Assembly: GCA_902589965.1 (NCBI GenBank)
Contig: CACIUX010000004.1
Location: forward strand, 14,877-78,876
Origin: an uncultured SAR86 cluster bacterium
GTDB lineage: Bacteria; Pseudomonadota; Gammaproteobacteria; Magnimaribacterales; AG-339-G14
DNA length: 64,000 nucleotides
Direction: 5' to 3'
Shown: one piece after another, positions 1 through 64,000 of the stretch
Layout: each line of letters begins with the position of its first letter
Numbering within the stretch: position 1 is the stretch's first letter
Notes under the pieces: model-generated
Database searches by the model: none
Told to the model about the DNA's origin: nothing
The model's input: only the letters and a program-made list of their open reading frames with translations
Position numbers and translations under genes: made by a program

Positions 1-169
1 TGGAGTCATTGCAGGTGGTGCGATGCGAGCCGTCCTTGAGTTAGCTGGCATTAAAGATGTTTTAGCCAAAACATATGGTTCAACCAATCCTATTAATGTT
101 GTTAGAGCGACTGTGAAGGGATTAGCAAGCGTTGAATCACCGGAACAGGTTGCAGAAAGGAGATCTTAA
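1..169 (+). CDS. rpsE: 30S ribosomal protein S5, 3' part (truncated by window edge)
   Basis: Manual translation from nt 2: [37 protein letters not shown]...ERRS, TAA at 167-169; precedes rpmD. Confidence 0.95.
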
Positions 170-178
170 GAGGAAAAA

Positions 179-361
179 ATGTCTGACGAAATGATTAGAG
201 TTAAATTAAAGAGGGGTTTAGCAGGCTCGATGAAAAATCAGAGACTCTCCGTAAGAGGATTGGGATTAAAAAAAATTAATCAAGTAGTTGAGGTTCAAAA
301 CACGCCTGAAAATCTAGGCATGATCAAGAAAGCTCATCATCTACTGGAGGTCTTAGATTAA
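179..361 (+). CDS. rpmD: 50S ribosomal protein L30
   Basis: GLGLKKINQVVEVQNTP motif; spc operon position. Confidence 0.95.
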   Translation: MSDEMIRVKLKRGLAGSMKNQRLSVRGLGLKKINQVVEVQNTPENLGMIKKAHHLLEVLD

Positions 362-799
362 ATGCTAAAACTTAATAACCTTCAAAGAACAAACAAAAAT
401 AAAGTCTCTAAGCGTATTGGTAGAGGAACAGGATCTGGCTCAGGAAAAACATCTGGAAGAGGTCATAAAGGTCAAAAGGCAAGATCTGGAGCTTCAATAA
501 GGCCTGGATTTGAGGGAGGTCAAATGCCTATCCAACAAAGACTTCCAAAGTTTGGATTCACTTCTAGACAAAAACCATACAGTACTCATATAAAACTCAG
601 AGATATAGAAAAGCTTGCTGAAGATCACATTACTTTAGAGGTTTTGAAGAAAAATAAAATCATTTCAAACAAGATAAAAAAAGTGAAGATCGTTAACGGT
701 GGCGAATTGACAAAAACGGTGAAAATTGAGGGTTTATCTGTTTCTAAATCTGTTGAGGAATTAATTAATAAACTAGGCGGAGAAATTATAAGTGGCTAG
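362..799 (+). CDS. rplO: 50S ribosomal protein L15
   Basis: RIGRGTGSGSGKTSGRGHKGQKARSG, GFEGGQMP. Confidence 0.98.
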   Translation: MLKLNNLQRTNKNKVSKRIGRGTGSGSGKTSGRGHKGQKARSGASIRPGFEGGQMPIQQRLPKFGFTSRQKPYSTHIKLRDIEKLAEDHITLEVLKKNKIISNKIKKVKIVNGGELTKTVKIEGLSVSKSVEELINKLGGEIISG

Positions 800-2099
800 A
801 AACCCAGCCAAATCATCTGGATTGTCTGAACTTTGGGCAAGGCTTAGATTTGTTCTTTACGCAATAATTATTTATAGGATTGGAACTCATATTCCTGTTC
901 CAGGCATTGATCCTATGAAACTTTCTTCTTTATTTGATCAAAATCAAGGAACTCTTCTAGGCTTATTCAATATGTTCTCTGGAGGTGCGCTAGAAAGGAT
1001 GAGCATCATGGCTTTAAATGTTGTTCCTTACATCACTGCTGCTATTGTGATGAATCTATTAGAGGCAACAACTCCAAGCCTTAAAAAAATGTTTAGACAG
1101 GAAGGAGAAGTTGGGAGAAGAAAAAGGACCAACTATGTTCGTCTAGGTACTTTAGGGCTTGCAATTATTCAATCGAGTGGTTTTGCGATAGCATTATCGA
1201 GCCAAGGGCTAGCTAGTACTCCTGGAAATATGTTCATTGTTACTGCAGTTATTTCTTTTGTTACTGGAACAATGTTTTTGGTATGGCTCGGGGAACAGGT
1301 CAATGAGAGAGGCATCGGAAATGGAATATCTCTTATCATTTTTGCCAGTATTGTTTCTGGATTGCCGAGAGCAATAGGCCAGTCATTTGAGGGAGCAAGA
1401 CAAGGAGAAATCAACTTAATTGTACTTTTATCTGTTGCTCTTCTTGCAATATTGGCTATTGCTTTTATTGTTTGGGTAGAAAGGGCGCAAAGAAGAGTTT
1501 CGGTTAATTATGCTAAGAGACAAATCGGCAACCAGATGGCTATGGGCCAAACTTCTCATGTTCCATTGAAAGTAAATATGTCAGGAGTAATTCCTGCAAT
1601 CTTTGCTTCATCGATAGTTCTTTTTCCAGCCTCAATAAGTACTTGGTTTGGACAATCTGAAGGTTTTGAGTGGTTGCAAGAAATATCATTGGCTTTAAGC
1701 CCTGGGCAACCCTTATATGTAATAGTTTTTGCAGTTTTGATAGCTTATTTTTGTTTCTTTTACACCGCTATTCAATTTCCGGCAAAAGATATTTCAGATA
1801 ATCTTAAAAGATCTGGAGGATTCTTGCCTGGAATAAGACCTGGCGATCAAACAGAAGGCTACATTGATAGTGTAATGTCTAGATTAACAGTGTGGGGATC
1901 AATATACATGATTGCAGTATGTCTACTTCCTCAATTCTTAATTGTTTCTGCAAATGTACCTTTTTATCTCGGGGGAACATCACTTTTAATTGCTGTGGTA
2001 GTAGTCATGGACTTCATGGCTCAGGTACAATCGCACCTTTTATCTAGTCAATATGAGTCTTTAATGAAAAAAGCTAATTTAAAAAACTATAGAAGGTAA
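792..2099 (+). CDS. secY: Preprotein translocase subunit SecY
   Basis: Multi-TM protein with [25 protein letters not shown]; GTG start. Confidence 0.98.
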
Positions 2100-2101
2100 T
2101 T

Positions 2102-2215
2102 ATGAAAGTAAGAGCTTCAGTAAAAAAAATGTGTAAGGACTGCAAGATAATCAAAAGACACGGCACCGTTTTTGTCATTTGTATTGAACCAAAACATAAA
2201 CAGAGGCAGGGGTAG
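2102..2215 (+). CDS. rpmJ: 50S ribosomal protein L36, zinc-ribbon type (absent from ORF track)
   Basis: Manual translation [37 protein letters not shown]. Confidence 0.97.
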
Positions 2216-2220
2216 TAAAT

Positions 2221-2577
2221 ATGGCTAGGGTAGCAGGTGTAAATATTCCAGATAAAAAACAAGCTTGGGTTTCTTTAACTCATATTTTTGGTATCGGCAG
2301 AACGAGAGCATTGACTATTTGTGATCAATTGGGCATTGAAAAAACTTCTTTGATCGGAAGTTTAAGCGAAGAAGATTTAGAAAAACTTAGAAAAGCTGTA
2401 AATGAATTTCTTGTAGAAGGAGATTTAAGAAGAGAAATAAGCACCAACATTAAAAGACTTATGGATTTAGGAACTTTGAGAGGAATGAGACATAGGAAAC
2501 ATTTACCTGTCAGAGGACAGAGAACAAAAACTAATGCTAGGACCAGAAAAGGGCCTAGAAAACCTATTAGAAGATAA
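2221..2577 (+). CDS. rpsM: 30S ribosomal protein S13
   Basis: [27 protein letters not shown]. Confidence 0.98.
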
Positions 2578-2579
2578 AT

Positions 2580-2966
2580 ATGGCAAAACAAGGGACAAAA
2601 TCTAAAAAAAATAGCCGAACATACAATGATGCCGTTGCGCATATATACGCTACATTTAATAACACCATCATTAATATTACCGACAAACAGGGAAATACAT
2701 TAACTTGGGCAAGTGCTGGTGGATCAGGTTTTAAAGGATCAAGAAAAAGTACACCTTTTGCCGCTCAGGTAGCAGCTTCCAAAGCTGGAGATGCTGCTAA
2801 AAACTTTGGAATAAATAATTTGGAAATTGAAGTTTCCGGACCTGGAGCAGGTCGAGAATCTGCAGTCAGAGCTTTAAATGGTTGCGGTTTTAAGATTACA
2901 AAAATTTCGGATGTAACTCCTATTCCTCACAATGGGTGTCGTCCTCCAAAAAAGAGAAGGGTGTAA
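2580..2966 (+). CDS. rpsK: 30S ribosomal protein S11
   Basis: [29 protein letters not shown]. Confidence 0.98.
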
Positions 2967-2967
2967 A

Positions 2968-3588
2968 GTGGCAAGATATAGAGGACCAAGAAATAAATTA
3001 TCACGCAGAGAAGGGACCGATCTGCTTTTAACAAGTGGGTATAGGTCATACGAATCCAAAATAAGATCTGAAAATCCTCCCGGACATCATGGGGCAAAAA
3101 GAATCAGAACTTCAGACTATGGTTTGCAATTGAGAGAAAAACAAAAAGTAAAAAGAATGTATGGAGTTCTAGAAAGACAATTTAGAAATTATTACAAGGC
3201 AGCAGCTAGTAGCAGAGGTGAGACAGGAACAAATCTCTTGCAATTTTTAGAGGCTAGATTAGATAACGTGGTCTATAGAATGGGATTTGCTGCTACTCGT
3301 GCCGAAGCGAGGCAATTAGTTAATCATAAGTCAGTTTTGGTTAATGGAAAAAAAGTAAACATTCCTTCTTATCAGGTAACAGAAGGAGACGAGATAAGTA
3401 TTTCTGAGAAATCAAGAAATCAAAAAAGAATTTCTCAATCTTTTGAGATTTTTAAAACAAGGGAGCCTTGTGAGTGGATTGAAGTTAACCACGATAACTT
3501 TTCAGGCATTTACAAAAATACTCCTGACAGAGATTCGCTTAGTAGTGAAATTAATGAAAGTTTTATTGTTGAGCTTTATTCAAGATAA
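2968..3588 (+). CDS. rpsD: 30S ribosomal protein S4
   Basis: Start moved to GTG at 2968 (ARYRGPR); [17 protein letters not shown]. Confidence 0.97.
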
Positions 3589-3606
3589 TTTTAAAGAGGA
3601 TATTCT

Positions 3607-4599
3607 ATGACAGATAATTTCGATATGATCAAAGACTTCTTAACTCCCAAAGAAATTTTGGTAGAAGAAGTTGATTCAAACAATTCAAAAATAGTGTTAG
3701 AACCTCTTGAAAGAGGCTTTGGACATACCTTGGGAAATGCTCTTAGAAGGATAATTTTATCTTCAATCCCCGGCGCGGCGGTTTCTGAAGCAAAAATAAA
3801 TGGGGTTCTTCATGAGTTTGGCTCTATTGATGGAGTTAAAGAGGATGTCATTAATATTCTTTTAAATCTAAAAGGTCTTTCCGTAAGACTTTCAGATCAA
3901 GAGGAAGTCGAAATATCAGTGAATAAATCAGGATCAGGAGATATCAAAGGTAGTGATTTTGAACTTCCTGCTGGAGTTGAGATTGTCAATCCTGATCACG
4001 TAGTTGCTACTCTCGCTGACAAAGGCTCCCTTGAGATGACAGCAAAAGTTACAAAGGGTAGAGGTTATGTTCCTGTAGACATCATCGCTTTGGCCGAGAG
4101 CGAAGATACTGAGGTCGGCTCACTAAAGATTGATGCTTCATACAGTCCAATTAAAAAAGTTTCTTATTCAGTTGAAAATGCAAGGGTAGAAAATAGAACT
4201 GACCTAGACAAGCTTATTCTTGAGGTTGAAACCAATGGAACAATCGATCCTGAAGAGATTGTGAGGTTAGCAGCGACTATTTTACAAAGACAATTAATGG
4301 CTTTTGCCGAATTAGGTTTTGAAACCGAAGAACCAGAGGAAGATGAAACTCCTCCAGTTGATCCAATTATGTTGAGGCCTGTAGATGAACTCGAATTAAC
4401 AGTGAGATCAGCCAATTGCTTAAAAGTAGAGAAGATTCATTATATTGGTGACTTAGTAACCCGAAAGGAATCTGATCTTTTAAGAACTCCTAATCTAGGC
4501 AGAAAGTCACTTAATGAAATCAAAGAAGTTCTAGCAGCTAGAGGATTATCTTTAGGTTTAGAACTCGAGAATTGGCCCCCGTCAAATGTTGAAGGTTAA
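3607..4599 (+). CDS. rpoA: RNA polymerase alpha subunit
   Basis: [41 protein letters not shown]. Confidence 0.99.
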
Positions 4600-4602
4600 T
4601 AG

Positions 4603-4995
4603 ATGAGACACCAAAAAACAGGAAGAAAATTTGGTCGCACAAGCGATCAGAGAAAAGCTATGTTTAAAAACATGGTTATTTCTTTGATTGAGACTGAATC
4701 TATAAAAACCACTGTTCCAAAGGCAAAAGAACTTAGAGGTGTCTTTGAGCCATTAGTTACATTGGCTAAAGTAGATTCTGTTGCCAACAGAAGAAGAGCC
4801 TTTTCAAAACTGAGAAATGATTCTGCGGTTGGTAAACTTTTTTCAGACCTAGGACCTAGATTTAAAGATAGACCTGGCGGATATCTCAGAATTATTAAGA
4901 TGGGACCAAGACCCGGTGACGCAGCCCCAATGGCTTTTGTTGAGCTTACCGATAAGTCTGAGGATTCTTCTGAAGAGATATCTCAGGAAGATTAA
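4603..4995 (+). CDS. rplQ: 50S ribosomal protein L17
   Basis: [23 protein letters not shown]. Confidence 0.98.
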
Positions 4996-7805
4996 TTCAA
5001 CATTTCCTTCAGAAATCGCCCAGTATGAGATTTTTTAATTTTTGAAATTTCTTCTGGAGTTCCTTCTCCAATAATTTCTCCGCCACCCGATCCGCCTTCT
5101 GGGCCAAGATCTATTATCCAATCAGAATTAACAATCACATCTAAGTTATGTTCGATAATGACAACAGTATTGCCTTGTTCATTCAATTTATTGATCACTT
5201 TTAATAGTAGGTTTACATCATGGAAATGAAGACCAGTTGTTGGTTCGTCTAATAGATAAAGAGTATCCCCGGTGGCTACCTTGCCAAGCTCTTTAGCAAG
5301 TTTTACTCTTTGGGCTTCTCCTCCAGATAACGTTGTAGCGGGCTGGCCAATTTTTATATAACTCAATCCCACATCATAAAGAGTTTGTAATTTTCTTTTG
5401 ATGGGTGGAATCGAATCAAAAAATTTTAAGGATTCTTCAACGTTCATATCAAGAACCTCAAAGATGTTTTTCCCCTTGAATTTCACCTCAAGCGTTTCTT
5501 TGTTATATCTTTTTCCATCACAAACATCACATTTAACATAGACGTCAGGCAGAAAATGCATTTCTACCTTAATTAAACCATCTCCTTGACAAGTTTCACA
5601 TCTGCCACCTTTAACATTGAAGCTGAACCTTCCTGGCTTATAGCCTCGAGCTCTTGCCTCTTCCGTTTCTGAAAACAGCTCTCTGATAGGCGTGAATATT
5701 CCTGTGTAAGTAACAGGATTTGATCTTGGAGTCCTTCCTATTGGGGACTGACTAATCTCAATAATTTTATCTAATTTTTTTTCACCTGAAATATTTTCAA
5801 ATTCTTGACAGTCATAGTTAGATTTATGAATCTTATTTGCCAAAGCAGGATATAAAGTTTGATTAATCAGAGTAGATTTTCCAGAACCCGAAACTCCAGT
5901 AATGCTGATAATTTTTCCCAAAGGTAAATTTAAATCAACATTCTTGAGATTGTTCCCATTACAACCCTTAATACAAAGAGAACCTTTTTCAGATTTCTCA
6001 AATTTATCAATCTTAATATCTTTTTTCCCGGATAAATATTGTCCGGTTAAGGAACTTTCTTTCTTAAGGATTTCTTTATAATTGCCTGCAAAACTGACAA
6101 ACCCTCCATGAATACCTGCCCCTGGACCGATATCAATAATATGATCAGCACATTCTATTGTCTCTTTATCATGCTCAACGACGATAACCGTATTTCCTAA
6201 ATCTTTTAATCTAAACAAAGTAGATAAAAGTCTCTTATTATCTCTTTGGTGTAGGCCAATTGATGGTTCATCAAGAATGTATGTAACTCCAACGAGCCCA
6301 GCACCTATTTGACTGGCAAGTCTTATTCTTTGTGCTTCGCCTCCACTCAAAGTTTCGGCGCTTCTTGATAATGTTAGATAATTAAGCCCGACATCAGATA
6401 AAAATTTTAATCTTTCTTTCAGCTCTTTTACTACCTTCTCTGCAATTGCTCCCTTTTTGCCCTTTAAATTCAAGTTATTAAAAAAATCAAGGCAATCATC
6501 AATGGTCATGTTTGTTATATCCCAAAGCTCTTTATCATCTATCTTCACAGATCTTGCCTCTTTATTTAATCTCGAGCCTTCACATGACATACAAACAGTA
6601 TTGGTCATATATTTGGATAAATACTCTCTAGAAAAAGCTGATTCACTCTCTCTAAATCTTCTATCAATATTATTAAGCACACCTTCGAAAGGTTTAAATG
6701 ATTCTCTGAGATTCCCTCTTTTAGAAACATAACTAAAATCTATAATTTCCCCTGAACTACCATTCAGTATTTTTTCTTTTATATTTTCAGATAAATCCTC
6801 GAAGGGTTCGTCCAAGGAAATGCCATAGTGTTTTGCTACCCTGTTGAGAAGATAGTGATGATACATCTGACTTGAATCCCATCCCTCAATTGCCCCTTGA
6901 TTCAAGCTTAATTCAGGTCTCACAATAACTTTTCTTCTATCAACTTGGGACTTCTGACCTAATCCATCGCAATCATCGCAAGCTCCAGAAGGGCTATTGA
7001 AAGAAAATAGTCTAGGTTCTAATGAAGCAATACTGAAACCACACTCGGTGCAGGCCATTTTTGTTGAAAATGTTATGTCTTTTTTAGATTCATCAAGGAA
7101 AGAGATAGTTACTATTCCATCTGACTCTCTCAACGCAGTTTCTATTGATTCAGATATTCTTGATTTATTTTTTTTCGAAATAGATAGCCTATCAATGACA
7201 ATATCAATATCATGTTTTTTATTTTTATTAAGTTGAGGGAGATTATCCAGATCAATGATTTCTCCATTAATTTTTGCCCTAATAAATCCTCTCACCTTAA
7301 GGTCGTTAAGTAGGATTAAGTGCTCACCTTTTTGTTGGCTTACTATAGGGCATAAGATAATAGCTCTCTCATTTTCCTCATCTTTAAAAAGTTTATCGAC
7401 TATCTGATCGATGCTTTGAGATTCAAGGGAGATTCCATGATCTGGACAAAAAGGCGTGCCGACCCTTGCATAAAGCAGCCTCAAATAGTCATATATTTCA
7501 GTAACAGTCCCAACTGTAGACCTTGGATTATGAGATGTGGATTTTTGCTCTATTGAAATAGCGGGGGACAAACCATTTATATGATCAACATCGGGCTTAT
7601 CCATAACTGACAAAAATTGTCTTGCATAAGAAGACAATGATTCAACATATCTTCTTTGACCTTCAGCATATAAAGTATCAAATGCTAAAGAAGACTTTCC
7701 TGATCCAGAAAGTCCTGTAATGACGGTAAGTTTATCTCGAGGAATTATTACATCGATGTTTTTAAGATTGTGCTGTTTAGCACCTTTGACTTCGATATTT
7801 TTCAT
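4992..7805 (-). CDS. uvrA: Excinuclease ABC subunit A
   Basis: Two Walker A motifs ([16 protein letters not shown]), LSGGEAQR twice, Zn fingers. Confidence 0.99.
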
Positions 7806-7866
7806 TTATTTATAAATAGTCTTTCAGATGGATTATAATGAATTTACATTAAAAATAAGGTGCATT

Positions 7867-8298
7867 ATGGCTCGAAGCGGAATAAATAAGGTTATATTAG
7901 TTGGTAATCTCGGGAAAGATCCTGACATGAGGTATACGGCGGGAGGAGATGCAGTTGCAAATTTGAGTATCGCTACATCTGAAAGCTGGAATGATAATCA
8001 AACTGGAGAAAAAAAGGAAAAAACTGAGTGGCATAGAGTTGTTTTTTTTAGAAGAATTGCAGAAGTTTGTGGGGAGTATTTAAAAAAAGGTTCTTCTGTC
8101 TATATTGAGGGATCATTAAGAACAAGAGATTGGGAAGACGATCAAGGAAATAAGAGATATACCACAGAGATTATTGGGAGAGAAATGCAAATGTTAGGAG
8201 GACGAAGATCTGAAGATAATATGGATCAGAGCCCTCAGATGAATAGCTCTAGTCCTCAACCTGAGGAGGGGCTCATAGACGATGAAATTCCTTTTTAG
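7867..8298 (+). CDS. ssb: Single-stranded DNA-binding protein
   Basis: Start moved to ATG 7867; [17 protein letters not shown]-terminal DDEIPF. Confidence 0.97.
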
Positions 8299-9521
8299 GA
8301 TTTTAACTTTTCAAAAACTAAACTAACGTTAGTTCCCCCAAAGCCAAAGCTATTATTCATTACAGCATTCAAGTCCTGATCTCTGACTTCTGAAACTAAG
8401 TCTAAACCTTCACCTTCATCAATCGAGCTAGAAAGATTAAGGGTTTTTGATATAAAACTGTTTTTTAGCATTAATAGTGAAAAAATACTTTCTAAAGCCC
8501 CAGCGGCACCTAGGGTATGTCCAGTTTGAGATTTTGTTGAGCTTATGGGAGGAATTTTATCTATGAAAACCTTTTTTATAGATTCTAACTCGACAGGATC
8601 TCCAGCAGGTGTTGAAGTTCCGTGAGCATTAATATAATCAATATTATCTTTTCCATGCATTTCAACAGCCTTTAGCATGCAATTAGTTGCTCCTTCTCCG
8701 GATGGATGGACCATGTCATCTCCATCAGAAGTTGCTCCATATCCAGTAATTTCAGCATAAATATCAGCGTTTCTTTCTAGAGCATGATCTAATTCTTCAA
8801 CGACGAGCATGCCCGCTCCTCCGGCTATAACAAAACCATCTCTGTCTTTATCAAAAGGCCTTGATGCTTTCTCAGGACTCTCATTATATGAAGAAGACAG
8901 CGCTCCCATGGCATCAAACATACTAGACATTGTCCAATGCTCATCTTCAGCGCCACCAGCTAATATTATTTTTTGTTTTCCCAATTGAATTTGTTCCAGA
9001 GCTGATCCAATACAATGTGCGCTTGTTGAGCATGCAGAGGAAATAGAGAAATTCACCCCTTTGATGCCAAAAAAAGTTGCAAGAGCTGCTGACACGGTGT
9101 TTCCCATTGTTTGAGTAACTCTATAAGGTCCTATTCTTTTAACTCCTTTGCTCTTAACTATATCTGCTGCTTCAACCTGGCTTCTAGAAGATGCTCCACC
9201 GGAACCTGCAATGACCCCAACGTCTAGTGAAGAAAACCTTGATAGATCCAAGCCTGAGTCTTTTATAGCCTCTGCAGCACTTAAATAGGCATAGCTTGCT
9301 GCTTCTCCCATAAATCTCAAATGTTTTCTATCAATGAGATCCTTTAGATTTAAATTAATGGAGCCAGAAATATGACTTCGCATACCCAGTTCTTTGTATG
9401 ATTCATTGAAACGTATCCCTGATGTACCCGATTTAAGAGATTTCGTTATTTCAGAAATATTGTTACCTATGCAAGATATGGCACCAATTCCTGTTATTAC
9501 TGCTCTTTTTAAAGTACTCAT
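8295..9521 (-). CDS. fabB: Beta-ketoacyl-ACP synthase I
   Basis: [27 protein letters not shown]; TGATG-coupled to fabA. Confidence 0.95.
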
Positions 9522-10042
9522 CAAAAATTACCAGGGTTCTCAAAAAGCCCAACTTTTAAGTTCTTCGCTGAATAAATTTCCTTTCCATCAACATACATTA
9601 ATCCGTCCGCAACTCCAAGAACAGTTTTTGTTGATAGCATTCTTTTTACATGAATCTCATATTTAACCGTTTTAGCATGAGGAAGCACTTGACCATAAAA
9701 TTTTACCTGCCCGGCACCAAGAGCTCTTCCTATTCCATGATTCCCAGACCAAAGTAAATAAAACCCTAAAATTTGCCACATTGCGTCCAAACCTAAGCAT
9801 CCGGGCATAACTGGATCATCTTTAAAATGACAATCAAAAAACCAAAGGTTCTCATTGATATCAAGTTCTGCCTCTATTAGTCCATTTGAGTAATTACCCT
9901 GATCTTCTGATATTGAAGTAATTCTATCTAACATCAGCATATTGCTACTTGGAAGCTTTCCATCATTTTCATGAAATAGCTTTCCGTTCGAGCAAAGTTG
10001 AAGTTCTTCTTTCGTGAAAGAATTCTTTTCTGTAAATTTCAT
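9521..10042 (-). CDS. fabA: 3-hydroxydecanoyl-ACP dehydratase/isomerase
   Basis: [24 protein letters not shown]. Confidence 0.97.
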
Positions 10043-10138
10043 CAATCTCTCAAGTACAAATTATCATAGTTGATTTATTGAATCTATTGCGACAAAGAAC
10101 TTATTTAGATATCATTCGACCTCAATTTTGATATAAAA

Positions 10139-10450
10139 ATGTACGCGGTAATCAAAACAGGTGGTAAACAGCATAAAGTTGCTGAAGGCGAAATCCTTAA
10201 AGTTGAAAAACTTAAAGCTTCTGAAGGAGAACCTGTTGATATTACTGATGTGCTATTAATTGAGAAAGATGGCGAAGTTACTCTTGGCTCTCCTTTTATT
10301 GAAGGGGCGAAGGTAACTGCAAAAATCCTTCGACACGGAAAAGAAGATAAAGTAACTATTATCAAGATGAAAAGAAGGAAGGACTACAGGAAAAAGCAAG
10401 GTCATCGTCAAAATTATAGTGAAATTCAAATAGAGCAAATTTCGGTTTAA
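10139..10450 (+). CDS. rplU: 50S ribosomal protein L21
   Basis: [15 protein letters not shown]. Confidence 0.98.
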
Positions 10451-10452
10451 GT

Positions 10453-10713
10453 ATGGCACATAAAAAAGCAGGTGGTAGCAGTAGAAACGGAAGAGATTCT
10501 GAATCTAAAAGACTGGGCGTTAAAAGGTACGGCGGCCAACTGGTATCTGCTGGCTCTATTCTAGTCAGGCAAAGGGGCACAAAGTTTCATCCTGGCACAA
10601 ATGTTGGAATTGGAAAAGATCATACACTTTTTGCAAAAATTGACGGCACTGTATCTTTCAGCAAAAAAGGTAGAAATCTTAGACAATTCATAAATATCAC
10701 TCCCGCAGATTAA
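10453..10713 (+). CDS. rpmA: 50S ribosomal protein L27
   Basis: [24 protein letters not shown]. Confidence 0.98.
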
Positions 10714-10716
10714 ATA

Positions 10717-11727
10717 ATGAGCTTCATTGACGAAGCCGCTATTCAATTAATAGCTGGCTCTGGTGGAAACGGATGTTTGAGCTTCAGAAGAGAAAAATTT
10801 ATTCCTAAGGGTGGTCCCGATGGTGGCGACGGAGGGAAAGGCGGAAGCATTTTTCTTAAAGCTGACAGCTCTTTAACAACGCTGCAAGATTTTAGATTAC
10901 AAAAAAAATACCAAGCTAAAAATGGTTCTCCTGGCGAGGGTAAAAATAAACATGGCAAGGATGCCAGTGACATAATTTTAAAAGTTCCCGTTGGTACTGT
11001 TGTTTTTGAAGAATCAACTGAAGAAGAGATAGCAGACTTAAAAAAAGATGGCGATCTTTTTGAAGTTGTTTCTGGAGGAAAGGGTGGATTAGGGAATGCA
11101 AGGTTCAAGTCATCTACCAATAGAGCTCCCAGAAAAACTACAGATGGAGAAAAGGGAGAAGAGCTATCGCTTCAGTTAGAACTAAGATTAATAGCTGATG
11201 TTGGTCTCTTAGGATTTCCAAATGCAGGAAAATCTACCTTAATTTCGAGTATATCTGAGGCAAAACCCAAAATAGCCGACTATCCTTTTACTACTCTAAC
11301 TCCTAATCTTGGAGTGGTTGAGGCTAAATCTCTCAATCCATATGTAATTGCAGATATTCCAGGATTAATTCCGGGAGCTGCCAAGGGAGCAGGGCTTGGG
11401 ATAAGATTTTTAAAACATTTATCTCGAGTAAAGTTATTGCTTCATCTAATTGATGTATCAGAAATCAAACCTGAAGATGTAAAGGAAAAAAAGAATTCTT
11501 TAGATAAAGAGCTAAAAGAATTTGACGAATCTTTATCTAAACTAGAGCAATGGATTGTACTAACTAAAGCAGACACAAAAACAGAATCGAAGGATGATTA
11601 TTTATCTAAGGCAAAAAAGATTTACAGCAATGAGGTTTTTTTAATATCTTCTGTAACTGGGGAAGGATTAAGCGAACTAGTCAAAAAGGTCAGTACAAAA
11701 ATCATAGAGATTAATAGTAATGAGTAA
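10717..11727 (+). CDS. obgE: GTPase ObgE/CgtA
   Basis: Gly-rich Obg domain, GFPNAGKST, DYPFTT, DIPG. Confidence 0.98.
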   Translation: MSFIDEAAIQLIAGSGGNGCLSFRREKFIPKGGPDGGDGGKGGSIFLKADSSLTTLQDFRLQKKYQAKNGSPGEGKNKHGKDASDIILKVPVGTVVFEESTEEEIADLKKDGDLFEVVSGGKGGLGNARFKSSTNRAPRKTTDGEKGEELSLQLELRLIADVGLLGFPNAGKSTLISSISEAKPKIADYPFTTLTPNLGVVEAKSLNPYVIADIPGLIPGAAKGAGLGIRFLKHLSRVKLLLHLIDVSEIKPEDVKEKKNSLDKELKEFDESLSKLEQWIVLTKADTKTESKDDYLSKAKKIYSNEVFLISSVTGEGLSELVKKVSTKIIEINSNE

Positions 11728-12490
11728 TTCAATAGTAGTAATGAAAGTAGGGTCCTCCTTAATTTCACAAGGAAGTCGAGAAAATTCAGCTTTTTTTAAA
11801 AGACTTGCTAAGTGCATTCAGAAATTTAGAGAAAATGACTTTGATGTAGTTTTAGTTTCATCTGGCGCAATTTCCTATGGAATGAAGAAAAGAGGCATAG
11901 AAAAAAAACCAAAGAATATCAAACAACTTCAATCATTATCAGCTGTTGGCCAAATAGGGCTTATTAATGCTTACCAGAAAAATTTTGATAAATTTAAAAT
12001 AGAGGTTGCTCAAGTTCTCCTCAGTCACAGTGACTTTAAATCTGAAACAAAATCTAACAATATTAAATCGAGCATCAATAATCTCCTCAGATGGGGTATA
12101 ACGCCAATAGTCAATGAAAATGATTCTGTATCAACAGAAGAAATTGAGAGAGGAGATAATGATCAATTAAGTGCAAAACTAGCGAATCTTATTAGTTCTA
12201 AAAAACTTATACTTTATACAGATCAAAAGGGTTTATATTCAAAAGATCCAAGAACAAATAAGGACGCAGTTCTTATTGACGAAGTCAGCCTTAAAGCTCT
12301 TTCAAATCAAAAAATTATTTTTGGAGATTCTGGTAAGTTAGGAAGGGGAGGCATGAAAACTAAATTGTCAGCTATGAAAATTTTCTTAATTAATAATCAA
12401 AGGATTGGCTATATCCTAAGCGGCCATGAAAAAGATCTATTTGGTTCATTGCAGAACCAAAAAAAGAGAACTAGATTGAAATTAAGCTGA
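11720..12490 (+). CDS. proB: Glutamate 5-kinase, no PUA domain
   Basis: KVGSS, VSSGA, PIVNENDSV, GDNDQLSA, GRGGMKTK; follows obgE. Confidence 0.92.
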   Translation: MSNSIVVMKVGSSLISQGSRENSAFFKRLAKCIQKFRENDFDVVLVSSGAISYGMKKRGIEKKPKNIKQLQSLSAVGQIGLINAYQKNFDKFKIEVAQVLLSHSDFKSETKSNNIKSSINNLLRWGITPIVNENDSVSTEEIERGDNDQLSAKLANLISSKKLILYTDQKGLYSKDPRTNKDAVLIDEVSLKALSNQKIIFGDSGKLGRGGMKTKLSAMKIFLINNQRIGYILSGHEKDLFGSLQNQKKRTRLKLS

Positions 12491-12751
12491 CTTAAGAGCT
12501 TTTAATTTTTTGTTGAGTCTTGATTTAGTTCTTGCAACGTGATTTTTGGGAAGAACTTTTTTATTGGCAAGTTTGTCCATTAGTTTCTGAGTTTTCTTAA
12601 ACTCGTTCCCGGCAGCTTCGATGTCCTTATCATCAAGTGCTTTTTCAAAAGCCTTAATACTTGTCCTCGCAGAAGCACGTTGAGAGCTTTTAAGGGCATT
12701 TCTTCTATTAGCTTGCCTAGCTCTTTTAATTGCTGATTTAATGTTTGCCAT
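12482..12751 (-). CDS. rpsT: 30S ribosomal protein S20
   Basis: Start moved to ATG 12751 (MANIKSAIKRARQ). Confidence 0.96.
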   Translation of the reverse strand: MANIKSAIKRARQANRRNALKSSQRASARTSIKAFEKALDDKDIEAAGNEFKKTQKLMDKLANKKVLPKNHVARTKSRLNKKLKALKSA

Positions 12752-12760
12752 AGGTGCGGA

Positions 12761-12789
12761 ATGATGAAGATAACAAACTAATTTGTCAA
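12761..12789 (-). promoter_or_regulatory. Putative sigma70 promoter of rpsT
   Basis: Minus strand TTGACA-N17-CATCAT, 9 nt before the ATG. Confidence 0.6.
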
Positions 12790-12816
12790 TATAATACTTA
12801 ATAAGTTTATTCATTC

Positions 12817-14949
12817 ATGCGAAAACTAGCCATAATCCTTATTTCCATTAGTTTGTTATCGTGCGAGCAGTTAAGCATGGTTGATAATAATAATTTGAAA
12901 TCAATTTATCCCATGACTAAAAAAGTTAATATTTCTGATTTATACTTTTCAAAAGAAATTCAAGATCCATATAGATGGCTTGAGGATGATCTCGATAAGG
13001 AGACAAAGAGGTGGATAGAGGATCAAAATCTCTTTACTGATAAATACTTCGAAAGTTTAGGATCCAAAGAGCAAATAAAAGATGGATTAAAAAAAATTTG
13101 GGACTATGAGAAATTTTCTTCGCCCTTCAAAGAAGGAAATTACATTTATTTTTTCAAGAATACTGGCCTACAAAATCAATCAGCGCTTTATCGAAAAGAC
13201 TCTCAAGGGGTTGAGGAAGTCTTTTTAGATCCTAACTCGTTCAGTGAAGATGGAACTATCTCTTTATCTGATATTGGTTTTAGTAAAGATGGAAGTGTTG
13301 CTGCTTATGCAATTTCTGAAGGTGGAAGTGATTGGAGGAAAGTATTCTTTTTAGATACAGAAACCAAATCATTGTTATCAGATTCTCTAATCAACGTTAA
13401 GTTTTCTTCATTAAGTTGGAAAAACAATGAGGGTATCTACTATTCAACTTACGATGCTCCTGAAGGAAGTGAACTAAGTTCTTTGAATAATAATCATAAA
13501 CTTTATTTTCATAAATTAGGAACTACTCAAGAAAAAGATCAAATTATCTTTGGAAACAAAGCTGAACAAAAAAGAAGATATGTTTCATCCTCTGTAACAG
13601 AGGATCAAAAATACTTAATTATATCCGCCGCAAATTCCACATCTGGAAATGAACTCTATTTAATAAATCACTTAGATGAAAATCCACAAATTAAAACTAT
13701 AAATGATGATCTTTCTATCGATGTTTATTTATTGGATAGTCTAGATGACGAACTTTTTTTAGTGACTAACAATAATGCTGATAATCAAAAAATTATTTCA
13801 GTTCAAGCCACAAAACCTTCTTTATATAACTCCAAAGATTTAATCCCAGAACAGGATTCTGTAATGAGTCCAAGCTCTTCAGGAGGATATATATTTGTAG
13901 AGTTAATGCAGAATGCAATTTCAAAGACTTTTCAATATGATTTTTCTGGAAAGCTCATTAGAGAAGTCGATCTTCCGGGTATAGGTAGTGTTTCTCCAAT
14001 CTCAGGGAAAAGAGAGGATGATGAACTTTTCTATTCTTTCTCCAACTACCATACACCTCCCACAATCTACAGCATCAATCCCAAGAGCGGTAAATCAAAA
14101 ATTTATTTCAAGCCAAAGATAAATTTTGATCCTGAAAAATATATATCAGAGCAGGTTTTTTATACCTCCAAAGATGGAACAAAAGTTCCAATGATCATCA
14201 CATATAAAAAAGGTTTGAGTAAAAATGGTAAAAATCCAACAATTCTTTATGGATATGGAGGTTTTAACATTTCCCTCACTCCAAATTTCAGCAGCATTAT
14301 GGCTTATTGGTTAGAAAAAGGCGGAGTTTATGCGGTTCCAAATATCAGAGGAGGCGGAGAATATGGGAAGAAATGGCATCTATCTGGGACAAAAATGAAC
14401 AAGCAAAATGTATTTGATGATTTTATCTATGCCGCAAGATTTCTTTTTTCAGAGGGCTATACAAAATCAGAAAACTTAATTTTGAGAGGAGGTTCAAACG
14501 GAGGTCTTTTAGTTGGTGCTGTTATGACCCAAGAGCCTCAGCTTGCTAGAGTTGCTCTCCCTGCGGTTGGTGTACTAGATATGCTCAGGTATCATAAATT
14601 TACTGCCGGTGCAGGCTGGGCTTATGATTATGGTACATCAGATGAAAGTGAAGAGATGTTTAAATATCTTTTATCTTATTCACCATTACACAATATTAAA
14701 GACGAAGTCTCTTATCCCGCCACATTGATAACAACAGGCGATCATGACGATAGGGTAGTCCCAGCTCATTCATATAAGTTTGCCGCTTCATTGCAGGAAT
14801 TACACAGTGGAGATAATCCTATCCTCATTAGAATTGAAACTGAAGCAGGACATGGTGCAGGCACTCCAACCGAGATAATCTTAGACTCTTATTCAGAAAT
14901 CTTTTCATTCATCTTAGGAAATATAGAAAATAGATTATCAATAAAATAG
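12817..14949 (+). CDS. Prolyl oligopeptidase (S9A) with lipoprotein signal
   Basis: Lipobox LLSC; DPYRWLE, YGYGGF, catalytic GGSNGG, DDRV, AGHG. Confidence 0.93.
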   Translation: MRKLAIILISISLLSCEQLSMVDNNNLKSIYPMTKKVNISDLYFSKEIQDPYRWLEDDLDKETKRWIEDQNLFTDKYFESLGSKEQIKDGLKKIWDYEKFSSPFKEGNYIYFFKNTGLQNQSALYRKDSQGVEEVFLDPNSFSEDGTISLSDIGFSKDGSVAAYAISEGGSDWRKVFFLDTETKSLLSDSLINVKFSSLSWKNNEGIYYSTYDAPEGSELSSLNNNHKLYFHKLGTTQEKDQIIFGNKAEQKRRYVSSSVTEDQKYLIISAANSTSGNELYLINHLDENPQIKTINDDLSIDVYLLDSLDDELFLVTNNNADNQKIISVQATKPSLYNSKDLIPEQDSVMSPSSSGGYIFVELMQNAISKTFQYDFSGKLIREVDLPGIGSVSPISGKREDDELFYSFSNYHTPPTIYSINPKSGKSKIYFKPKINFDPEKYISEQVFYTSKDGTKVPMIITYKKGLSKNGKNPTILYGYGGFNISLTPNFSSIMAYWLEKGGVYAVPNIRGGGEYGKKWHLSGTKMNKQNVFDDFIYAARFLFSEGYTKSENLILRGGSNGGLLVGAVMTQEPQLARVALPAVGVLDMLRYHKFTAGAGWAYDYGTSDESEEMFKYLLSYSPLHNIKDEVSYPATLITTGDHDDRVVPAHSYKFAASLQELHSGDNPILIRIETEAGHGAGTPTEIILDSYSEIFSFILGNIENRLSIK

Positions 14950-14969
14950 ATCAATTTAATTTCTAATTT

Positions 14970-15318
14970 TGGTGGAGGCGGCGGGTATCGAACCCGCGTC
15001 CAACTAACTCTTACCTTCAGATCTACATGCTTATTTCACCAATTTTCTTTTACTTCCATGGCCCGATGAAAAGGGATTAGAAGAGTAAGCTCAGAAAAGT
15101 CTTATCAAAATGAGTCTGAGCAACACATTTCAAGCATTCTACTAGTCGACTTCGCTTATCCCTTAGTAGAAGTCAGGGTAAGGAAGCTAGCTTAATTATG
15201 CAGCTAGTGCGTAGTTGTTTTTGCCAACTAATTGTTTTGAGAATTGTTTAACGAGAACTCCTCAATCTCGACATGCACTTAAGGTTCGAAAGAAAGATGT
15301 CTAATCCTGTTCGCCCCC
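14970..15318 (-). ncRNA. ssrA: tmRNA; tag reading frame 15225-15196 encodes GKNNYALAA
   Basis: 5' GGGGGCG pairs with 3' CGCCTCC-A-CCA (G3:U70), T-arm GCGGGTTCGATACCCGC, YALAA-stop tag, next to smpB. Confidence 0.97.
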
Positions 15319-15348
15319 AAAAAAGCAAGTAATTGTATCTAATGATCT

Positions 15349-15816
15349 TCACTTAGAAAAATTTTCTAACGAAGATTTTTCCTTATTCCACTCCTTATTT
15401 TTCAATGAGTGTCTCTTATCGTATTTTGATTTTCCTCGAGCCACAGAAATTTTTACTTTAACTAAATTATTTTTCCAAAAAATTTTTATGGGGACGCAAC
15501 TCAATCCTTTTTCATTTGTCTGTTTGAAAAGCTTAGATAACTCTGCCTTAGTAAGTAAAAGCTTTCTAGACCTTTCTGATGAAACTTCGTAATTAATTTC
15601 TTTCATGGGTAGAATTTTCAACCCAATAATCCATGCTTCTCCTTTTTTTAGAACAACGTAAGCATTTTTTAATTCTATCTGCCCATTTCTGATACTTTTA
15701 ACCTCCCAGCCTTCCAAAGAAATTCCTGCTTCAAAATCATCTAAAAGCTCATAATTAAATCTTGCTTGTCGATTTTCAATTGTTGGTCGCAAGTTACTTT
15801 TTTTGGAGATGTTCAT
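15349..15816 (-). CDS. smpB: SsrA-binding protein
   Basis: NRQARFNY, EAGISLEGWEVKSIR, RKLLL, GKSKYDKR. Confidence 0.97.
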   Translation of the reverse strand: MNISKKSNLRPTIENRQARFNYELLDDFEAGISLEGWEVKSIRNGQIELKNAYVVLKKGEAWIIGLKILPMKEINYEVSSERSRKLLLTKAELSKLFKQTNEKGLSCVPIKIFWKNNLVKVKISVARGKSKYDKRHSLKNKEWNKEKSSLENFSK

Positions 15817-15864
15817 TGATGTAGTATAACTATTAAGTAATGATTCTTTTAGAGACGTCTTTGT

Positions 15865-17208
15865 ATGGCAAATAATTCAAAAATTTGGAAAGGCAATTGG
15901 ACTTTTATACTAGCTGCAGCAGGATCCGCTGTAGGCCTTGGCAATATTTGGAAATTTCCCTACATGGCGGGTGAAAATGGTGGAGGAGCATTTGTAATAA
16001 TTTACCTAGCCTGCATCGTATTAATTGGATTTCCAGTGATGATGTCCGAGATTTTCTTAGGAAAATACGGAAGATCAAGCCCAGTTTATACAATGAAAAA
16101 ATTTGTTTCCCTCAAAGGAATTTCTTCGTACTGGGTTTTGCTAGGGTGGTTTGGTGCCTTAGCAGGTTTGATGATCTTATCTTACTATAGCGTTTTTGCA
16201 GGTATTTCTTTGGCTTATATTTTTAGTCCAATTCCTGTTGACTCACTGAATCCTTCTCAATATTCTGTTGATTTTTTTGCTCAGTTTCAGTCCTCTCCAA
16301 TGAGGATGATCTTTTGGCACAGCCTTTTTTTGATTTTAACTTGTTTGATAGTCGCAAAGGGAGTCGTCGATGGAATTGGCGCCACCATTAAGATAATTAT
16401 GCCAACTTTATTTTTTTTGATAATTCTGCTTTCAATTTATTCATCATTTACGGGAGAAATTGGTAAAGCTATCAGTTTTTTGTTCATGCCAGATTTTTCT
16501 AAGATCACGTCAAGTGTAATTATAAGTGCCATGGGTCAGGCTTTTTTTACTCTGAGTTTAGGCATGGGGGCAATTATGGCTTATGGTGCATATATTCCTG
16601 AGGAACAAAACTTAACCAAAACTGTCAGTTTAATAATTTTTCTAGATACTTTTGTTGCCATAATTGCTGGAGTGATTATTTTCCCGATTGTATTTGCTAA
16701 TCCAGAGCTTACTCCAACCGCTGGTCCGTCATTATTTTTTGAGACTTTACCTGTGGCTTTTTATGGTATTCCCTTCAGTTTTTTTGCTTCAGCTCTATTT
16801 TTTATTCTTGTTTCGTTAGCTGCCTTGAGTTCGTCTGTATCCTTAATTGAACCCAGTACAGCTTGGATGGAGGATAGATTTAAAATTTCCAGGACTTATG
16901 CTGTTACTATCCTTGGATCCATTGCTTGGCTATTGGGACTTGGAAGTTTGTTCTCATTTAATCTAATAGCAGACTTTCAAATATTTTCGATGTCGTTTTT
17001 AGACTTTATGGACTTTTTAACAAACTCAGTCATGTTGCCATTAGGCGGCTTGTTTATTGCTTTACTAGTTGGCTGGATTCTTTCAGAGAACTTTGTCAAA
17101 GAAGAGATGAAGATAAAAAATGAACTTTATTGGAAAATTTGGATAAATCTAACTAGGTATGTCGCTCCAATCTTAATTGGATTGGTCTTTATTTTTGCTC
17201 TCTTCTAA
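15865..17208 (+). CDS. Sodium-dependent transporter, NSS/SNF family
   Basis: GSAVGLGNIWKFPY, NGGGAF, GQAFFTLSLG; many TM helices. Confidence 0.93.
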   Translation: MANNSKIWKGNWTFILAAAGSAVGLGNIWKFPYMAGENGGGAFVIIYLACIVLIGFPVMMSEIFLGKYGRSSPVYTMKKFVSLKGISSYWVLLGWFGALAGLMILSYYSVFAGISLAYIFSPIPVDSLNPSQYSVDFFAQFQSSPMRMIFWHSLFLILTCLIVAKGVVDGIGATIKIIMPTLFFLIILLSIYSSFTGEIGKAISFLFMPDFSKITSSVIISAMGQAFFTLSLGMGAIMAYGAYIPEEQNLTKTVSLIIFLDTFVAIIAGVIIFPIVFANPELTPTAGPSLFFETLPVAFYGIPFSFFASALFFILVSLAALSSSVSLIEPSTAWMEDRFKISRTYAVTILGSIAWLLGLGSLFSFNLIADFQIFSMSFLDFMDFLTNSVMLPLGGLFIALLVGWILSENFVKEEMKIKNELYWKIWINLTRYVAPILIGLVFIFALF

Positions 17209-17508
17209 ATTATTTGTCCAAGACAAAAGTCTTCCCGACTCAAATTTAAGGGTAAAGCTAGTTTTTCCCAGAAGCTTTTCGCCATGAATTATTTGTCGAT
17301 AATACTCCCATCTATCTCTTTCTAGAGGATCGCGGATTAAAGGAGTTCCCATAATGAAATTTACTTGAGCTTCTGTCATACCAACTTCTAATTGTTGGAT
17401 CATCTCGTCTGTGACAAGGTTTCCTTGAGGTACCACCACTCTATAAAATCTATCCCCGCAGGAAATAAATACAAGAGAGATAAGAATTGCTATTATTGAT
17501 TTATTCAT
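17173..17508 (-). CDS. bamE: Outer membrane protein assembly lipoprotein BamE
   Basis: Start moved to ATG 17508; lipobox FISC; QGN, GMTEAQVNFIMGTP, RWEY; divergent from fur. Confidence 0.93.
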   Translation of the reverse strand: MNKSIIAILISLVFISCGDRFYRVVVPQGNLVTDEMIQQLEVGMTEAQVNFIMGTPLIRDPLERDRWEYYRQIIHGEKLLGKTSFTLKFESGRLLSWTNNLEESKNKDQSN

Positions 17509-17545
17509 AGGAATCCCAATTATAATGGGGAATACACATAATAAA

Positions 17546-17956
17546 ATGGTTAAAGATAAGAATATTAGAGACGCAGGACTCAAGGTAACTTTACCGAGGG
17601 TAAGGATTTTAGAAATTTTTGAGTCATCTGATCAGAAACACCTTAGCGCTGATGAAGTTTATAAAAAACTTATTGAGGCTGGAGATGAGGTTGGTTTGGC
17701 TACTGTTTACAGAGTTCTTACTCAGTTTGAATCAGCGGATATACTAATGAAACACAACTTCGAATCAGGCCATTCAGTTTATGAATTGATGCCAGACGAT
17801 CATCATGACCACATGGTATGTATGGAAACAGGCAAGGTTATTGAATTTAATGATCAGATCATTGAAGAAAAACAAGAAGAATTAGCTAAGTCTATGGGGT
17901 ATAAAATCGTTGATCATAGGTTGGTTTTATACGTTGAACCTATAAAAAATGACTAA
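17546..17956 (+). CDS. fur: Ferric uptake regulator
   Basis: Start moved to ATG 17546; GLKVTLPRVRIL, GLATVYRVLTQF, HHDHMVC. Confidence 0.97.
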   Translation: MVKDKNIRDAGLKVTLPRVRILEIFESSDQKHLSADEVYKKLIEAGDEVGLATVYRVLTQFESADILMKHNFESGHSVYELMPDDHHDHMVCMETGKVIEFNDQIIEEKQEELAKSMGYKIVDHRLVLYVEPIKND

Positions 17957-18503
17957 AAAGAAAGACTCTAAACTTTATCAGGATGACGTCTCAGAGCTTG
18001 AAGAGGTTCAAGATAATGTTGAACAACCGGAAGAAAAATCAGATTTAGAAGAAGAAGTTGAGCCTTCACCAGAAGAAAAAATTTCCTCTCTTGAAGATCA
18101 GATGATGAGACTTCAAGCAGAAATGATTAATACACGAAAATCTGCTCAAAATGACATTGCACGCGCAAGAATATTCGGCTTAGAGTCATTTATGAAAGAC
18201 TTGCTCTCAGTTATTGATAATCTATTTAGAAACCTAGACTTTAAGACGGAAGAAAATACTATTCCTGCGGATGGTTACGAGTTAATTTTGAGAGAGTTGG
18301 AAAATGTTCTTGGTAAAAATGGAATAGTTCTTTTAGATCCTTTAGGAGATGAATTTGATCCAAAATTGCATGAAGCTATATCAACTTCAAATGATAAGGA
18401 CAAAGGAAACAATATTATTTTATCCGTTGCGCAAAAAGGCTGCACATTAAATGATCGACTTATCAGGCCTGCCCTTGTAGTAGTAAATAAAATCCCTCAT
18501 TAA
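17949..18503 (+). CDS. grpE: Nucleotide exchange factor GrpE
   Basis: FDPKLHEA, QKG..LNDRLIRPALVVV; precedes dnaK. Confidence 0.95.
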   Translation: MTKKKDSKLYQDDVSELEEVQDNVEQPEEKSDLEEEVEPSPEEKISSLEDQMMRLQAEMINTRKSAQNDIARARIFGLESFMKDLLSVIDNLFRNLDFKTEENTIPADGYELILRELENVLGKNGIVLLDPLGDEFDPKLHEAISTSNDKDKGNNIILSVAQKGCTLNDRLIRPALVVVNKIPH

Positions 18504-18504
18504 T

Positions 18505-18530
18505 CTTGTTTTTTCCTAAAAAAGCCATAT
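18505..18530 (+). promoter_or_regulatory. Possible sigma32-type promoter upstream of dnaK
   Basis: CTTGTT-N13-GCCATAT, a partial match to the CTTGAA-N13/17-CCCCATNT consensus. Confidence 0.4.
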
Positions 18531-18555
18531 TTAGGGTTAAAAGGAGATAAAAGTT

Positions 18556-20478
18556 ATGTCTAAAGTTATAGGAATTGATTTAGGAACCACTAATTCTTGT
18601 GTTGCTGTAATGGAAGGTAACCAAGCAAAAGTTATTGAAAATTCAGAAGGAGCAAGAACAACACCATCTGTTGTGGCTTACACGGATGAGATTCTAGTCG
18701 GACAGAGTGCTAAAAGGCAGTCTGTAACAAACCCTGAAAATACTCTATATGCCATTAAAAGACTCATAGGTAGAAGATTTGAAGATGATGTTGTATCAAA
18801 GGATAAAGACATGGTGCCATTTAAAATCATTAAAGCAGATAATGGAGATGCTTGGGTCGAGGCAGGTGGAAAAGGCTTAGCACCACAACAAGTTTCTGCC
18901 GAAATTCTCAGAACCTTGAAGAAAAGAGCTGAAGAATATCTAGGGCAAGAAGTAAAAGAGGCAGTCATCACTGTTCCTGCATATTTCAATGACTCTCAAC
19001 GTCAAGCCACTAAAGATGCTGGAAAAATAGCCGGCCTTGATGTCAAGAGAATTATCAATGAACCTACAGCTGCTGCACTTGCTTTTGGTTTAGATAAAAA
19101 AACCTCTGATCAGAAAATTGCTGTTTATGATTTAGGAGGAGGGACATTTGATATTTCTATAATTGAACTTGCTGAGGTCGAAGGAGAAAAACAATTCGAG
19201 GTTCTTTCCACAAACGGAGATACATTTCTTGGTGGAGAGGATTTTGATATTGCAATAATAGATTATTTGGTTGATGAATTTAAAAAAGATCAGGGCGTTG
19301 ATCTAAAAGCAGATCCTGCTGCGCTTCAGAGATTAAAAGAAGCTGCCGAAAAAGCAAAAATTGAATTGTCATCCAATCAGCAAACTGAAATCAATCTTCC
19401 TTATGTAACTGCAGATTCTTCAGGGCCAAAACATCTACTTTATAAAATCACTAGAGCAAAATTCGAATCTTTGGTATCAGAATTGGTAGAGAGAAGCATA
19501 AAGCCCGTTGAAATTGCTATGAAAGATGCTGGCCTATCTCCATCTGACATATCTGATGTAATTTTAGTTGGCGGTCAGACTAGAATGCCTCTTGTTCAAG
19601 ATAAAGTTAAAGAATTTTTTGGGAAAGAGCCAAGACAGGACATTAATCCTGATGAGGCGGTTGCTATGGGCGCAGCTGTTCAAGGTGCGGTTTTAGCAGG
19701 AGATGTTACAGATATCCTTTTGTTGGATGTAACTCCTTTAACGCTTGGGATAGAAACTTTAGGTGGTGTTGCAACTCCATTAATAGAGAAAAATACAACT
19801 ATCCCAACTAATAAATCTCAAATTTTTTCCACTGCAGAAGACAATCAAACAGCAGTAACAGTAAACGTTGTTCAAGGAGAGCGAAAACAGGCTGCTGACA
19901 ATAAGCAATTAGGTCTTTTCAATTTGGACGGTATTGCTCCTGCTCCTAGAGGCATGCCGCAAATTGAGGTAGCTTTCGATATCGATGCAAACGGAATATT
20001 AAATGTTTCAGCCAAAGACAAAGCAACTGGCAAAGAGCAAAAGATCACTATTCAGGCATCCGGAGGATTATCTGAAGACGAGATAGAAAAAATGGTTTCA
20101 GATGCCGAAGCGAACGCTGATAACGATAAGAAGTTTGAGGAACTGGTAAACGCCAGGAACACAGCAGATACTCTCATTCACGGTTGTAAAAAAACTCTGG
20201 AAGAATCAAAAGATAAAGTTTCAGAAGATGAAAAATCTGCTATTGAGGCTGCTATTTCAGATTTAGAGGAGGCTCTAAAGGGAGATGATAAAGATAGCAT
20301 AGAAGAGAAAACTAAAGCTTTAACAGATGCTTCCTCATCAATGGCACAAAGACTTTATGCAGAACAGCAACAAGAATCACAGGAAGCTGATCAAGCTAAT
20401 GATAGCGATAATCAGGGATCGAATGAAGAAAATGTTGTTGATGCTGATTTTGAAGAAGTAAAAGAAGAATCTAGATAG
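18556..20478 (+). CDS. dnaK: Chaperone DnaK
   Basis: [25 protein letters not shown]; RBS AAGGAG. Confidence 0.99.
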
Positions 20479-20494
20479 ATTCTTATCAGTTCCA

Positions 20495-21571
20495 ATGAGT
20501 AAACGAGACTACTATGATGTTTTGGGAGTCTCTAAATCCTCCTCAAAAGATGAGCTAAAAAAAGCTTACAGAAAATTAGCAATGAAATATCATCCGGATC
20601 GAAATCCTGATGATCAAGAGGCAGCAGATAAATTCAAGGAACTATCAGAGGCCTATGAAATTCTTTCTGATGATCAAAAAAGACAAGCCTATGATAACTT
20701 TGGCCATCAGGGAGTCAATTCTCAATATTCAAGTGCACAAGGTGCTGCAGATGCCTTTAGTGATATTTTTGGAGATATTTTTGGAGATATTTTTGGAGGA
20801 TCATCAAGAGGTAGATCGAGATCGAGTGGTGCAGATCTTGCTTATAATTTAAGCATTTCACTAGAAGAGGCTGTAAGAGGTACAGAAGTAAGCCTTCAAA
20901 TACCATCTAAGGAAAGATGCTCTGGTAAGTGGTCTACCTGTACCTATTGCTCTGGAACAGGAGTTGTCAGAATGCAGCAAGGCTTTTTTTCGATGCAACA
21001 AACTTGTCCTCAATGCAGAGGAGAAGGCGAAATACATGATCCTAACTGTAATATTTGTCATGGTGAGGGTTATATCAAAAAAGCTAAAACTTTATCTGTA
21101 AAAATTCCTGCAGGAATTGATTCTGGCGATAGAATAAGACTCTCGGGAGAAGGCGAACCTGGTAATCGCAATGATCCTAATGGAGATCTTTTTATCACAG
21201 TAGAAATTAAGGAACATAAAATATTCCAAAGAGATGGGAGGCACCTATACTGCGAGATACCAATAAATTATATCGATGCCGTCCTTGGAGGAGACGTTGA
21301 AGTACCTACTTTAGATGGAAAGGTAAAGTTAAAAATACCTTCTGGAACTCAGAGTCATAAATTGATGAGACTTAAAGGTAAGGGTATTAGGCCCATTAAT
21401 GGAGCATCAAAAGGCGATATCTTAGTTAGAGTACTAATTGAAACTCCTATCAATATTTCGTCAGAGCAAAAGAAACTTCTTGAACAGCTGAAAGAATCAT
21501 TTGATAAAGATAGAAATTCCCCTAAAGAAAAATCTTGGTTTGAGAACGCTAGAGATTTTATGAGAGGATAA
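20495..21571 (+). CDS. dnaJ: Co-chaperone DnaJ with atypical zinc-finger region
   Basis: HPD J-domain, DIF repeats, three intact CxxCxGxG motifs. Confidence 0.97.
20762..20797 (+). repeat. Perfect in-frame 12-nt tandem repeat x3 (GATATTTTTGGA, encoding DIFG) in dnaJ
   Basis: Read directly from sequence. Confidence 0.9.
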
Positions 21572-22290
21572 TGATTAAATTATTTGTATGCGGTATCTCA
21601 GGGCGACTAGGCGCAAGCATTGTTGATGAGGTAAAAAAATCATCAAACATAAGCTTGGCAGGGGGTTTAGTTAGCGGCAGGGATAACTCTTCAAATATAA
21701 ACGTCAGTTTACAGGGAGTTCAAATCATTTCTGACTTAAACGATCTCACCGATGCTGATGTCGTAATTGATTGCTCTACTTCGCTAGATTTAATAAAAAT
21801 TAAAGAAAAATGCGAACTAATCGGTGCTAGCTTAATTGTTGCTTCAACTGGAAAAGGAGATTTCAGGGAGATTTTTAATAATAAAAGTCTATCAATTCCT
21901 GTTTTAGCCGCACCTAACTTAAGTATTGGGGTAGCCTTTTTGAGCAATTTATTAAATTATGTTTCTGAAAAAAAGCTTCCTTTGAAAAGAATTAATATCG
22001 AAGAAACTCACCATAATGAAAAAATTGATACCCCTTCAGGCACCGCTTTGATGTTAAAAAAGGAGTTAATAGAACTATTTAATGTTGATGAAATTGAAAT
22101 AATTTCAAATCGAGATGAATCTTCTGTAGGCACTCATAAAATTAATATATATCTTGAGGACGAGATTCTATCTTTAGAGCATAAGGCACTTGATAGAAAA
22201 GCATTTGCTTTAGGGGCTCTAAATCTAATTGAATGGATTCATCGTAAAACCCCTGGAATATATTCAGTTCAAGATGCATTGAATAATTAG
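21571..22290 (+). CDS. dapB: 4-hydroxy-tetrahydrodipicolinate reductase
   Basis: GISGRLG, APNLSIG, ETHHNEKIDTPSGTA, FALGA. Confidence 0.93.
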   Translation: MIKLFVCGISGRLGASIVDEVKKSSNISLAGGLVSGRDNSSNINVSLQGVQIISDLNDLTDADVVIDCSTSLDLIKIKEKCELIGASLIVASTGKGDFREIFNNKSLSIPVLAAPNLSIGVAFLSNLLNYVSEKKLPLKRINIEETHHNEKIDTPSGTALMLKKELIELFNVDEIEIISNRDESSVGTHKINIYLEDEILSLEHKALDRKAFALGALNLIEWIHRKTPGIYSVQDALNN

Positions 22291-22308
22291 TTTTCCTTTA
22301 TATTCAGT

Positions 22309-22319
22309 TGTGATATAAA
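22309..22319 (+). promoter_or_regulatory. Extended -10 promoter of rpsB
   Basis: TGTGATATAAA, near-identical to the gammaproteobacterial rpsB promoter TGTGGTATAAA. Confidence 0.7.
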
Positions 22320-22339
22320 ACACTCGCGAAAGCTTAAAA

Positions 22340-22429
22340 ACACACTTGGATAAATCAAATATTTGGGTGCTGCTTTGCTTCGAAGCAGTTAAATATCTGA
22401 TCCAAGGAAGAATAACCCGGCGTCATGCC
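22340..22429 (+). ncRNA. rpsB 5' leader (t44/S2 autoregulatory element)
   Basis: ACACAC start, stem CTTGGAT/ATCCAAG, inner ATATTT/AAATAT, GGGT bulge complementary to downstream TAACCC, apical CTGCTT/AAGCAG, small GGCG/TGCC hairpin. Confidence 0.8.
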
Positions 22430-22449
22430 TATAACAAAAGGAGCTAAAT

Positions 22450-23328
22450 ATGGAAATATCCATAGAACAGATGCTTAAAGCAGGTGTCCATTTCGGTCAT
22501 CAAACAAGGTTTTGGAATCCTAAGATGGAGAAATTCATTTTTGGATCTAGAAACAAGGTACACATAATTGATTTACAAAAGACTTTAGATTGCTTGGAGC
22601 CATCTCTAGACTTTTGCAAAAAAATTGCATCCTCGAATAATAGAATTCTATTTGTGGGAACAAAAAGATCAGCAAGAGAAGTCATAAGACAAGAAGCAGA
22701 AAGGTGCGGTATGCCTTATGTAAATCACAGATGGCTGGGTGGAATGCTGACAAACTATAAAACAATTAGAGCCTCAATAAGAAGATATGAGTTTTTAGTA
22801 TCTCAAGAAGAAGAAGGTAAGTTTAACCAATACACAAAAAAAGAGGTTTTAAAGCTAAAAAAGGAAATGGATAAACTGGAAAGATCTATTGGAGGAATAA
22901 AGAATATGGGGGGACTTCCAGAAGCTTTATTCATTGTGGACGTAGAGAATGAGAAAATTGCTGTAGCTGAAGCTAAAAAAATGGGGATTCCTATTGTTGG
23001 TCTTGTAGATACAAACTCTGATCCTGATTCAGTGGATTATATTATTCCTGGAAATGATGATGCCATAAGGTCAATCTCTTTACTTGCTAGATTAGTCTCA
23101 AATGCTTGCCTTGAAGGAGCTGAGAAAGCCACGGGCATTAGAGGTGATGGAGATGGTCCAGTTATTGTAAAGAAATCCGATCTTGATAAAAAAGAAAAGG
23201 TAGATGCCAAAACTTCTTCCGATGCAAAGGAAAAAAAACAAGCTAAGGAAGAATCTCCAGCCGAGAATGTTTCTGAGGAAAATGAATCTGAATCAGAACA
23301 GAAAGAATCGAATGAGGTAAAAGAATGA
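22450..23328 (+). CDS. rpsB: 30S ribosomal protein S2 with charged C-terminal extension
   Basis: AGVHFGHQTRFWNPKM, RWLGGMLTN, PGNDDAIRS. Confidence 0.98.
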   Translation: MEISIEQMLKAGVHFGHQTRFWNPKMEKFIFGSRNKVHIIDLQKTLDCLEPSLDFCKKIASSNNRILFVGTKRSAREVIRQEAERCGMPYVNHRWLGGMLTNYKTIRASIRRYEFLVSQEEEGKFNQYTKKEVLKLKKEMDKLERSIGGIKNMGGLPEALFIVDVENEKIAVAEAKKMGIPIVGLVDTNSDPDSVDYIIPGNDDAIRSISLLARLVSNACLEGAEKATGIRGDGDGPVIVKKSDLDKKEKVDAKTSSDAKEKKQAKEESPAENVSEENESESEQKESNEVKE

Positions 23329-24167
23329 CTGAAATCAAAGCTGCAGATGTGAAATCTCTCAGAGATAAAACTGGTCTTGGAATTATGGAATGCAAAGCTG
23401 CCCTTAAGGAAACAGGAGGAAATCTTGACGAGGCGGTGGAATATCTAAAAATTAATAGCAACTTAAAAGCAGAGAAAAAAGCTTCCAGAACAGCGGTTGA
23501 AGGTCTATTGCTAACAGCCAACAATCTAATGGTTGAAGTTAACTGTGAGACTGATTTCGTTGCTAAAGATGAAAACTTTAAAACTTTTTGCCAAGAAGTT
23601 TTATATTATTGTTTAGAGAATGATTCGAAATCTATAGAAGAAATATCAGATGACCTTGAATCAGAAAGACAAAGCCTTGTTCAAAAGGTTGGAGAAAATG
23701 TAATTATCAGAAAAAAGGAATCTATCGGAGGAGATAACTTGTATTCATACATCCATAGCAATGGAAAGGTCGGTGCTTTAGTTTCTCTTAAGGATGACAA
23801 TGAAGAATTAGGAAGGGATATTGCTATGCACGTCACAGCATCCAATCCAAAATTTCTATCTCCAGAAGATGTAGACTCTGAAACAATTGAGAAAGAAAAA
23901 CAAATTTTAAAGGCTCAGGTTGAAGATACAAATAAGCCAGAAGAAATTATTGAGAAAATGATCGAGGGCAGGTTAAATAAGTTTCTATCTGAAATAAGTC
24001 TCCTCAAACAGCCTTTTGTTAAAGATCCTTCAACCCCAATTGAAAATATTCTTAATGATCACAAGAACTCTATTGTTGAATTTACACGTATAGAAGTTGG
24101 CGAGGGAATAGAAGTAGAGCAAAAGGACTTTGCTTCCGAAGTCCAAGCACAGCTCCAAAATTCTTAA
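23325..24167 (+). CDS. tsf: Elongation factor Ts
   Basis: LRDKTGLGIMECK, EVNCETDFVAK. Confidence 0.98.
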   Translation: MTEIKAADVKSLRDKTGLGIMECKAALKETGGNLDEAVEYLKINSNLKAEKKASRTAVEGLLLTANNLMVEVNCETDFVAKDENFKTFCQEVLYYCLENDSKSIEEISDDLESERQSLVQKVGENVIIRKKESIGGDNLYSYIHSNGKVGALVSLKDDNEELGRDIAMHVTASNPKFLSPEDVDSETIEKEKQILKAQVEDTNKPEEIIEKMIEGRLNKFLSEISLLKQPFVKDPSTPIENILNDHKNSIVEFTRIEVGEGIEVEQKDFASEVQAQLQNS

Positions 24168-24878
24168 ATGGCATCAGCAAAACGAGTCCTTCTAAAGCTC
24201 AGTGGAGAGTGGTTTGCTGGGAAAAAGGAAAAAGGTTTTGATGAAAAAATGTTTGAAAGAATATCTTCAGCTATAGACTTTACTAAACAAAAAAAAATTC
24301 AACTAGGGATAGTCTTAGGAGGAGGAAATATCTTTCGAGGAAGAGATCTCAAAGACATAAAAATCGATAGAGTGTCTGCAGACTACATAGGAATGTTATC
24401 TACTATTATGAATGGGATAGCTTTATCAAACTTTCTTAGAGAAAAAGGTCATTCGAATAAACTTTTCTCTTCATTTGCTATTGGAAACTTTGTTCAAGCT
24501 TATAATACCGAAGATGCTTTAAATGCTCTTATGGACCAAAAAGTTGTCCTCTTAGTTGGGGGAATAGGAAATCCCCTTTTCACCACGGATTCAACTGCAA
24601 GTATAAGAGCAAATGAACTGGAAGCAGATTTTATGTTAAAAGCAACCAACGTAAATGGAGTTTATGATACTGATCCAAAAGAGAATCCAAAGGCCAAAAA
24701 ATTTGAAAACTTAACTTTTGATGATGCAATTAATCAAAACCTTCAAGTAATGGATCAAACTGCCCTTTGCTTCTGCAGAGATAATAATTTACAAGTTAGA
24801 GTATTCAATGCTGATGAAAAGGACGGATTTGAAAAAGCAATATCTGGAGAAGAAATAGGTACATTACTTAAAAATTAA
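24168..24878 (+). CDS. pyrH: Uridylate kinase
   Basis: LLKLSGE, GGGNIFRG, GNPLFTTD. Confidence 0.97.
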   Translation: MASAKRVLLKLSGEWFAGKKEKGFDEKMFERISSAIDFTKQKKIQLGIVLGGGNIFRGRDLKDIKIDRVSADYIGMLSTIMNGIALSNFLREKGHSNKLFSSFAIGNFVQAYNTEDALNALMDQKVVLLVGGIGNPLFTTDSTASIRANELEADFMLKATNVNGVYDTDPKENPKAKKFENLTFDDAINQNLQVMDQTALCFCRDNNLQVRVFNADEKDGFEKAISGEEIGTLLKN

Positions 24879-24879
24879 T

Positions 24880-25437
24880 ATGTTAGAAGAAATAAAACAA
24901 GAGACTCTTGAGAGAATGGAAAAAAGCATTTCATCTCTTGAAAGTTCATTACAAAAAATAAGGACGGGTAGGGCTAATCCTTCTCTGCTAGACGCTATAC
25001 AAATTGATTATTATGGGAATATGACGCCACTTTCCCAAGTAAGTAACATTTCTGTTCAAGATGCAAAAACATTGTCAATTTCTCCTTGGGAAAAAAACTT
25101 AGTACCTGACATAGAGAAAGCAATTCAGTCATCTGACTTAGGTATCAATCCAGCTACTTCAGGTGATGTCATTAGAGTCATTCTTCCAGATTTAACTGAA
25201 GAAACTAGAAGAGATCTAATTAAAGTAGCAAAATCAGAAGCAGAAAATTCAAAAATCGCTTTAAGGAATCAGAGAAGAGACGCTAACGGGCTGCTCAAAG
25301 AATATCTTAAAGAAAAAGAAATTAGTGAAGATGACGAAAGGCGGGGTCAAGAAATTATTCAGAATCTGACTGACGATTTTATATCCAAAGTTGAGCAATT
25401 ACTTGAATTAAAAGAGAAAGACTTACTTGAAATTTAG
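24880..25437 (+). CDS. frr: Ribosome recycling factor
   Basis: IRTGRANPSLLD, LTEETRR. Confidence 0.98.
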   Translation: MLEEIKQETLERMEKSISSLESSLQKIRTGRANPSLLDAIQIDYYGNMTPLSQVSNISVQDAKTLSISPWEKNLVPDIEKAIQSSDLGINPATSGDVIRVILPDLTEETRRDLIKVAKSEAENSKIALRNQRRDANGLLKEYLKEKEISEDDERRGQEIIQNLTDDFISKVEQLLELKEKDLLEI

Positions 25438-25442
25438 TTTCT

Positions 25443-26147
25443 ATGACGAGCAATTCATCCAATAAGATTGGTCATGTGGCCATAATAATGGATGGAAACT
25501 CAAGATGGGCAAGGCAAAGGAATCTAAAGACAATTGAAGGTCATAAGCAGGGTGTAAATCGATTAAGAGATATTGTTAAGTATTCTGCAAAATCTGAAAT
25601 AACCCATTTATCTGTATTTGCTTTTAGCACAGAAAATTGGAAAAGATCTGCTTCAGACGTTTCAGATTTAATGAAACTCTTTCTTCAATCAATAATTAAA
25701 GAAGTTCCAGAATTAATTGAAAACAAGGTTCAGCTAAATTTTATTGGTGACATCCCTCGTTTCTCTAAATCTCTAGTATCCCAAATTAATTCTGCCATGA
25801 AGGATACTCAAGCCAAGAAACCAAACCTTAATCTTAATGTTGCCATAAGTTACGGTGGTAGATGGGATATTCTGAATGCTATAAAGAAAATCAAAGATCA
25901 TAAAATAAATACAGACAAATTAAGTGAAGATGACTTCTCTAATCTTCTATCGACCTCGGATTTTCCGGATCCAGATTTATTGATAAGAACAGGAGACGAA
26001 ATTCGTATAAGTAACTTCTTTCTTTGGCAGATATCATATTCGGAGTTGTATTTCTCAAAATTACTATGGCCTGATTTTAAATTATCTAATTTTAAATCTG
26101 CATTAAATAAATTCTCTACAAGAGATAGACGATTTGGAAAGGAATAA
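25443..26147 (+). CDS. uppS: Undecaprenyl diphosphate synthase
   Basis: HVAIIMDGNSRWA, FSTENWKR, DLLIRTG, RISNF. Confidence 0.97.
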   Translation: MTSNSSNKIGHVAIIMDGNSRWARQRNLKTIEGHKQGVNRLRDIVKYSAKSEITHLSVFAFSTENWKRSASDVSDLMKLFLQSIIKEVPELIENKVQLNFIGDIPRFSKSLVSQINSAMKDTQAKKPNLNLNVAISYGGRWDILNAIKKIKDHKINTDKLSEDDFSNLLSTSDFPDPDLLIRTGDEIRISNFFLWQISYSELYFSKLLWPDFKLSNFKSALNKFSTRDRRFGKE

Positions 26148-26149
26148 TA

Positions 26150-26773
26150 ATGATTAGATGGATATCGGGCATAGCTCTAGGATTCCTTTTTCTTGCTTAC
26201 ATACTCTTATCTGCATCCTTCTTTTTTAACTTTGGATTGATAATTATTTTTTGCATTTCAATTTATGAGCTTATCAAGTTGAAAGTTTTCTCTCTTCAAT
26301 CTCTTTTAGCTTTCATTCTTATAGTAACCGCAATCTTATGTTTATATTTAAACGAGCTGGAGCGAACCTTGATCTTGATAGCGGTTATGATTTCAGTTGC
26401 AACCGATGCATTTGCATTCTTTGCAGGTAAAGTTTTAGGCAGAAATAAAATATTCCCTATTGTAAGTCCCAATAAAACTTTAGAGGGAACGATCGGGGGT
26501 GTAGTTTCATCAGTTGTGATCAATTCTCTGATGATAACTTTGATTTTCCAAAACTCATTAAAAACTTTAGATGTAATCTTGCTTACTCTTATGATCTTTA
26601 TTTGTGCAGTAGCGGCTGTGTTTGGTGACCTGTTAATAAGCTCCATAAAAAGACAAGCTAATTTAAAAGATACAGGGAGCCTTATACCTGGCCATGGTGG
26701 ACTGTTAGATCGTATTGATAGTCACATCCTTTGTATTCCAGTATTTTTTGTTTTATATGAGGTTCTTCTATGA
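26150..26773 (+). CDS. cdsA: Phosphatidate cytidylyltransferase (short form)
   Basis: SPNKTLEG, KDTGSLIPGHGGLLDRIDS. Confidence 0.95.
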   Translation: MIRWISGIALGFLFLAYILLSASFFFNFGLIIIFCISIYELIKLKVFSLQSLLAFILIVTAILCLYLNELERTLILIAVMISVATDAFAFFAGKVLGRNKIFPIVSPNKTLEGTIGGVVSSVVINSLMITLIFQNSLKTLDVILLTLMIFICAVAAVFGDLLISSIKRQANLKDTGSLIPGHGGLLDRIDSHILCIPVFFVLYEVLL

Positions 26774-27933
26774 AGACAGTGCTTGTTCTAGGATCAACTG
26801 GTTCTATAGGAAAAAGTACGCTTGAAGTGCTGGATCTTCATAAAGAGAATTTTAAGTGTATCGGCTTGAGCGCAAATAAAAATTTTCAAGCTTTGCACGG
26901 GCAGGCGTATAAGTATTCAGTTAAAAATATTTGCATACAGGAGAGCTCTACCTCAGAAACTGATATTGAAAAGAACTCAGACATAAAAATTTATAGAGGC
27001 TCAGATGGCCAAAGTGAAATGATTAGAGATATGGATGCAGACATCGTAGTTGTTGGAATTTCAGGTGCAATTGGCCTTGAAGCAACTCATGAGGCCATAA
27101 AAACTGGCAAAAGAGTATTGATCGCTAATAAAGAGCCGCTGGTAATGTGCGGCGAATTCTTATTGAGTGAGGCTAAAAAATATCAATCAGAAATAATACC
27201 TCTCGATTCTGAGCATTCTGCTATTTTCCAATGCCTTCAAGGTTCTTCTAAAGATGATGTAAATAAAATCATATTATGTTGCTCAGGTGGTCCATTTTGG
27301 GATAAAAAAATTGAATCTTTTGAAAAGATAACTGTCCAAGATGCATTGAATCATCCTATTTGGAAAATGGGAGAAAAAATATCAATTGATTCTTCAACCT
27401 TGATGAATAAATCTTTAGAGATCATAGAGGCATCGGTTTTATTTGGGGTAGATGCTAATAAAATAGACGTTGTGATTCACCCTCAACACATTGTTCACTC
27501 AATGGTTGAGTTTAAGGATGGCTCAATACTTTCTAATTTATCTGCACCCGATATGAAAGCCTCAATATCATATGGATTAGGATTTCCTAAGAGGCTTGAA
27601 TCTGGAATAGAAAGACTATCTTTTTCTGATCTTTCTTTAAATTTTTTTGAGCCTGACCATAAAAAATTTCCAACTTTAGATTACGCAAAAAAAGCTTTAT
27701 CTTTGGGAGGGAACCTTCCCTTAATTCTAAATTCATTCAATGAAGTTGCGGTTGATCTTTTCTTGCAAGAAAAAATAAATTACCTAGATATCTTTCAACT
27801 GATTGGTCATGCATTTGAAGCGAAAGATAATCTAGACATAAATATAAAATTTGATACTGTTGACGAAATCTTGCATTTAGAAGCCTTATCTAAAAAACAG
27901 GCTAAAGTTTATTCAGAGAGATATACTTTCTAA
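26770..27933 (+). CDS. dxr: 1-deoxy-D-xylulose 5-phosphate reductoisomerase
   Basis: GSTGSIG, ANKE, DSEHSA, MGEKISIDS. Confidence 0.97.
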   Translation: MKTVLVLGSTGSIGKSTLEVLDLHKENFKCIGLSANKNFQALHGQAYKYSVKNICIQESSTSETDIEKNSDIKIYRGSDGQSEMIRDMDADIVVVGISGAIGLEATHEAIKTGKRVLIANKEPLVMCGEFLLSEAKKYQSEIIPLDSEHSAIFQCLQGSSKDDVNKIILCCSGGPFWDKKIESFEKITVQDALNHPIWKMGEKISIDSSTLMNKSLEIIEASVLFGVDANKIDVVIHPQHIVHSMVEFKDGSILSNLSAPDMKASISYGLGFPKRLESGIERLSFSDLSLNFFEPDHKKFPTLDYAKKALSLGGNLPLILNSFNEVAVDLFLQEKINYLDIFQLIGHAFEAKDNLDINIKFDTVDEILHLEALSKKQAKVYSERYTF

Positions 27934-27935
27934 TC

Positions 27936-29267
27936 ATGACAGCCGTTCTAATTTACTTAATAGCATTTGTTGTACTGATTTCGGTAATAACCATTATTCA
28001 TGAGTCAGGTCATTTTTTTGCTGCAAGAATTTGCAGAGTAAAAGTTTTAGATTTCTCAATAGGTATGGGACCATCTATCTTTCAGAAACAGGACAAGCAT
28101 CAGACAAATTACAACATAAGAATTTTACCAATCGGAGGATTCGTACAAATGCTAGGGGAGGGTGAAAGTTCCTCTGAAAAAGATTCCTTTCAATCAAAAC
28201 CATATCATCAGAGATTATTCATAGTTCTCGCTGGTCCTATGGCTAATTTTATTTTAGCTTTCATAATTTTTGCCGGTTTAAATATTTATGGAATTCAAGA
28301 AATATCCTCTGACATCGGGCAGGTTGGAAAAGATAGTCCTGCTTATAACGCTGGAATAGAATCAGGAACCAAGATAAAAAGTATTGATGAATCTTTTGTT
28401 GAAACCAGAATGGAGGTTCAATCTGCCTTGTTAAGACGGCTCGGAGAAACTGGCATTATAAATATTGAAACCGAAGATTTTCAAGGCGTCACTTCTTCAC
28501 ACCAGATATATATATCTGAGTGGCTAAAGGGAGAAGAACCAAACGACCTAATGGGAGATCTAGGAATGTATCTACCTTCGGAAATAATCATTGCTCAAAT
28601 GACAGAAAACGGTCCAGCTGAAAATTCTGGACTAATGATAGGCGATAAAATTAATGCTATCGATTTCAATGAAATACAATCTTGGGAAGATCTTAAGTTT
28701 TTTATCAATTCATCTGAAGGAAAAGAAATATTGGTAAGTATTTCAAGAAATAATTCCAACTTTGATTATCTTGTTCAGCCTGAATATCGAGAATCTCCTG
28801 AACCTGCATGGTTAATTGGAATAGCGGCAAATTTGAAGATTCTTCCATCTTCGATTATAAAAAAAAGGTACGGTCTTCTTGAAGGCTCACTTAAAGCCTT
28901 TAAGGATACCTACTCCAAATCTGTAGAATCATTAATTTTTCTAAAAAAGATGGTACAAGGCTTGATTTCGCCTAGAAATCTTGGTGGTCCGGTTATGATT
29001 GGTCAATATGCAGGAGATTCAATTAAATATGGGGGTCTCTTTTCCTTCTTAATGTTGATGGCTCTTATCAGTATCGGATTGGGTATTATCAATCTATTAC
29101 CTATTCCGGTTTTGGATGGTGGCCAAGCCGTGATGATGACATTAGAAAAAATAAAAGGTTCACCTCTTTCTGAAAACTTTGTAGGAATATCGTATAGGCT
29201 GGGTATAGCATTTATTGTATGTCTTATGATCTTTACCTTTTTTAATGACCTTTCAAGGATTTTTTGA
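27936..29267 (+). CDS. rseP: Site-2 intramembrane metalloprotease RseP
   Basis: HESGH, two PDZ-like regions, NLLPIPVLDGG. Confidence 0.96.
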   Translation: MTAVLIYLIAFVVLISVITIIHESGHFFAARICRVKVLDFSIGMGPSIFQKQDKHQTNYNIRILPIGGFVQMLGEGESSSEKDSFQSKPYHQRLFIVLAGPMANFILAFIIFAGLNIYGIQEISSDIGQVGKDSPAYNAGIESGTKIKSIDESFVETRMEVQSALLRRLGETGIINIETEDFQGVTSSHQIYISEWLKGEEPNDLMGDLGMYLPSEIIIAQMTENGPAENSGLMIGDKINAIDFNEIQSWEDLKFFINSSEGKEILVSISRNNSNFDYLVQPEYRESPEPAWLIGIAANLKILPSSIIKKRYGLLEGSLKAFKDTYSKSVESLIFLKKMVQGLISPRNLGGPVMIGQYAGDSIKYGGLFSFLMLMALISIGLGIINLLPIPVLDGGQAVMMTLEKIKGSPLSENFVGISYRLGIAFIVCLMIFTFFNDLSRIF

Positions 29268-31642
29268 TGAAAAGATTATTATCCTTTTTTCTATTTATAT
29301 ATTCTGTTGGCACTTTTGCAGATTCCTGGGTAATTGAAGACATAAGAGTTACTGGCCTTCAGAGAGTTTCAGCAGGATCAGTTTTTGCCTCGATGCCAGT
29401 ATCTGTCGGTGATGAAATAGATCGAAGAGAAATTCAACTTGTTGCAAAGTCAATTTTTAATACTGGTAAATTCGACGATATAGAAATTGGAAGGGATGGA
29501 GGAGCCTTACTAATTAACTTGGTTGAAAGGCCTTCCATTGCATCTATAGATATTCAAGGTAACAAAGCAATAAAAACTGATGCATTACTTGAAGGACTGA
29601 GAAACTCTGATTTATACGAGGGCCAACTTTATAGAAGATCAATTGTAGAAGGGTTAAGTGTAGAGCTAGAAAGACAATACGTAGCTCAAGGTAGATACGG
29701 CGCAAAAGTTAAGGTGGAAAGTAATAATCTACCAAGAAACAGAGTTGCAATCTTAATCGAAGTTGATGAGGGCGAAGTGGCTCAAATTAAAGATATAAAT
29801 ATAGTCGGTAATCAGACGTTTACTGATGAAGAACTTTTGAGAGGTTTTGAACTGAGCAAGGGTAATTGGTTATCTTTTATTACGAATGACAATAAATATG
29901 CTCAAGAAAAGTTGAGAGGTGATCTCGAGACTCTAGAGTCTTTTTACAAAAACCGAGGATATGTAAAGTTCTCAGTTGATTCTAGAGTTGTCAGCGTGTC
30001 TCCAGATAAAAAATCGGTTTTTATAACCATTGGAGTAAGAGAGGGAGGAGTTTATAAAGTTAAAGAGACTAAATTAGCTGGAGATCTTCCTTTATCAAAA
30101 GATAATCTAAGAAACTTAATTTTCGTAAAGCCAGATACAGTATTCTCTCAGGAGCTCGTAACGGCATCTGAAGAATTTATTACTAATACACTTGGGAATG
30201 AAGGTTACGCCTTTGCTGAAGTCTCAGGAGTTCCTGAAATCTTAGACGATGAACAAGCGGTAAATCTAACTTTTTTTGTTGAGCCTGGCCAAAGAACCTA
30301 TGTCAGAAGAATAGAATTTATTGGAAACGAAAGGACCTATGATGTAGTGCTTAGGCGAGAGATGAGACAAATGGAAGGAGCATGGGCATCTAATGCTTTA
30401 ATTGAAAATTCTAAACTTCGTTTAGAAAGGTTAGGTTTCTTTAAGCAAGTAGAGGTTGAGACAAAGCCGGTGCCTGGTATTAGTGATCAAGTGGACATTG
30501 AGTACACCGTAGAGGAAGAATTCTCTGGTTCCATTGGAGGATCAATTGGATATGGTGCATGGGGTCTTACTTTGGGTGCAAACTACTCCGAGAATAATGC
30601 TTTTGGAACTGGAAACAGATTAGTGGTAGGAATCAATAAGAATGCTTGGCAAACCAGTTATAACTTCAATTTTTTTGATCCTTATTACACCATTGATGCA
30701 GTAAGCCTCGGGTACAATGCCTTTTACCGATCATCTGACTTTGGTTCTTACAATCTTGCTTCTTACTCAACAGATTCTTACGGTTTAGGAGCTCAATTTG
30801 GTTTCCCTATAAGTGAAATTGAAAGATTAAATCTTAATATATCCTACGATAATACTAAGCTAGATGCGGGTAATTTCTCGTCTTTGCAATTGAATGATTT
30901 TGTTAATCAGGAAGGAGATACATTTGAGACTTATAAATTAACCACTACATGGTCTAGAGTTACCCTAAATAGAGGTATTTTCCCTACGGCCGGTCAATCC
31001 CATGCTGTAAGTATCCAAACCTCCCTCCCTGGCAGCAGTTTAAATTATGGGAAACTAATTTATAGAATGAAATATTATGCTCCCATGGGGAATGATTGGG
31101 TTTTTTCTTTCAGAAATCAGATCGGAATTCTTGCAGCATACGGAGATACTTCTACGCCACCATTTTTTGAACATTTCTATGCTGGGGGGATGAACTCCGT
31201 TCGTGGTTTTAGAGCAAATACTTTGGGACCAAGGTCGGAAGCAAGTGAATATGTGATTGATTCAAATGGCCAAATCGTAACTGATTCAGATGGTAACCCA
31301 ATACCAAATCCGTATTACTTTTATGAAAGAAGACCTATAGGTGGACAATACTCTCTTGAAGGTGGAGTAGACTGGATATTCCCGTTACCTATCAGCCAAG
31401 ATACTCGATCTGTAAGAAGCTCTGTTTTCTTTGATTATGGAAATGTATTTAGCGACGGTTGCAAAGCTTACGAAAGAAATTGTTTTAAATTTGATACAAA
31501 AAATCTCAGATATTCCGTTGGCTTAGCCGTGACTTGGATAACGCAATTAGGTCCTTTATCATTTGCAATTTCTCAAGTATTCAACAGAGATCCTTTGGAA
31601 GAAATTGAGCAGTTTCAATTTGAAATTGGTACGCAATTCTAA
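29267..31642 (+). CDS. bamA: Outer membrane protein assembly factor BamA
   Basis: POTRA repeats (DIRVTGLQRV), VRGF motif, C-terminal FQFEIGTQF; TGATG-coupled to rseP. Confidence 0.97.
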   Translation: MKRLLSFFLFIYSVGTFADSWVIEDIRVTGLQRVSAGSVFASMPVSVGDEIDRREIQLVAKSIFNTGKFDDIEIGRDGGALLINLVERPSIASIDIQGNKAIKTDALLEGLRNSDLYEGQLYRRSIVEGLSVELERQYVAQGRYGAKVKVESNNLPRNRVAILIEVDEGEVAQIKDINIVGNQTFTDEELLRGFELSKGNWLSFITNDNKYAQEKLRGDLETLESFYKNRGYVKFSVDSRVVSVSPDKKSVFITIGVREGGVYKVKETKLAGDLPLSKDNLRNLIFVKPDTVFSQELVTASEEFITNTLGNEGYAFAEVSGVPEILDDEQAVNLTFFVEPGQRTYVRRIEFIGNERTYDVVLRREMRQMEGAWASNALIENSKLRLERLGFFKQVEVETKPVPGISDQVDIEYTVEEEFSGSIGGSIGYGAWGLTLGANYSENNAFGTGNRLVVGINKNAWQTSYNFNFFDPYYTIDAVSLGYNAFYRSSDFGSYNLASYSTDSYGLGAQFGFPISEIERLNLNISYDNTKLDAGNFSSLQLNDFVNQEGDTFETYKLTTTWSRVTLNRGIFPTAGQSHAVSIQTSLPGSSLNYGKLIYRMKYYAPMGNDWVFSFRNQIGILAAYGDTSTPPFFEHFYAGGMNSVRGFRANTLGPRSEASEYVIDSNGQIVTDSDGNPIPNPYYFYERRPIGGQYSLEGGVDWIFPLPISQDTRSVRSSVFFDYGNVFSDGCKAYERNCFKFDTKNLRYSVGLAVTWITQLGPLSFAISQVFNRDPLEEIEQFQFEIGTQF

Positions 31643-31719
31643 AATATTTATTGGATAATTTGCCTCGCAATCATGTAAACTTGCCGTCAAATTTATAAAA
31701 TTAAGATATAAGGCATATT

Positions 31720-32250
31720 ATGAAAAAAATTACTTCCGCTTTAATTTTAGTTTCTCAACTATTTTTTGGTACTTCTTTATTAGCAAATACCGATGGAATG
31801 GCTGTTATTGACTATCAAGCAATCTTTTTTGGAACTGATGCAGCAAGACAGGCATTTGAAGAGCTCCAAGAGTCTGATGAATATAAAGAAATCACGGATG
31901 ATATTGCCTTAAAAGATGGGGAAAGAAAGGACGCTGCAGATAAGCTTGAAAAAGATGGACCCACAATGTCAGAATCTGAAAAAGCTGATCTTTATAAAAA
32001 AATTCAATCGTTAACTCAAGATTTGCAGTTTTTAGCTCAAAAGAGAGGAGCGCTCGAGCAAGAATTAGGTCAAAAATTACAAGCTGAGCAAGCAGAAACA
32101 GTTCAAAAAGTCGTTAATGAGCTAATTATTGCCAAAAAAATCAAGCTATTATTCAGAAGAGAGGCTTTAGCAGCATTTGAGGGAACTAATCCACTGATAA
32201 ATATTACTCCTGAAGTAATTGAGCTCATAAATCAAGAAAGCGAAGAATAA
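31720..32250 (+). CDS. skp: Periplasmic chaperone Skp/OmpH
   Basis: Signal peptide, AVID, coiled coil, NITPEVI; between bamA and lpxD. Confidence 0.85.
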   Translation: MKKITSALILVSQLFFGTSLLANTDGMAVIDYQAIFFGTDAARQAFEELQESDEYKEITDDIALKDGERKDAADKLEKDGPTMSESEKADLYKKIQSLTQDLQFLAQKRGALEQELGQKLQAEQAETVQKVVNELIIAKKIKLLFRREALAAFEGTNPLINITPEVIELINQESEE

Positions 32251-32259
32251 GATTAAATT

Positions 32260-33201
32260 TTGTCCTCAAAGCCCTATAAGCTTAGTTACATAGCAAAATA
32301 TATCGGTGCCTCATTAGATGGAGATGATATTGAGATATCATCCATGAAATCTTTGGCTTCGGCATCTGATAAAGATATTTCATTTTTTTATAGTAATAAG
32401 TTTAAGGAAGACCTTTCAAAAACTAACGCAGGTGCTGTTATTACAGATACTGCGAACTCAAAATACTTCAAAGGAAATAAATTAATAATAGATAACGTTC
32501 ATCTGGCATATGCCAAAGCAACTGACTTATTTGCTGAATCAACTTTTTTGTCTGAAAAAAAAGGTTTATCTAAGGAAGCATTTATTAATAAAGAAGCTGT
32601 AATTTCAGATCATGTTTATGTTGGACCTGGTTGCGTGATAGAAAAAAACGTCGAGATAGGAAAGGGTTCTATTTTATTACCTAATGTAACTGTACTTTCA
32701 AATGTTTCAATTGGAGAGAATTGTATAATTCATTCAGGAACTGTAATCGGTTCAGATGGACTTGGTTTTGCTAAGGACGAAAACGATAAATGGAAAAAAA
32801 TAAATCACTTAGGAAAAGTGGTGATAAGTAATGATGTCGAGATAGGATCTAATTGTACTATTGATAGAGGTACTCTAGACGACACAATCATAGGTGAAAA
32901 TGTGAAGTTAGATGATCAAGTTCATATTGCGCATAATTGTAAAATTGGAAAATCTACAATAATGGGAGCAAATGCAACAATTGGAGGAAGCACAATCATT
33001 GGAAAAAACTGTATGATAGGTGGACTTTGCGGTGTAGCTGACAATCTGGTTATCACAGATGGGGTTACAGTATCTCCAGTTTCGTTCATATTTAAATCAA
33101 TAAATAAAGCAGGTAAATACTCGGGTTCTGCTCCGCTGATGCCAAGAGGAGAATGGTTGAAAGCTTCAGCAACTTATAAAAAGTTTTCAAAAAAAGATTA
33201 A
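32260..33201 (+). CDS. lpxD: UDP-3-O-acyl-glucosamine N-acyltransferase
   Basis: Hexapeptide repeats, IGSDGLGFA, TIDRG, HIAHN. Confidence 0.96.
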   Translation: MSSKPYKLSYIAKYIGASLDGDDIEISSMKSLASASDKDISFFYSNKFKEDLSKTNAGAVITDTANSKYFKGNKLIIDNVHLAYAKATDLFAESTFLSEKKGLSKEAFINKEAVISDHVYVGPGCVIEKNVEIGKGSILLPNVTVLSNVSIGENCIIHSGTVIGSDGLGFAKDENDKWKKINHLGKVVISNDVEIGSNCTIDRGTLDDTIIGENVKLDDQVHIAHNCKIGKSTIMGANATIGGSTIIGKNCMIGGLCGVADNLVITDGVTVSPVSFIFKSINKAGKYSGSAPLMPRGEWLKASATYKKFSKKD

Positions 33202-33638
33202 TGATTGAAAAGCAAGATATAAAAAGATATCTACCTCATAGAGAACCTTTCTTATTTGTTGATGGCGTGACAGAAATAATTAAAGATGAATATATAAAAG
33301 GTTTCAAAGAGGTTAAAGAAGATGAGTATTATTTTAAAGGTCATTTTCCTGATAACCCAATACTCCCTGGAGTAATAATCATTGAGGCATTAGCTCAAGT
33401 ATCTGGAATTTTAGGTTTTGTTACTATGAATAAGACCCCTGAAGAGGGTTCAATTTACTACTTTGTTGGAGCTGATAATGTTCGTTTTAGATCTCCAGTA
33501 GTTCCTCCAAGTATATTGACATTAGAATCTAAGAAAATTCAGGATAGGCGCGGCATATGGAAGTTTGACTGCAAGGCCTCATTGGAAGAGAATTTAGTTT
33601 GTTCTGCCACGATTTTATGTGCAGACAGACCAAAATGA
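33201..33638 (+). CDS. fabZ: 3-hydroxyacyl-ACP dehydratase FabZ
   Basis: LPHREPFLFVD, GHFPDNPILPGVIIIEALAQ. Confidence 0.97.
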   Translation: MIEKQDIKRYLPHREPFLFVDGVTEIIKDEYIKGFKEVKEDEYYFKGHFPDNPILPGVIIIEALAQVSGILGFVTMNKTPEEGSIYYFVGADNVRFRSPVVPPSILTLESKKIQDRRGIWKFDCKASLEENLVCSATILCADRPK

Positions 33639-34405
33639 TTCATGAAACTGCAATAATTGATCCCTCAGCAAAGATCGCTAAAAATGCCTCCATTGGTGCG
33701 TATTCATCTATCGGTAAAGATGTAGAGATTGGTTCAGGAACCATAATTGAATCGAATGTAGTCATTCATAAAAATTCAAAGCTTGGAAAAGACAATCATA
33801 TATATCCTTTTGCAAGCATTGGAGGAGATCCTCAAGATTTAAAATACGAAGATGAAGAAACTTTCCTCAAGATTGGTAACAATAACCAAATCCGAGAGGG
33901 AGTTACCATAAATAGAGGTACTGCCCAAGAGAAAGGTTTGACATCAATTGGAAATAACAATCTCTTTATGGCTTATTCACATGTGGCTCATGATTGCACT
34001 TTAGATGATGATATTGTTTTAGTTAATAATGTTGCTTTAGCTGGAGTTGTAAATATTGCAAAAGGTGCAAGGTTAGGTGGATATACTTTAGTTCATCAAT
34101 TTTGCAATATTGGCCCATATAGTTTTTGCGCCATGGGATCTGCAGTTTCAAAAGATATTCCTGCATTTGTAAGAGTTAGCGGAAATCCTGCCATACCAAG
34201 AGGACTGAATGTAATTGGAATACAAAGATTAGATCTTAGAAAAGATCAATCATCACTGTTAAAAAAATTTTATAAGCTTGTATATTTAAGAAAACTTAAA
34301 CTTGATCAAGCCATTTCTGAGATTGAAAAAGAAGTATCCGATTTTGATGAAGGAAAACTTTTTCTTAATTCAATTCAAAGTTCTGATCGAGGAATAGTTC
34401 GCTAA
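33635..34405 (+). CDS. lpxA: UDP-N-acetylglucosamine O-acyltransferase
   Basis: Start moved to ATG 33635 (MIHETAIIDP); PQDLKY, HVAHDC, VHQF. Confidence 0.97.
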   Translation: MIHETAIIDPSAKIAKNASIGAYSSIGKDVEIGSGTIIESNVVIHKNSKLGKDNHIYPFASIGGDPQDLKYEDEETFLKIGNNNQIREGVTINRGTAQEKGLTSIGNNNLFMAYSHVAHDCTLDDDIVLVNNVALAGVVNIAKGARLGGYTLVHQFCNIGPYSFCAMGSAVSKDIPAFVRVSGNPAIPRGLNVIGIQRLDLRKDQSSLLKKFYKLVYLRKLKLDQAISEIEKEVSDFDEGKLFLNSIQSSDRGIVR

Positions 34406-35520
34406 TGCCATTGAAAGTGGGGTTATGTGCTACGGAGTCATCTGGAGATATTCTCGGTTCAGACTTAATTAGAAACCTTAAATCTAAAGATCCTTTAATA
34501 GAGTTCTTTGGCCTTGGCGGCTCTGAAATGAAAAAAGAAGGTTTTAATTCATTTGATTCAAATGAAGAACTTCAAGTAATGGGACTGATTGATCCAATAT
34601 TTAGGATTAAAAGAATTCTTAAAAAAAGAAACGAACTAATAGACCACCTAATAGATAAAAATATAGATATTTTTATTGGAATCGATAGTCCATCATTAAA
34701 TTTAGGAATTTCCAGAATTTTAAAAAAAAAGTCTAATATCAAAACAGTGCAGTATGTTTGTCCTCAGGTTTGGGCATGGAGATCAAACAGAGCAAAAAAA
34801 TTTAATGATTTTTTAGATCTCGTTTTAAATTTATTCCCTTTTGAGAAAAGGTTTCTTCAAAATTTCAGTGTTAATTCAGTTTTTGTAGGTCACCCTAAAG
34901 CATCTCGCATTTCAACTAATATTGATAAATTTAAATATAAATTGGAATTAGACTTAGATCCTGATCTAAAAACACTTTCTTTTTTACCTGGGAGCAGAAA
35001 ATCTGAAATCAATGCTCATTTGCCCGTGATGATTGAAACGATTAACTCTCTGAGAAAAAGGGGAGATTATCAAGTTTTAATTCCCTTTAAGGATGAAAAC
35101 GAAATTTCGATGAATTTAGGTAATTTAAAATCAAAAACTTACAAAATATTTATCGATAAGACAGATTCAGTTCTTGCTGCAACTGATATAGCAGTTAGTG
35201 TGTCTGGCACAGCTACTCTTGAGTGCCTTTTAAATCAGGCTCCTCCAGTAGTTTGTTACAAAACAAATTTGTTTAATAACTTTCTTTTAAATCAATTTTT
35301 AAAAACAAAATACATTTCACTCCCGAATATCCTTGCAGAGGAGAAATTAATCCCAGAATTGAGACAAGGTTTTGTTAATGCCGATAGAATAGAAAAAGAG
35401 CTGCTTAACATGTGTGAAGCCACCAACTTAGATCGGATAAAAATGAAATTCCATGAAATTCATAATTCTTTGAAAGTAAATCAAGAAGATAAATTTAACT
35501 GTCTTTTTGATTTAGTATGA
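34405..35520 (+). CDS. lpxB: Lipid A disaccharide synthase
   Basis: ESSGD, PQVWAWR, FVGHP, LPGSR, SGTATLE. Confidence 0.96.
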   Translation: MPLKVGLCATESSGDILGSDLIRNLKSKDPLIEFFGLGGSEMKKEGFNSFDSNEELQVMGLIDPIFRIKRILKKRNELIDHLIDKNIDIFIGIDSPSLNLGISRILKKKSNIKTVQYVCPQVWAWRSNRAKKFNDFLDLVLNLFPFEKRFLQNFSVNSVFVGHPKASRISTNIDKFKYKLELDLDPDLKTLSFLPGSRKSEINAHLPVMIETINSLRKRGDYQVLIPFKDENEISMNLGNLKSKTYKIFIDKTDSVLAATDIAVSVSGTATLECLLNQAPPVVCYKTNLFNNFLLNQFLKTKYISLPNILAEEKLIPELRQGFVNADRIEKELLNMCEATNLDRIKMKFHEIHNSLKVNQEDKFNCLFDLV

Positions 35521-36074
35521 TTCTCGGAGTAGACGAAGTTGGAAGAGGATCCATCGCCGGTCCGGTTGTGTCTGCTGCGGTTATTTTAGGAGAAAATAAA
35601 ATCCTTGGGCTTAAGGACTCTAAAGATCTCTCAGAAAAAAAACGTATAGAATTTTCTAATCAAATTAAGGAATTATCTCTTGACTGGTCTATTGGATTAT
35701 CTTCTGTAAAGGAAATAGATAAATATAACATCCGGGAAGCTACTAAGCTTTCAATGATAAGGGCAATAAGCAAAGTAAAAAAACCTTTTTCAAAAATAAT
35801 TATTGATGGAAACGATAATTTTTTTAATGATAAATCTGTAGAATTTATAATTAAAGCAGACACTAAAATTAGAGAAGTAATGGCCGCTTCTATAATTGCA
35901 AAAGTCTATAGAGATGAATACATGACAGAACTAGAAAATAAATTTAAGGGCTATTTTTTTGACAAACATAAAGGTTACTCAACCAAACTTCATAAGAGTA
36001 TGATTAAGAAATATGGAGTCACAAATATTCATAGAAAATCTTTCAGGCCAATTAAGCAATTTCTAAATGAATAA
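35517..36074 (+). CDS. rnhB: Ribonuclease HII
   Basis: GVDEVGRG, DSK, AASIIAKV, HKGY. Confidence 0.96.
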   Translation: MILGVDEVGRGSIAGPVVSAAVILGENKILGLKDSKDLSEKKRIEFSNQIKELSLDWSIGLSSVKEIDKYNIREATKLSMIRAISKVKKPFSKIIIDGNDNFFNDKSVEFIIKADTKIREVMAASIIAKVYRDEYMTELENKFKGYFFDKHKGYSTKLHKSMIKKYGVTNIHRKSFRPIKQFLNE

Positions 36075-39000
36075 ATTTTCACACTTAAACATACATTCTC
36101 AATACTCAATCTCTGATGGCTTAGTGAGATTAGATGAGCTTTCAAGCAAAGCAAAAGAATTAAATTTTGAATCTATTGCGATAACAGATGATTCAAATTT
36201 ATTTGGATTTGTAAAATTTTATAAAGAAATGCGCGACAAAGGCATTAAGCCAATTTGTGGGGTAAATTTTAATTCTGTGAAAGACATAAGCAATAATTCT
36301 GAGTCTGGAAAATTAACTCTTTATGCAAAAAATTTTGAAGGCTATAGAAACCTAACAAAGTTAGTATCTAAAACCCATATAGAAGGAAGAATTAGATCGA
36401 TACCTCATCTTAAATTGGAGTGGCTAAAAGATTTAAATGAAGGATTAATTTTATTATCTGGAGATATGGAAGGACACATCGCTGATGCAATCCTAAAAAA
36501 TAATTTTGAGCTAGCCGAAGCAAGAATAGATTTTTTTAAAAAAATATTTAATGAGGATTTCTTCATTGAGATTTCCAGGCTAGGAAGGGAAAGGGAAGAA
36601 GATTACATTAATATTGTTACATCTATGGCGGCCAAAGCAAAAATACCTCTTGTAGCAACCAATCAGGTTAGATTCATGGAAGAAGAAGAATTTGAAGCTC
36701 ATGAAACTAGAGTATGTATTCAAACTGGTAATGTTCTAAGCGATCCTGCAAGAAAAAAGAATTACTTATCAACTCAATATTTCAAATCAACAGATGAAAT
36801 GTTTGAGTTGTTTGAGGATATACCAGAAGCTTTAGAAAATTCTTATTTGATTTCTCAAAAATGCAACCTTGTAATTGAGCTAGGCAAATATATTCTCCCT
36901 GACTTTGAGACACCCAACGGTGAAACAGAAGATGATTACCTAAAAAAAATATCTATCGTAGGCCTGCATAAAATTTTTGGAGACGAAGTTAAGGAAGATT
37001 ATTTTTCAAGACTAGATTTTGAATTAAGTGTAATTCAAAAAATGGGATATTCAGGCTACTTTTTAATTGTTGCAGATTTTGTTAATTGGGCTAAAGAGAA
37101 TGATGTTCCTGTTGGTCCGGGAAGAGGATCAGGTGCTGGATCATTAGTTGCATATGCCATAGGAATAACAGGATTAGACCCTATCAAATATGATCTGTTG
37201 TTTGAAAGATTTCTTAATCCTGACCGAATTAGCAATCCAGATTTTGATATAGATTTTTGCAAGGATGGTAGAGAGAAAGTAATTGAATACGTTACAAATA
37301 AATACGGGCAAGATTCTGTTGCTCAAATAAGTACCTTAGGCACTATGGCTGCTAGAGCAGTTGTAAGAGATGTGGCAAGAGCTCAAGGAAAATCCTATAG
37401 CCTTGCAGATCGTCTTGCTAAATTAATTCCTTTTCATCCTGACATGACACTAAAAACTGCATTGCAAAATAAAGAATTAAAACAAGCAATTAAAAATGAT
37501 GAAGATGCAGAAGAAATTATTGAGATGTCACAGAAACTTGAAGGTTTATCAAGGAATGTGGGAAAGCATGCTGCAGGCGTTGTCATGGCTCCATCAAAAA
37601 TAACAGATTTTTCTGCTCTCTACTTAGATGAGGAGACCGGCGCAGTATCTACTCAATATGATATGAAAGATATTGAACTTGTTGGATTGCAAAAATTCGA
37701 TTTCTTAGGTCTTAAAACTTTAACAATAATGAAAAATGCCCTGAAGCTAATTAATCAGAACAGACAGAAATTAAATCTTGAACCAATTAATTTAGATGAT
37801 CTTCCTCTTGATGATTCAAAGACGTATCAGCTCCTCCAAAAAGGCTTAACTACTGCTGTTTTTCAACTGGAATCAAGGGGTATTAAAGAGTACATAGTTA
37901 AACTAAAACCGAATAACTTTGAAGATATTATTACCTTGATTGCCTTATATAGGCCTGGTCCATTAGAAATGAACATGGTTGAAACTTATATTGAAAGAAA
38001 ACACGGAAGAGAAGAATTCTCATACGGTGATGAATCAGTTGAAAAAATACTTGATAAAACTCATGGTGTGATTGTTTATCAAGAACAAGTGATGCAATTG
38101 GCTCAGGAATTCTCCGGTTTTACGCTTGGTGAGGCAGATATTCTTAGAAGAGCAATGGGAAAGAAAATAGCGTCTGAGATGGAAGAACAAAAAGAACCTT
38201 TCATAACAGGCGCAATTGAAAAAGGAAAAAATAAAAGATTTGCTGAAGGATTATTTGATCAAATTGAAAAATTTGCTGGCTATGGTTTTAATAGGTCTCA
38301 TTCTGCAGCTTATGCCTTTATTTCTTATCAGACAGCATGGTTAAAAGCCCACTATCCAGCAGAGTTTATGTCTGCTGTCTTAAGTTCAGAAATGGATGAT
38401 ACTGATAAGATTCAGATGCTACTTGATGACTGCAAGCTTTTGGGCCTTAAAGTCTTGCCGCCTGATATTAATTCAAGTTTTTTTGAATTCAGGAATATAG
38501 ACAATGAAACACTGATGTATGGATTGGGAGCAATAAAGGGAGTTGGCAAGTCAGCCATCGAAAGCATAATTGATAACAGGACTTTAAAAGGGAACTTCAA
38601 GACCCTTTCAGATTTTTCTAGTCGCATTGATACAGAAAAAGTGGGAAAAAGAGCACTGGAACCTCTGATAGCTTCTGGCTCAATGGATTCATTTCAATCT
38701 AGTAGGGAAGAGATGTTTGTGAATATTGAATCTGCTTTAAAGTTTGCCAGACAGGTGTCTGAAGAGAAAAAAAGCGGTATTGATGATTTATTCGGTGACG
38801 TTGAACTGCCTAACGTAATTCCTATCACAAAAGCAAAAACCATTGAATTTGATAAGTCTCTAGGTGAGCTAAACTCTTTAGGATTTTATTTCTCATGTCA
38901 TCCTATGGATGAATATAAATGGGAAATTGAGCAAATTTGCCCTAACAGGATTTCTAGTCTCAATGAAGATAAAAATATTCAAAGGTGTGCAGGTGTTATA

Positions 39001-39504
39001 ACTACCAAAAGGACAATTCAAGGCAGGAGAGGCCCGGTAACATTTGCAACATTAGATGACGGAACTGAAAAAATAGAAATTATTTTGGGTTCTGATGTAA
39101 TGCAATCAATGCAGGTTGAATTAAATAACAAAGATATTTTTATTGTGGACGGCAAGGTTACTGTAGATAATTCTCGAGAAGTTTTGTACGGATTAGCAAA
39201 AAAAATTGAAGTAACTAATATCAATACTTTAGAAAACTTAAGAATCAGGATGGTAGAAAAATTAAGAATATCTCTGATTGAATCAAAGAAGTCTAACATT
39301 GAGAGCTTCAAAAGATTGCTAGACGACCTTGGTACAGAATCTTCAATTGGTTGTCCTGTTGAGCTGAAATATACTTCAAAAAAATCTGAAGCAGAAATAG
39401 AATTCGATGAGGATAGGAGAATTTTGTTAACTAACAATACCATGAAAGCCCTTTTAAATACTTATGGAAGAGATAATTTAGAACTTATGTATCATAGAAG
39501 ATAA
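36067..39504 (+). CDS. dnaE: DNA polymerase III alpha subunit
   Basis: PHP domain, GPGRGSGAGS, PDFDIDF, FNRSHSAAY. Confidence 0.99.
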   Translation: MNKFSHLNIHSQYSISDGLVRLDELSSKAKELNFESIAITDDSNLFGFVKFYKEMRDKGIKPICGVNFNSVKDISNNSESGKLTLYAKNFEGYRNLTKLVSKTHIEGRIRSIPHLKLEWLKDLNEGLILLSGDMEGHIADAILKNNFELAEARIDFFKKIFNEDFFIEISRLGREREEDYINIVTSMAAKAKIPLVATNQVRFMEEEEFEAHETRVCIQTGNVLSDPARKKNYLSTQYFKSTDEMFELFEDIPEALENSYLISQKCNLVIELGKYILPDFETPNGETEDDYLKKISIVGLHKIFGDEVKEDYFSRLDFELSVIQKMGYSGYFLIVADFVNWAKENDVPVGPGRGSGAGSLVAYAIGITGLDPIKYDLLFERFLNPDRISNPDFDIDFCKDGREKVIEYVTNKYGQDSVAQISTLGTMAARAVVRDVARAQGKSYSLADRLAKLIPFHPDMTLKTALQNKELKQAIKNDEDAEEIIEMSQKLEGLSRNVGKHAAGVVMAPSKITDFSALYLDEETGAVSTQYDMKDIELVGLQKFDFLGLKTLTIMKNALKLINQNRQKLNLEPINLDDLPLDDSKTYQLLQKGLTTAVFQLESRGIKEYIVKLKPNNFEDIITLIALYRPGPLEMNMVETYIERKHGREEFSYGDESVEKILDKTHGVIVYQEQVMQLAQEFSGFTLGEADILRRAMGKKIASEMEEQKEPFITGAIEKGKNKRFAEGLFDQIEKFAGYGFNRSHSAAYAFISYQTAWLKAHYPAEFMSAVLSSEMDDTDKIQMLLDDCKLLGLKVLPPDINSSFFEFRNIDNETLMYGLGAIKGVGKSAIESIIDNRTLKGNFKTLSDFSSRIDTEKVGKRALEPLIASGSMDSFQSSREEMFVNIESALKFARQVSEEKKSGIDDLFGDVELPNVIPITKAKTIEFDKSLGELNSLGFYFSCHPMDEYKWEIEQICPNRISSLNEDKNIQRCAGVITTKRTIQGRRGPVTFATLDDGTEKIEIILGSDVMQSMQVELNNKDIFIVDGKVTVDNSREVLYGLAKKIEVTNINTLENLRIRMVEKLRISLIESKKSNIESFKRLLDDLGTESSIGCPVELKYTSKKSEAEIEFDEDRRILLTNNTMKALLNTYGRDNLELMYHRR

Positions 39505-40454
39505 TGTCTTACTCTTTTTTAGATTTTGAAAAACCAATCAGCCTTTTAGAAAAAAAGATTGAAGATCTGCGCTCGAGCCAAGACCAGCCAGATGTAATCC
39601 AAAGCCAAGTTGATTCTCTTAATAAAGAAATTATCAAAATAACAAAGGAGCTATATTCAAATCTTTCCATATGGCAAAAAGTTCAAGTTGCGAGACATCC
39701 CCACAGGCCGCATTTCAGTGATTACATAGAAAAAATATTTCATAATTTTGATGAACATCATGGCGATAGAAATTTTGGTGATGATAGGGCAATAATTGGA
39801 GGGACCGCTACTTTCAAAGGAAAGCCTGTGATGCTTATCGGTCATGAAAAAGGTAAGGACACAAAAGATAAGATAGAAAGAAATTTTGGTATGTCGCAAC
39901 CAGAAGGTTATCGAAAAGCTGCAAGGTTAATGAAGCTCGCAGAAGATTTTTCTATGCCGGTCATAACATTTATCGATACTCCTGGGGCATATCCTGGCAT
40001 AGAAAGTGAAGAAAGAGGCAATTCACAAGCCATAGCCTATAACTTAAGTGTTATGTCCAAACTTAAAACACCAATTATTGTAATTATTACTGGAGAGGGC
40101 GGTTCTGGGGGAGCTTTGGCAATTGGAGTGGGAGATAATATATCAATGTTAGAGTTCTCTATTTATTCTGTGGCGTCTCCAGAAGCTTGTGCGTCGATAG
40201 TTTGGAGAGATTCTTCAAAAGCAGAGGATGCTGCAAAAGCAATGAAATTAGACGCTTCTAATCTTCTAGAGTTAAGTTTGATAGATAAAATCATCGATGA
40301 GCCTTTAGGCGGTGCTCATAGAGATGTTCAAAAAATGAGTTCCGTTCTTTCAGACCACATTTCTGAGCAGCTTGAAAAATGTTCGTCCCTTAATATTTCT
40401 GATCTTCTTAATGAAAGACACAAGAAAATTATGAGCTACGGAGCCATCGAGTAA
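39504..40454 (+). CDS. accA: Acetyl-CoA carboxylase carboxyltransferase alpha
   Basis: LDFEKPI, ARHPHRP, DTPGAYPG, GEGGSGGAL. Confidence 0.98.
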   Translation: MSYSFLDFEKPISLLEKKIEDLRSSQDQPDVIQSQVDSLNKEIIKITKELYSNLSIWQKVQVARHPHRPHFSDYIEKIFHNFDEHHGDRNFGDDRAIIGGTATFKGKPVMLIGHEKGKDTKDKIERNFGMSQPEGYRKAARLMKLAEDFSMPVITFIDTPGAYPGIESEERGNSQAIAYNLSVMSKLKTPIIVIITGEGGSGGALAIGVGDNISMLEFSIYSVASPEACASIVWRDSSKAEDAAKAMKLDASNLLELSLIDKIIDEPLGGAHRDVQKMSSVLSDHISEQLEKCSSLNISDLLNERHKKIMSYGAIE

Positions 40455-43084
<2,630 letters not shown>

Positions 43085-43132
43085 TTAAATAACCAATTTA
43101 TAAATTATTATACTATTCATAGCGAATGATAA

Positions 43133-43402
43133 ATGAATAAAGAGATTTTAAACAAAATGGGCATCTCAACTTATGAATTGGTTGAGGATTTTATATTTGT
43201 AGATAACAAAGTAAAGGCAGTCGATAAAAGTGATGAAAGCGAAGGCAATGATCAGTTTTTAAAATCATTGGATTACTACCTAAATAATTTCACTAAAGAT
43301 AAGAAAAATGCATTGAATTTTCTAAATTCTAAATCATTGAAGTTATCTGAATTATTGGAAAATTCTCAGATGAGGAAACAAGCTTGGAAAAATGAAAATT
43401 AA
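43133..43402 (+). CDS. Small protein, candidate minimal DNA polymerase III psi subunit (HolD-like)
   Basis: Directly upstream of and overlapping rimI; N-terminal LNKMGISTYEL and C-terminal LSELLENSQMRKQAW resemble psi termini. Confidence 0.6.
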   Translation: MNKEILNKMGISTYELVEDFIFVDNKVKAVDKSDESEGNDQFLKSLDYYLNNFTKDKKNALNFLNSKSLKLSELLENSQMRKQAWKNEN

Positions 43403-43907
43403 TTTCAGACCTATGAATAAAAATGATATCTACTATGTTCACGGCATAGAGTCGCTAACTAATGAAACTCCTTGGTCTGAAAATAATTTTTATGATGCCT
43501 TAAGGTTTAGTAAAGCCGATGTGGTAACTATTGACGGTAAAGTTAATGGGTATGTCATCTATCAGTATGTGATGGATGAAATCCATCTATTGAATATTTC
43601 TGTCGCTCCACAATTTATTGGAAAATCAATTGGTTATCAGTTGCTAAAAAGGGTTGTAGATCAATCAAAATATACTTTTAAAAAAAGAATTTTTTTAGAG
43701 GTTAGAGAATCAAACCAAAGAGCTATTAAGTTTTATCGTCGAAATGGTTTTCAGGAAGCAGGAGTAAGAAAGAATTATTACAAATTAAATTTTGGTAGAG
43801 AGGATGGATTAATTATGCAAAAAAATCTAAGCAAGCCTGTAATTATTCTTCTACTCGATAATGTCTTTAAGTTCTTCTTCAATCTCGCTAGGTTCCGTCT
43901 GAGGTGA
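43392..43907 (+). CDS. rimI: Ribosomal-protein-alanine N-acetyltransferase
   Basis: TPWS, EIHLLNISV, LEVRESN, GVRKNYY, REDG. Confidence 0.92.
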   Translation: MKINFRPMNKNDIYYVHGIESLTNETPWSENNFYDALRFSKADVVTIDGKVNGYVIYQYVMDEIHLLNISVAPQFIGKSIGYQLLKRVVDQSKYTFKKRIFLEVRESNQRAIKFYRRNGFQEAGVRKNYYKLNFGREDGLIMQKNLSKPVIILLLDNVFKFFFNLARFRLR

Positions 43908-44330
43908 ATACCTTTTTATAACGTTCCCATCTCTATCAACTAAAAACTTTGTAAAGTTCCACTTAATGGCTTCGGTTAAAATTCCAGTTTTTTCCGATTT
44001 TAAATATTCATAAAGCGGATGGGTATTTGACCCATTTACTTCAATTTTTTTCATTACAGGAAAATTAACATCGTACTTCGTTTTACAAAAAGTTTGAATT
44101 TCCTCATCGGTACCTGGTTCTTGACCCATGAATTGGTTGCAAGGGAAACCAATAACTTGCAAATCTTTCTCATATGAATCCTGGATTTGTTTAAGGCCTT
44201 CGTACTGCGGTGTAAGACCACATTTACTAGCTACATTAACTATCAAAATATACTTTCCTTTGTATTCTTCTAAGTTTTTTTCTGCTTCTTTTGAATCCTG
44301 AAAATTTATTGAATAGATGTTTGGTTCCAC
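43851..44330 (-). CDS. Cys-type glutathione peroxidase family protein
   Basis: NVASKCGLTPQY, GFPCNQF, KWNFTKFL. Confidence 0.95.
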   Translation of the reverse strand: MEPNIYSINFQDSKEAEKNLEEYKGKYILIVNVASKCGLTPQYEGLKQIQDSYEKDLQVIGFPCNQFMGQEPGTDEEIQTFCKTKYDVNFPVMKKIEVNGSNTHPLYEYLKSEKTGILTEAIKWNFTKFLVDRDGNVIKRYSPQTEPSEIEEELKDIIE

Positions 44331-44376
44331 TTTTTCCCCCTATATACTAAGCAAATGTTTTAGGAGGGTAATTATT

Positions 44377-45414
44377 ATGGAATATAGAAAATTAGGCAAT
44401 ACAGACATCGATGTGAGTGTTATTTGCTTAGGAACCATGACTTGGGGACAGCAAAATACTGAAGAAGAAGGTTTTGAGCAAATGGATTACGCCGTTGAAC
44501 AAGGAGTAAACTTTTTTGATACTGCTGAGTTATATTCTATTCCACCAATGGAAGATACTCAGGGGAGCACAGAGACAATAATTGGTAATTGGTTTGAAAA
44601 AAGAGGTAACAGAGAAAAAATTATCCTTGCAACTAAAGTTGCAGGAAGAAGCGGCATGAAATGGTTTCGAGGCGGTGAAACAAGACTTGATAGCGATAAC
44701 ATTACAAAGGCTATTGAAGGAAGCCTTAAAAGACTCAAAACTGACTACGTTGATCTTTATCAACTTCACTGGCCAGATAGACCAATAAATTTATTTGGTG
44801 GAGGCCTCTCTTATAAGCATTACGATTTAGAATCAGTAGCCATAGAGGAGACATTAAGAGTTTTGGGTGATTTAGTGAAAGAAGGAAAAATTAGGTACGT
44901 TGGCCTTTCCAATGAAACCCCATGGGGCCTGTCCGAATTTATTAAGGCTGCAGAAATGCATGACTTACCCAAAGTTGTGAGCGTTCAAAATGCCTATAAC
45001 TTGTTAAACAGAATTTATGAAGGTGGGATGTCCGAATTCCATCACAGATCTCAAGTTGGTTTGTTAGCTTACTCACCTCTTGCGCAGGGATATCTAACCG
45101 GGAAATACCTTGATGGTGCTAGGCCTGCTGGAGCTAGGACTACGTTATTTGAACGAGGCCAAAGATACGAAACGGAACAGGCAGAGGAAATAATAAGGAA
45201 GTATGTAAATCTTGCTAATGAATATTCAATGGATCCTGCTTTGATGGCTAATTCATTTGTTAATGATCAAGATTTTGTGACCTCAAACATTATTGGTGCC
45301 ACAACTATGGAGCAGCTAAAGATTGCTGTTGGCAGTATTGATACAAAGCTTGATGAAGAATGTCTGAAGAAAATTGAAGAAATTCATTACGGATGTCCAA
45401 ACCCTTGTCCATGA
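44377..45414 (+). CDS. tas: NADP(H)-dependent aldo-keto reductase, Tas-like
   Basis: Start moved to ATG 44377 after AGGAGG; LGTMTWG, DTAELY, DLYQLHWP, SNETPWG. Confidence 0.88.
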   Translation: MEYRKLGNTDIDVSVICLGTMTWGQQNTEEEGFEQMDYAVEQGVNFFDTAELYSIPPMEDTQGSTETIIGNWFEKRGNREKIILATKVAGRSGMKWFRGGETRLDSDNITKAIEGSLKRLKTDYVDLYQLHWPDRPINLFGGGLSYKHYDLESVAIEETLRVLGDLVKEGKIRYVGLSNETPWGLSEFIKAAEMHDLPKVVSVQNAYNLLNRIYEGGMSEFHHRSQVGLLAYSPLAQGYLTGKYLDGARPAGARTTLFERGQRYETEQAEEIIRKYVNLANEYSMDPALMANSFVNDQDFVTSNIIGATTMEQLKIAVGSIDTKLDEECLKKIEEIHYGCPNPCP

Positions 45415-45863
45415 GTGACATTATCTGGGTAGAAGGAACATTCGAAGACTTAAGCGTTCATCAACTTTATGACGTAATGAATCTTCGCCAAGAAGTATTT
45501 TTAATAGAGCAAAACACTTCATATCTGGATGCGGATAATGTTGATCAGGACTCTTTTCATTTACTTGCCTACATAGGATCAAATCTTCAGGGTTACAGTC
45601 GTCTAGTACCGCCAGGAATAAAGTATGAAGACGTTTCTATAGGAAGAGTGGTTTTACACAAAAAATCTCGTGGCAGTGGGTTAAGTAAGATTTTGATGGA
45701 TAAATCTATCCATACATGCCAGATTCTATATCCCGAGACAGACATTAGAATTTCAGCACAACATCCCTTGGTAGATTTTTATCAAGGTTACGGCTTCAAA
45801 ACAGTTGGAAAAATTTATGATGAGGATGGGATTCCTCATATAGAAATGGTCCTAGAAAAATAA
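45411..45863 (+). CDS. GNAT acetyltransferase, ElaA-like
   Basis: LRQEVFLIEQ, IGRVV, SAQ, YDEDGIPHIEM; ATGA-coupled to tas. Confidence 0.9.
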   Translation: MSDIIWVEGTFEDLSVHQLYDVMNLRQEVFLIEQNTSYLDADNVDQDSFHLLAYIGSNLQGYSRLVPPGIKYEDVSIGRVVLHKKSRGSGLSKILMDKSIHTCQILYPETDIRISAQHPLVDFYQGYGFKTVGKIYDEDGIPHIEMVLEK

Positions 45864-46610
45864 TTGAATATTTCTTACCTCAATTTTGGATTCTTGCTTT
45901 CATTTATTCTGGGAATAGTTTTCTTAACTTTTGATTTTTTTGGAGATATTTCTCTTCCGTCCTCAAACTGGGCAATAAAAGTTGGGGACAAATCCGTTTC
46001 CATGGAAAGTTATCTAGCTCAGATCAGCCAACTTGATTTCAATAATGACGGGGAAATAGACGCCGAACTTAAAGAGTCAGTGATTGATCAACTCGTCATT
46101 GAGCAATTATTGATTATGAAGGCAATCGATGAAGATATTATCCAAAGCGATCCTCTATTGAAAAATAATCTCATCGATTACATGACAAACATCATTTCTA
46201 ATCAGACCATCTCGAATATTGGGTATGAAGACGTTGAAGAATATTACAAAAATAATCTAGATAAATTTTCTCAAAATAATTTGTATTTAATGGAATCTGA
46301 TAGTGAATTTATTAATTTACCCAATGATTATCTTACAAAGCAGAAGCTAAGAGATTATTTGGGAGCAGATGCAATTATAAATATTGATATTCTTGAGATC
46401 GGCAGTGAAATTAAATTTATCCAAGATGATCAATCGTTTAGTGTTTTGCTTATAGATAAGATAGAAGGGGAACCCGCTTCATTAAACTCGATATTTGACA
46501 TAGTAAATCAAGAGGCAATAAGGAGCGAAAGAGAGAGGTCTTTTAGAGAATACATAAATGAACTTAAAAAAAGTTATCCAGTTGAAATAAACCCTATCCT
46601 ATATAAGTAA
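45864..46610 (+). CDS. Membrane-anchored SurA-N/parvulin-like chaperone protein
   Basis: N-terminal TM; IDQLVIEQLLIMKA, VEEYYKNNLDKF, YINELKKSYPVEI patterns; PPIase core looks degenerate. Confidence 0.65.
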   Translation: MNISYLNFGFLLSFILGIVFLTFDFFGDISLPSSNWAIKVGDKSVSMESYLAQISQLDFNNDGEIDAELKESVIDQLVIEQLLIMKAIDEDIIQSDPLLKNNLIDYMTNIISNQTISNIGYEDVEEYYKNNLDKFSQNNLYLMESDSEFINLPNDYLTKQKLRDYLGADAIINIDILEIGSEIKFIQDDQSFSVLLIDKIEGEPASLNSIFDIVNQEAIRSERERSFREYINELKKSYPVEINPILYK

Positions 46611-47713
46611 TGAGACTTCTGTCTTTGTATCTCTTATTGACAGCCTCTTTCTTGAGCTCACATGAGCTTCAAAAATTTAACCTTTCCTTAGACTTTCTTG
46701 AAACAGATGAATCCAAGGAAATTGAGATTAACATTATAGTACCTCGAAACTTATACAGACCATCTTTGGAAGAGAACCTTAACAATGGATTAAATTTTGA
46801 TGCCTGTAAAGAAAAAGATTTTGATCTAGTTAATTCAACAGCGAGATACTTAACTTTCAAGAAAAAAATTACTTGTAGCAATTTTCCTAGATCACTTGAT
46901 GCTAGAAATTTCTTCTCTTTTTATCCAGATCAAACTATTTTGGTGAATATAAAAAAAGAAACTAGCCTTCAAAATCAAACATTTTTAAATAATTCTAAAA
47001 GTAAAATTGATTTCAAAGAAGCCGATCAGAATTTTAGTTTTTTTTCTTTAGGATTAAACCACTTTCTAGGGGGCTACGATCATATTGCGTTTGTATCTCT
47101 TTTAGCCTTACTGATAATTGGAATAAAACAATTAATTTATCTACTCTCTGGCTTTACCTTAGGCCATGCTATCAGCATTACGTTCTCATCCTTAGGCTTT
47201 ATTTCTGTAAAAATTTCAATAATTGAAATCCTTATTGGCTACTCAATATTTTTATTGGCTCTGGAGTACTTAACAATTAGACAAGTTAATAAAAATGGAA
47301 TCATGAAGATAAATTCCATGTTTTGGATATCACTGGTCTGCGTTTCACTTGTCTTCTTTCCAGAAATAACTGTTCTATCAGTAGGCATGGCTTTGATTGG
47401 AATTTCTTATCCTTATTTAATTACAAGAAATTCACTCATTAGAATTATTGCTACCGTATTTTTTGGACTTTTGCATGGTTTTGGATTTGCTTCAAACTTA
47501 TCTAATTTTGATTCTCAATCACTAGTCTCATCTATTATTCTCTTCAACTTGGGAATAGAAGCAGCTCAAATTTTATATGCTATTTTTCTTCTTTTAGTCC
47601 TTAACCTTATTGCAAAAATAAGGCTTATAAGCAGACTATTTTTAAAAGATTTTATCTCTTTGATTGTTTTTTTCTTCTCTACCTTATGGTTTATAGGAAG
47701 GTTGCTGTTCTAG
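46610..47713 (+). CDS. HupE/UreJ-family membrane protein with N-terminal periplasmic domain
   Basis: Signal then SHE; GLNHFLGGYDH, FTLGHAIS, FGLLHGFGFA, FNLGIEAAQ. Confidence 0.85.
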   Translation: MRLLSLYLLLTASFLSSHELQKFNLSLDFLETDESKEIEINIIVPRNLYRPSLEENLNNGLNFDACKEKDFDLVNSTARYLTFKKKITCSNFPRSLDARNFFSFYPDQTILVNIKKETSLQNQTFLNNSKSKIDFKEADQNFSFFSLGLNHFLGGYDHIAFVSLLALLIIGIKQLIYLLSGFTLGHAISITFSSLGFISVKISIIEILIGYSIFLLALEYLTIRQVNKNGIMKINSMFWISLVCVSLVFFPEITVLSVGMALIGISYPYLITRNSLIRIIATVFFGLLHGFGFASNLSNFDSQSLVSSIILFNLGIEAAQILYAIFLLLVLNLIAKIRLISRLFLKDFISLIVFFFSTLWFIGRLLF

Positions 47714-48087
47714 ATAATTTTGACTTGTTCTGCCTGGGGTCCTCTTGCACCATTGGTAACGGTAAAGCTTACTCTAGTACTTTCTTTTAATAATTTTCTA
47801 TCACTTTCATTTACCGAAGCAAAATGAACAAAAAGATCACCACCTTTATCTCTCTCAACAAAACCGTAACCTTTGCTAGGATCAAACCATTTGATTGCTC
47901 CTTTTTCTCTTTTCAACCTCCTAGTAATTTGTCTTCCATAGACTATCGCCATACTGGAGATGAAAGTTGACATCAACAGAACCAAAAACATAGGTCCAAA
48001 TGAGAAAAAAAATTGAGGGAAGTTAAAAACTAGAAAAGTAGCTAAGAGAGAAATGATTGCTGAAGTTGTGAGTCCGCGTAACCACAT
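47710..48087 (-). CDS. Cold-shock-domain protein with two N-terminal TM helices
   Basis: Hydrophobic residues ~1-50, then GAIKWF, KGYGFV (RNP1), LFVHF (RNP2), GPQAEQV. Confidence 0.88.
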   Translation of the reverse strand: MWLRGLTTSAIISLLATFLVFNFPQFFFSFGPMFLVLLMSTFISSMAIVYGRQITRRLKREKGAIKWFDPSKGYGFVERDKGGDLFVHFASVNESDRKLLKESTRVSFTVTNGARGPQAEQVKII

Positions 48088-48104
48088 CCAATTATATTAA
48101 AGGA

Positions 48105-50843
48105 TTAGTTAAGTTTATTTAAGTTCTTTAAATGTAATTGAATAGACTTAGATTCTTTAAGTGCCTGCTTATATTGACGTTTTCTCTCATTTACAAGGCT
48201 TTTAGGAGCGCTTGAAATAAACTTTTTGTTGCTTAAAGTATTTTCAATATTGGCCAAATTTTTGGTTACTTTCTGTAATTTTTGCTCATTTCTTAATTTT
48301 TCTGATATTGGATCTACGTTTCCTTCAAAAGGTATATGAAATTTGAGATCGTGTGAAACAACTATGGCGCAAGGTTTATCTATCTCTAATACTTTTAAAT
48401 CTTTTATTCCAGCAAGTTTTTTTAAATGATCTGAGTTTTCGAGAATAAAATTCAGTGAAGTTTTATTGCCCGATATAAACACCTCTTCAAGCTTTAAAGA
48501 TGCAATACCCATTTCAGCTTTCATGTTTCTTATTGACGATATTGAGTTTTTCAAATTTTCTATTTCTTTGTATTTTGATCCTGAAATTCTTACTTTTTTT
48601 GGAAACGATTGATTTAACAAGAATGATTGTTTTTTTCCGGAAGCAATCTGATTCCAGATTTCTTCTGTAATAAAAGGCATAAAAGGATGACAAAGTTTTA
48701 AGATTGACTCAAGAATATTCAGCAAACCAGATATGATTCTATCTACTTCGCTTTTCTTAATGTTATCTGAATCAAGTCGATTTTTTGAAAACTCGATGTA
48801 CCAATCACAAAAATCATTCCATACGAATTCGTAAACACTTTGAGTGGCTAAATCAAATCTGTAATTATCCATATGGGTATTCATAGAAACTATCGTGTAA
48901 TTTAATTTCTCCACGATCCATTTATCTTCGGGAGTTTTTATAAATTGATTAGTCTTTTTGAAACTAGCTGGCTTATTTAATTCAATGAATCTAGAGGCAT
49001 TCCATAGTTTGTTACAAAAATTTCTATAACCTTCTACGCGCTTCATATCAAAATTAATATCTCTACTTCCAGAAGCAAGAGACAAAAAAGTAAATCTCAA
49101 AGCATCAGTACCGTGAGCTTTTATTCCTTGAGGATAATCTTTCTTTGTCTGTTTGATTATCTTCTGCTCGTCGTCTGGATTTAACAGACCAGAAATTCTT
49201 TTTGAAATAAGAGCTTCTAAATTTATTCCATCAATAATATCCAAAGGATCAAGAACATTTCCTTTTGACTTAGACATTTTTTGGCCTTCACTATCTCTGA
49301 TAAGCCCAGTAATGTAGATTTCTTTAAACGGTATTGCCTTTGTGAAATGCTTAGTCATCATTATCATCCGGGCAACCCAAAAAAAGATGATGTCGAAACC
49401 AGTCACTAATAATGAGGTAGGGTGATACTTATCTAATCTTTTTGTTTGTTGAGGCCAACCAAGGGTAGCAAAAGTCCACAAAGAGGAAGAAAACCACGTA
49501 TCCAGAACATCTTGATCTTGAACCAAAGATACTTTTTTATCTAATTTATATTTTTTTCTAATATCTTTCTCGTTTTCTCCGCAATATTCACCTCCATCTT
49601 GGTCATACCAGATTGGGATTTGATGACCCCACCACAATTGCCTACTGATGCACCAATCTTGAAGCTCGTTCATCCAAGAGAAATAAGTTTTTTTCCAATT
49701 ATCAGGAATAAAATTGATTGACTTTTTTTTGACCAAACTCAGGGCTTCCTTACCAATAAGGTCTGTATTTAAATACCATTGATCTGTCAGGTAAGGCTCT
49801 AGTATCGTGTCGGATCTTTCTGCTCTTGGAATAGATAATTTATGCGGTTCAATTCTCTCTAACATCTGGATATCTTTTAAAGATTTAATAATTTCTCTCC
49901 TAGCATCAAAACGATCCATGCCTGAGAAAGGGGCCGGAGTTTCAGCATTCAAAGTGCCATCAGGATTCAAAATATTTATTGGTTCTAGTCCATGTTTTAT
50001 GCCTAGTTCATAATCATTAAAATCATGACCAGGAGTGATCTTCAAACAACCAGTACCAAAATCTTTATCAACGTATGAATCAGCAATGATGGGGATATAT
50101 TTATCGGTAAAAGGTATTTTTGCTTTTAAACCTATTAATTTTTTATATCTTTTGTCTTTGGGATGAACAGCTATTGCCTGATCACCAAACATTGTTTCAG
50201 GCCGAGTTGTAGCAACAATAATAAAGTCATCTCCAACTTCGTATTTGATATGCCAAATATTCCCATTTTCTTCTCTAGTAGTTACCTCTAAGTCGGATAA
50301 GCCAGTCTCATTTTTGGGATCCCAATTAACCAATCTATTCTTCTTAAAAATCAGTCCTTTTTCATAAAGTTCAATGAATACTTTTCTTACAATATGCGCA
50401 TAATCTTCATCCATGGTGAAAGCTTCATTTTCCCAGTCTAAAGATGCACCTAACCTTCTTAATTGACTTGTGATGGTATTTCCTGACTTGCTTTTCCACT
50501 TCCAGACTTCCTTGATAAATCTATCTCTCCCTAATTTATTTTTACTTTTATTTTCCTTTTCAAGATTTCTTTCAACGACTATTTCTGTTGATATGCCAGC
50601 ATGATCTGTACCTGGTTGCCATAACACATCGTATCCATTCATTCGTTTGTATCTACAAATCGAGTCCATGATAGATGTTTGAAAGCCATGCCCCATGTGT
50701 AGAACTCCTGTCACATTTGGGGGAGGAAGCATGATGGAGAAAGCTTTGCTATTTTTCTTTAAGCTTGGTGAAAATAATTTAGATTCTTCCCATTTATAAG
50801 ACCACAATCTCTCAATTTTTTTGGGTTGGTATTTAGAATCCAT
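48105..50843 (-). CDS. valS: Valine-tRNA ligase
   Basis: PPPNVTGVLHMGH, DWCISRQLWWGH, KMSKS. Confidence 0.99.
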   Translation of the reverse strand: MDSKYQPKKIERLWSYKWEESKLFSPSLKKNSKAFSIMLPPPNVTGVLHMGHGFQTSIMDSICRYKRMNGYDVLWQPGTDHAGISTEIVVERNLEKENKSKNKLGRDRFIKEVWKWKSKSGNTITSQLRRLGASLDWENEAFTMDEDYAHIVRKVFIELYEKGLIFKKNRLVNWDPKNETGLSDLEVTTREENGNIWHIKYEVGDDFIIVATTRPETMFGDQAIAVHPKDKRYKKLIGLKAKIPFTDKYIPIIADSYVDKDFGTGCLKITPGHDFNDYELGIKHGLEPINILNPDGTLNAETPAPFSGMDRFDARREIIKSLKDIQMLERIEPHKLSIPRAERSDTILEPYLTDQWYLNTDLIGKEALSLVKKKSINFIPDNWKKTYFSWMNELQDWCISRQLWWGHQIPIWYDQDGGEYCGENEKDIRKKYKLDKKVSLVQDQDVLDTWFSSSLWTFATLGWPQQTKRLDKYHPTSLLVTGFDIIFFWVARMIMMTKHFTKAIPFKEIYITGLIRDSEGQKMSKSKGNVLDPLDIIDGINLEALISKRISGLLNPDDEQKIIKQTKKDYPQGIKAHGTDALRFTFLSLASGSRDINFDMKRVEGYRNFCNKLWNASRFIELNKPASFKKTNQFIKTPEDKWIVEKLNYTIVSMNTHMDNYRFDLATQSVYEFVWNDFCDWYIEFSKNRLDSDNIKKSEVDRIISGLLNILESILKLCHPFMPFITEEIWNQIASGKKQSFLLNQSFPKKVRISGSKYKEIENLKNSISSIRNMKAEMGIASLKLEEVFISGNKTSLNFILENSDHLKKLAGIKDLKVLEIDKPCAIVVSHDLKFHIPFEGNVDPISEKLRNEQKLQKVTKNLANIENTLSNKKFISSAPKSLVNERKRQYKQALKESKSIQLHLKNLNKLN

Positions 50844-51280
50844 TATCCAATATAGTTTGGTTTAATTCCGTATTCTAAACAAACTTTAAAACTCTCTCTC
50901 GCAATCTTTTGATATTCACCGCCATCTTCAATAACCAATTGATAAGAGGATTTAAAATCTTGAAAATTCGAAGGCAATTTTGGGTTCAAATTAATCAAAT
51001 AAGTATTTTTATTACAAGGATGCTTTATTCCAGGGAAGGAAATCAAAATTGGAGCATCAGGTGAATCTAAATCATTACAGATTTTATGAGGTAGAAAAAT
51101 ATCTGAAATATTTTCCCACAGAAAGTCATCTAATTTTTTTGCTTGATTTAGATCTTCACAATTTATGACAATATAATTTTTTTCGTCAGATTCAATATTT
51201 TTCCAATAGAGGTCTTTTGTAAATTGGCAGCAAAACTTTTCTCCCTCGTCTAAGGAAGTTCCAGCCTTGTAAAATTCCAT
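50843..51280 (-). CDS. holC: DNA polymerase III chi subunit (divergent)
   Basis: pepA-holC-valS synteny; LDDFLW, FLPH, LINL, ARESF. Confidence 0.8.
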   Translation of the reverse strand: MEFYKAGTSLDEGEKFCCQFTKDLYWKNIESDEKNYIVINCEDLNQAKKLDDFLWENISDIFLPHKICNDLDSPDAPILISFPGIKHPCNKNTYLINLNPKLPSNFQDFKSSYQLVIEDGGEYQKIARESFKVCLEYGIKPNYIG

Positions 51281-51283
51281 TAA

Positions 51284-52789
51284 TTACGATTGAGACAATA
51301 GGTAATTAGTTAAGAGTGGAACAGGTCTTCCTCTTGAGGCTTTCGCTTTTCCAGACCCATGAGCTGTCCCGGCTACATCAAGATGCGCCCAAGGATACTT
51401 TTTAGTAAACCTTGAAAGGAAACAAGCAGCAGTAATTGTTCCAGCTCGCCCACCAATGTTGGCTATATCAGCAAAATTACTATCCAAATCACCTTGATAT
51501 TCATCCCATAGAGGCAATTGCCATGCTTTGTCCATTGAAGCATGACCAGCATCTATGATTTTGTCGGCTAATTTCTGATTATTACTCATCAAACCTGAAG
51601 CAACATGACCTAAAGCTACTATTACTGCTCCAGTTAATGTCGCTATATCTATGACGTTTTTGGGTTTAAATCTTTCTACATAGGTGAGTGCATCGCAAAG
51701 AACTAATCGTCCTTCTGCATCTGTATTAAGTATCTCCACAGTTTGCCCAGACATTGTTTTAACAACATCACCAGGTTTGGTTGCCTTGCTGCCAGGCATA
51801 TTTTCAGCAGAAGCGACTACTCCAATGATATTAGACTTTGGTTTTATCAAAGCAATAGCCTCCATGGTTCCTAGAACGCTCGCAGCCCCACTCATGTCAT
51901 ACTTCATTTCATCCATTGCTGGGCTTGGCTTTAAACTTATACCGCCAGTATCAAAAGTTATGCCTTTTCCAACAATAACTTCCGGTTGTTCCGTTTTTTT
52001 ACCACCTTTGTATTCAATAATAATGAACTTAGATTCTTGAACACTCCCATTTCCAACAGACAAAAGACAATGCATTCCAAGCTTTTCCATTTCTTTTTCA
52101 CCTAGAACTTTCACAGATAGATTTTTATATTTTCTTCCAAGCTCTTTAGCAGTATTTCCAAGGTAAGTGGGCGTACAAATATTTGCAGGAGTATTGCCAA
52201 GCTCCTTCATTCTGTTTATCCCAACACCTATGTTAGTCCCAATAGATATTGATTTTCTTAGATCATTAATATCTTTTTTGGAGTTAATAAGTAAATTTAC
52301 GGACGCAAGAATATTATTTTTTTGTTCTTTTTTTCCATCAAAAATATATTTATAGGTCGATGATTCCAATTGCATTGAAAGGTTTTGCAAGAACCAAGAA
52401 AAATCTCTTTTTTCAAATTTAATTTCTGGAAGAAACAAAGAAACTTTTTTTGTATTTGCAGTTTTTGCTAAGGTGCAAATCTTAGTTATCAACTTCGATG
52501 CATTATCATCTTTGAATTTATCTGACGTATTACCTAAACCTAATAAGAAAAACTTTTTATCTTTTTGATCCGCTAGAGCAGGGATATAGCAAGAAGTATT
52601 AACTTTTCCTGAGAATTCTTTTCTTTTTAACAGAGTGTTCATTAGGCCCTTAGAAGCCTTATTGAATATATTTTTACTGGATTGAGAGTTGCCGTTTTCT
52701 TGAATACCAATAATAAGAGTTTCGTTTTTATCAGAAAGCATCTCATTTGGAGAAGTTATAGATAGGTTTATTTTTAAATTTGATGTCAT
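51284..52789 (-). CDS. pepA: Leucyl aminopeptidase (M17)
   Basis: GKGITFDTGG, MKYDMSG, NTDAEGRL. Confidence 0.97.
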   Translation of the reverse strand: MTSNLKINLSITSPNEMLSDKNETLIIGIQENGNSQSSKNIFNKASKGLMNTLLKRKEFSGKVNTSCYIPALADQKDKKFFLLGLGNTSDKFKDDNASKLITKICTLAKTANTKKVSLFLPEIKFEKRDFSWFLQNLSMQLESSTYKYIFDGKKEQKNNILASVNLLINSKKDINDLRKSISIGTNIGVGINRMKELGNTPANICTPTYLGNTAKELGRKYKNLSVKVLGEKEMEKLGMHCLLSVGNGSVQESKFIIIEYKGGKKTEQPEVIVGKGITFDTGGISLKPSPAMDEMKYDMSGAASVLGTMEAIALIKPKSNIIGVVASAENMPGSKATKPGDVVKTMSGQTVEILNTDAEGRLVLCDALTYVERFKPKNVIDIATLTGAVIVALGHVASGLMSNNQKLADKIIDAGHASMDKAWQLPLWDEYQGDLDSNFADIANIGGRAGTITAACFLSRFTKKYPWAHLDVAGTAHGSGKAKASRGRPVPLLTNYLLSQS

Positions 52790-52847
52790 TTATTACTCCT
52801 TAGTAAGCCAAATTTCTGTGGGATAATATCACCATAGACAAATTAAA

Positions 52848-54014
52848 ATGTTCAGCATTATATCTAAGTATATTATCAGAAGCTTCTTACAGACTTTTTT
52901 AGTTATATTCTCAGTACTATTTTTAGCCTTTTTCTTTCTAAGAAGCATAGATTTCCTAGAGATTGCAGCCAGAGGAGACATGTATCCACAAATTGCCTTG
53001 GGTTATATATTTTTTAACATTCCTAGTGTCATTGAGATTATTCTCCCTTTGAGCATCTTCCTCTCAACTTTAATTTGCATTGCAAGAATGAACACAAGTA
53101 ATGAAATAAATTTCATGAGGCAGATGGGGTTAAAGAGCGGTAACTTTCTTAAAATCCTTGCAATACCAATACTGTTAATGTCTTTTTTTGCACTATTTAT
53201 ATCTCTGATAGTCTCTCCTTATTCTCTAGACTCTTTGTACAAGCTTACAAGTAATCAAACTTTCTCTGATAGATTCAAAATGATGGGGGCAGGGAAGCCT
53301 ACCTATTTTGAGGATGTGAATACTACCTTTTTTGCCAAAGAATCTAATGACTTTGATTTTGGATTCAGTGAAATATTTGCATCAATTGAACATGAAGATA
53401 TGGAGATCATTTTAACGGCAGATCAAGTTTCTTCTATACCCACTGACAAATCTACCAACAGATTAACTTTTAAGAATGGGAAAATTGTTGGCCTAGAGAT
53501 GGAGGGAGACTTTTTGATGAACTTCTCGCACCTAGAATTTATTTTTCCCAGAAAAATTAAAACCTCATCGACCGATCTAAGTCATCTTTCAATGACTAGC
53601 TTGATCTCAAATTTAAAGAATAATCGAGAACAATCAGAGCTTTTTAAAAGGCTATCAATTTTTGTATTAATTATTGTGAGTGCCTTCGTTGCTCTCAATT
53701 TTGGAATTTCAAATCATAGAATAGGCTTCACAGTATCGTTAATTACCGGATCGTTATTCTTTTTGCTTTATTTTGGTATTTATTTAGGTTTGCAAAACTG
53801 GACGCTATCTTCTGAGTACAATCCATCTATTTCTTTTGCTGCTTTTCACTTCGTATTTTTTTTGGCAGGTATTTTCCTTAGTTATTTTCTTAATAAAGAG
53901 TCACCCATAAATATTTACAGTAGCGGAGTATCTTCAATAAATAACTTTCAATTAATATTTAATCTAGTTCTCCTAGCTTTTGTAATTTATATGTTTTTTT
54001 ACTTTTTAATCTAA
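52848..54014 (+). CDS. lptF: LPS export permease LptF
   Basis: 3 TM + periplasmic domain + TM bundle; divergent from pepA and paired with lptG. Confidence 0.82.
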   Translation: MFSIISKYIIRSFLQTFLVIFSVLFLAFFFLRSIDFLEIAARGDMYPQIALGYIFFNIPSVIEIILPLSIFLSTLICIARMNTSNEINFMRQMGLKSGNFLKILAIPILLMSFFALFISLIVSPYSLDSLYKLTSNQTFSDRFKMMGAGKPTYFEDVNTTFFAKESNDFDFGFSEIFASIEHEDMEIILTADQVSSIPTDKSTNRLTFKNGKIVGLEMEGDFLMNFSHLEFIFPRKIKTSSTDLSHLSMTSLISNLKNNREQSELFKRLSIFVLIIVSAFVALNFGISNHRIGFTVSLITGSLFFLLYFGIYLGLQNWTLSSEYNPSISFAAFHFVFFLAGIFLSYFLNKESPINIYSSGVSSINNFQLIFNLVLLAFVIYMFFYFLI

Positions 54015-55034
54015 ATGTTTAAGAGTTTATTTGATATAACTGGTTTGCTGATACAGCTTTCAATCCTCAAAAGCATAGGTTTGGTTTTTTTGATCCTTTT
54101 TTCTCTTGATTTCATTCTAATGTTGGTAGGCGAGTTACAAAATATATCCGATTATCAGAATTTTGAATCTTTTATAATTTCATTAGCTTTTAGTCTGCCT
54201 AAAAGAATTTATGATGTGGTTCCTTTGGCCTGTTTGATTGGTGCAATAGTTTCATACGGAAGACTTCAAGAGTCTGGAGAACTGATTGCCATAAGAGTTT
54301 TGGGAAAATCATTCAAACAAATCTTCTCCTCAATGCTTCTTCCAATATTTATCCTCTTATCAATAATGCTCGCGATAGGGGAATTTGTTATTCCAGGTTC
54401 AAATTTGATGTCCGAAGTTTATAAAACAAATCCTCAGCAAGCGCAAAAAGCTCAGTGGTTAACGAGAAAGAATGAACTCATTTACCTAGGTGATATATCT
54501 AGCGATAAAATTGATAATTTAAGAATTTATGAATTTAACTCTGAAGGCGATATTGATTCAGTTTTTAAAAAAGATGAGTTTGATCTTTCGCTCGATCAAA
54601 AAGAAGCATTTTTTAAAGATAGAGCTTCAGATAATCAAATACAAAAAATATGGAAGGCCCCCTCTAAAATTGAGCTTTCAAAATACATTAAGTTAAACAG
54701 ACAACCCCCGTCTTTGCTTTTTCAGAATTTTAAATTTTCAGATAGCACCAGAGAGAGGAACTTATTTCTGTGGCAGTTTTTAAAAAAAGTTATACAACCA
54801 ATATCTGTCTCAATTTTTGTGTTGTTAGCCCTCATCTTTTGCCAAGCATTCTTAAGAGATTATTCCATCACTTATAAGGTACTCACAGGAGTGGTTTTAA
54901 CCATATTTTTCAACTTTACAGAAAAAATAGCGGGGAACGTCTCCATCGTTTTTGGCTTCAGCCCACTTATAACTACTTTTATTTTTCTTCTTGGGCTTGT
55001 AAGTCTTATTTTTATATTCAGTAAAAGACTTTAA
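54015..55034 (+). CDS. lptG: LPS export permease LptG
   Basis: PLACLIG, SGELIAIRVLG, GEFVIP. Confidence 0.85.
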   Translation: MFKSLFDITGLLIQLSILKSIGLVFLILFSLDFILMLVGELQNISDYQNFESFIISLAFSLPKRIYDVVPLACLIGAIVSYGRLQESGELIAIRVLGKSFKQIFSSMLLPIFILLSIMLAIGEFVIPGSNLMSEVYKTNPQQAQKAQWLTRKNELIYLGDISSDKIDNLRIYEFNSEGDIDSVFKKDEFDLSLDQKEAFFKDRASDNQIQKIWKAPSKIELSKYIKLNRQPPSLLFQNFKFSDSTRERNLFLWQFLKKVIQPISVSIFVLLALIFCQAFLRDYSITYKVLTGVVLTIFFNFTEKIAGNVSIVFGFSPLITTFIFLLGLVSLIFIFSKRL

Positions 55035-55429
55035 GAGCGAACTATTTTGGTCTTTGAGAAGATATCGTTGAGACTTCTTTTATCTGATCTAAACAGAATC
55101 ACAAAAAAATTTAAACCTGCTAATGATCCAAAGAATAAGCCCAACACCAACCTTTGAAGCATAGATTTTATGGAGATTTTTTGATTGTCATCTGCAACTA
55201 ATTTTATTTTCCAAGCTTGCATTCCAAGGGTTTGTCCATCGTTGAAATGCCAAAAATAAACATAAAAAATAAACGAAATTAAAAAATACGAAAGAAGCAT
55301 CAAATTGCTTCCTAGGAAAGATGAAATGGCGCCACCGTTAATGATAACGATCAATAAGGTGAAACTGAGCAATATTCCTGCTATTAAAAGCAGGTCATAA
55401 AATAACGCCAATAATCTTCTAAAGAACAT
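55031..55429 (-). CDS. RDD family membrane protein
   Basis: Start moved to ATG 55429; RRLLALFYD, GQTLGMQAW, RSLNDIFSKT. Confidence 0.9.
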   Translation of the reverse strand: MFFRRLLALFYDLLLIAGILLSFTLLIVIINGGAISSFLGSNLMLLSYFLISFIFYVYFWHFNDGQTLGMQAWKIKLVADDNQKISIKSMLQRLVLGLFFGSLAGLNFFVILFRSDKRSLNDIFSKTKIVRS

Positions 55430-55462
55430 ACTGGAATTATGATATCTTAAAATCCTATATTT

Positions 55463-56956
55463 ATGATGAATCCAGATACAGAAAGTACAGATTCGATTGA
55501 CCAAGGATTTTTTGGGCATCCAAAAGGCTTAAGAACACTTTTTTTCACCGAACTTTGGGAAAGGATGTCCTATTATGGGATGCGAGGCTTATTAGTTCTT
55601 TATATGACTGTAGGGGTGACCGGCAATCCTGGTTTAGATTGGTCCAATGCAGAAGCTAATGCGATTTACGGAATTTATGCAGGCATGGTCTATTTCTTAG
55701 CTCTCCCAGGCGGCTGGTTAGCAGATAACCTTTTGGGATATCAAAGAGCTGTTTTATTTGGAGCTTTGATCATAATGCTTGGTCACTTCACTTTAGCGAT
55801 TCCATTAGAACAAACATTTATTCTAGGACTAATTTTAGTTGCCGCTGGAACAGGTTTACTTAAACCCAACATATCATCGATTGTAGGCCAACTTTACTCA
55901 TCTAATGACGATAGAAGAGATTCCGGTTTTACGATTTTCTATATGTCTATCAACATCGGAAGTATGCTTGGTTTTGCAGTCTGTGGATGGTTGGGAGAAA
56001 AAGTAGGATGGCATTGGGGATTTGGTGCAGCCGGATTTGGAATGCTTCTAGGTGTAATCCAATTTATTTATTTTAGAGGCCAACTCGGAGAAGCCGGTTT
56101 GAATCCGAACCCTAATTCTGACGAATATAAAATTAAACTCAGAAATATTTCTTTAGGGATTATTGTGTTAGTTTCCTTAATAGTTCTCTCAGGCCTTCTA
56201 GGGTGGTGGTCGGTTGATGCAGTGTTTTTTGCTGAAAGATTTAGAGATTTCCTTGTCATCCTTTCAATGGTTTATTTTGCCTACCTTTTCCTTTTTGCTG
56301 GACTTAATTCAGCAGAGAAAAGAAACGTCTTGATGCTTCTATTATTGTTCATAGGTGCTGCAGCTTTTTGGTCTGGATTCGATCAATCAGCCGGATCTTT
56401 AACTATATTTACACGAGACTACGTTGATCTAACCTTTGGATCATTTACGGCGCCTGTTAGTTGGACTCAATTTGCTAATCCACTGTTCGTAGTAATGTTC
56501 GCTCCGTTTTTTGCCTACATATGGGTATTCTTAGGAAAAAGGAATCTCAATCCAAACACACCTGTTAAATTTGCTATAGGTTTAATCTTCATGGCGTTGG
56601 GTTTTATAATCATGCTCTTTGCAGTCGAGTACGCTTTGGTTTCATCCCCGGTAGGTGTCCAGTGGTTACTGTTAACTTATTTACTTCATACCTTTGGAGA
56701 GTTAGCTTTATCTCCAGTAGGGTTATCAGCTTTTTCTAAATACTCTCCAAAGAGATACTTAGGACAGATGATGGGATTGTGGTTTCTTGCCTCTTCCCTA
56801 GGAGGGGTCTTGGCAGGATTGTTCGGTGGTGAGGCAACGTCAACTGGATTGGATAGCATGACGCCTATATTTTCAGAACTAGTTTATTACTACCTTGTTT
56901 TAGCAGTGGTTTTAATTGTTTTATCCTTCTTCATTAAAGGCAAAGTTGAACAATGA
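55463..56956 (+). CDS. Proton-dependent oligopeptide transporter (POT/PTR)
   Basis: FFGHPKGL, ELWERMSYYGMR, GLLKPNIS, FYMSINIG. Confidence 0.95.
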   Translation: MMNPDTESTDSIDQGFFGHPKGLRTLFFTELWERMSYYGMRGLLVLYMTVGVTGNPGLDWSNAEANAIYGIYAGMVYFLALPGGWLADNLLGYQRAVLFGALIIMLGHFTLAIPLEQTFILGLILVAAGTGLLKPNISSIVGQLYSSNDDRRDSGFTIFYMSINIGSMLGFAVCGWLGEKVGWHWGFGAAGFGMLLGVIQFIYFRGQLGEAGLNPNPNSDEYKIKLRNISLGIIVLVSLIVLSGLLGWWSVDAVFFAERFRDFLVILSMVYFAYLFLFAGLNSAEKRNVLMLLLLFIGAAAFWSGFDQSAGSLTIFTRDYVDLTFGSFTAPVSWTQFANPLFVVMFAPFFAYIWVFLGKRNLNPNTPVKFAIGLIFMALGFIIMLFAVEYALVSSPVGVQWLLLTYLLHTFGELALSPVGLSAFSKYSPKRYLGQMMGLWFLASSLGGVLAGLFGGEATSTGLDSMTPIFSELVYYYLVLAVVLIVLSFFIKGKVEQ

Positions 56957-57171
56957 AACTTTTTGTAATCTGCCTATTTTTAGCTACTTTATCCTTAGTG
57001 CTAATTTCATGCGGAGGCGGATCGTCAAATTCAAATGAGGTACAAGTAGAAATTAATACACAAGCCACTACAGATTCAAGTACTCAAAATACTCAAGAGG
57101 ATACAAAGAAGGTCATTGAAGAAATTCCTACATTTGAAAACGCTAAATTTGATGAAGCAATATACAATTAA
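56953..57171 (+). CDS. Small lipoprotein of unknown function
   Basis: Lipobox LISC-GGGSS, S/T/Q-rich linker, aromatic C-terminus FENAKFDEAIYN; ATGA-coupled to POT gene. Confidence 0.75.
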   Translation: MKLFVICLFLATLSLVLISCGGGSSNSNEVQVEINTQATTDSSTQNTQEDTKKVIEEIPTFENAKFDEAIYN

Positions 57172-57175
57172 ATAA

Positions 57176-58099
57176 ATGAAATTTTTTTTAATACTTTTTT
57201 TATTTTTTCCTAATTTAGTATTTTCTCAGGCCACTTCGCCTGGAGGTTATGGTCCTTATGATGAGGTAGTTTGTAATCCAGAGCCAATAAATATTAATGC
57301 TGGGGATGTCATCTCTGCCGACGTTTTGAATGAAATATTAACCCGAATAAATAATTTGCAAACTGGAGGTATAAATTCTGAACAAGATTTAATTGGCGAG
57401 TGGAGTTGTACCTCAACTTGTCGTTACGGAGCATGCACTGATGACAAAGTTTTCAATGGGTATTGGAAAAATGAAGATGGTATTTACATAGTAAGTCAAA
57501 ACATGAAAATTGAAAAAGTTGACGATACAAAAGTTTTAATGACTTATCCTCATAACTTAGGACAGAGTTTTGCAGAAACAGGTCCTCAACAATGCTTGGG
57601 TAGAGTAAAAAATGGAAAAATTTTTGTTACAAACAATGTCAATGATGGATCTGATTATGGCGATACATCATGTCTAACTGGAGTTCCTGGATCTGATAAT
57701 CAATATACAGGAAGCTGTAATAACTGTTACAACACAGGCACTTACCCTATAGAGATGATTGCAAATCAGTGTTTTCGAATGGAAAACATTAATGATTCTG
57801 TGACAAGTTGTAAAAAAATAAATATACCTCCATCTTCTCCTCTCAATTTAAAAGTTAACTTATCTGGATCTTCTGCATCATTGTCTTGGCAAAAAGGAGA
57901 CGACAGACACACCAGTTATACCTTGAAAAGAAAACAAACTGCGGATGGTACTTTTGAAGCCATAGCGAGTGTGAGCACTGATTCTTATGCAGATAATTCT
58001 ATTTCATTTGGAAACACTTACTGGTACAGAGTCTTTGGCACCAACGAATACGGAGAAGGCATGGGCTCAAACGTTGTAACTATTACTTATTCTGAGTAA
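57176..58099 (+). CDS. Secreted Cys-rich protein with C-terminal fibronectin type III domain
   Basis: Signal peptide; 10 Cys; PSSPLNL..LSW..Y..R..YWYRVFGTNEYGEG FN3 signature. Confidence 0.8.
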   Translation: MKFFLILFLFFPNLVFSQATSPGGYGPYDEVVCNPEPININAGDVISADVLNEILTRINNLQTGGINSEQDLIGEWSCTSTCRYGACTDDKVFNGYWKNEDGIYIVSQNMKIEKVDDTKVLMTYPHNLGQSFAETGPQQCLGRVKNGKIFVTNNVNDGSDYGDTSCLTGVPGSDNQYTGSCNNCYNTGTYPIEMIANQCFRMENINDSVTSCKKINIPPSSPLNLKVNLSGSSASLSWQKGDDRHTSYTLKRKQTADGTFEAIASVSTDSYADNSISFGNTYWYRVFGTNEYGEGMGSNVVTITYSE

Positions 58100-58103
58100 A
58101 ACT

Positions 58104-58265
58104 TTAAAAAAAGTTATACCAAATTACCGATACTAGAAAACCTAAAAAGCTTAATTGCAAAGACAGCCACCATCTTTTCTTAGGATCGATTCCCTTGAAA
58201 ATAAAAGTTGTTGCGTATGCGATTACATAAAGAGCTAGCCAGGTTAGAAGAAGATTAATGACCAT
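58104..58265 (-). CDS. 53-aa two-helix membrane protein (absent from ORF track)
   Basis: Manual translation MVINLLLTWLALYVIAYATTFIFKGIDPKKRWWLSLQLSFLGFLVSVIWYNFF; ATG overlaps dapD stop (TAATG); fills the gap. Confidence 0.7.
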   Translation of the reverse strand: MVINLLLTWLALYVIAYATTFIFKGIDPKKRWWLSLQLSFLGFLVSVIWYNFF

Positions 58266-59152
58266 TAATTATTATCGTGAAGGTCTTCGTTTAATTCGTT
58301 TACGTTTCGGTTGTCTCGGCATTCAATAGAGCCGGTGATTGAATTTCTAATGAACAATAGATCGGACTTATGTGCCAATTCCATCGCCTTGACAGTCTCT
58401 TTTACTTTTCCGTTTTCTATTACTTGAATTTTTGATGAACCAGTAACATATAGGCCTGATTCAATTGTGCATCGATCTCCAAGAGGAATACCCAAACCAG
58501 AATTTGCACCCAGCAAACAACTTTCTCCAATGGATATGATCACTTCGTTGCCTCCAGATAGAGTTCCAAGAGTAGAGGCGCCTCCTCCTATATCTGATTT
58601 ATCCCCGACTATCACCCCTTGAGCAATTCTGCCTTCAACCATTGCTTCACCTAGGGTTCCTCCATTGAAATTAACCGAACCTTCATGCATGACTGTTGTT
58701 CCTGGTCCAAGATAAGCCCCTAATCTGACTCTGCTGGCATCTGCAATCCTTACATCATTCAATGCAACGTAATCTGTTAAGCAAGGAAACTTATCAACTG
58801 AATACACTTTTACGTATTCGCCTTTACTTCGTTTTTCATTAAGGAATTCATTTAATTCATTTGAATCTATTGGGCCAGCTGAGGTCCATGCTACCGTGTG
58901 TAATATGCCAAAAATACCGTCTAAATTAGTTTCGTTGGGCTTTACCAAGCGAAGAGATAGAAGATGTAACTTCAGATAAGCTTCAGGGACTGAAGAGGGT
59001 GGAGTATCATCAGAAACTTCTACCTTTTCATATCCTTCTTTAATTTCGGCAGAACTTGTAGATATATCATTAGGTGAAAAATACATTTCAATGTATTCAC
59101 CTTTTTTATTTTTGGTTCCTTTGCCAAAACCAATCCATTTTTGATTCGTCAT
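58265..59152 (-). CDS. dapD: Tetrahydrodipicolinate N-succinyltransferase (Pseudomonas/actinobacterial type)
   Basis: YLKLHLLS, VDKFP, RVRLGAYL, GTLSGG, LLFIRNS. Confidence 0.95.
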   Translation of the reverse strand: MTNQKWIGFGKGTKNKKGEYIEMYFSPNDISTSSAEIKEGYEKVEVSDDTPPSSVPEAYLKLHLLSLRLVKPNETNLDGIFGILHTVAWTSAGPIDSNELNEFLNEKRSKGEYVKVYSVDKFPCLTDYVALNDVRIADASRVRLGAYLGPGTTVMHEGSVNFNGGTLGEAMVEGRIAQGVIVGDKSDIGGGASTLGTLSGGNEVIISIGESCLLGANSGLGIPLGDRCTIESGLYVTGSSKIQVIENGKVKETVKAMELAHKSDLLFIRNSITGSIECRDNRNVNELNEDLHDNN

Positions 59153-59155
59153 TTT

Positions 59156-60319
59156 TTATAAAAGATTATTGATTCTTTTCAATGCCTCTTCTGTGGTTTC
59201 AAAATCATACACTAAAGCAATTCTTACGTATTTTTCTCCAGGGTTAAAACCATTTACCTCGGCGGATAAATAACTTCCAGGAAGTACAATTAAACCCTCT
59301 TTTTCAAGAATTTTTTTTGAGAATGATTCACCGTCTCTAACATCCAACCATAGATAGAAAGCACCTTCAGGAATTACGTTGCTTACTTTATCTTTAAGCA
59401 TATCTGCTGCCAGACTAAATTTATCATTGTAAGACTTTCTATTTTCAGCGACAAAATCATAATTCAGCCAAGCTTCAACGCTCGCTTTTTGAATTGGCAA
59501 AGGAACGCTGACCCCATGAAAAGACCTAAACTTCTTATAGGCAGAAATGGTTTTTTTACCGGAGCAAGCAAAACCCGATCTAAAACCAGGTAAATTGGAT
59601 CTTTTCGATAAGCTATGAAGAGCAACCAATCTATCCGATCTATCTGATGAAGCTTGTAGGATGCTTGGACAGGATTCCTCCGATGTATATAAATCCACAT
59701 AACACTCATCAGAAACAACATAAAAATCATACTTCTCAGCTAAATCTAAAATATCCTTAAGTTTACTAAGAGGTAAGACAGACCCAGTTGGATTGTTTGG
59801 GGAGCAGAGAACTAAAATTTGACACTTTTGCCAATCCTCACTTTTAAGGGAATCTAAATCAGGCTGAAAATTATCTTCTTCAGGACAATCCAGAAACTTT
59901 GCTTCTCCTCCAGCAAGAGTCGTTGCTCCACCGTAAATTTGATAGAAAGGATTAGGCATTACAACATAGGGCTTATCTTTAACATTCTCTTTATTAAAAA
60001 GAGCCTGAATAATTGAGAATGTTCCTTCTCTTGTGCCAGCTACAAGACAAACTTCATCCTCAGCAACATTCTCTATACCGAAATGACTTTTCAAATAGTG
60101 CCGATATGCCTCTGATAATTCAGGAACTGCATTCATAGGAGGGTAGTTTGAAAAAGAATTTGTTTCTTTATTCAAAATGTCCAGGACTTTGGAGTCAGCA
60201 TTTAATTTTGGCTCACCAATGGAAAGATTGATTACATCTTTTGATGGCTTTATGTCCTTATGAAGAAGATTAAGTTTTTCAAATGGATAAGATCCAATTT
60301 TAGACAGTAAATGATTCAT
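59156..60319 (-). CDS. dapC: Succinyldiaminopimelate aminotransferase (class I/II PLP)
   Basis: YPFEKL, IGEP, PNPFYQIY, SDECY, SLSKRSNLPGFRSG; adjacent to dapD. Confidence 0.9.
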   Translation of the reverse strand: MNHLLSKIGSYPFEKLNLLHKDIKPSKDVINLSIGEPKLNADSKVLDILNKETNSFSNYPPMNAVPELSEAYRHYLKSHFGIENVAEDEVCLVAGTREGTFSIIQALFNKENVKDKPYVVMPNPFYQIYGGATTLAGGEAKFLDCPEEDNFQPDLDSLKSEDWQKCQILVLCSPNNPTGSVLPLSKLKDILDLAEKYDFYVVSDECYVDLYTSEESCPSILQASSDRSDRLVALHSLSKRSNLPGFRSGFACSGKKTISAYKKFRSFHGVSVPLPIQKASVEAWLNYDFVAENRKSYNDKFSLAADMLKDKVSNVIPEGAFYLWLDVRDGESFSKKILEKEGLIVLPGSYLSAEVNGFNPGEKYVRIALVYDFETTEEALKRINNLL

Positions 60320-61107
60320 AGAGTTTCTTCTGATCTAGCAGTAAGAACTTCGCAGCCATCATCGGTTATAGCCAACGTATGCTCCCATTGGGCTGACAAT
60401 CTTCCATCAATAGTTTCTACTGTCCAGCCATCATTTTTAGATAATTTGGTTTTATGAGTCCCAAGATTAATCATAGGTTCAATGGTAAAACACATGCCTG
60501 CTTTTAATTCCATTCCAGTGCCAGGATTTCCGTAGTGAAGAATTTGTGGGTCTTCATGGAAAACTTTGCCAATACCATGTCCGCAGTAATCTCTGACAAC
60601 TGAGTAGTGATTTTCTTCTGCATGTTTTTGAATCACATAACCTATGTCACCTAGGTTTATTCCTGGTTTGCATATTGCTATGGCTTTATAAAGACATTCT
60701 TGAGTAATACTTACCAGCCTTTCTGCATGAGGTTGTTTTTTTCCAACAAAAAACATCTTGCTTGTATCTCCGTGGTAACCGTCTTTGATCACAGTTACAT
60801 CAATATTGATAATATCTCCGTTTTTTAGGACTCTGTTGTCATCAGGTATTCCGTGACAAACCACTTGATTTATCGAAGTGCAAATAGATTTTGGAAAACC
60901 ATTGTAATTTAGGGGAGCAGGAATACAGTCAATTTCATTGACAATGTAATCGTGACAGATTCTATCCAACTCACCTGTAGATACCCCTGGTTGAACGTGT
61001 TTTTCAATCATTTCCAAAGTTTGAGCTGCAAGCTTTCCTGCAACCTTCATTTTGGCTATTTCGTCAGAACTTTTAATCATTTTTTGAGATTTTACCTCAT
61101 AAGTCAT
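60316..61107 (-). CDS. map: Methionine aminopeptidase type I
   Basis: CHGIP, DVTV, GDTS, GHGIG, FTIEPM, QWEHT. Confidence 0.98.
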   Translation of the reverse strand: MTYEVKSQKMIKSSDEIAKMKVAGKLAAQTLEMIEKHVQPGVSTGELDRICHDYIVNEIDCIPAPLNYNGFPKSICTSINQVVCHGIPDDNRVLKNGDIINIDVTVIKDGYHGDTSKMFFVGKKQPHAERLVSITQECLYKAIAICKPGINLGDIGYVIQKHAEENHYSVVRDYCGHGIGKVFHEDPQILHYGNPGTGMELKAGMCFTIEPMINLGTHKTKLSKNDGWTVETIDGRLSAQWEHTLAITDDGCEVLTARSEETL

Positions 61108-61135
61108 AGACTTATTAAGTACTCTTCATTATAGT
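61107..61135 (+). promoter_or_regulatory. Putative sigma70 promoter for carAB
   Basis: TAGACT (61107-61112)-N17-TATAGT (61130-61135). Confidence 0.6.
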
Positions 61136-61144
61136 GTCCTTCTA

Positions 61145-61192
61145 ATGCCAATAGCATTAGAAAACATCCAAAACGCGAGACTAGAAATTTAG
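61145..61192 (+). CDS. Putative 15-aa leader peptide of carAB (MPIALENIQNARLEI)
   Basis: ATG 61145 to TAG 61190-61192, ending inside the terminator-like hairpin; no SD. Confidence 0.4.
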   Translation: MPIALENIQNARLEI

Positions 61193-61208
61193 TACCGCGT
61201 TTTTTTTT
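61170..61208 (+). terminator. Intrinsic terminator-like hairpin (attenuator) immediately before carA
   Basis: AAAACGCG-AG-ACTAG-AAAT-TTAGT-AC-CGCG then T9; no upstream same-strand gene to terminate. Confidence 0.6.
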
Positions 61209-61214
61209 GCCTAA

Positions 61215-62336
61215 ATGACAGAAAAAAAAGCATATTTATATCTAGATTCCGAAAGATTTTTTGAAGGTTTTTCAGTTGGGAAAAATGCTGATACTTGCGG
61301 AGAAGTCGTTTTTAATACTTCCATGTCTGGGTATCAGGAAATAATTTCCGATCCATCTTATACCGATCAAATTATTAATTTTACTTACCCTCACATAGGT
61401 AACGTAGGAACTAATGATGATGATTTAGAGTCCGATTCAAACGGATGTAATGGGGTCATCATCAGAGACCCGTCAACAATTACAAGCAATTGGAGAAAAC
61501 AGGATGATTTATCAAACTTCCTAAAGACAAAAAATATTTCAGGTATTTATGGAATTGATACTAGGAAAGTCACTCGAATAATCAGAAACGAAGGTGCAAA
61601 AGTAGGTGCCATCGTTTCCGGCAAAGATCATAAAAAGAAAGCGCTTAAATTAATTGAAGAGTTTGTGCCTTTAGGTGGAAAAGATCTCGCCTCAGTTGTT
61701 TCAACGAAAAAAGTATACGAATGGAAAGAACCCTCTTGGAGGAAGGATTTCGATGATAATAATTTAAAAATAGTTGCGATCGATTTTGGAGTAAAGCACA
61801 ACATTTTACGAATGCTTAAAGATAGAGGATTTCAGGTGATCGTGGTTCCAGCTAAAACAACTGCTGCAGAGATTATTGCAATGAAGCCCGATGGAGTATT
61901 TCTTTCTAATGGACCTGGTGATCCTGAACCCTGCAAGTATGCAATTGAATGCATCAAGGAACTAAGGACAAAAAGAATCCCAATGTTCGGCATTTGTTTA
62001 GGCCATCAACTTTTAGGATTAGCTTTGGGAATGAAAACTATCAAAATGAAGTTTGGACATCATGGCGCCAACCATCCAGTTAAAGACTTGGATTCAAATA
62101 GAGTTTTCATAACGAGCCAAAATCATGGATTTACCATTGATTCGAAATCAATTCCTGAGGATGTAAAAATTACACACCTTTCTTTATTTGATGAAACCAT
62201 TCAAGGAATAGAAACATCCGATAAAAGATGCTTCAGTTTTCAAGGACATCCCGAAGCTAGCCCCGGTCCGCAAGAAATACAAGAATTATTCGATAAATTT
62301 TTAACAGTAGTCAAAAGCAATGCCAAAAAGAAATGA
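61215..62336 (+). CDS. carA: Carbamoyl-phosphate synthase small subunit
   Basis: [38 protein letters not shown]. Confidence 0.98.
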
Positions 62337-64000
62337 TTTAGATTCCATTTTGCTTATTGGAGCTGGTCCAATTGTGATTGGTCAAGCATGTGAATTTGAT
62401 TACTCTGGTGTGCAAGCATGCAAAGCTCTTCGAGAAGAGGGATATAGAGTGATTTTGGTGAATTCTAATCCAGCAACAATAATGACCGATCCTGAGACTG
62501 CTGACTCAACCTATATAGAGCCTATTAATTGGAAGACATTAGAAAAGATAATCGAAAAAGAAAAACCATCAGCTCTTTTACCGACAATGGGAGGACAAAC
62601 AGCCTTAAATACTGCTTTAGATCTAGATCAAAAGGGTATTTTGAAAAAACATAATGTCGAGTTGATAGGAGCCACAAAAGAAGCTATCGATAAGGCAGAA
62701 GACAGAGAACTGTTTGCAAAAGCGATTAAAAAAATAGGTTTAAAGACTCCAAAAGCTGGATTAGCGCATAATCTAGAGGAAGCACTAAAAATCCAACAGG
62801 AAATTGGTTTTCCTTGCATTCTTAGACCAAATTTCACTCTCGGCGGCATGGGCGGTGGAATAGCTTATAACTCTGAAGAATTCGAATCCATATGTTTAAG
62901 AGGTTTGGATTTATCGCCAACTTCTGAGCTATATATAGATCAGTATCTTTCGGGCTGGAAAGAATACGAAATGGAGGTTGTAAGGGATAAAGTGGATAAC
63001 TGCATAATTATTTGTAGCATAGAAAACTTCGATCCTATGGGAGTGCATACAGGAGACTCCATTACTGTTGCGCCTGCTCAAACGTTAACGGACAAGGAAT
63101 ATCAAGAAATGAGAAATGCTTCTTTTGCCATTCTAAGAGAAATAGGAGTGGAAACCGGCGGCTCAAATGTACAGTTCGCTATAAATCCAGAAGATGGAGA
63201 AATGGTGGTTATTGAGATGAATCCAAGAGTCTCTAGGTCTTCAGCTCTAGCATCGAAAGCAACAGGATTTCCCATTGCTAAAATCGCAGCAAAATTAGCT
63301 GTTGGGTTTACCTTAGATGAATTAAGTAATGATATCAGTGGAGGAAAAATTCCTGCTTCTTTCGAGCCAACTATTGATTATGTCGTGACTAAAATACCCA
63401 GATTTAACTTTGAAAAATTCCCTCAAGCTGATTCCACTCTAACTTCTCAAATGAAATCTGTTGGTGAAGTGATGGCGATAGGAAGTAATTTTGCGGAATC
63501 ATTACAAAAAGCTATAAGAGGAATGGAGAATGGAAAGACCGGTTTTGACAATATTGAGGAAGAATTAACAAAGACTACTTTAAGATCAAAATTAATATCT
63601 CCTTCTCCTGAGAGACTTTGGTTTATTGGCGAAGCTTTCAGACAAGGCAGTTCTCTGGATGAAGTGCATGATTTAACTAAAATTGATATATGGTTTCTTC
63701 AAACCATTGAAGAAATTATTTCCACAGAGAAAAAGATTAATAAAAAAACTTTGTCTTCTAGAGATTTCCTTTTTAATCTCAAAAAAATGGGCTTTTCTGA
63801 TCAGCGTTTAGCTGCTCTTTCCGGTCAGTCGGAAGAAAAAATAAGATCTTTGAGACAAAAGTTAAACATCAAACCTGTCTTTAAGAGAGTTGATACATGT
63901 GCAGGAGAGTTTGAAACTACCACAGCTTATATGTACTCAACGTATCAAGACGAATGTGAATCAAACCCAACTGAAAATAAAAAAGTAGTCGTTCTAGGAG
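62320..64000 (+). CDS. carB: Carbamoyl-phosphate synthase large subunit, 5' part (runs off window)
   Basis: Manual translation from ATG 62320: [30 protein letters not shown]; later [17 protein letters not shown]. Confidence 0.98.

Follow-up and report, generated by a model that had tools for sequence, protein, structure and literature searches.

Introduction

Carbamoyl phosphate supplies both arginine and pyrimidine synthesis. Among the genes of the pyrimidine pathway, pyrBI of E. coli, with its leader pyrL, and pyrE are controlled by UTP-sensitive leader attenuators that are coupled to translation and carry a U-rich pause region ahead of the terminator. Reiterative transcription has been described for pyrBI as well, and for pyrC and pyrD of E. 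coli and Salmonella it has been reported that a nucleotide-sensitive choice of the start site makes or breaks a 5' hairpin (PMC6524683). E. coli carAB is served by two promoters and half a dozen proteins (PMC6245113). For carA of Pseudomonas aeruginosa a leader peptide and pyrimidine attenuation have been proposed (Kwon et al. 1994, via PMC4997734), and in Actinobacteria leaderless leader-peptide attenuators are reported to sense an amino acid via runs of regulatory codons (10.1101/834739). In beta-proteobacteria the carA motif RNA, an extended imperfect hairpin next to the ribosome-binding site, has been proposed to be a riboswitch (Brewer et al. 2021, PMC8632094).

Here we analyze the carAB leader in a stretch of 64,000 nucleotides (the window) from an uncultured bacterium of the SAR86 cluster. 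A preliminary description of this DNA had suggested a start-site switch combined with an attenuator that depends on a leaderless upstream open reading frame (uORF). We propose that the leader is a protein-free, ribosome-gated transcription attenuator for carAB, a reading to which we assign a probability of roughly 0.5; that it is a leader-ORF attenuator of some kind appears quite probable.

Results

The carAB leader and its neighbors

The controlled gene carA lies on the plus strand at 61215..62336 and was matched to its relatives by tblastn; carB starts at 62320 on the same strand and overlaps the end of carA by 17 nt. The methionine aminopeptidase gene map (60316..61107, minus strand) diverges from carA and is also its neighbor in relatives, where it was read directly in L024 and is visible in the printed flanks of others. 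The -35 element of the leader promoter (TAGACT, 61107..61112, plus strand) covers, on the opposite strand, the final base of the map start codon and is followed, after a spacer of 17 nt, by the -10 element TATAGT (61130..61135, plus strand); a simple scan also returned this promoter, with 9/12 matches. A candidate -10 element of map (TATAAT, 61128..61133, minus strand), read from the sequence, overlaps this box. A map contig from one RNA library (run X11) aligns as far as 61122, about 7 nt past the minus-strand TATAAT. Its end, seen in a single contig, fits a start of map from that box and is a weak hint.

On re-reading the sequence, all features listed in the preliminary description were recovered at their positions. 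The bases T, C, T, A, A were confirmed at positions 6-10 after the -10 box (61141-61145), and we refer to positions 5-10 (T-T-C-T-A-A, 61140..61145, plus strand) as the start-site window. A perfect inverted repeat, TTCTAATGC / caata / GCATTAGAA, occupies 61140-61162 and contains an ATG at 61145-61147; the RNA is predicted to fold into a 5' hairpin (61140..61162, plus strand) of 9 bp with a 5-nt loop and the AUG in its 5' arm. The energy of this hairpin in the fold, -9.8 to -1.5 kcal/mol, is set by the assumed 5' end, and the proposed weakening with later 5' ends was reproduced: -7.3 kcal/mol for a start at C7, -3.0 for A9 and -1.5 for A10. For the A of the AUG, the predicted probability of being unpaired increases from 0.002 to 0.37 between start 7 and start 10. 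In the fold, 5' bases stabilize a hairpin that hides a translation start, which is a feature of the pyrC/pyrD type.

The AUG opens a uORF of 15 codons (MPIALENIQNARLEI) followed by TAG (61145..61192, plus strand), and the stop codon (61190-61192) falls into the 3' strand of the inner stem of an intrinsic terminator (61170..61208, plus strand). The latter is built from an outer stem (61170-61177 with 61196-61203) and an inner stem (61180-61184 with 61189-61193), has a stem energy of -13.4 kcal/mol in the fold and ends in T9 at 61200-61208, followed by the 6 nt that had been noted before the carA ATG at 61215. An intrinsic terminator in the leader ahead of the structural gene is also found in attenuators of the pyrBI/pyrE type. 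A simple terminator scan of the window returned no terminator at the leader, because its rule takes loops of 3-8 nt only and the stem has an internal loop. The RNA 61136-61230 as a whole folds with -25.7 kcal/mol compared to -8.9 +/- 2.3 for shuffles (z = -7.2), and 0 of 200 shuffles were as good. The carA start indeed lacks a Shine-Dalgarno (SD) sequence but is not unusual in this respect, since an SD-like word stands upstream of only 12 of 50 long ORFs in the window.

Conservation of the promoter and the start-site window

By itself the palindrome carries little weight, as 14 of 100 shuffles of the window contain a match with up to 3 mismatches; we take the leader as real because it is conserved in relatives. 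The comparison with relatives backs a cis-acting carAB leader composed of promoter, AUG-holding hairpin, uORF and intrinsic terminator. Its layout recurs in three of the four families (f1, f2 and f3) of a low-GC order with genomes of 0.6-1.8 Mb. In f1-f3, promoter, 9-nt spacing to the ATG and hairpin were found at 108 of 109 carA loci, and the single miss has only 485 nt of upstream sequence. The 108 loci reduce to 89 unique leaders, which stem from related genomes and are not independent samples. In genus g10 and in part of genus g17, pyrF is located between the leader and carA, which would link the leader to pyrimidines.

All 89 unique leaders carry T(A/G)GAC 17 nt before the -10 box, a motif that was not imposed by the search pattern. 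The -10 box itself reads TA(T/A/G)AGT in 89/89, with positions 1, 2, 4 and 6 required by the pattern and position 5 (G) left free. Positions 1-4 after the box vary freely. Positions 5 and 6 are T in 88/89 leaders each, and in 89/89 position 7 is C or T, position 8 is T and positions 9 and 10 are A; of these, position 9 belonged, like the ATG, to the fixed part of the pattern, which admitted only T or A at position 8. The complete T-T-Y-T-A-A is present in 87 of the 89 leaders and a purine at positions 5-8 in none (0/89). Exactly 9 nt separate the -10 box from the ATG across leaders, a spacing to be read with the same imposed position 9 and ATG.

At the sequence level these are start bases of the pyrC/pyrD type, with a pyrimidine at the usual position and a purine about 2 nt downstream. 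RNA polymerase has been reported to start at positions 6, 7, 8 and 9 in 8%, 55%, 29% and 7% of cases, to favor a purine start and to be affected in its start choice by the concentrations of the initiating NTPs as well (PMC5730371). The A of the uORF AUG lies 10 nt past the -10 box, compared to the usual starts at 6-9 given in the same source. The gap of 9 nt to the AUG exceeds the usual start position by 2-3 nt, and polymerases of the E. coli type would rarely start at position 10, as needed for a truly leaderless transcript. Reiterative transcription was considered as a shared mechanism and rejected: several genera have T4-T6 before AA, but the window's genus has TTCT.

The 5' hairpin in relatives

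Among 52 distinct leaders the 5' arm of the hairpin never changes, the 3' arm is mismatched in 21 rows and the loop is variable. The stem UAAUGC/GCAUUA is far more conserved in these leaders than pairing alone would need. Stem pair 7-26 is UA in 28, CG in 21 and UG in 3 of them, so that position 7 is always a pyrimidine. Pairs 5-28 and 6-27 are U-A in 45 of the 52 distinct rows, which may reflect starts upstream of position 7 or be incidental to an A-rich 3' flank. The covariation in relatives that the preliminary description had looked to for this hairpin is limited to one stem pair (C-G, U.G, U-A) and perhaps two or three events; taken alone, it would not be a strong argument for RNA over DNA. 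The arms are separated by 5 nt in f1, 4-6 nt in f2 and 19 nt in f3, where the hairpin has a 3-bp extension topped by a larger apical loop of about 11 nt. A riboswitch was rejected as an explanation: the element is a single hairpin of 7-9 bp with a variable loop of 4-6 nt, an A-rich spacer follows and no Rfam family matched.

The uORF and the terminator in relatives

The uORF of the window matches by position the uORFs of 23-37 codons of 20 other genera. Outside the window's genus, all 76 unique leaders from these 20 genera keep frame 0 open over 23-37 codons; in frames 1 and 2 of the non-genus leaders a stop mostly occurs within 4-25 nt, with few exceptions. The chance of an open frame is about 10% (median probability of 0.12 in shuffles), and 20 of 20 genus representatives are open. 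In all 76 leaders outside the window's genus the uORF stops between -15 and +14 nt from the next start codon. In f3, stop and start codon overlap in 27 of 31 leaders (of the TAATG or ATGA type), a count that includes 4 rows for which an in-frame ATG further downstream was used in place of the first TTG; in the remaining 4 leaders the uORF ends 8 nt beyond the start. The kept frame in 76/76 leaders together with the coupling to the downstream start codon confirms the uORF as real.

The frame that had been emphasized is thus kept outside the genus, but the length of 15 codons is not special, as the 13 genomes of the same genus have 8, 11, 12 or 15 codons. These lengths of 8-15 codons equal the chance expectation at a stop density of 8.6%, taken from the other two frames in the relatives' leaders. 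Within the window's genus the uORF stops 25-46 nt before the carA ATG, uncoupled from carA, and ends just before or inside the terminator. With its stop at offset 24-45 and the 5' arm of the terminator at offset 25-32, the genus has the geometry of a translation-coupled attenuator. In the other genera of f1 and f2 the uORF spans the entire terminator including the T-tract. A function of the uORF in the window's genus would rest on homology and geometry. Across the leader peptides of the relatives we found no conserved codons beyond those set by the hairpin and the T-tract; an attenuator sensing arginine codons was rejected, as no Arg codon is conserved.

The intrinsic terminator covaries in two families, f1 and f2. 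Covariation of this second hairpin had likewise been looked to, and 7 of 10 counted pairs change on both sides among the 52 distinct leaders. In alignment A1, 88.9% of cells are paired compared to 35-42% with the partners slid. In relatives, the stem is followed by T7-T9. Family f3 keeps promoter, hairpin, AUG and uORF, and the terminator is absent there, with the uORF stop overlapping the carA start. Since f3 retains the hairpin, the AUG and the uORF without a terminator, initiation at the uORF is indicated as the common regulated step; this points to uORF initiation and not to pausing of the polymerase at the terminator as what the families may share. By eye, no conserved antiterminator pairing of the 5' hairpin with the terminator was found. 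A U-rich pause region before the terminator is not present in the window, where the 25 nt at 61163-61187 contain 2 T. Other genera are more U-rich than the window ahead of the terminator, and in several of them the terminator loop and 3' half are U-rich.

Regulators, further copies and RNA data

In the genome, which is 86% complete, Arg_repressor (PF01316), which stands for the ArgR of E. coli carAB control (P2 type) and not for the AraC-type ArgR of Pseudomonas, gave no match, and the best match to PyrR (NF003549) reached 19 bits compared to a cut-off of 138. These searches of an 86% complete genome, in which ArgR and PyrR were not found, agree with the protein-free control suggested earlier. 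An Rfam scan of 60900-61400 with E up to 10 returned matches at chance level only, with a best E of 0.24, and no PyrR-site, pyrimidine or carA family. With up to 3 mismatches, the palindrome occurs in its own genome at the carA site and at one further site with 3 mismatches on contig C3. The covariance model R1 found the carA site in this genome with E = 3.8e-9, followed by matches with E above 2. In 150 other genomes of the class it gave one match (E = 0.001), an ordinary terminator between transporter genes. Given the lone site in the own genome and the ordinary terminator among the 150, there would be no regulon and no relative outside the order in this sample.

For RNA evidence, 22 runs (Logan contigs) of 12 studies were available, and the contigs of four of them (X1, X2, X7 and X11) were aligned. 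One assembled contig of X1, 1964 nt long, runs from map across the intergenic region into carA. Those that cover carA in the other three runs start at 61288 (X2), 61267 (X7) and 61290 (X11), 50-75 nt inside the gene. The begins and ends of contigs in the four runs do not pile up; these are assembled contigs and not read ends.

Discussion

We propose that transcription of the carAB leader starts 6-10 nt after TATAGT and that the RNA folds its first 23 nt into a hairpin; the AUG of the leader ORF would lie in the 5' arm, preceded by almost no 5' UTR. A ribosome that loads on this AUG would reach the 5' arm of the terminator, 26-34 nt downstream, prevent the terminator hairpin and allow the polymerase to read into carA. 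If the AUG is buried, the terminator hairpin and U9 would stop the transcript at about 61203-61208, yielding an RNA of about 60-65 nt. Whether access to the start codon is the regulated step we consider evenly balanced. The likeliest signal would be the nucleotide pool, sensed by RNA polymerase itself. Starts with UTP or CTP at positions 6-8 would produce the stable hairpin, and starts with ATP at positions 9-10 would reduce it to 4-5 weak pairs, with almost no leader before the AUG. With ample pyrimidines carAB would be off, and it would be on when pyrimidines are scarce relative to ATP. The choice of the start site as the sensor is a tentative part of this proposal. With similar reserve we suggest that RNA polymerase may act as one start-site sensor for two platforms, namely the block of a terminator in two families and, in the third, the opening of the carA start and coupling into it.

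Other readings have to be weighed against this proposal. One is an attenuator of the pyrBI type with a single fixed start, in which UTP-sensitive pausing lets the leader ribosome catch up and block the terminator and the 5' hairpin serves only pausing or synchronization or keeps basal initiation low. The f1 and f2 uORFs outside the window's genus that span the terminator and the T-tract, as in pyrimidine leader attenuators, would agree with it, as would the U-rich loop and 3' half of the terminator in several genera and the fact that a protein regulator was not found. However, it leaves the invariant T-T-Y-T-A-A and the fixed spacing of 9 nt unexplained, f3 has hairpin, AUG and uORF yet no terminator, and only 2 T in the 25 nt of 61163-61187 make for no U-rich pause region in the window. 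Overall we regard it as unlikely. The 5' hairpin could also be the site of a trans-acting, PyrR-like RNA-binding protein that hides the leader AUG and is itself the sensor. In the pyr leader of Thermus, PyrR blocks leader translation, and the stem described here is conserved well beyond the needs of pairing. Still, PyrR stayed below the cut-off, no PyrR site of Rfam matched, the loop differs among leaders in both its sequence and its size (4-6 nt in f1 and f2, about 11 nt in f3), mismatches of the 3' arm are tolerated in 21 of 52 rows with the 5' arm unchanged, and there is one site per genome, all of which renders such a protein improbable.

The preliminary description had itself offered a DNA operator shared with map as an alternative. 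A perfect 9-5-9 palindrome just past the promoter and beside divergent map, with conserved half-sites, could indeed bind a dimeric repressor of carA and perhaps of map, leaving the hairpin as a by-product. The palindrome is better read as RNA, however, given that the separation of its arms shifts from 5 nt (f1) and 4-6 nt (f2) to 19 nt (f3), that the U.G pair in genus g2 pairs only as RNA, and that this genome has one such site and relatives typically have one as well, at carA; neither an adjacent regulator gene nor an ArgR domain was found, and we consider an operator very improbable. Finally, the leader might not be a switch at all: the hairpin could serve only to stabilize the RNA, with a leaky terminator that damps transcription constitutively, or the product of about 65 nt could be a small RNA that acts at other sites. 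A small RNA gene would likewise consist of promoter, 5' hairpin and terminator, the length of the uORF is unconstrained in the window's genus, and a small transcript from the carA 5' UTR has been proposed in Pseudomonas syringae (PMC4997734). Against this stand the linkage to carA or pyrF-carA at 108 of 109 loci, the uORF that is kept and coupled to the next start in 76/76 leaders outside the window's genus, and the invariant sequence of the start-site window, and we give this explanation little credence.

With a genome of about 1.1 Mb in which ArgR and PyrR were not found, this bacterium seems to control carAB with about 100 nt of RNA logic. Read conservatively, the element would be a cis-regulatory leader of wide occurrence that has not been cataloged and has no match in Rfam; the marine lineage carrying it is present in metatranscriptome runs of 12 studies. 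If the start-site reading is true, it would turn the pyrC/pyrD principle into a general sensor able to drive a transcription attenuator and provide an example of leaderless initiation under regulation in proteobacteria. One start-site sensor would then be wired to two expression platforms in marine bacteria that are abundant and have small genomes. The comparative data provide a testable design that consists of an invariant start-site window, a hairpin over the leader AUG and two alternative outputs.

The known leaders of carA share single features with the one presented here. The Pseudomonas aeruginosa leader precedes the same gene, also in proteobacteria, and has a leader peptide, a likeness at the level of the published description. 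In contrast, the ArgR protein is also used there, and a search of 150 other genomes of the class with R1 yielded no relative. The carA motif RNA is likewise conserved and structured, lies directly upstream of carA and comes from bacteria that seem to lack the two-promoter control of E. coli; unlike here, the available account of that motif describes no uORF and no terminator, and no Rfam family matched our leader. Compared with the attenuators reported from Actinobacteria, there is no conserved run of regulatory codons, and the AUG is buried in a hairpin. With pyrBI and pyrE it shares a leader ORF that enters or crosses an intrinsic terminator before a gene of the pyrimidine pathway, the ribosome as the proposed antiterminator and the lack of a repressor. 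It differs in that the window has no U-rich pause region, that the AUG of the leader ORF is enclosed in a hairpin and itself lacks a leader, and that f3 has no terminator.

A further parallel is found in pyrC and pyrD. As far as these systems are described in the source cited above, they too have a pyrimidine start at the usual position and a purine two bases on, extra bases complete a hairpin at the extreme 5' end that hides a translation start, and no protein is involved. There, however, the ribosome-binding site of the enzyme gene itself is hidden and the outcome is translational, whereas here the hairpin would hide the AUG of a leader ORF and act on termination in f1 and f2 and on coupled translation in f3. 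The purine is A here and G there, and start switching in the carAB leader is a candidate derived from sequence alone. In conclusion, start switching as in pyrC and pyrD, leader-ORF attenuators of pyrimidine genes and the leaderless leader peptides of Actinobacteria are each known from described systems, and it is their combination that would be new.

Results

In the window (35% G+C), map (60316-61107, minus strand) and the divergently oriented carA (61215-62336, plus strand) are separated by 107 nt, and carB comes next, its start at 62320 preceding the carA stop by 17 nt (overlap 62320-62336). The preliminary description had proposed a candidate start-site switch and leader-ORF attenuator in this gap, and on reading the sequence all of its listed features were found. 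A -35 box TAGACT (61107-61112, plus strand) is followed after 17 nt by a -10 box TATAGT (61130-61135, plus strand), a perfect inverted repeat TTCTAATGC-caata-GCATTAGAA (61140-61162) enclosing an ATG at 61145, a 15-codon uORF starting there and ending with TAG at 61190-61192, and another hairpin, in two tiers (61170-61203), that continues into T9 (61200-61208), 6 nt beyond which lies the carA ATG. The predicted fold of RNA 61136-61230 consists of precisely these hairpins (-25.7 kcal/mol, z = -7.2 relative to 200 shuffled sequences). No Rfam family matched the carA leader.

Codons 3-5 of carA (GAA AAA AAA) contain an A8 run (61222-61229), limited to the window's genus, that is complementary to U9 of the terminator (61200-61208); the predicted fold pairs the two and places the carA AUG in a loop. 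On the minus strand, a perfect TATAAT overlaps the -10 box (the two together spanning 61128-61135), and one AT-rich core may serve both map and carA. An RNA-library contig over map (run X11) aligns up to 61122, close to the place expected of a minus-strand start. By a rough measure based on first-ATG starts, just 12 of the window's 50 long ORFs are preceded, at no more than 20 nt, by a Shine-Dalgarno-like word, and initiation without one would seem to be usual for this genome.

The order that includes the window's genome (1.12 Mb, 86% complete) comprises four families (f1-f4), its genomes ranging from 0.6 to 1.8 Mb; carA loci were collected from relatives in it, including five of f4. Conservation in these relatives, one of the checks named at the outset, was confirmed: a leader unit consisting of T(A/G)GAC, 17 nt, TA(T/A/G)AGT, exactly 9 nt and ATG precedes carA at 108 of the 109 loci where carA was matched, the single miss having just 485 nt upstream. 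In its 89 unique versions, positions 1-4 after the -10 box can be any base. Positions 5 and 6 are each T in 88 of the 89, position 7 is C or T in all 89, and positions 8-10 are T, A and A. The search pattern prescribed position 9, the ATG and some of the -10 box in advance; it left free the -35 box, positions 5-7 and T as a choice at position 8. Neither leader hairpin nor terminator is present at the five f4 loci, where TATAGT lies 14 nt ahead of the carA ATG. A word TTCTAA(A/T)TG, which may be a leader remnant, still adjoins the map start codon there (L063-L067). In some g17 genomes and in genus g10, pyrF stands between leader and carA (L024 600-840; L069-L093), the leader thus heading a pyrF-carA-carB unit, and the uORF ends -6 to +13 nt from the pyrF start codon.

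Outside the window's genus, each of the 76 unique leaders (20 genera) has an open uORF frame of 23-37 codons, and the remaining two frames mostly hit a stop within 4-25 nt. For shuffled leaders, the median probability of an open frame was 0.12; the frame is open in every one of the 20 genus representatives, a contrast that does not amount to a probability since the genera share ancestry. In all 76 leaders the uORF stop lies -15 to +14 nt from the next start codon. Among the 31 f3 leaders, stop and start overlap as TAATG, TGATG or TAGTG in 21 and as ATGA or TTGA in 6 (4 of these 27 count a downstream in-frame ATG instead of the first TTG), and the uORF ends 8 nt past the start in 4. It ends 8 nt past the start in 21 and 5 nt past it in 7 of the 45 f1 and f2 leaders outside the window's genus, with two mistaken start calls corrected. 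Because the frame is kept open and its stop is near the next start in 76/76, the uORF is in all likelihood translated in these genera and coupled to the gene that follows, carA or pyrF. The peptides compared share nothing except what hairpin and T-tract dictate, and no conserved Arg codon was found across them.

The 15-codon ORF of the window itself did not hold up as a specific feature. In 13 genomes of its genus, where the spacer between T-tract and carA is just 6 nt, the uORF has 8 (4 genomes), 11 (1), 12 (1) or 15 codons (7) and stops 25-46 nt ahead of carA. At the stop density of 8.6% in other frames of the relatives' leaders, such lengths match chance expectation, and the 15-codon ORF is thus without support of its own. 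AUG, hairpin and spacing are still kept. Counted from the AUG, the 5' arm of the terminator occupies offsets 25-32; judging from the known ribosome footprint, with each length variant a ribosome ending translation would sit on this arm or immediately ahead of it. Another frame, shifted by +2 from the leader ATG (61147-61218), is open to a TGA overlapping the carA ATG (ATGA) in 10 of the 13 genomes, the same kind of overlap as other genera show for the true uORF; this frame has no start codon and may descend from a long ancestral uORF that underwent a frameshift.

Covariation, expected of both hairpins, was found at most pairs of the terminator and at one pair of the 5' hairpin. In an alignment of 58 f1 and f2 leaders (52 distinct rows), 88.9% of cells are paired compared with 35-42% when partners are slid, 7 of 10 terminator pairs are altered on both sides, and T7-T9 follows the stem, which backs an intrinsic terminator in the f1 and f2 leaders. 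In the 5' hairpin, the arm U8-A-A-U-G-C13 is invariant, unlike the loop, which differs among leaders both in sequence and in length (4-6 nt). At pair 7-26, 28 rows have U-A, 21 have C-G and 3 have U.G. Pairing at 11-22 is lost in 21 rows, the altered base being in the 3' arm every time. The f3 leaders have no terminator hairpin of this kind. There, 19 nt separate the identical 5' arm from the 3' arm with which it pairs, and minimum-energy folds contain the hairpin in 27 of 31 leaders.

Discussion

The leader is confirmed and conserved, and its initial interpretation is partly supported. All versions in f1-f3 share the promoter, a pyrimidine-only start window followed by AA, a hairpin-held AUG 10 nt past the -10 box and the uORF, and the output module varies by family. 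Since the input parts are common and the output is variable, the regulated step would be ribosome access to the buried uORF AUG. A ribosome translating the uORF would prevent termination in f1 and f2; in f3 it would open the carA start and couple into it. The f3 loci (L028-L032, L098-L127) keep promoter, buried AUG and uORF, with a stop overlapping the carA start, and in about half of their minimum-energy folds a GGAG-like word ahead of carA is paired, the partner in several of them (e.g. L098, L105, L115, L125) being a stretch of pyrimidines further upstream, within the uORF. On this reading of the folds, the f3 leader would be a translational version of the same switch.

The preliminary description proposed start-site choice as the sensor. 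E. coli RNA polymerase is reported to start at positions 6, 7, 8 and 9 in 8%, 55%, 29% and 7% of cases and to prefer purines, and initiating-NTP levels also sway its choice (PMC5730371). Given these preferences, the Y-Y-Y-A-A window would be expected to yield mixed starts whose ratio tracks the pyrimidine-to-ATP balance. Computed hairpin energies for RNAs starting at positions 5 to 10 are -9.8, -8.9, -7.3, -4.4, -3.0 and -1.5 kcal/mol, and the A of the AUG has an unpaired probability of 0.002 for a start at 7 versus 0.37 for a start at 10. A pure pausing model of the pyrBI type fits less well than start switching, as no U-rich stretch precedes the terminator in the window (2 T in 25 nt) and f3 has no terminator. 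The other reading of the palindrome, as a DNA operator, is counted against by the arm distance that changes between families and by the U.G pair, both of which favor an RNA hairpin, and by its single occurrence in this genome and typically in relatives, there at carA. The sole other near-match in the genome (contig C3 16648-16670, L002) has 3 mismatches. Within this 86% complete genome, no Arg_repressor domain was matched and no PyrR was found above cut-off.

Overall, we put the probability of a leader-ORF attenuator of some kind at roughly 0.75. That start-codon access is the regulated step seems to us an even bet, and start-site choice as the sensor, which is read from sequence, is a tentative proposal that we consider somewhat doubtful.

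The ingredients have precedents: start switching at pyrC and pyrD, and translation-coupled pyrimidine attenuators at pyrBI and pyrE. In pyrC and pyrD, start choice is described as forming or breaking a 5' hairpin (PMC6524683). A carA leader peptide has been reported in Pseudomonas (PMC4997734), leaderless leader peptides in Actinobacteria (10.1101/834739) and a carA RNA motif, different from the leader described here, in beta-proteobacteria (PMC8632094). A limited search of open-access text found no published description of this leader. If true, what would be new is the combination of these known ingredients and its use with two output modules.
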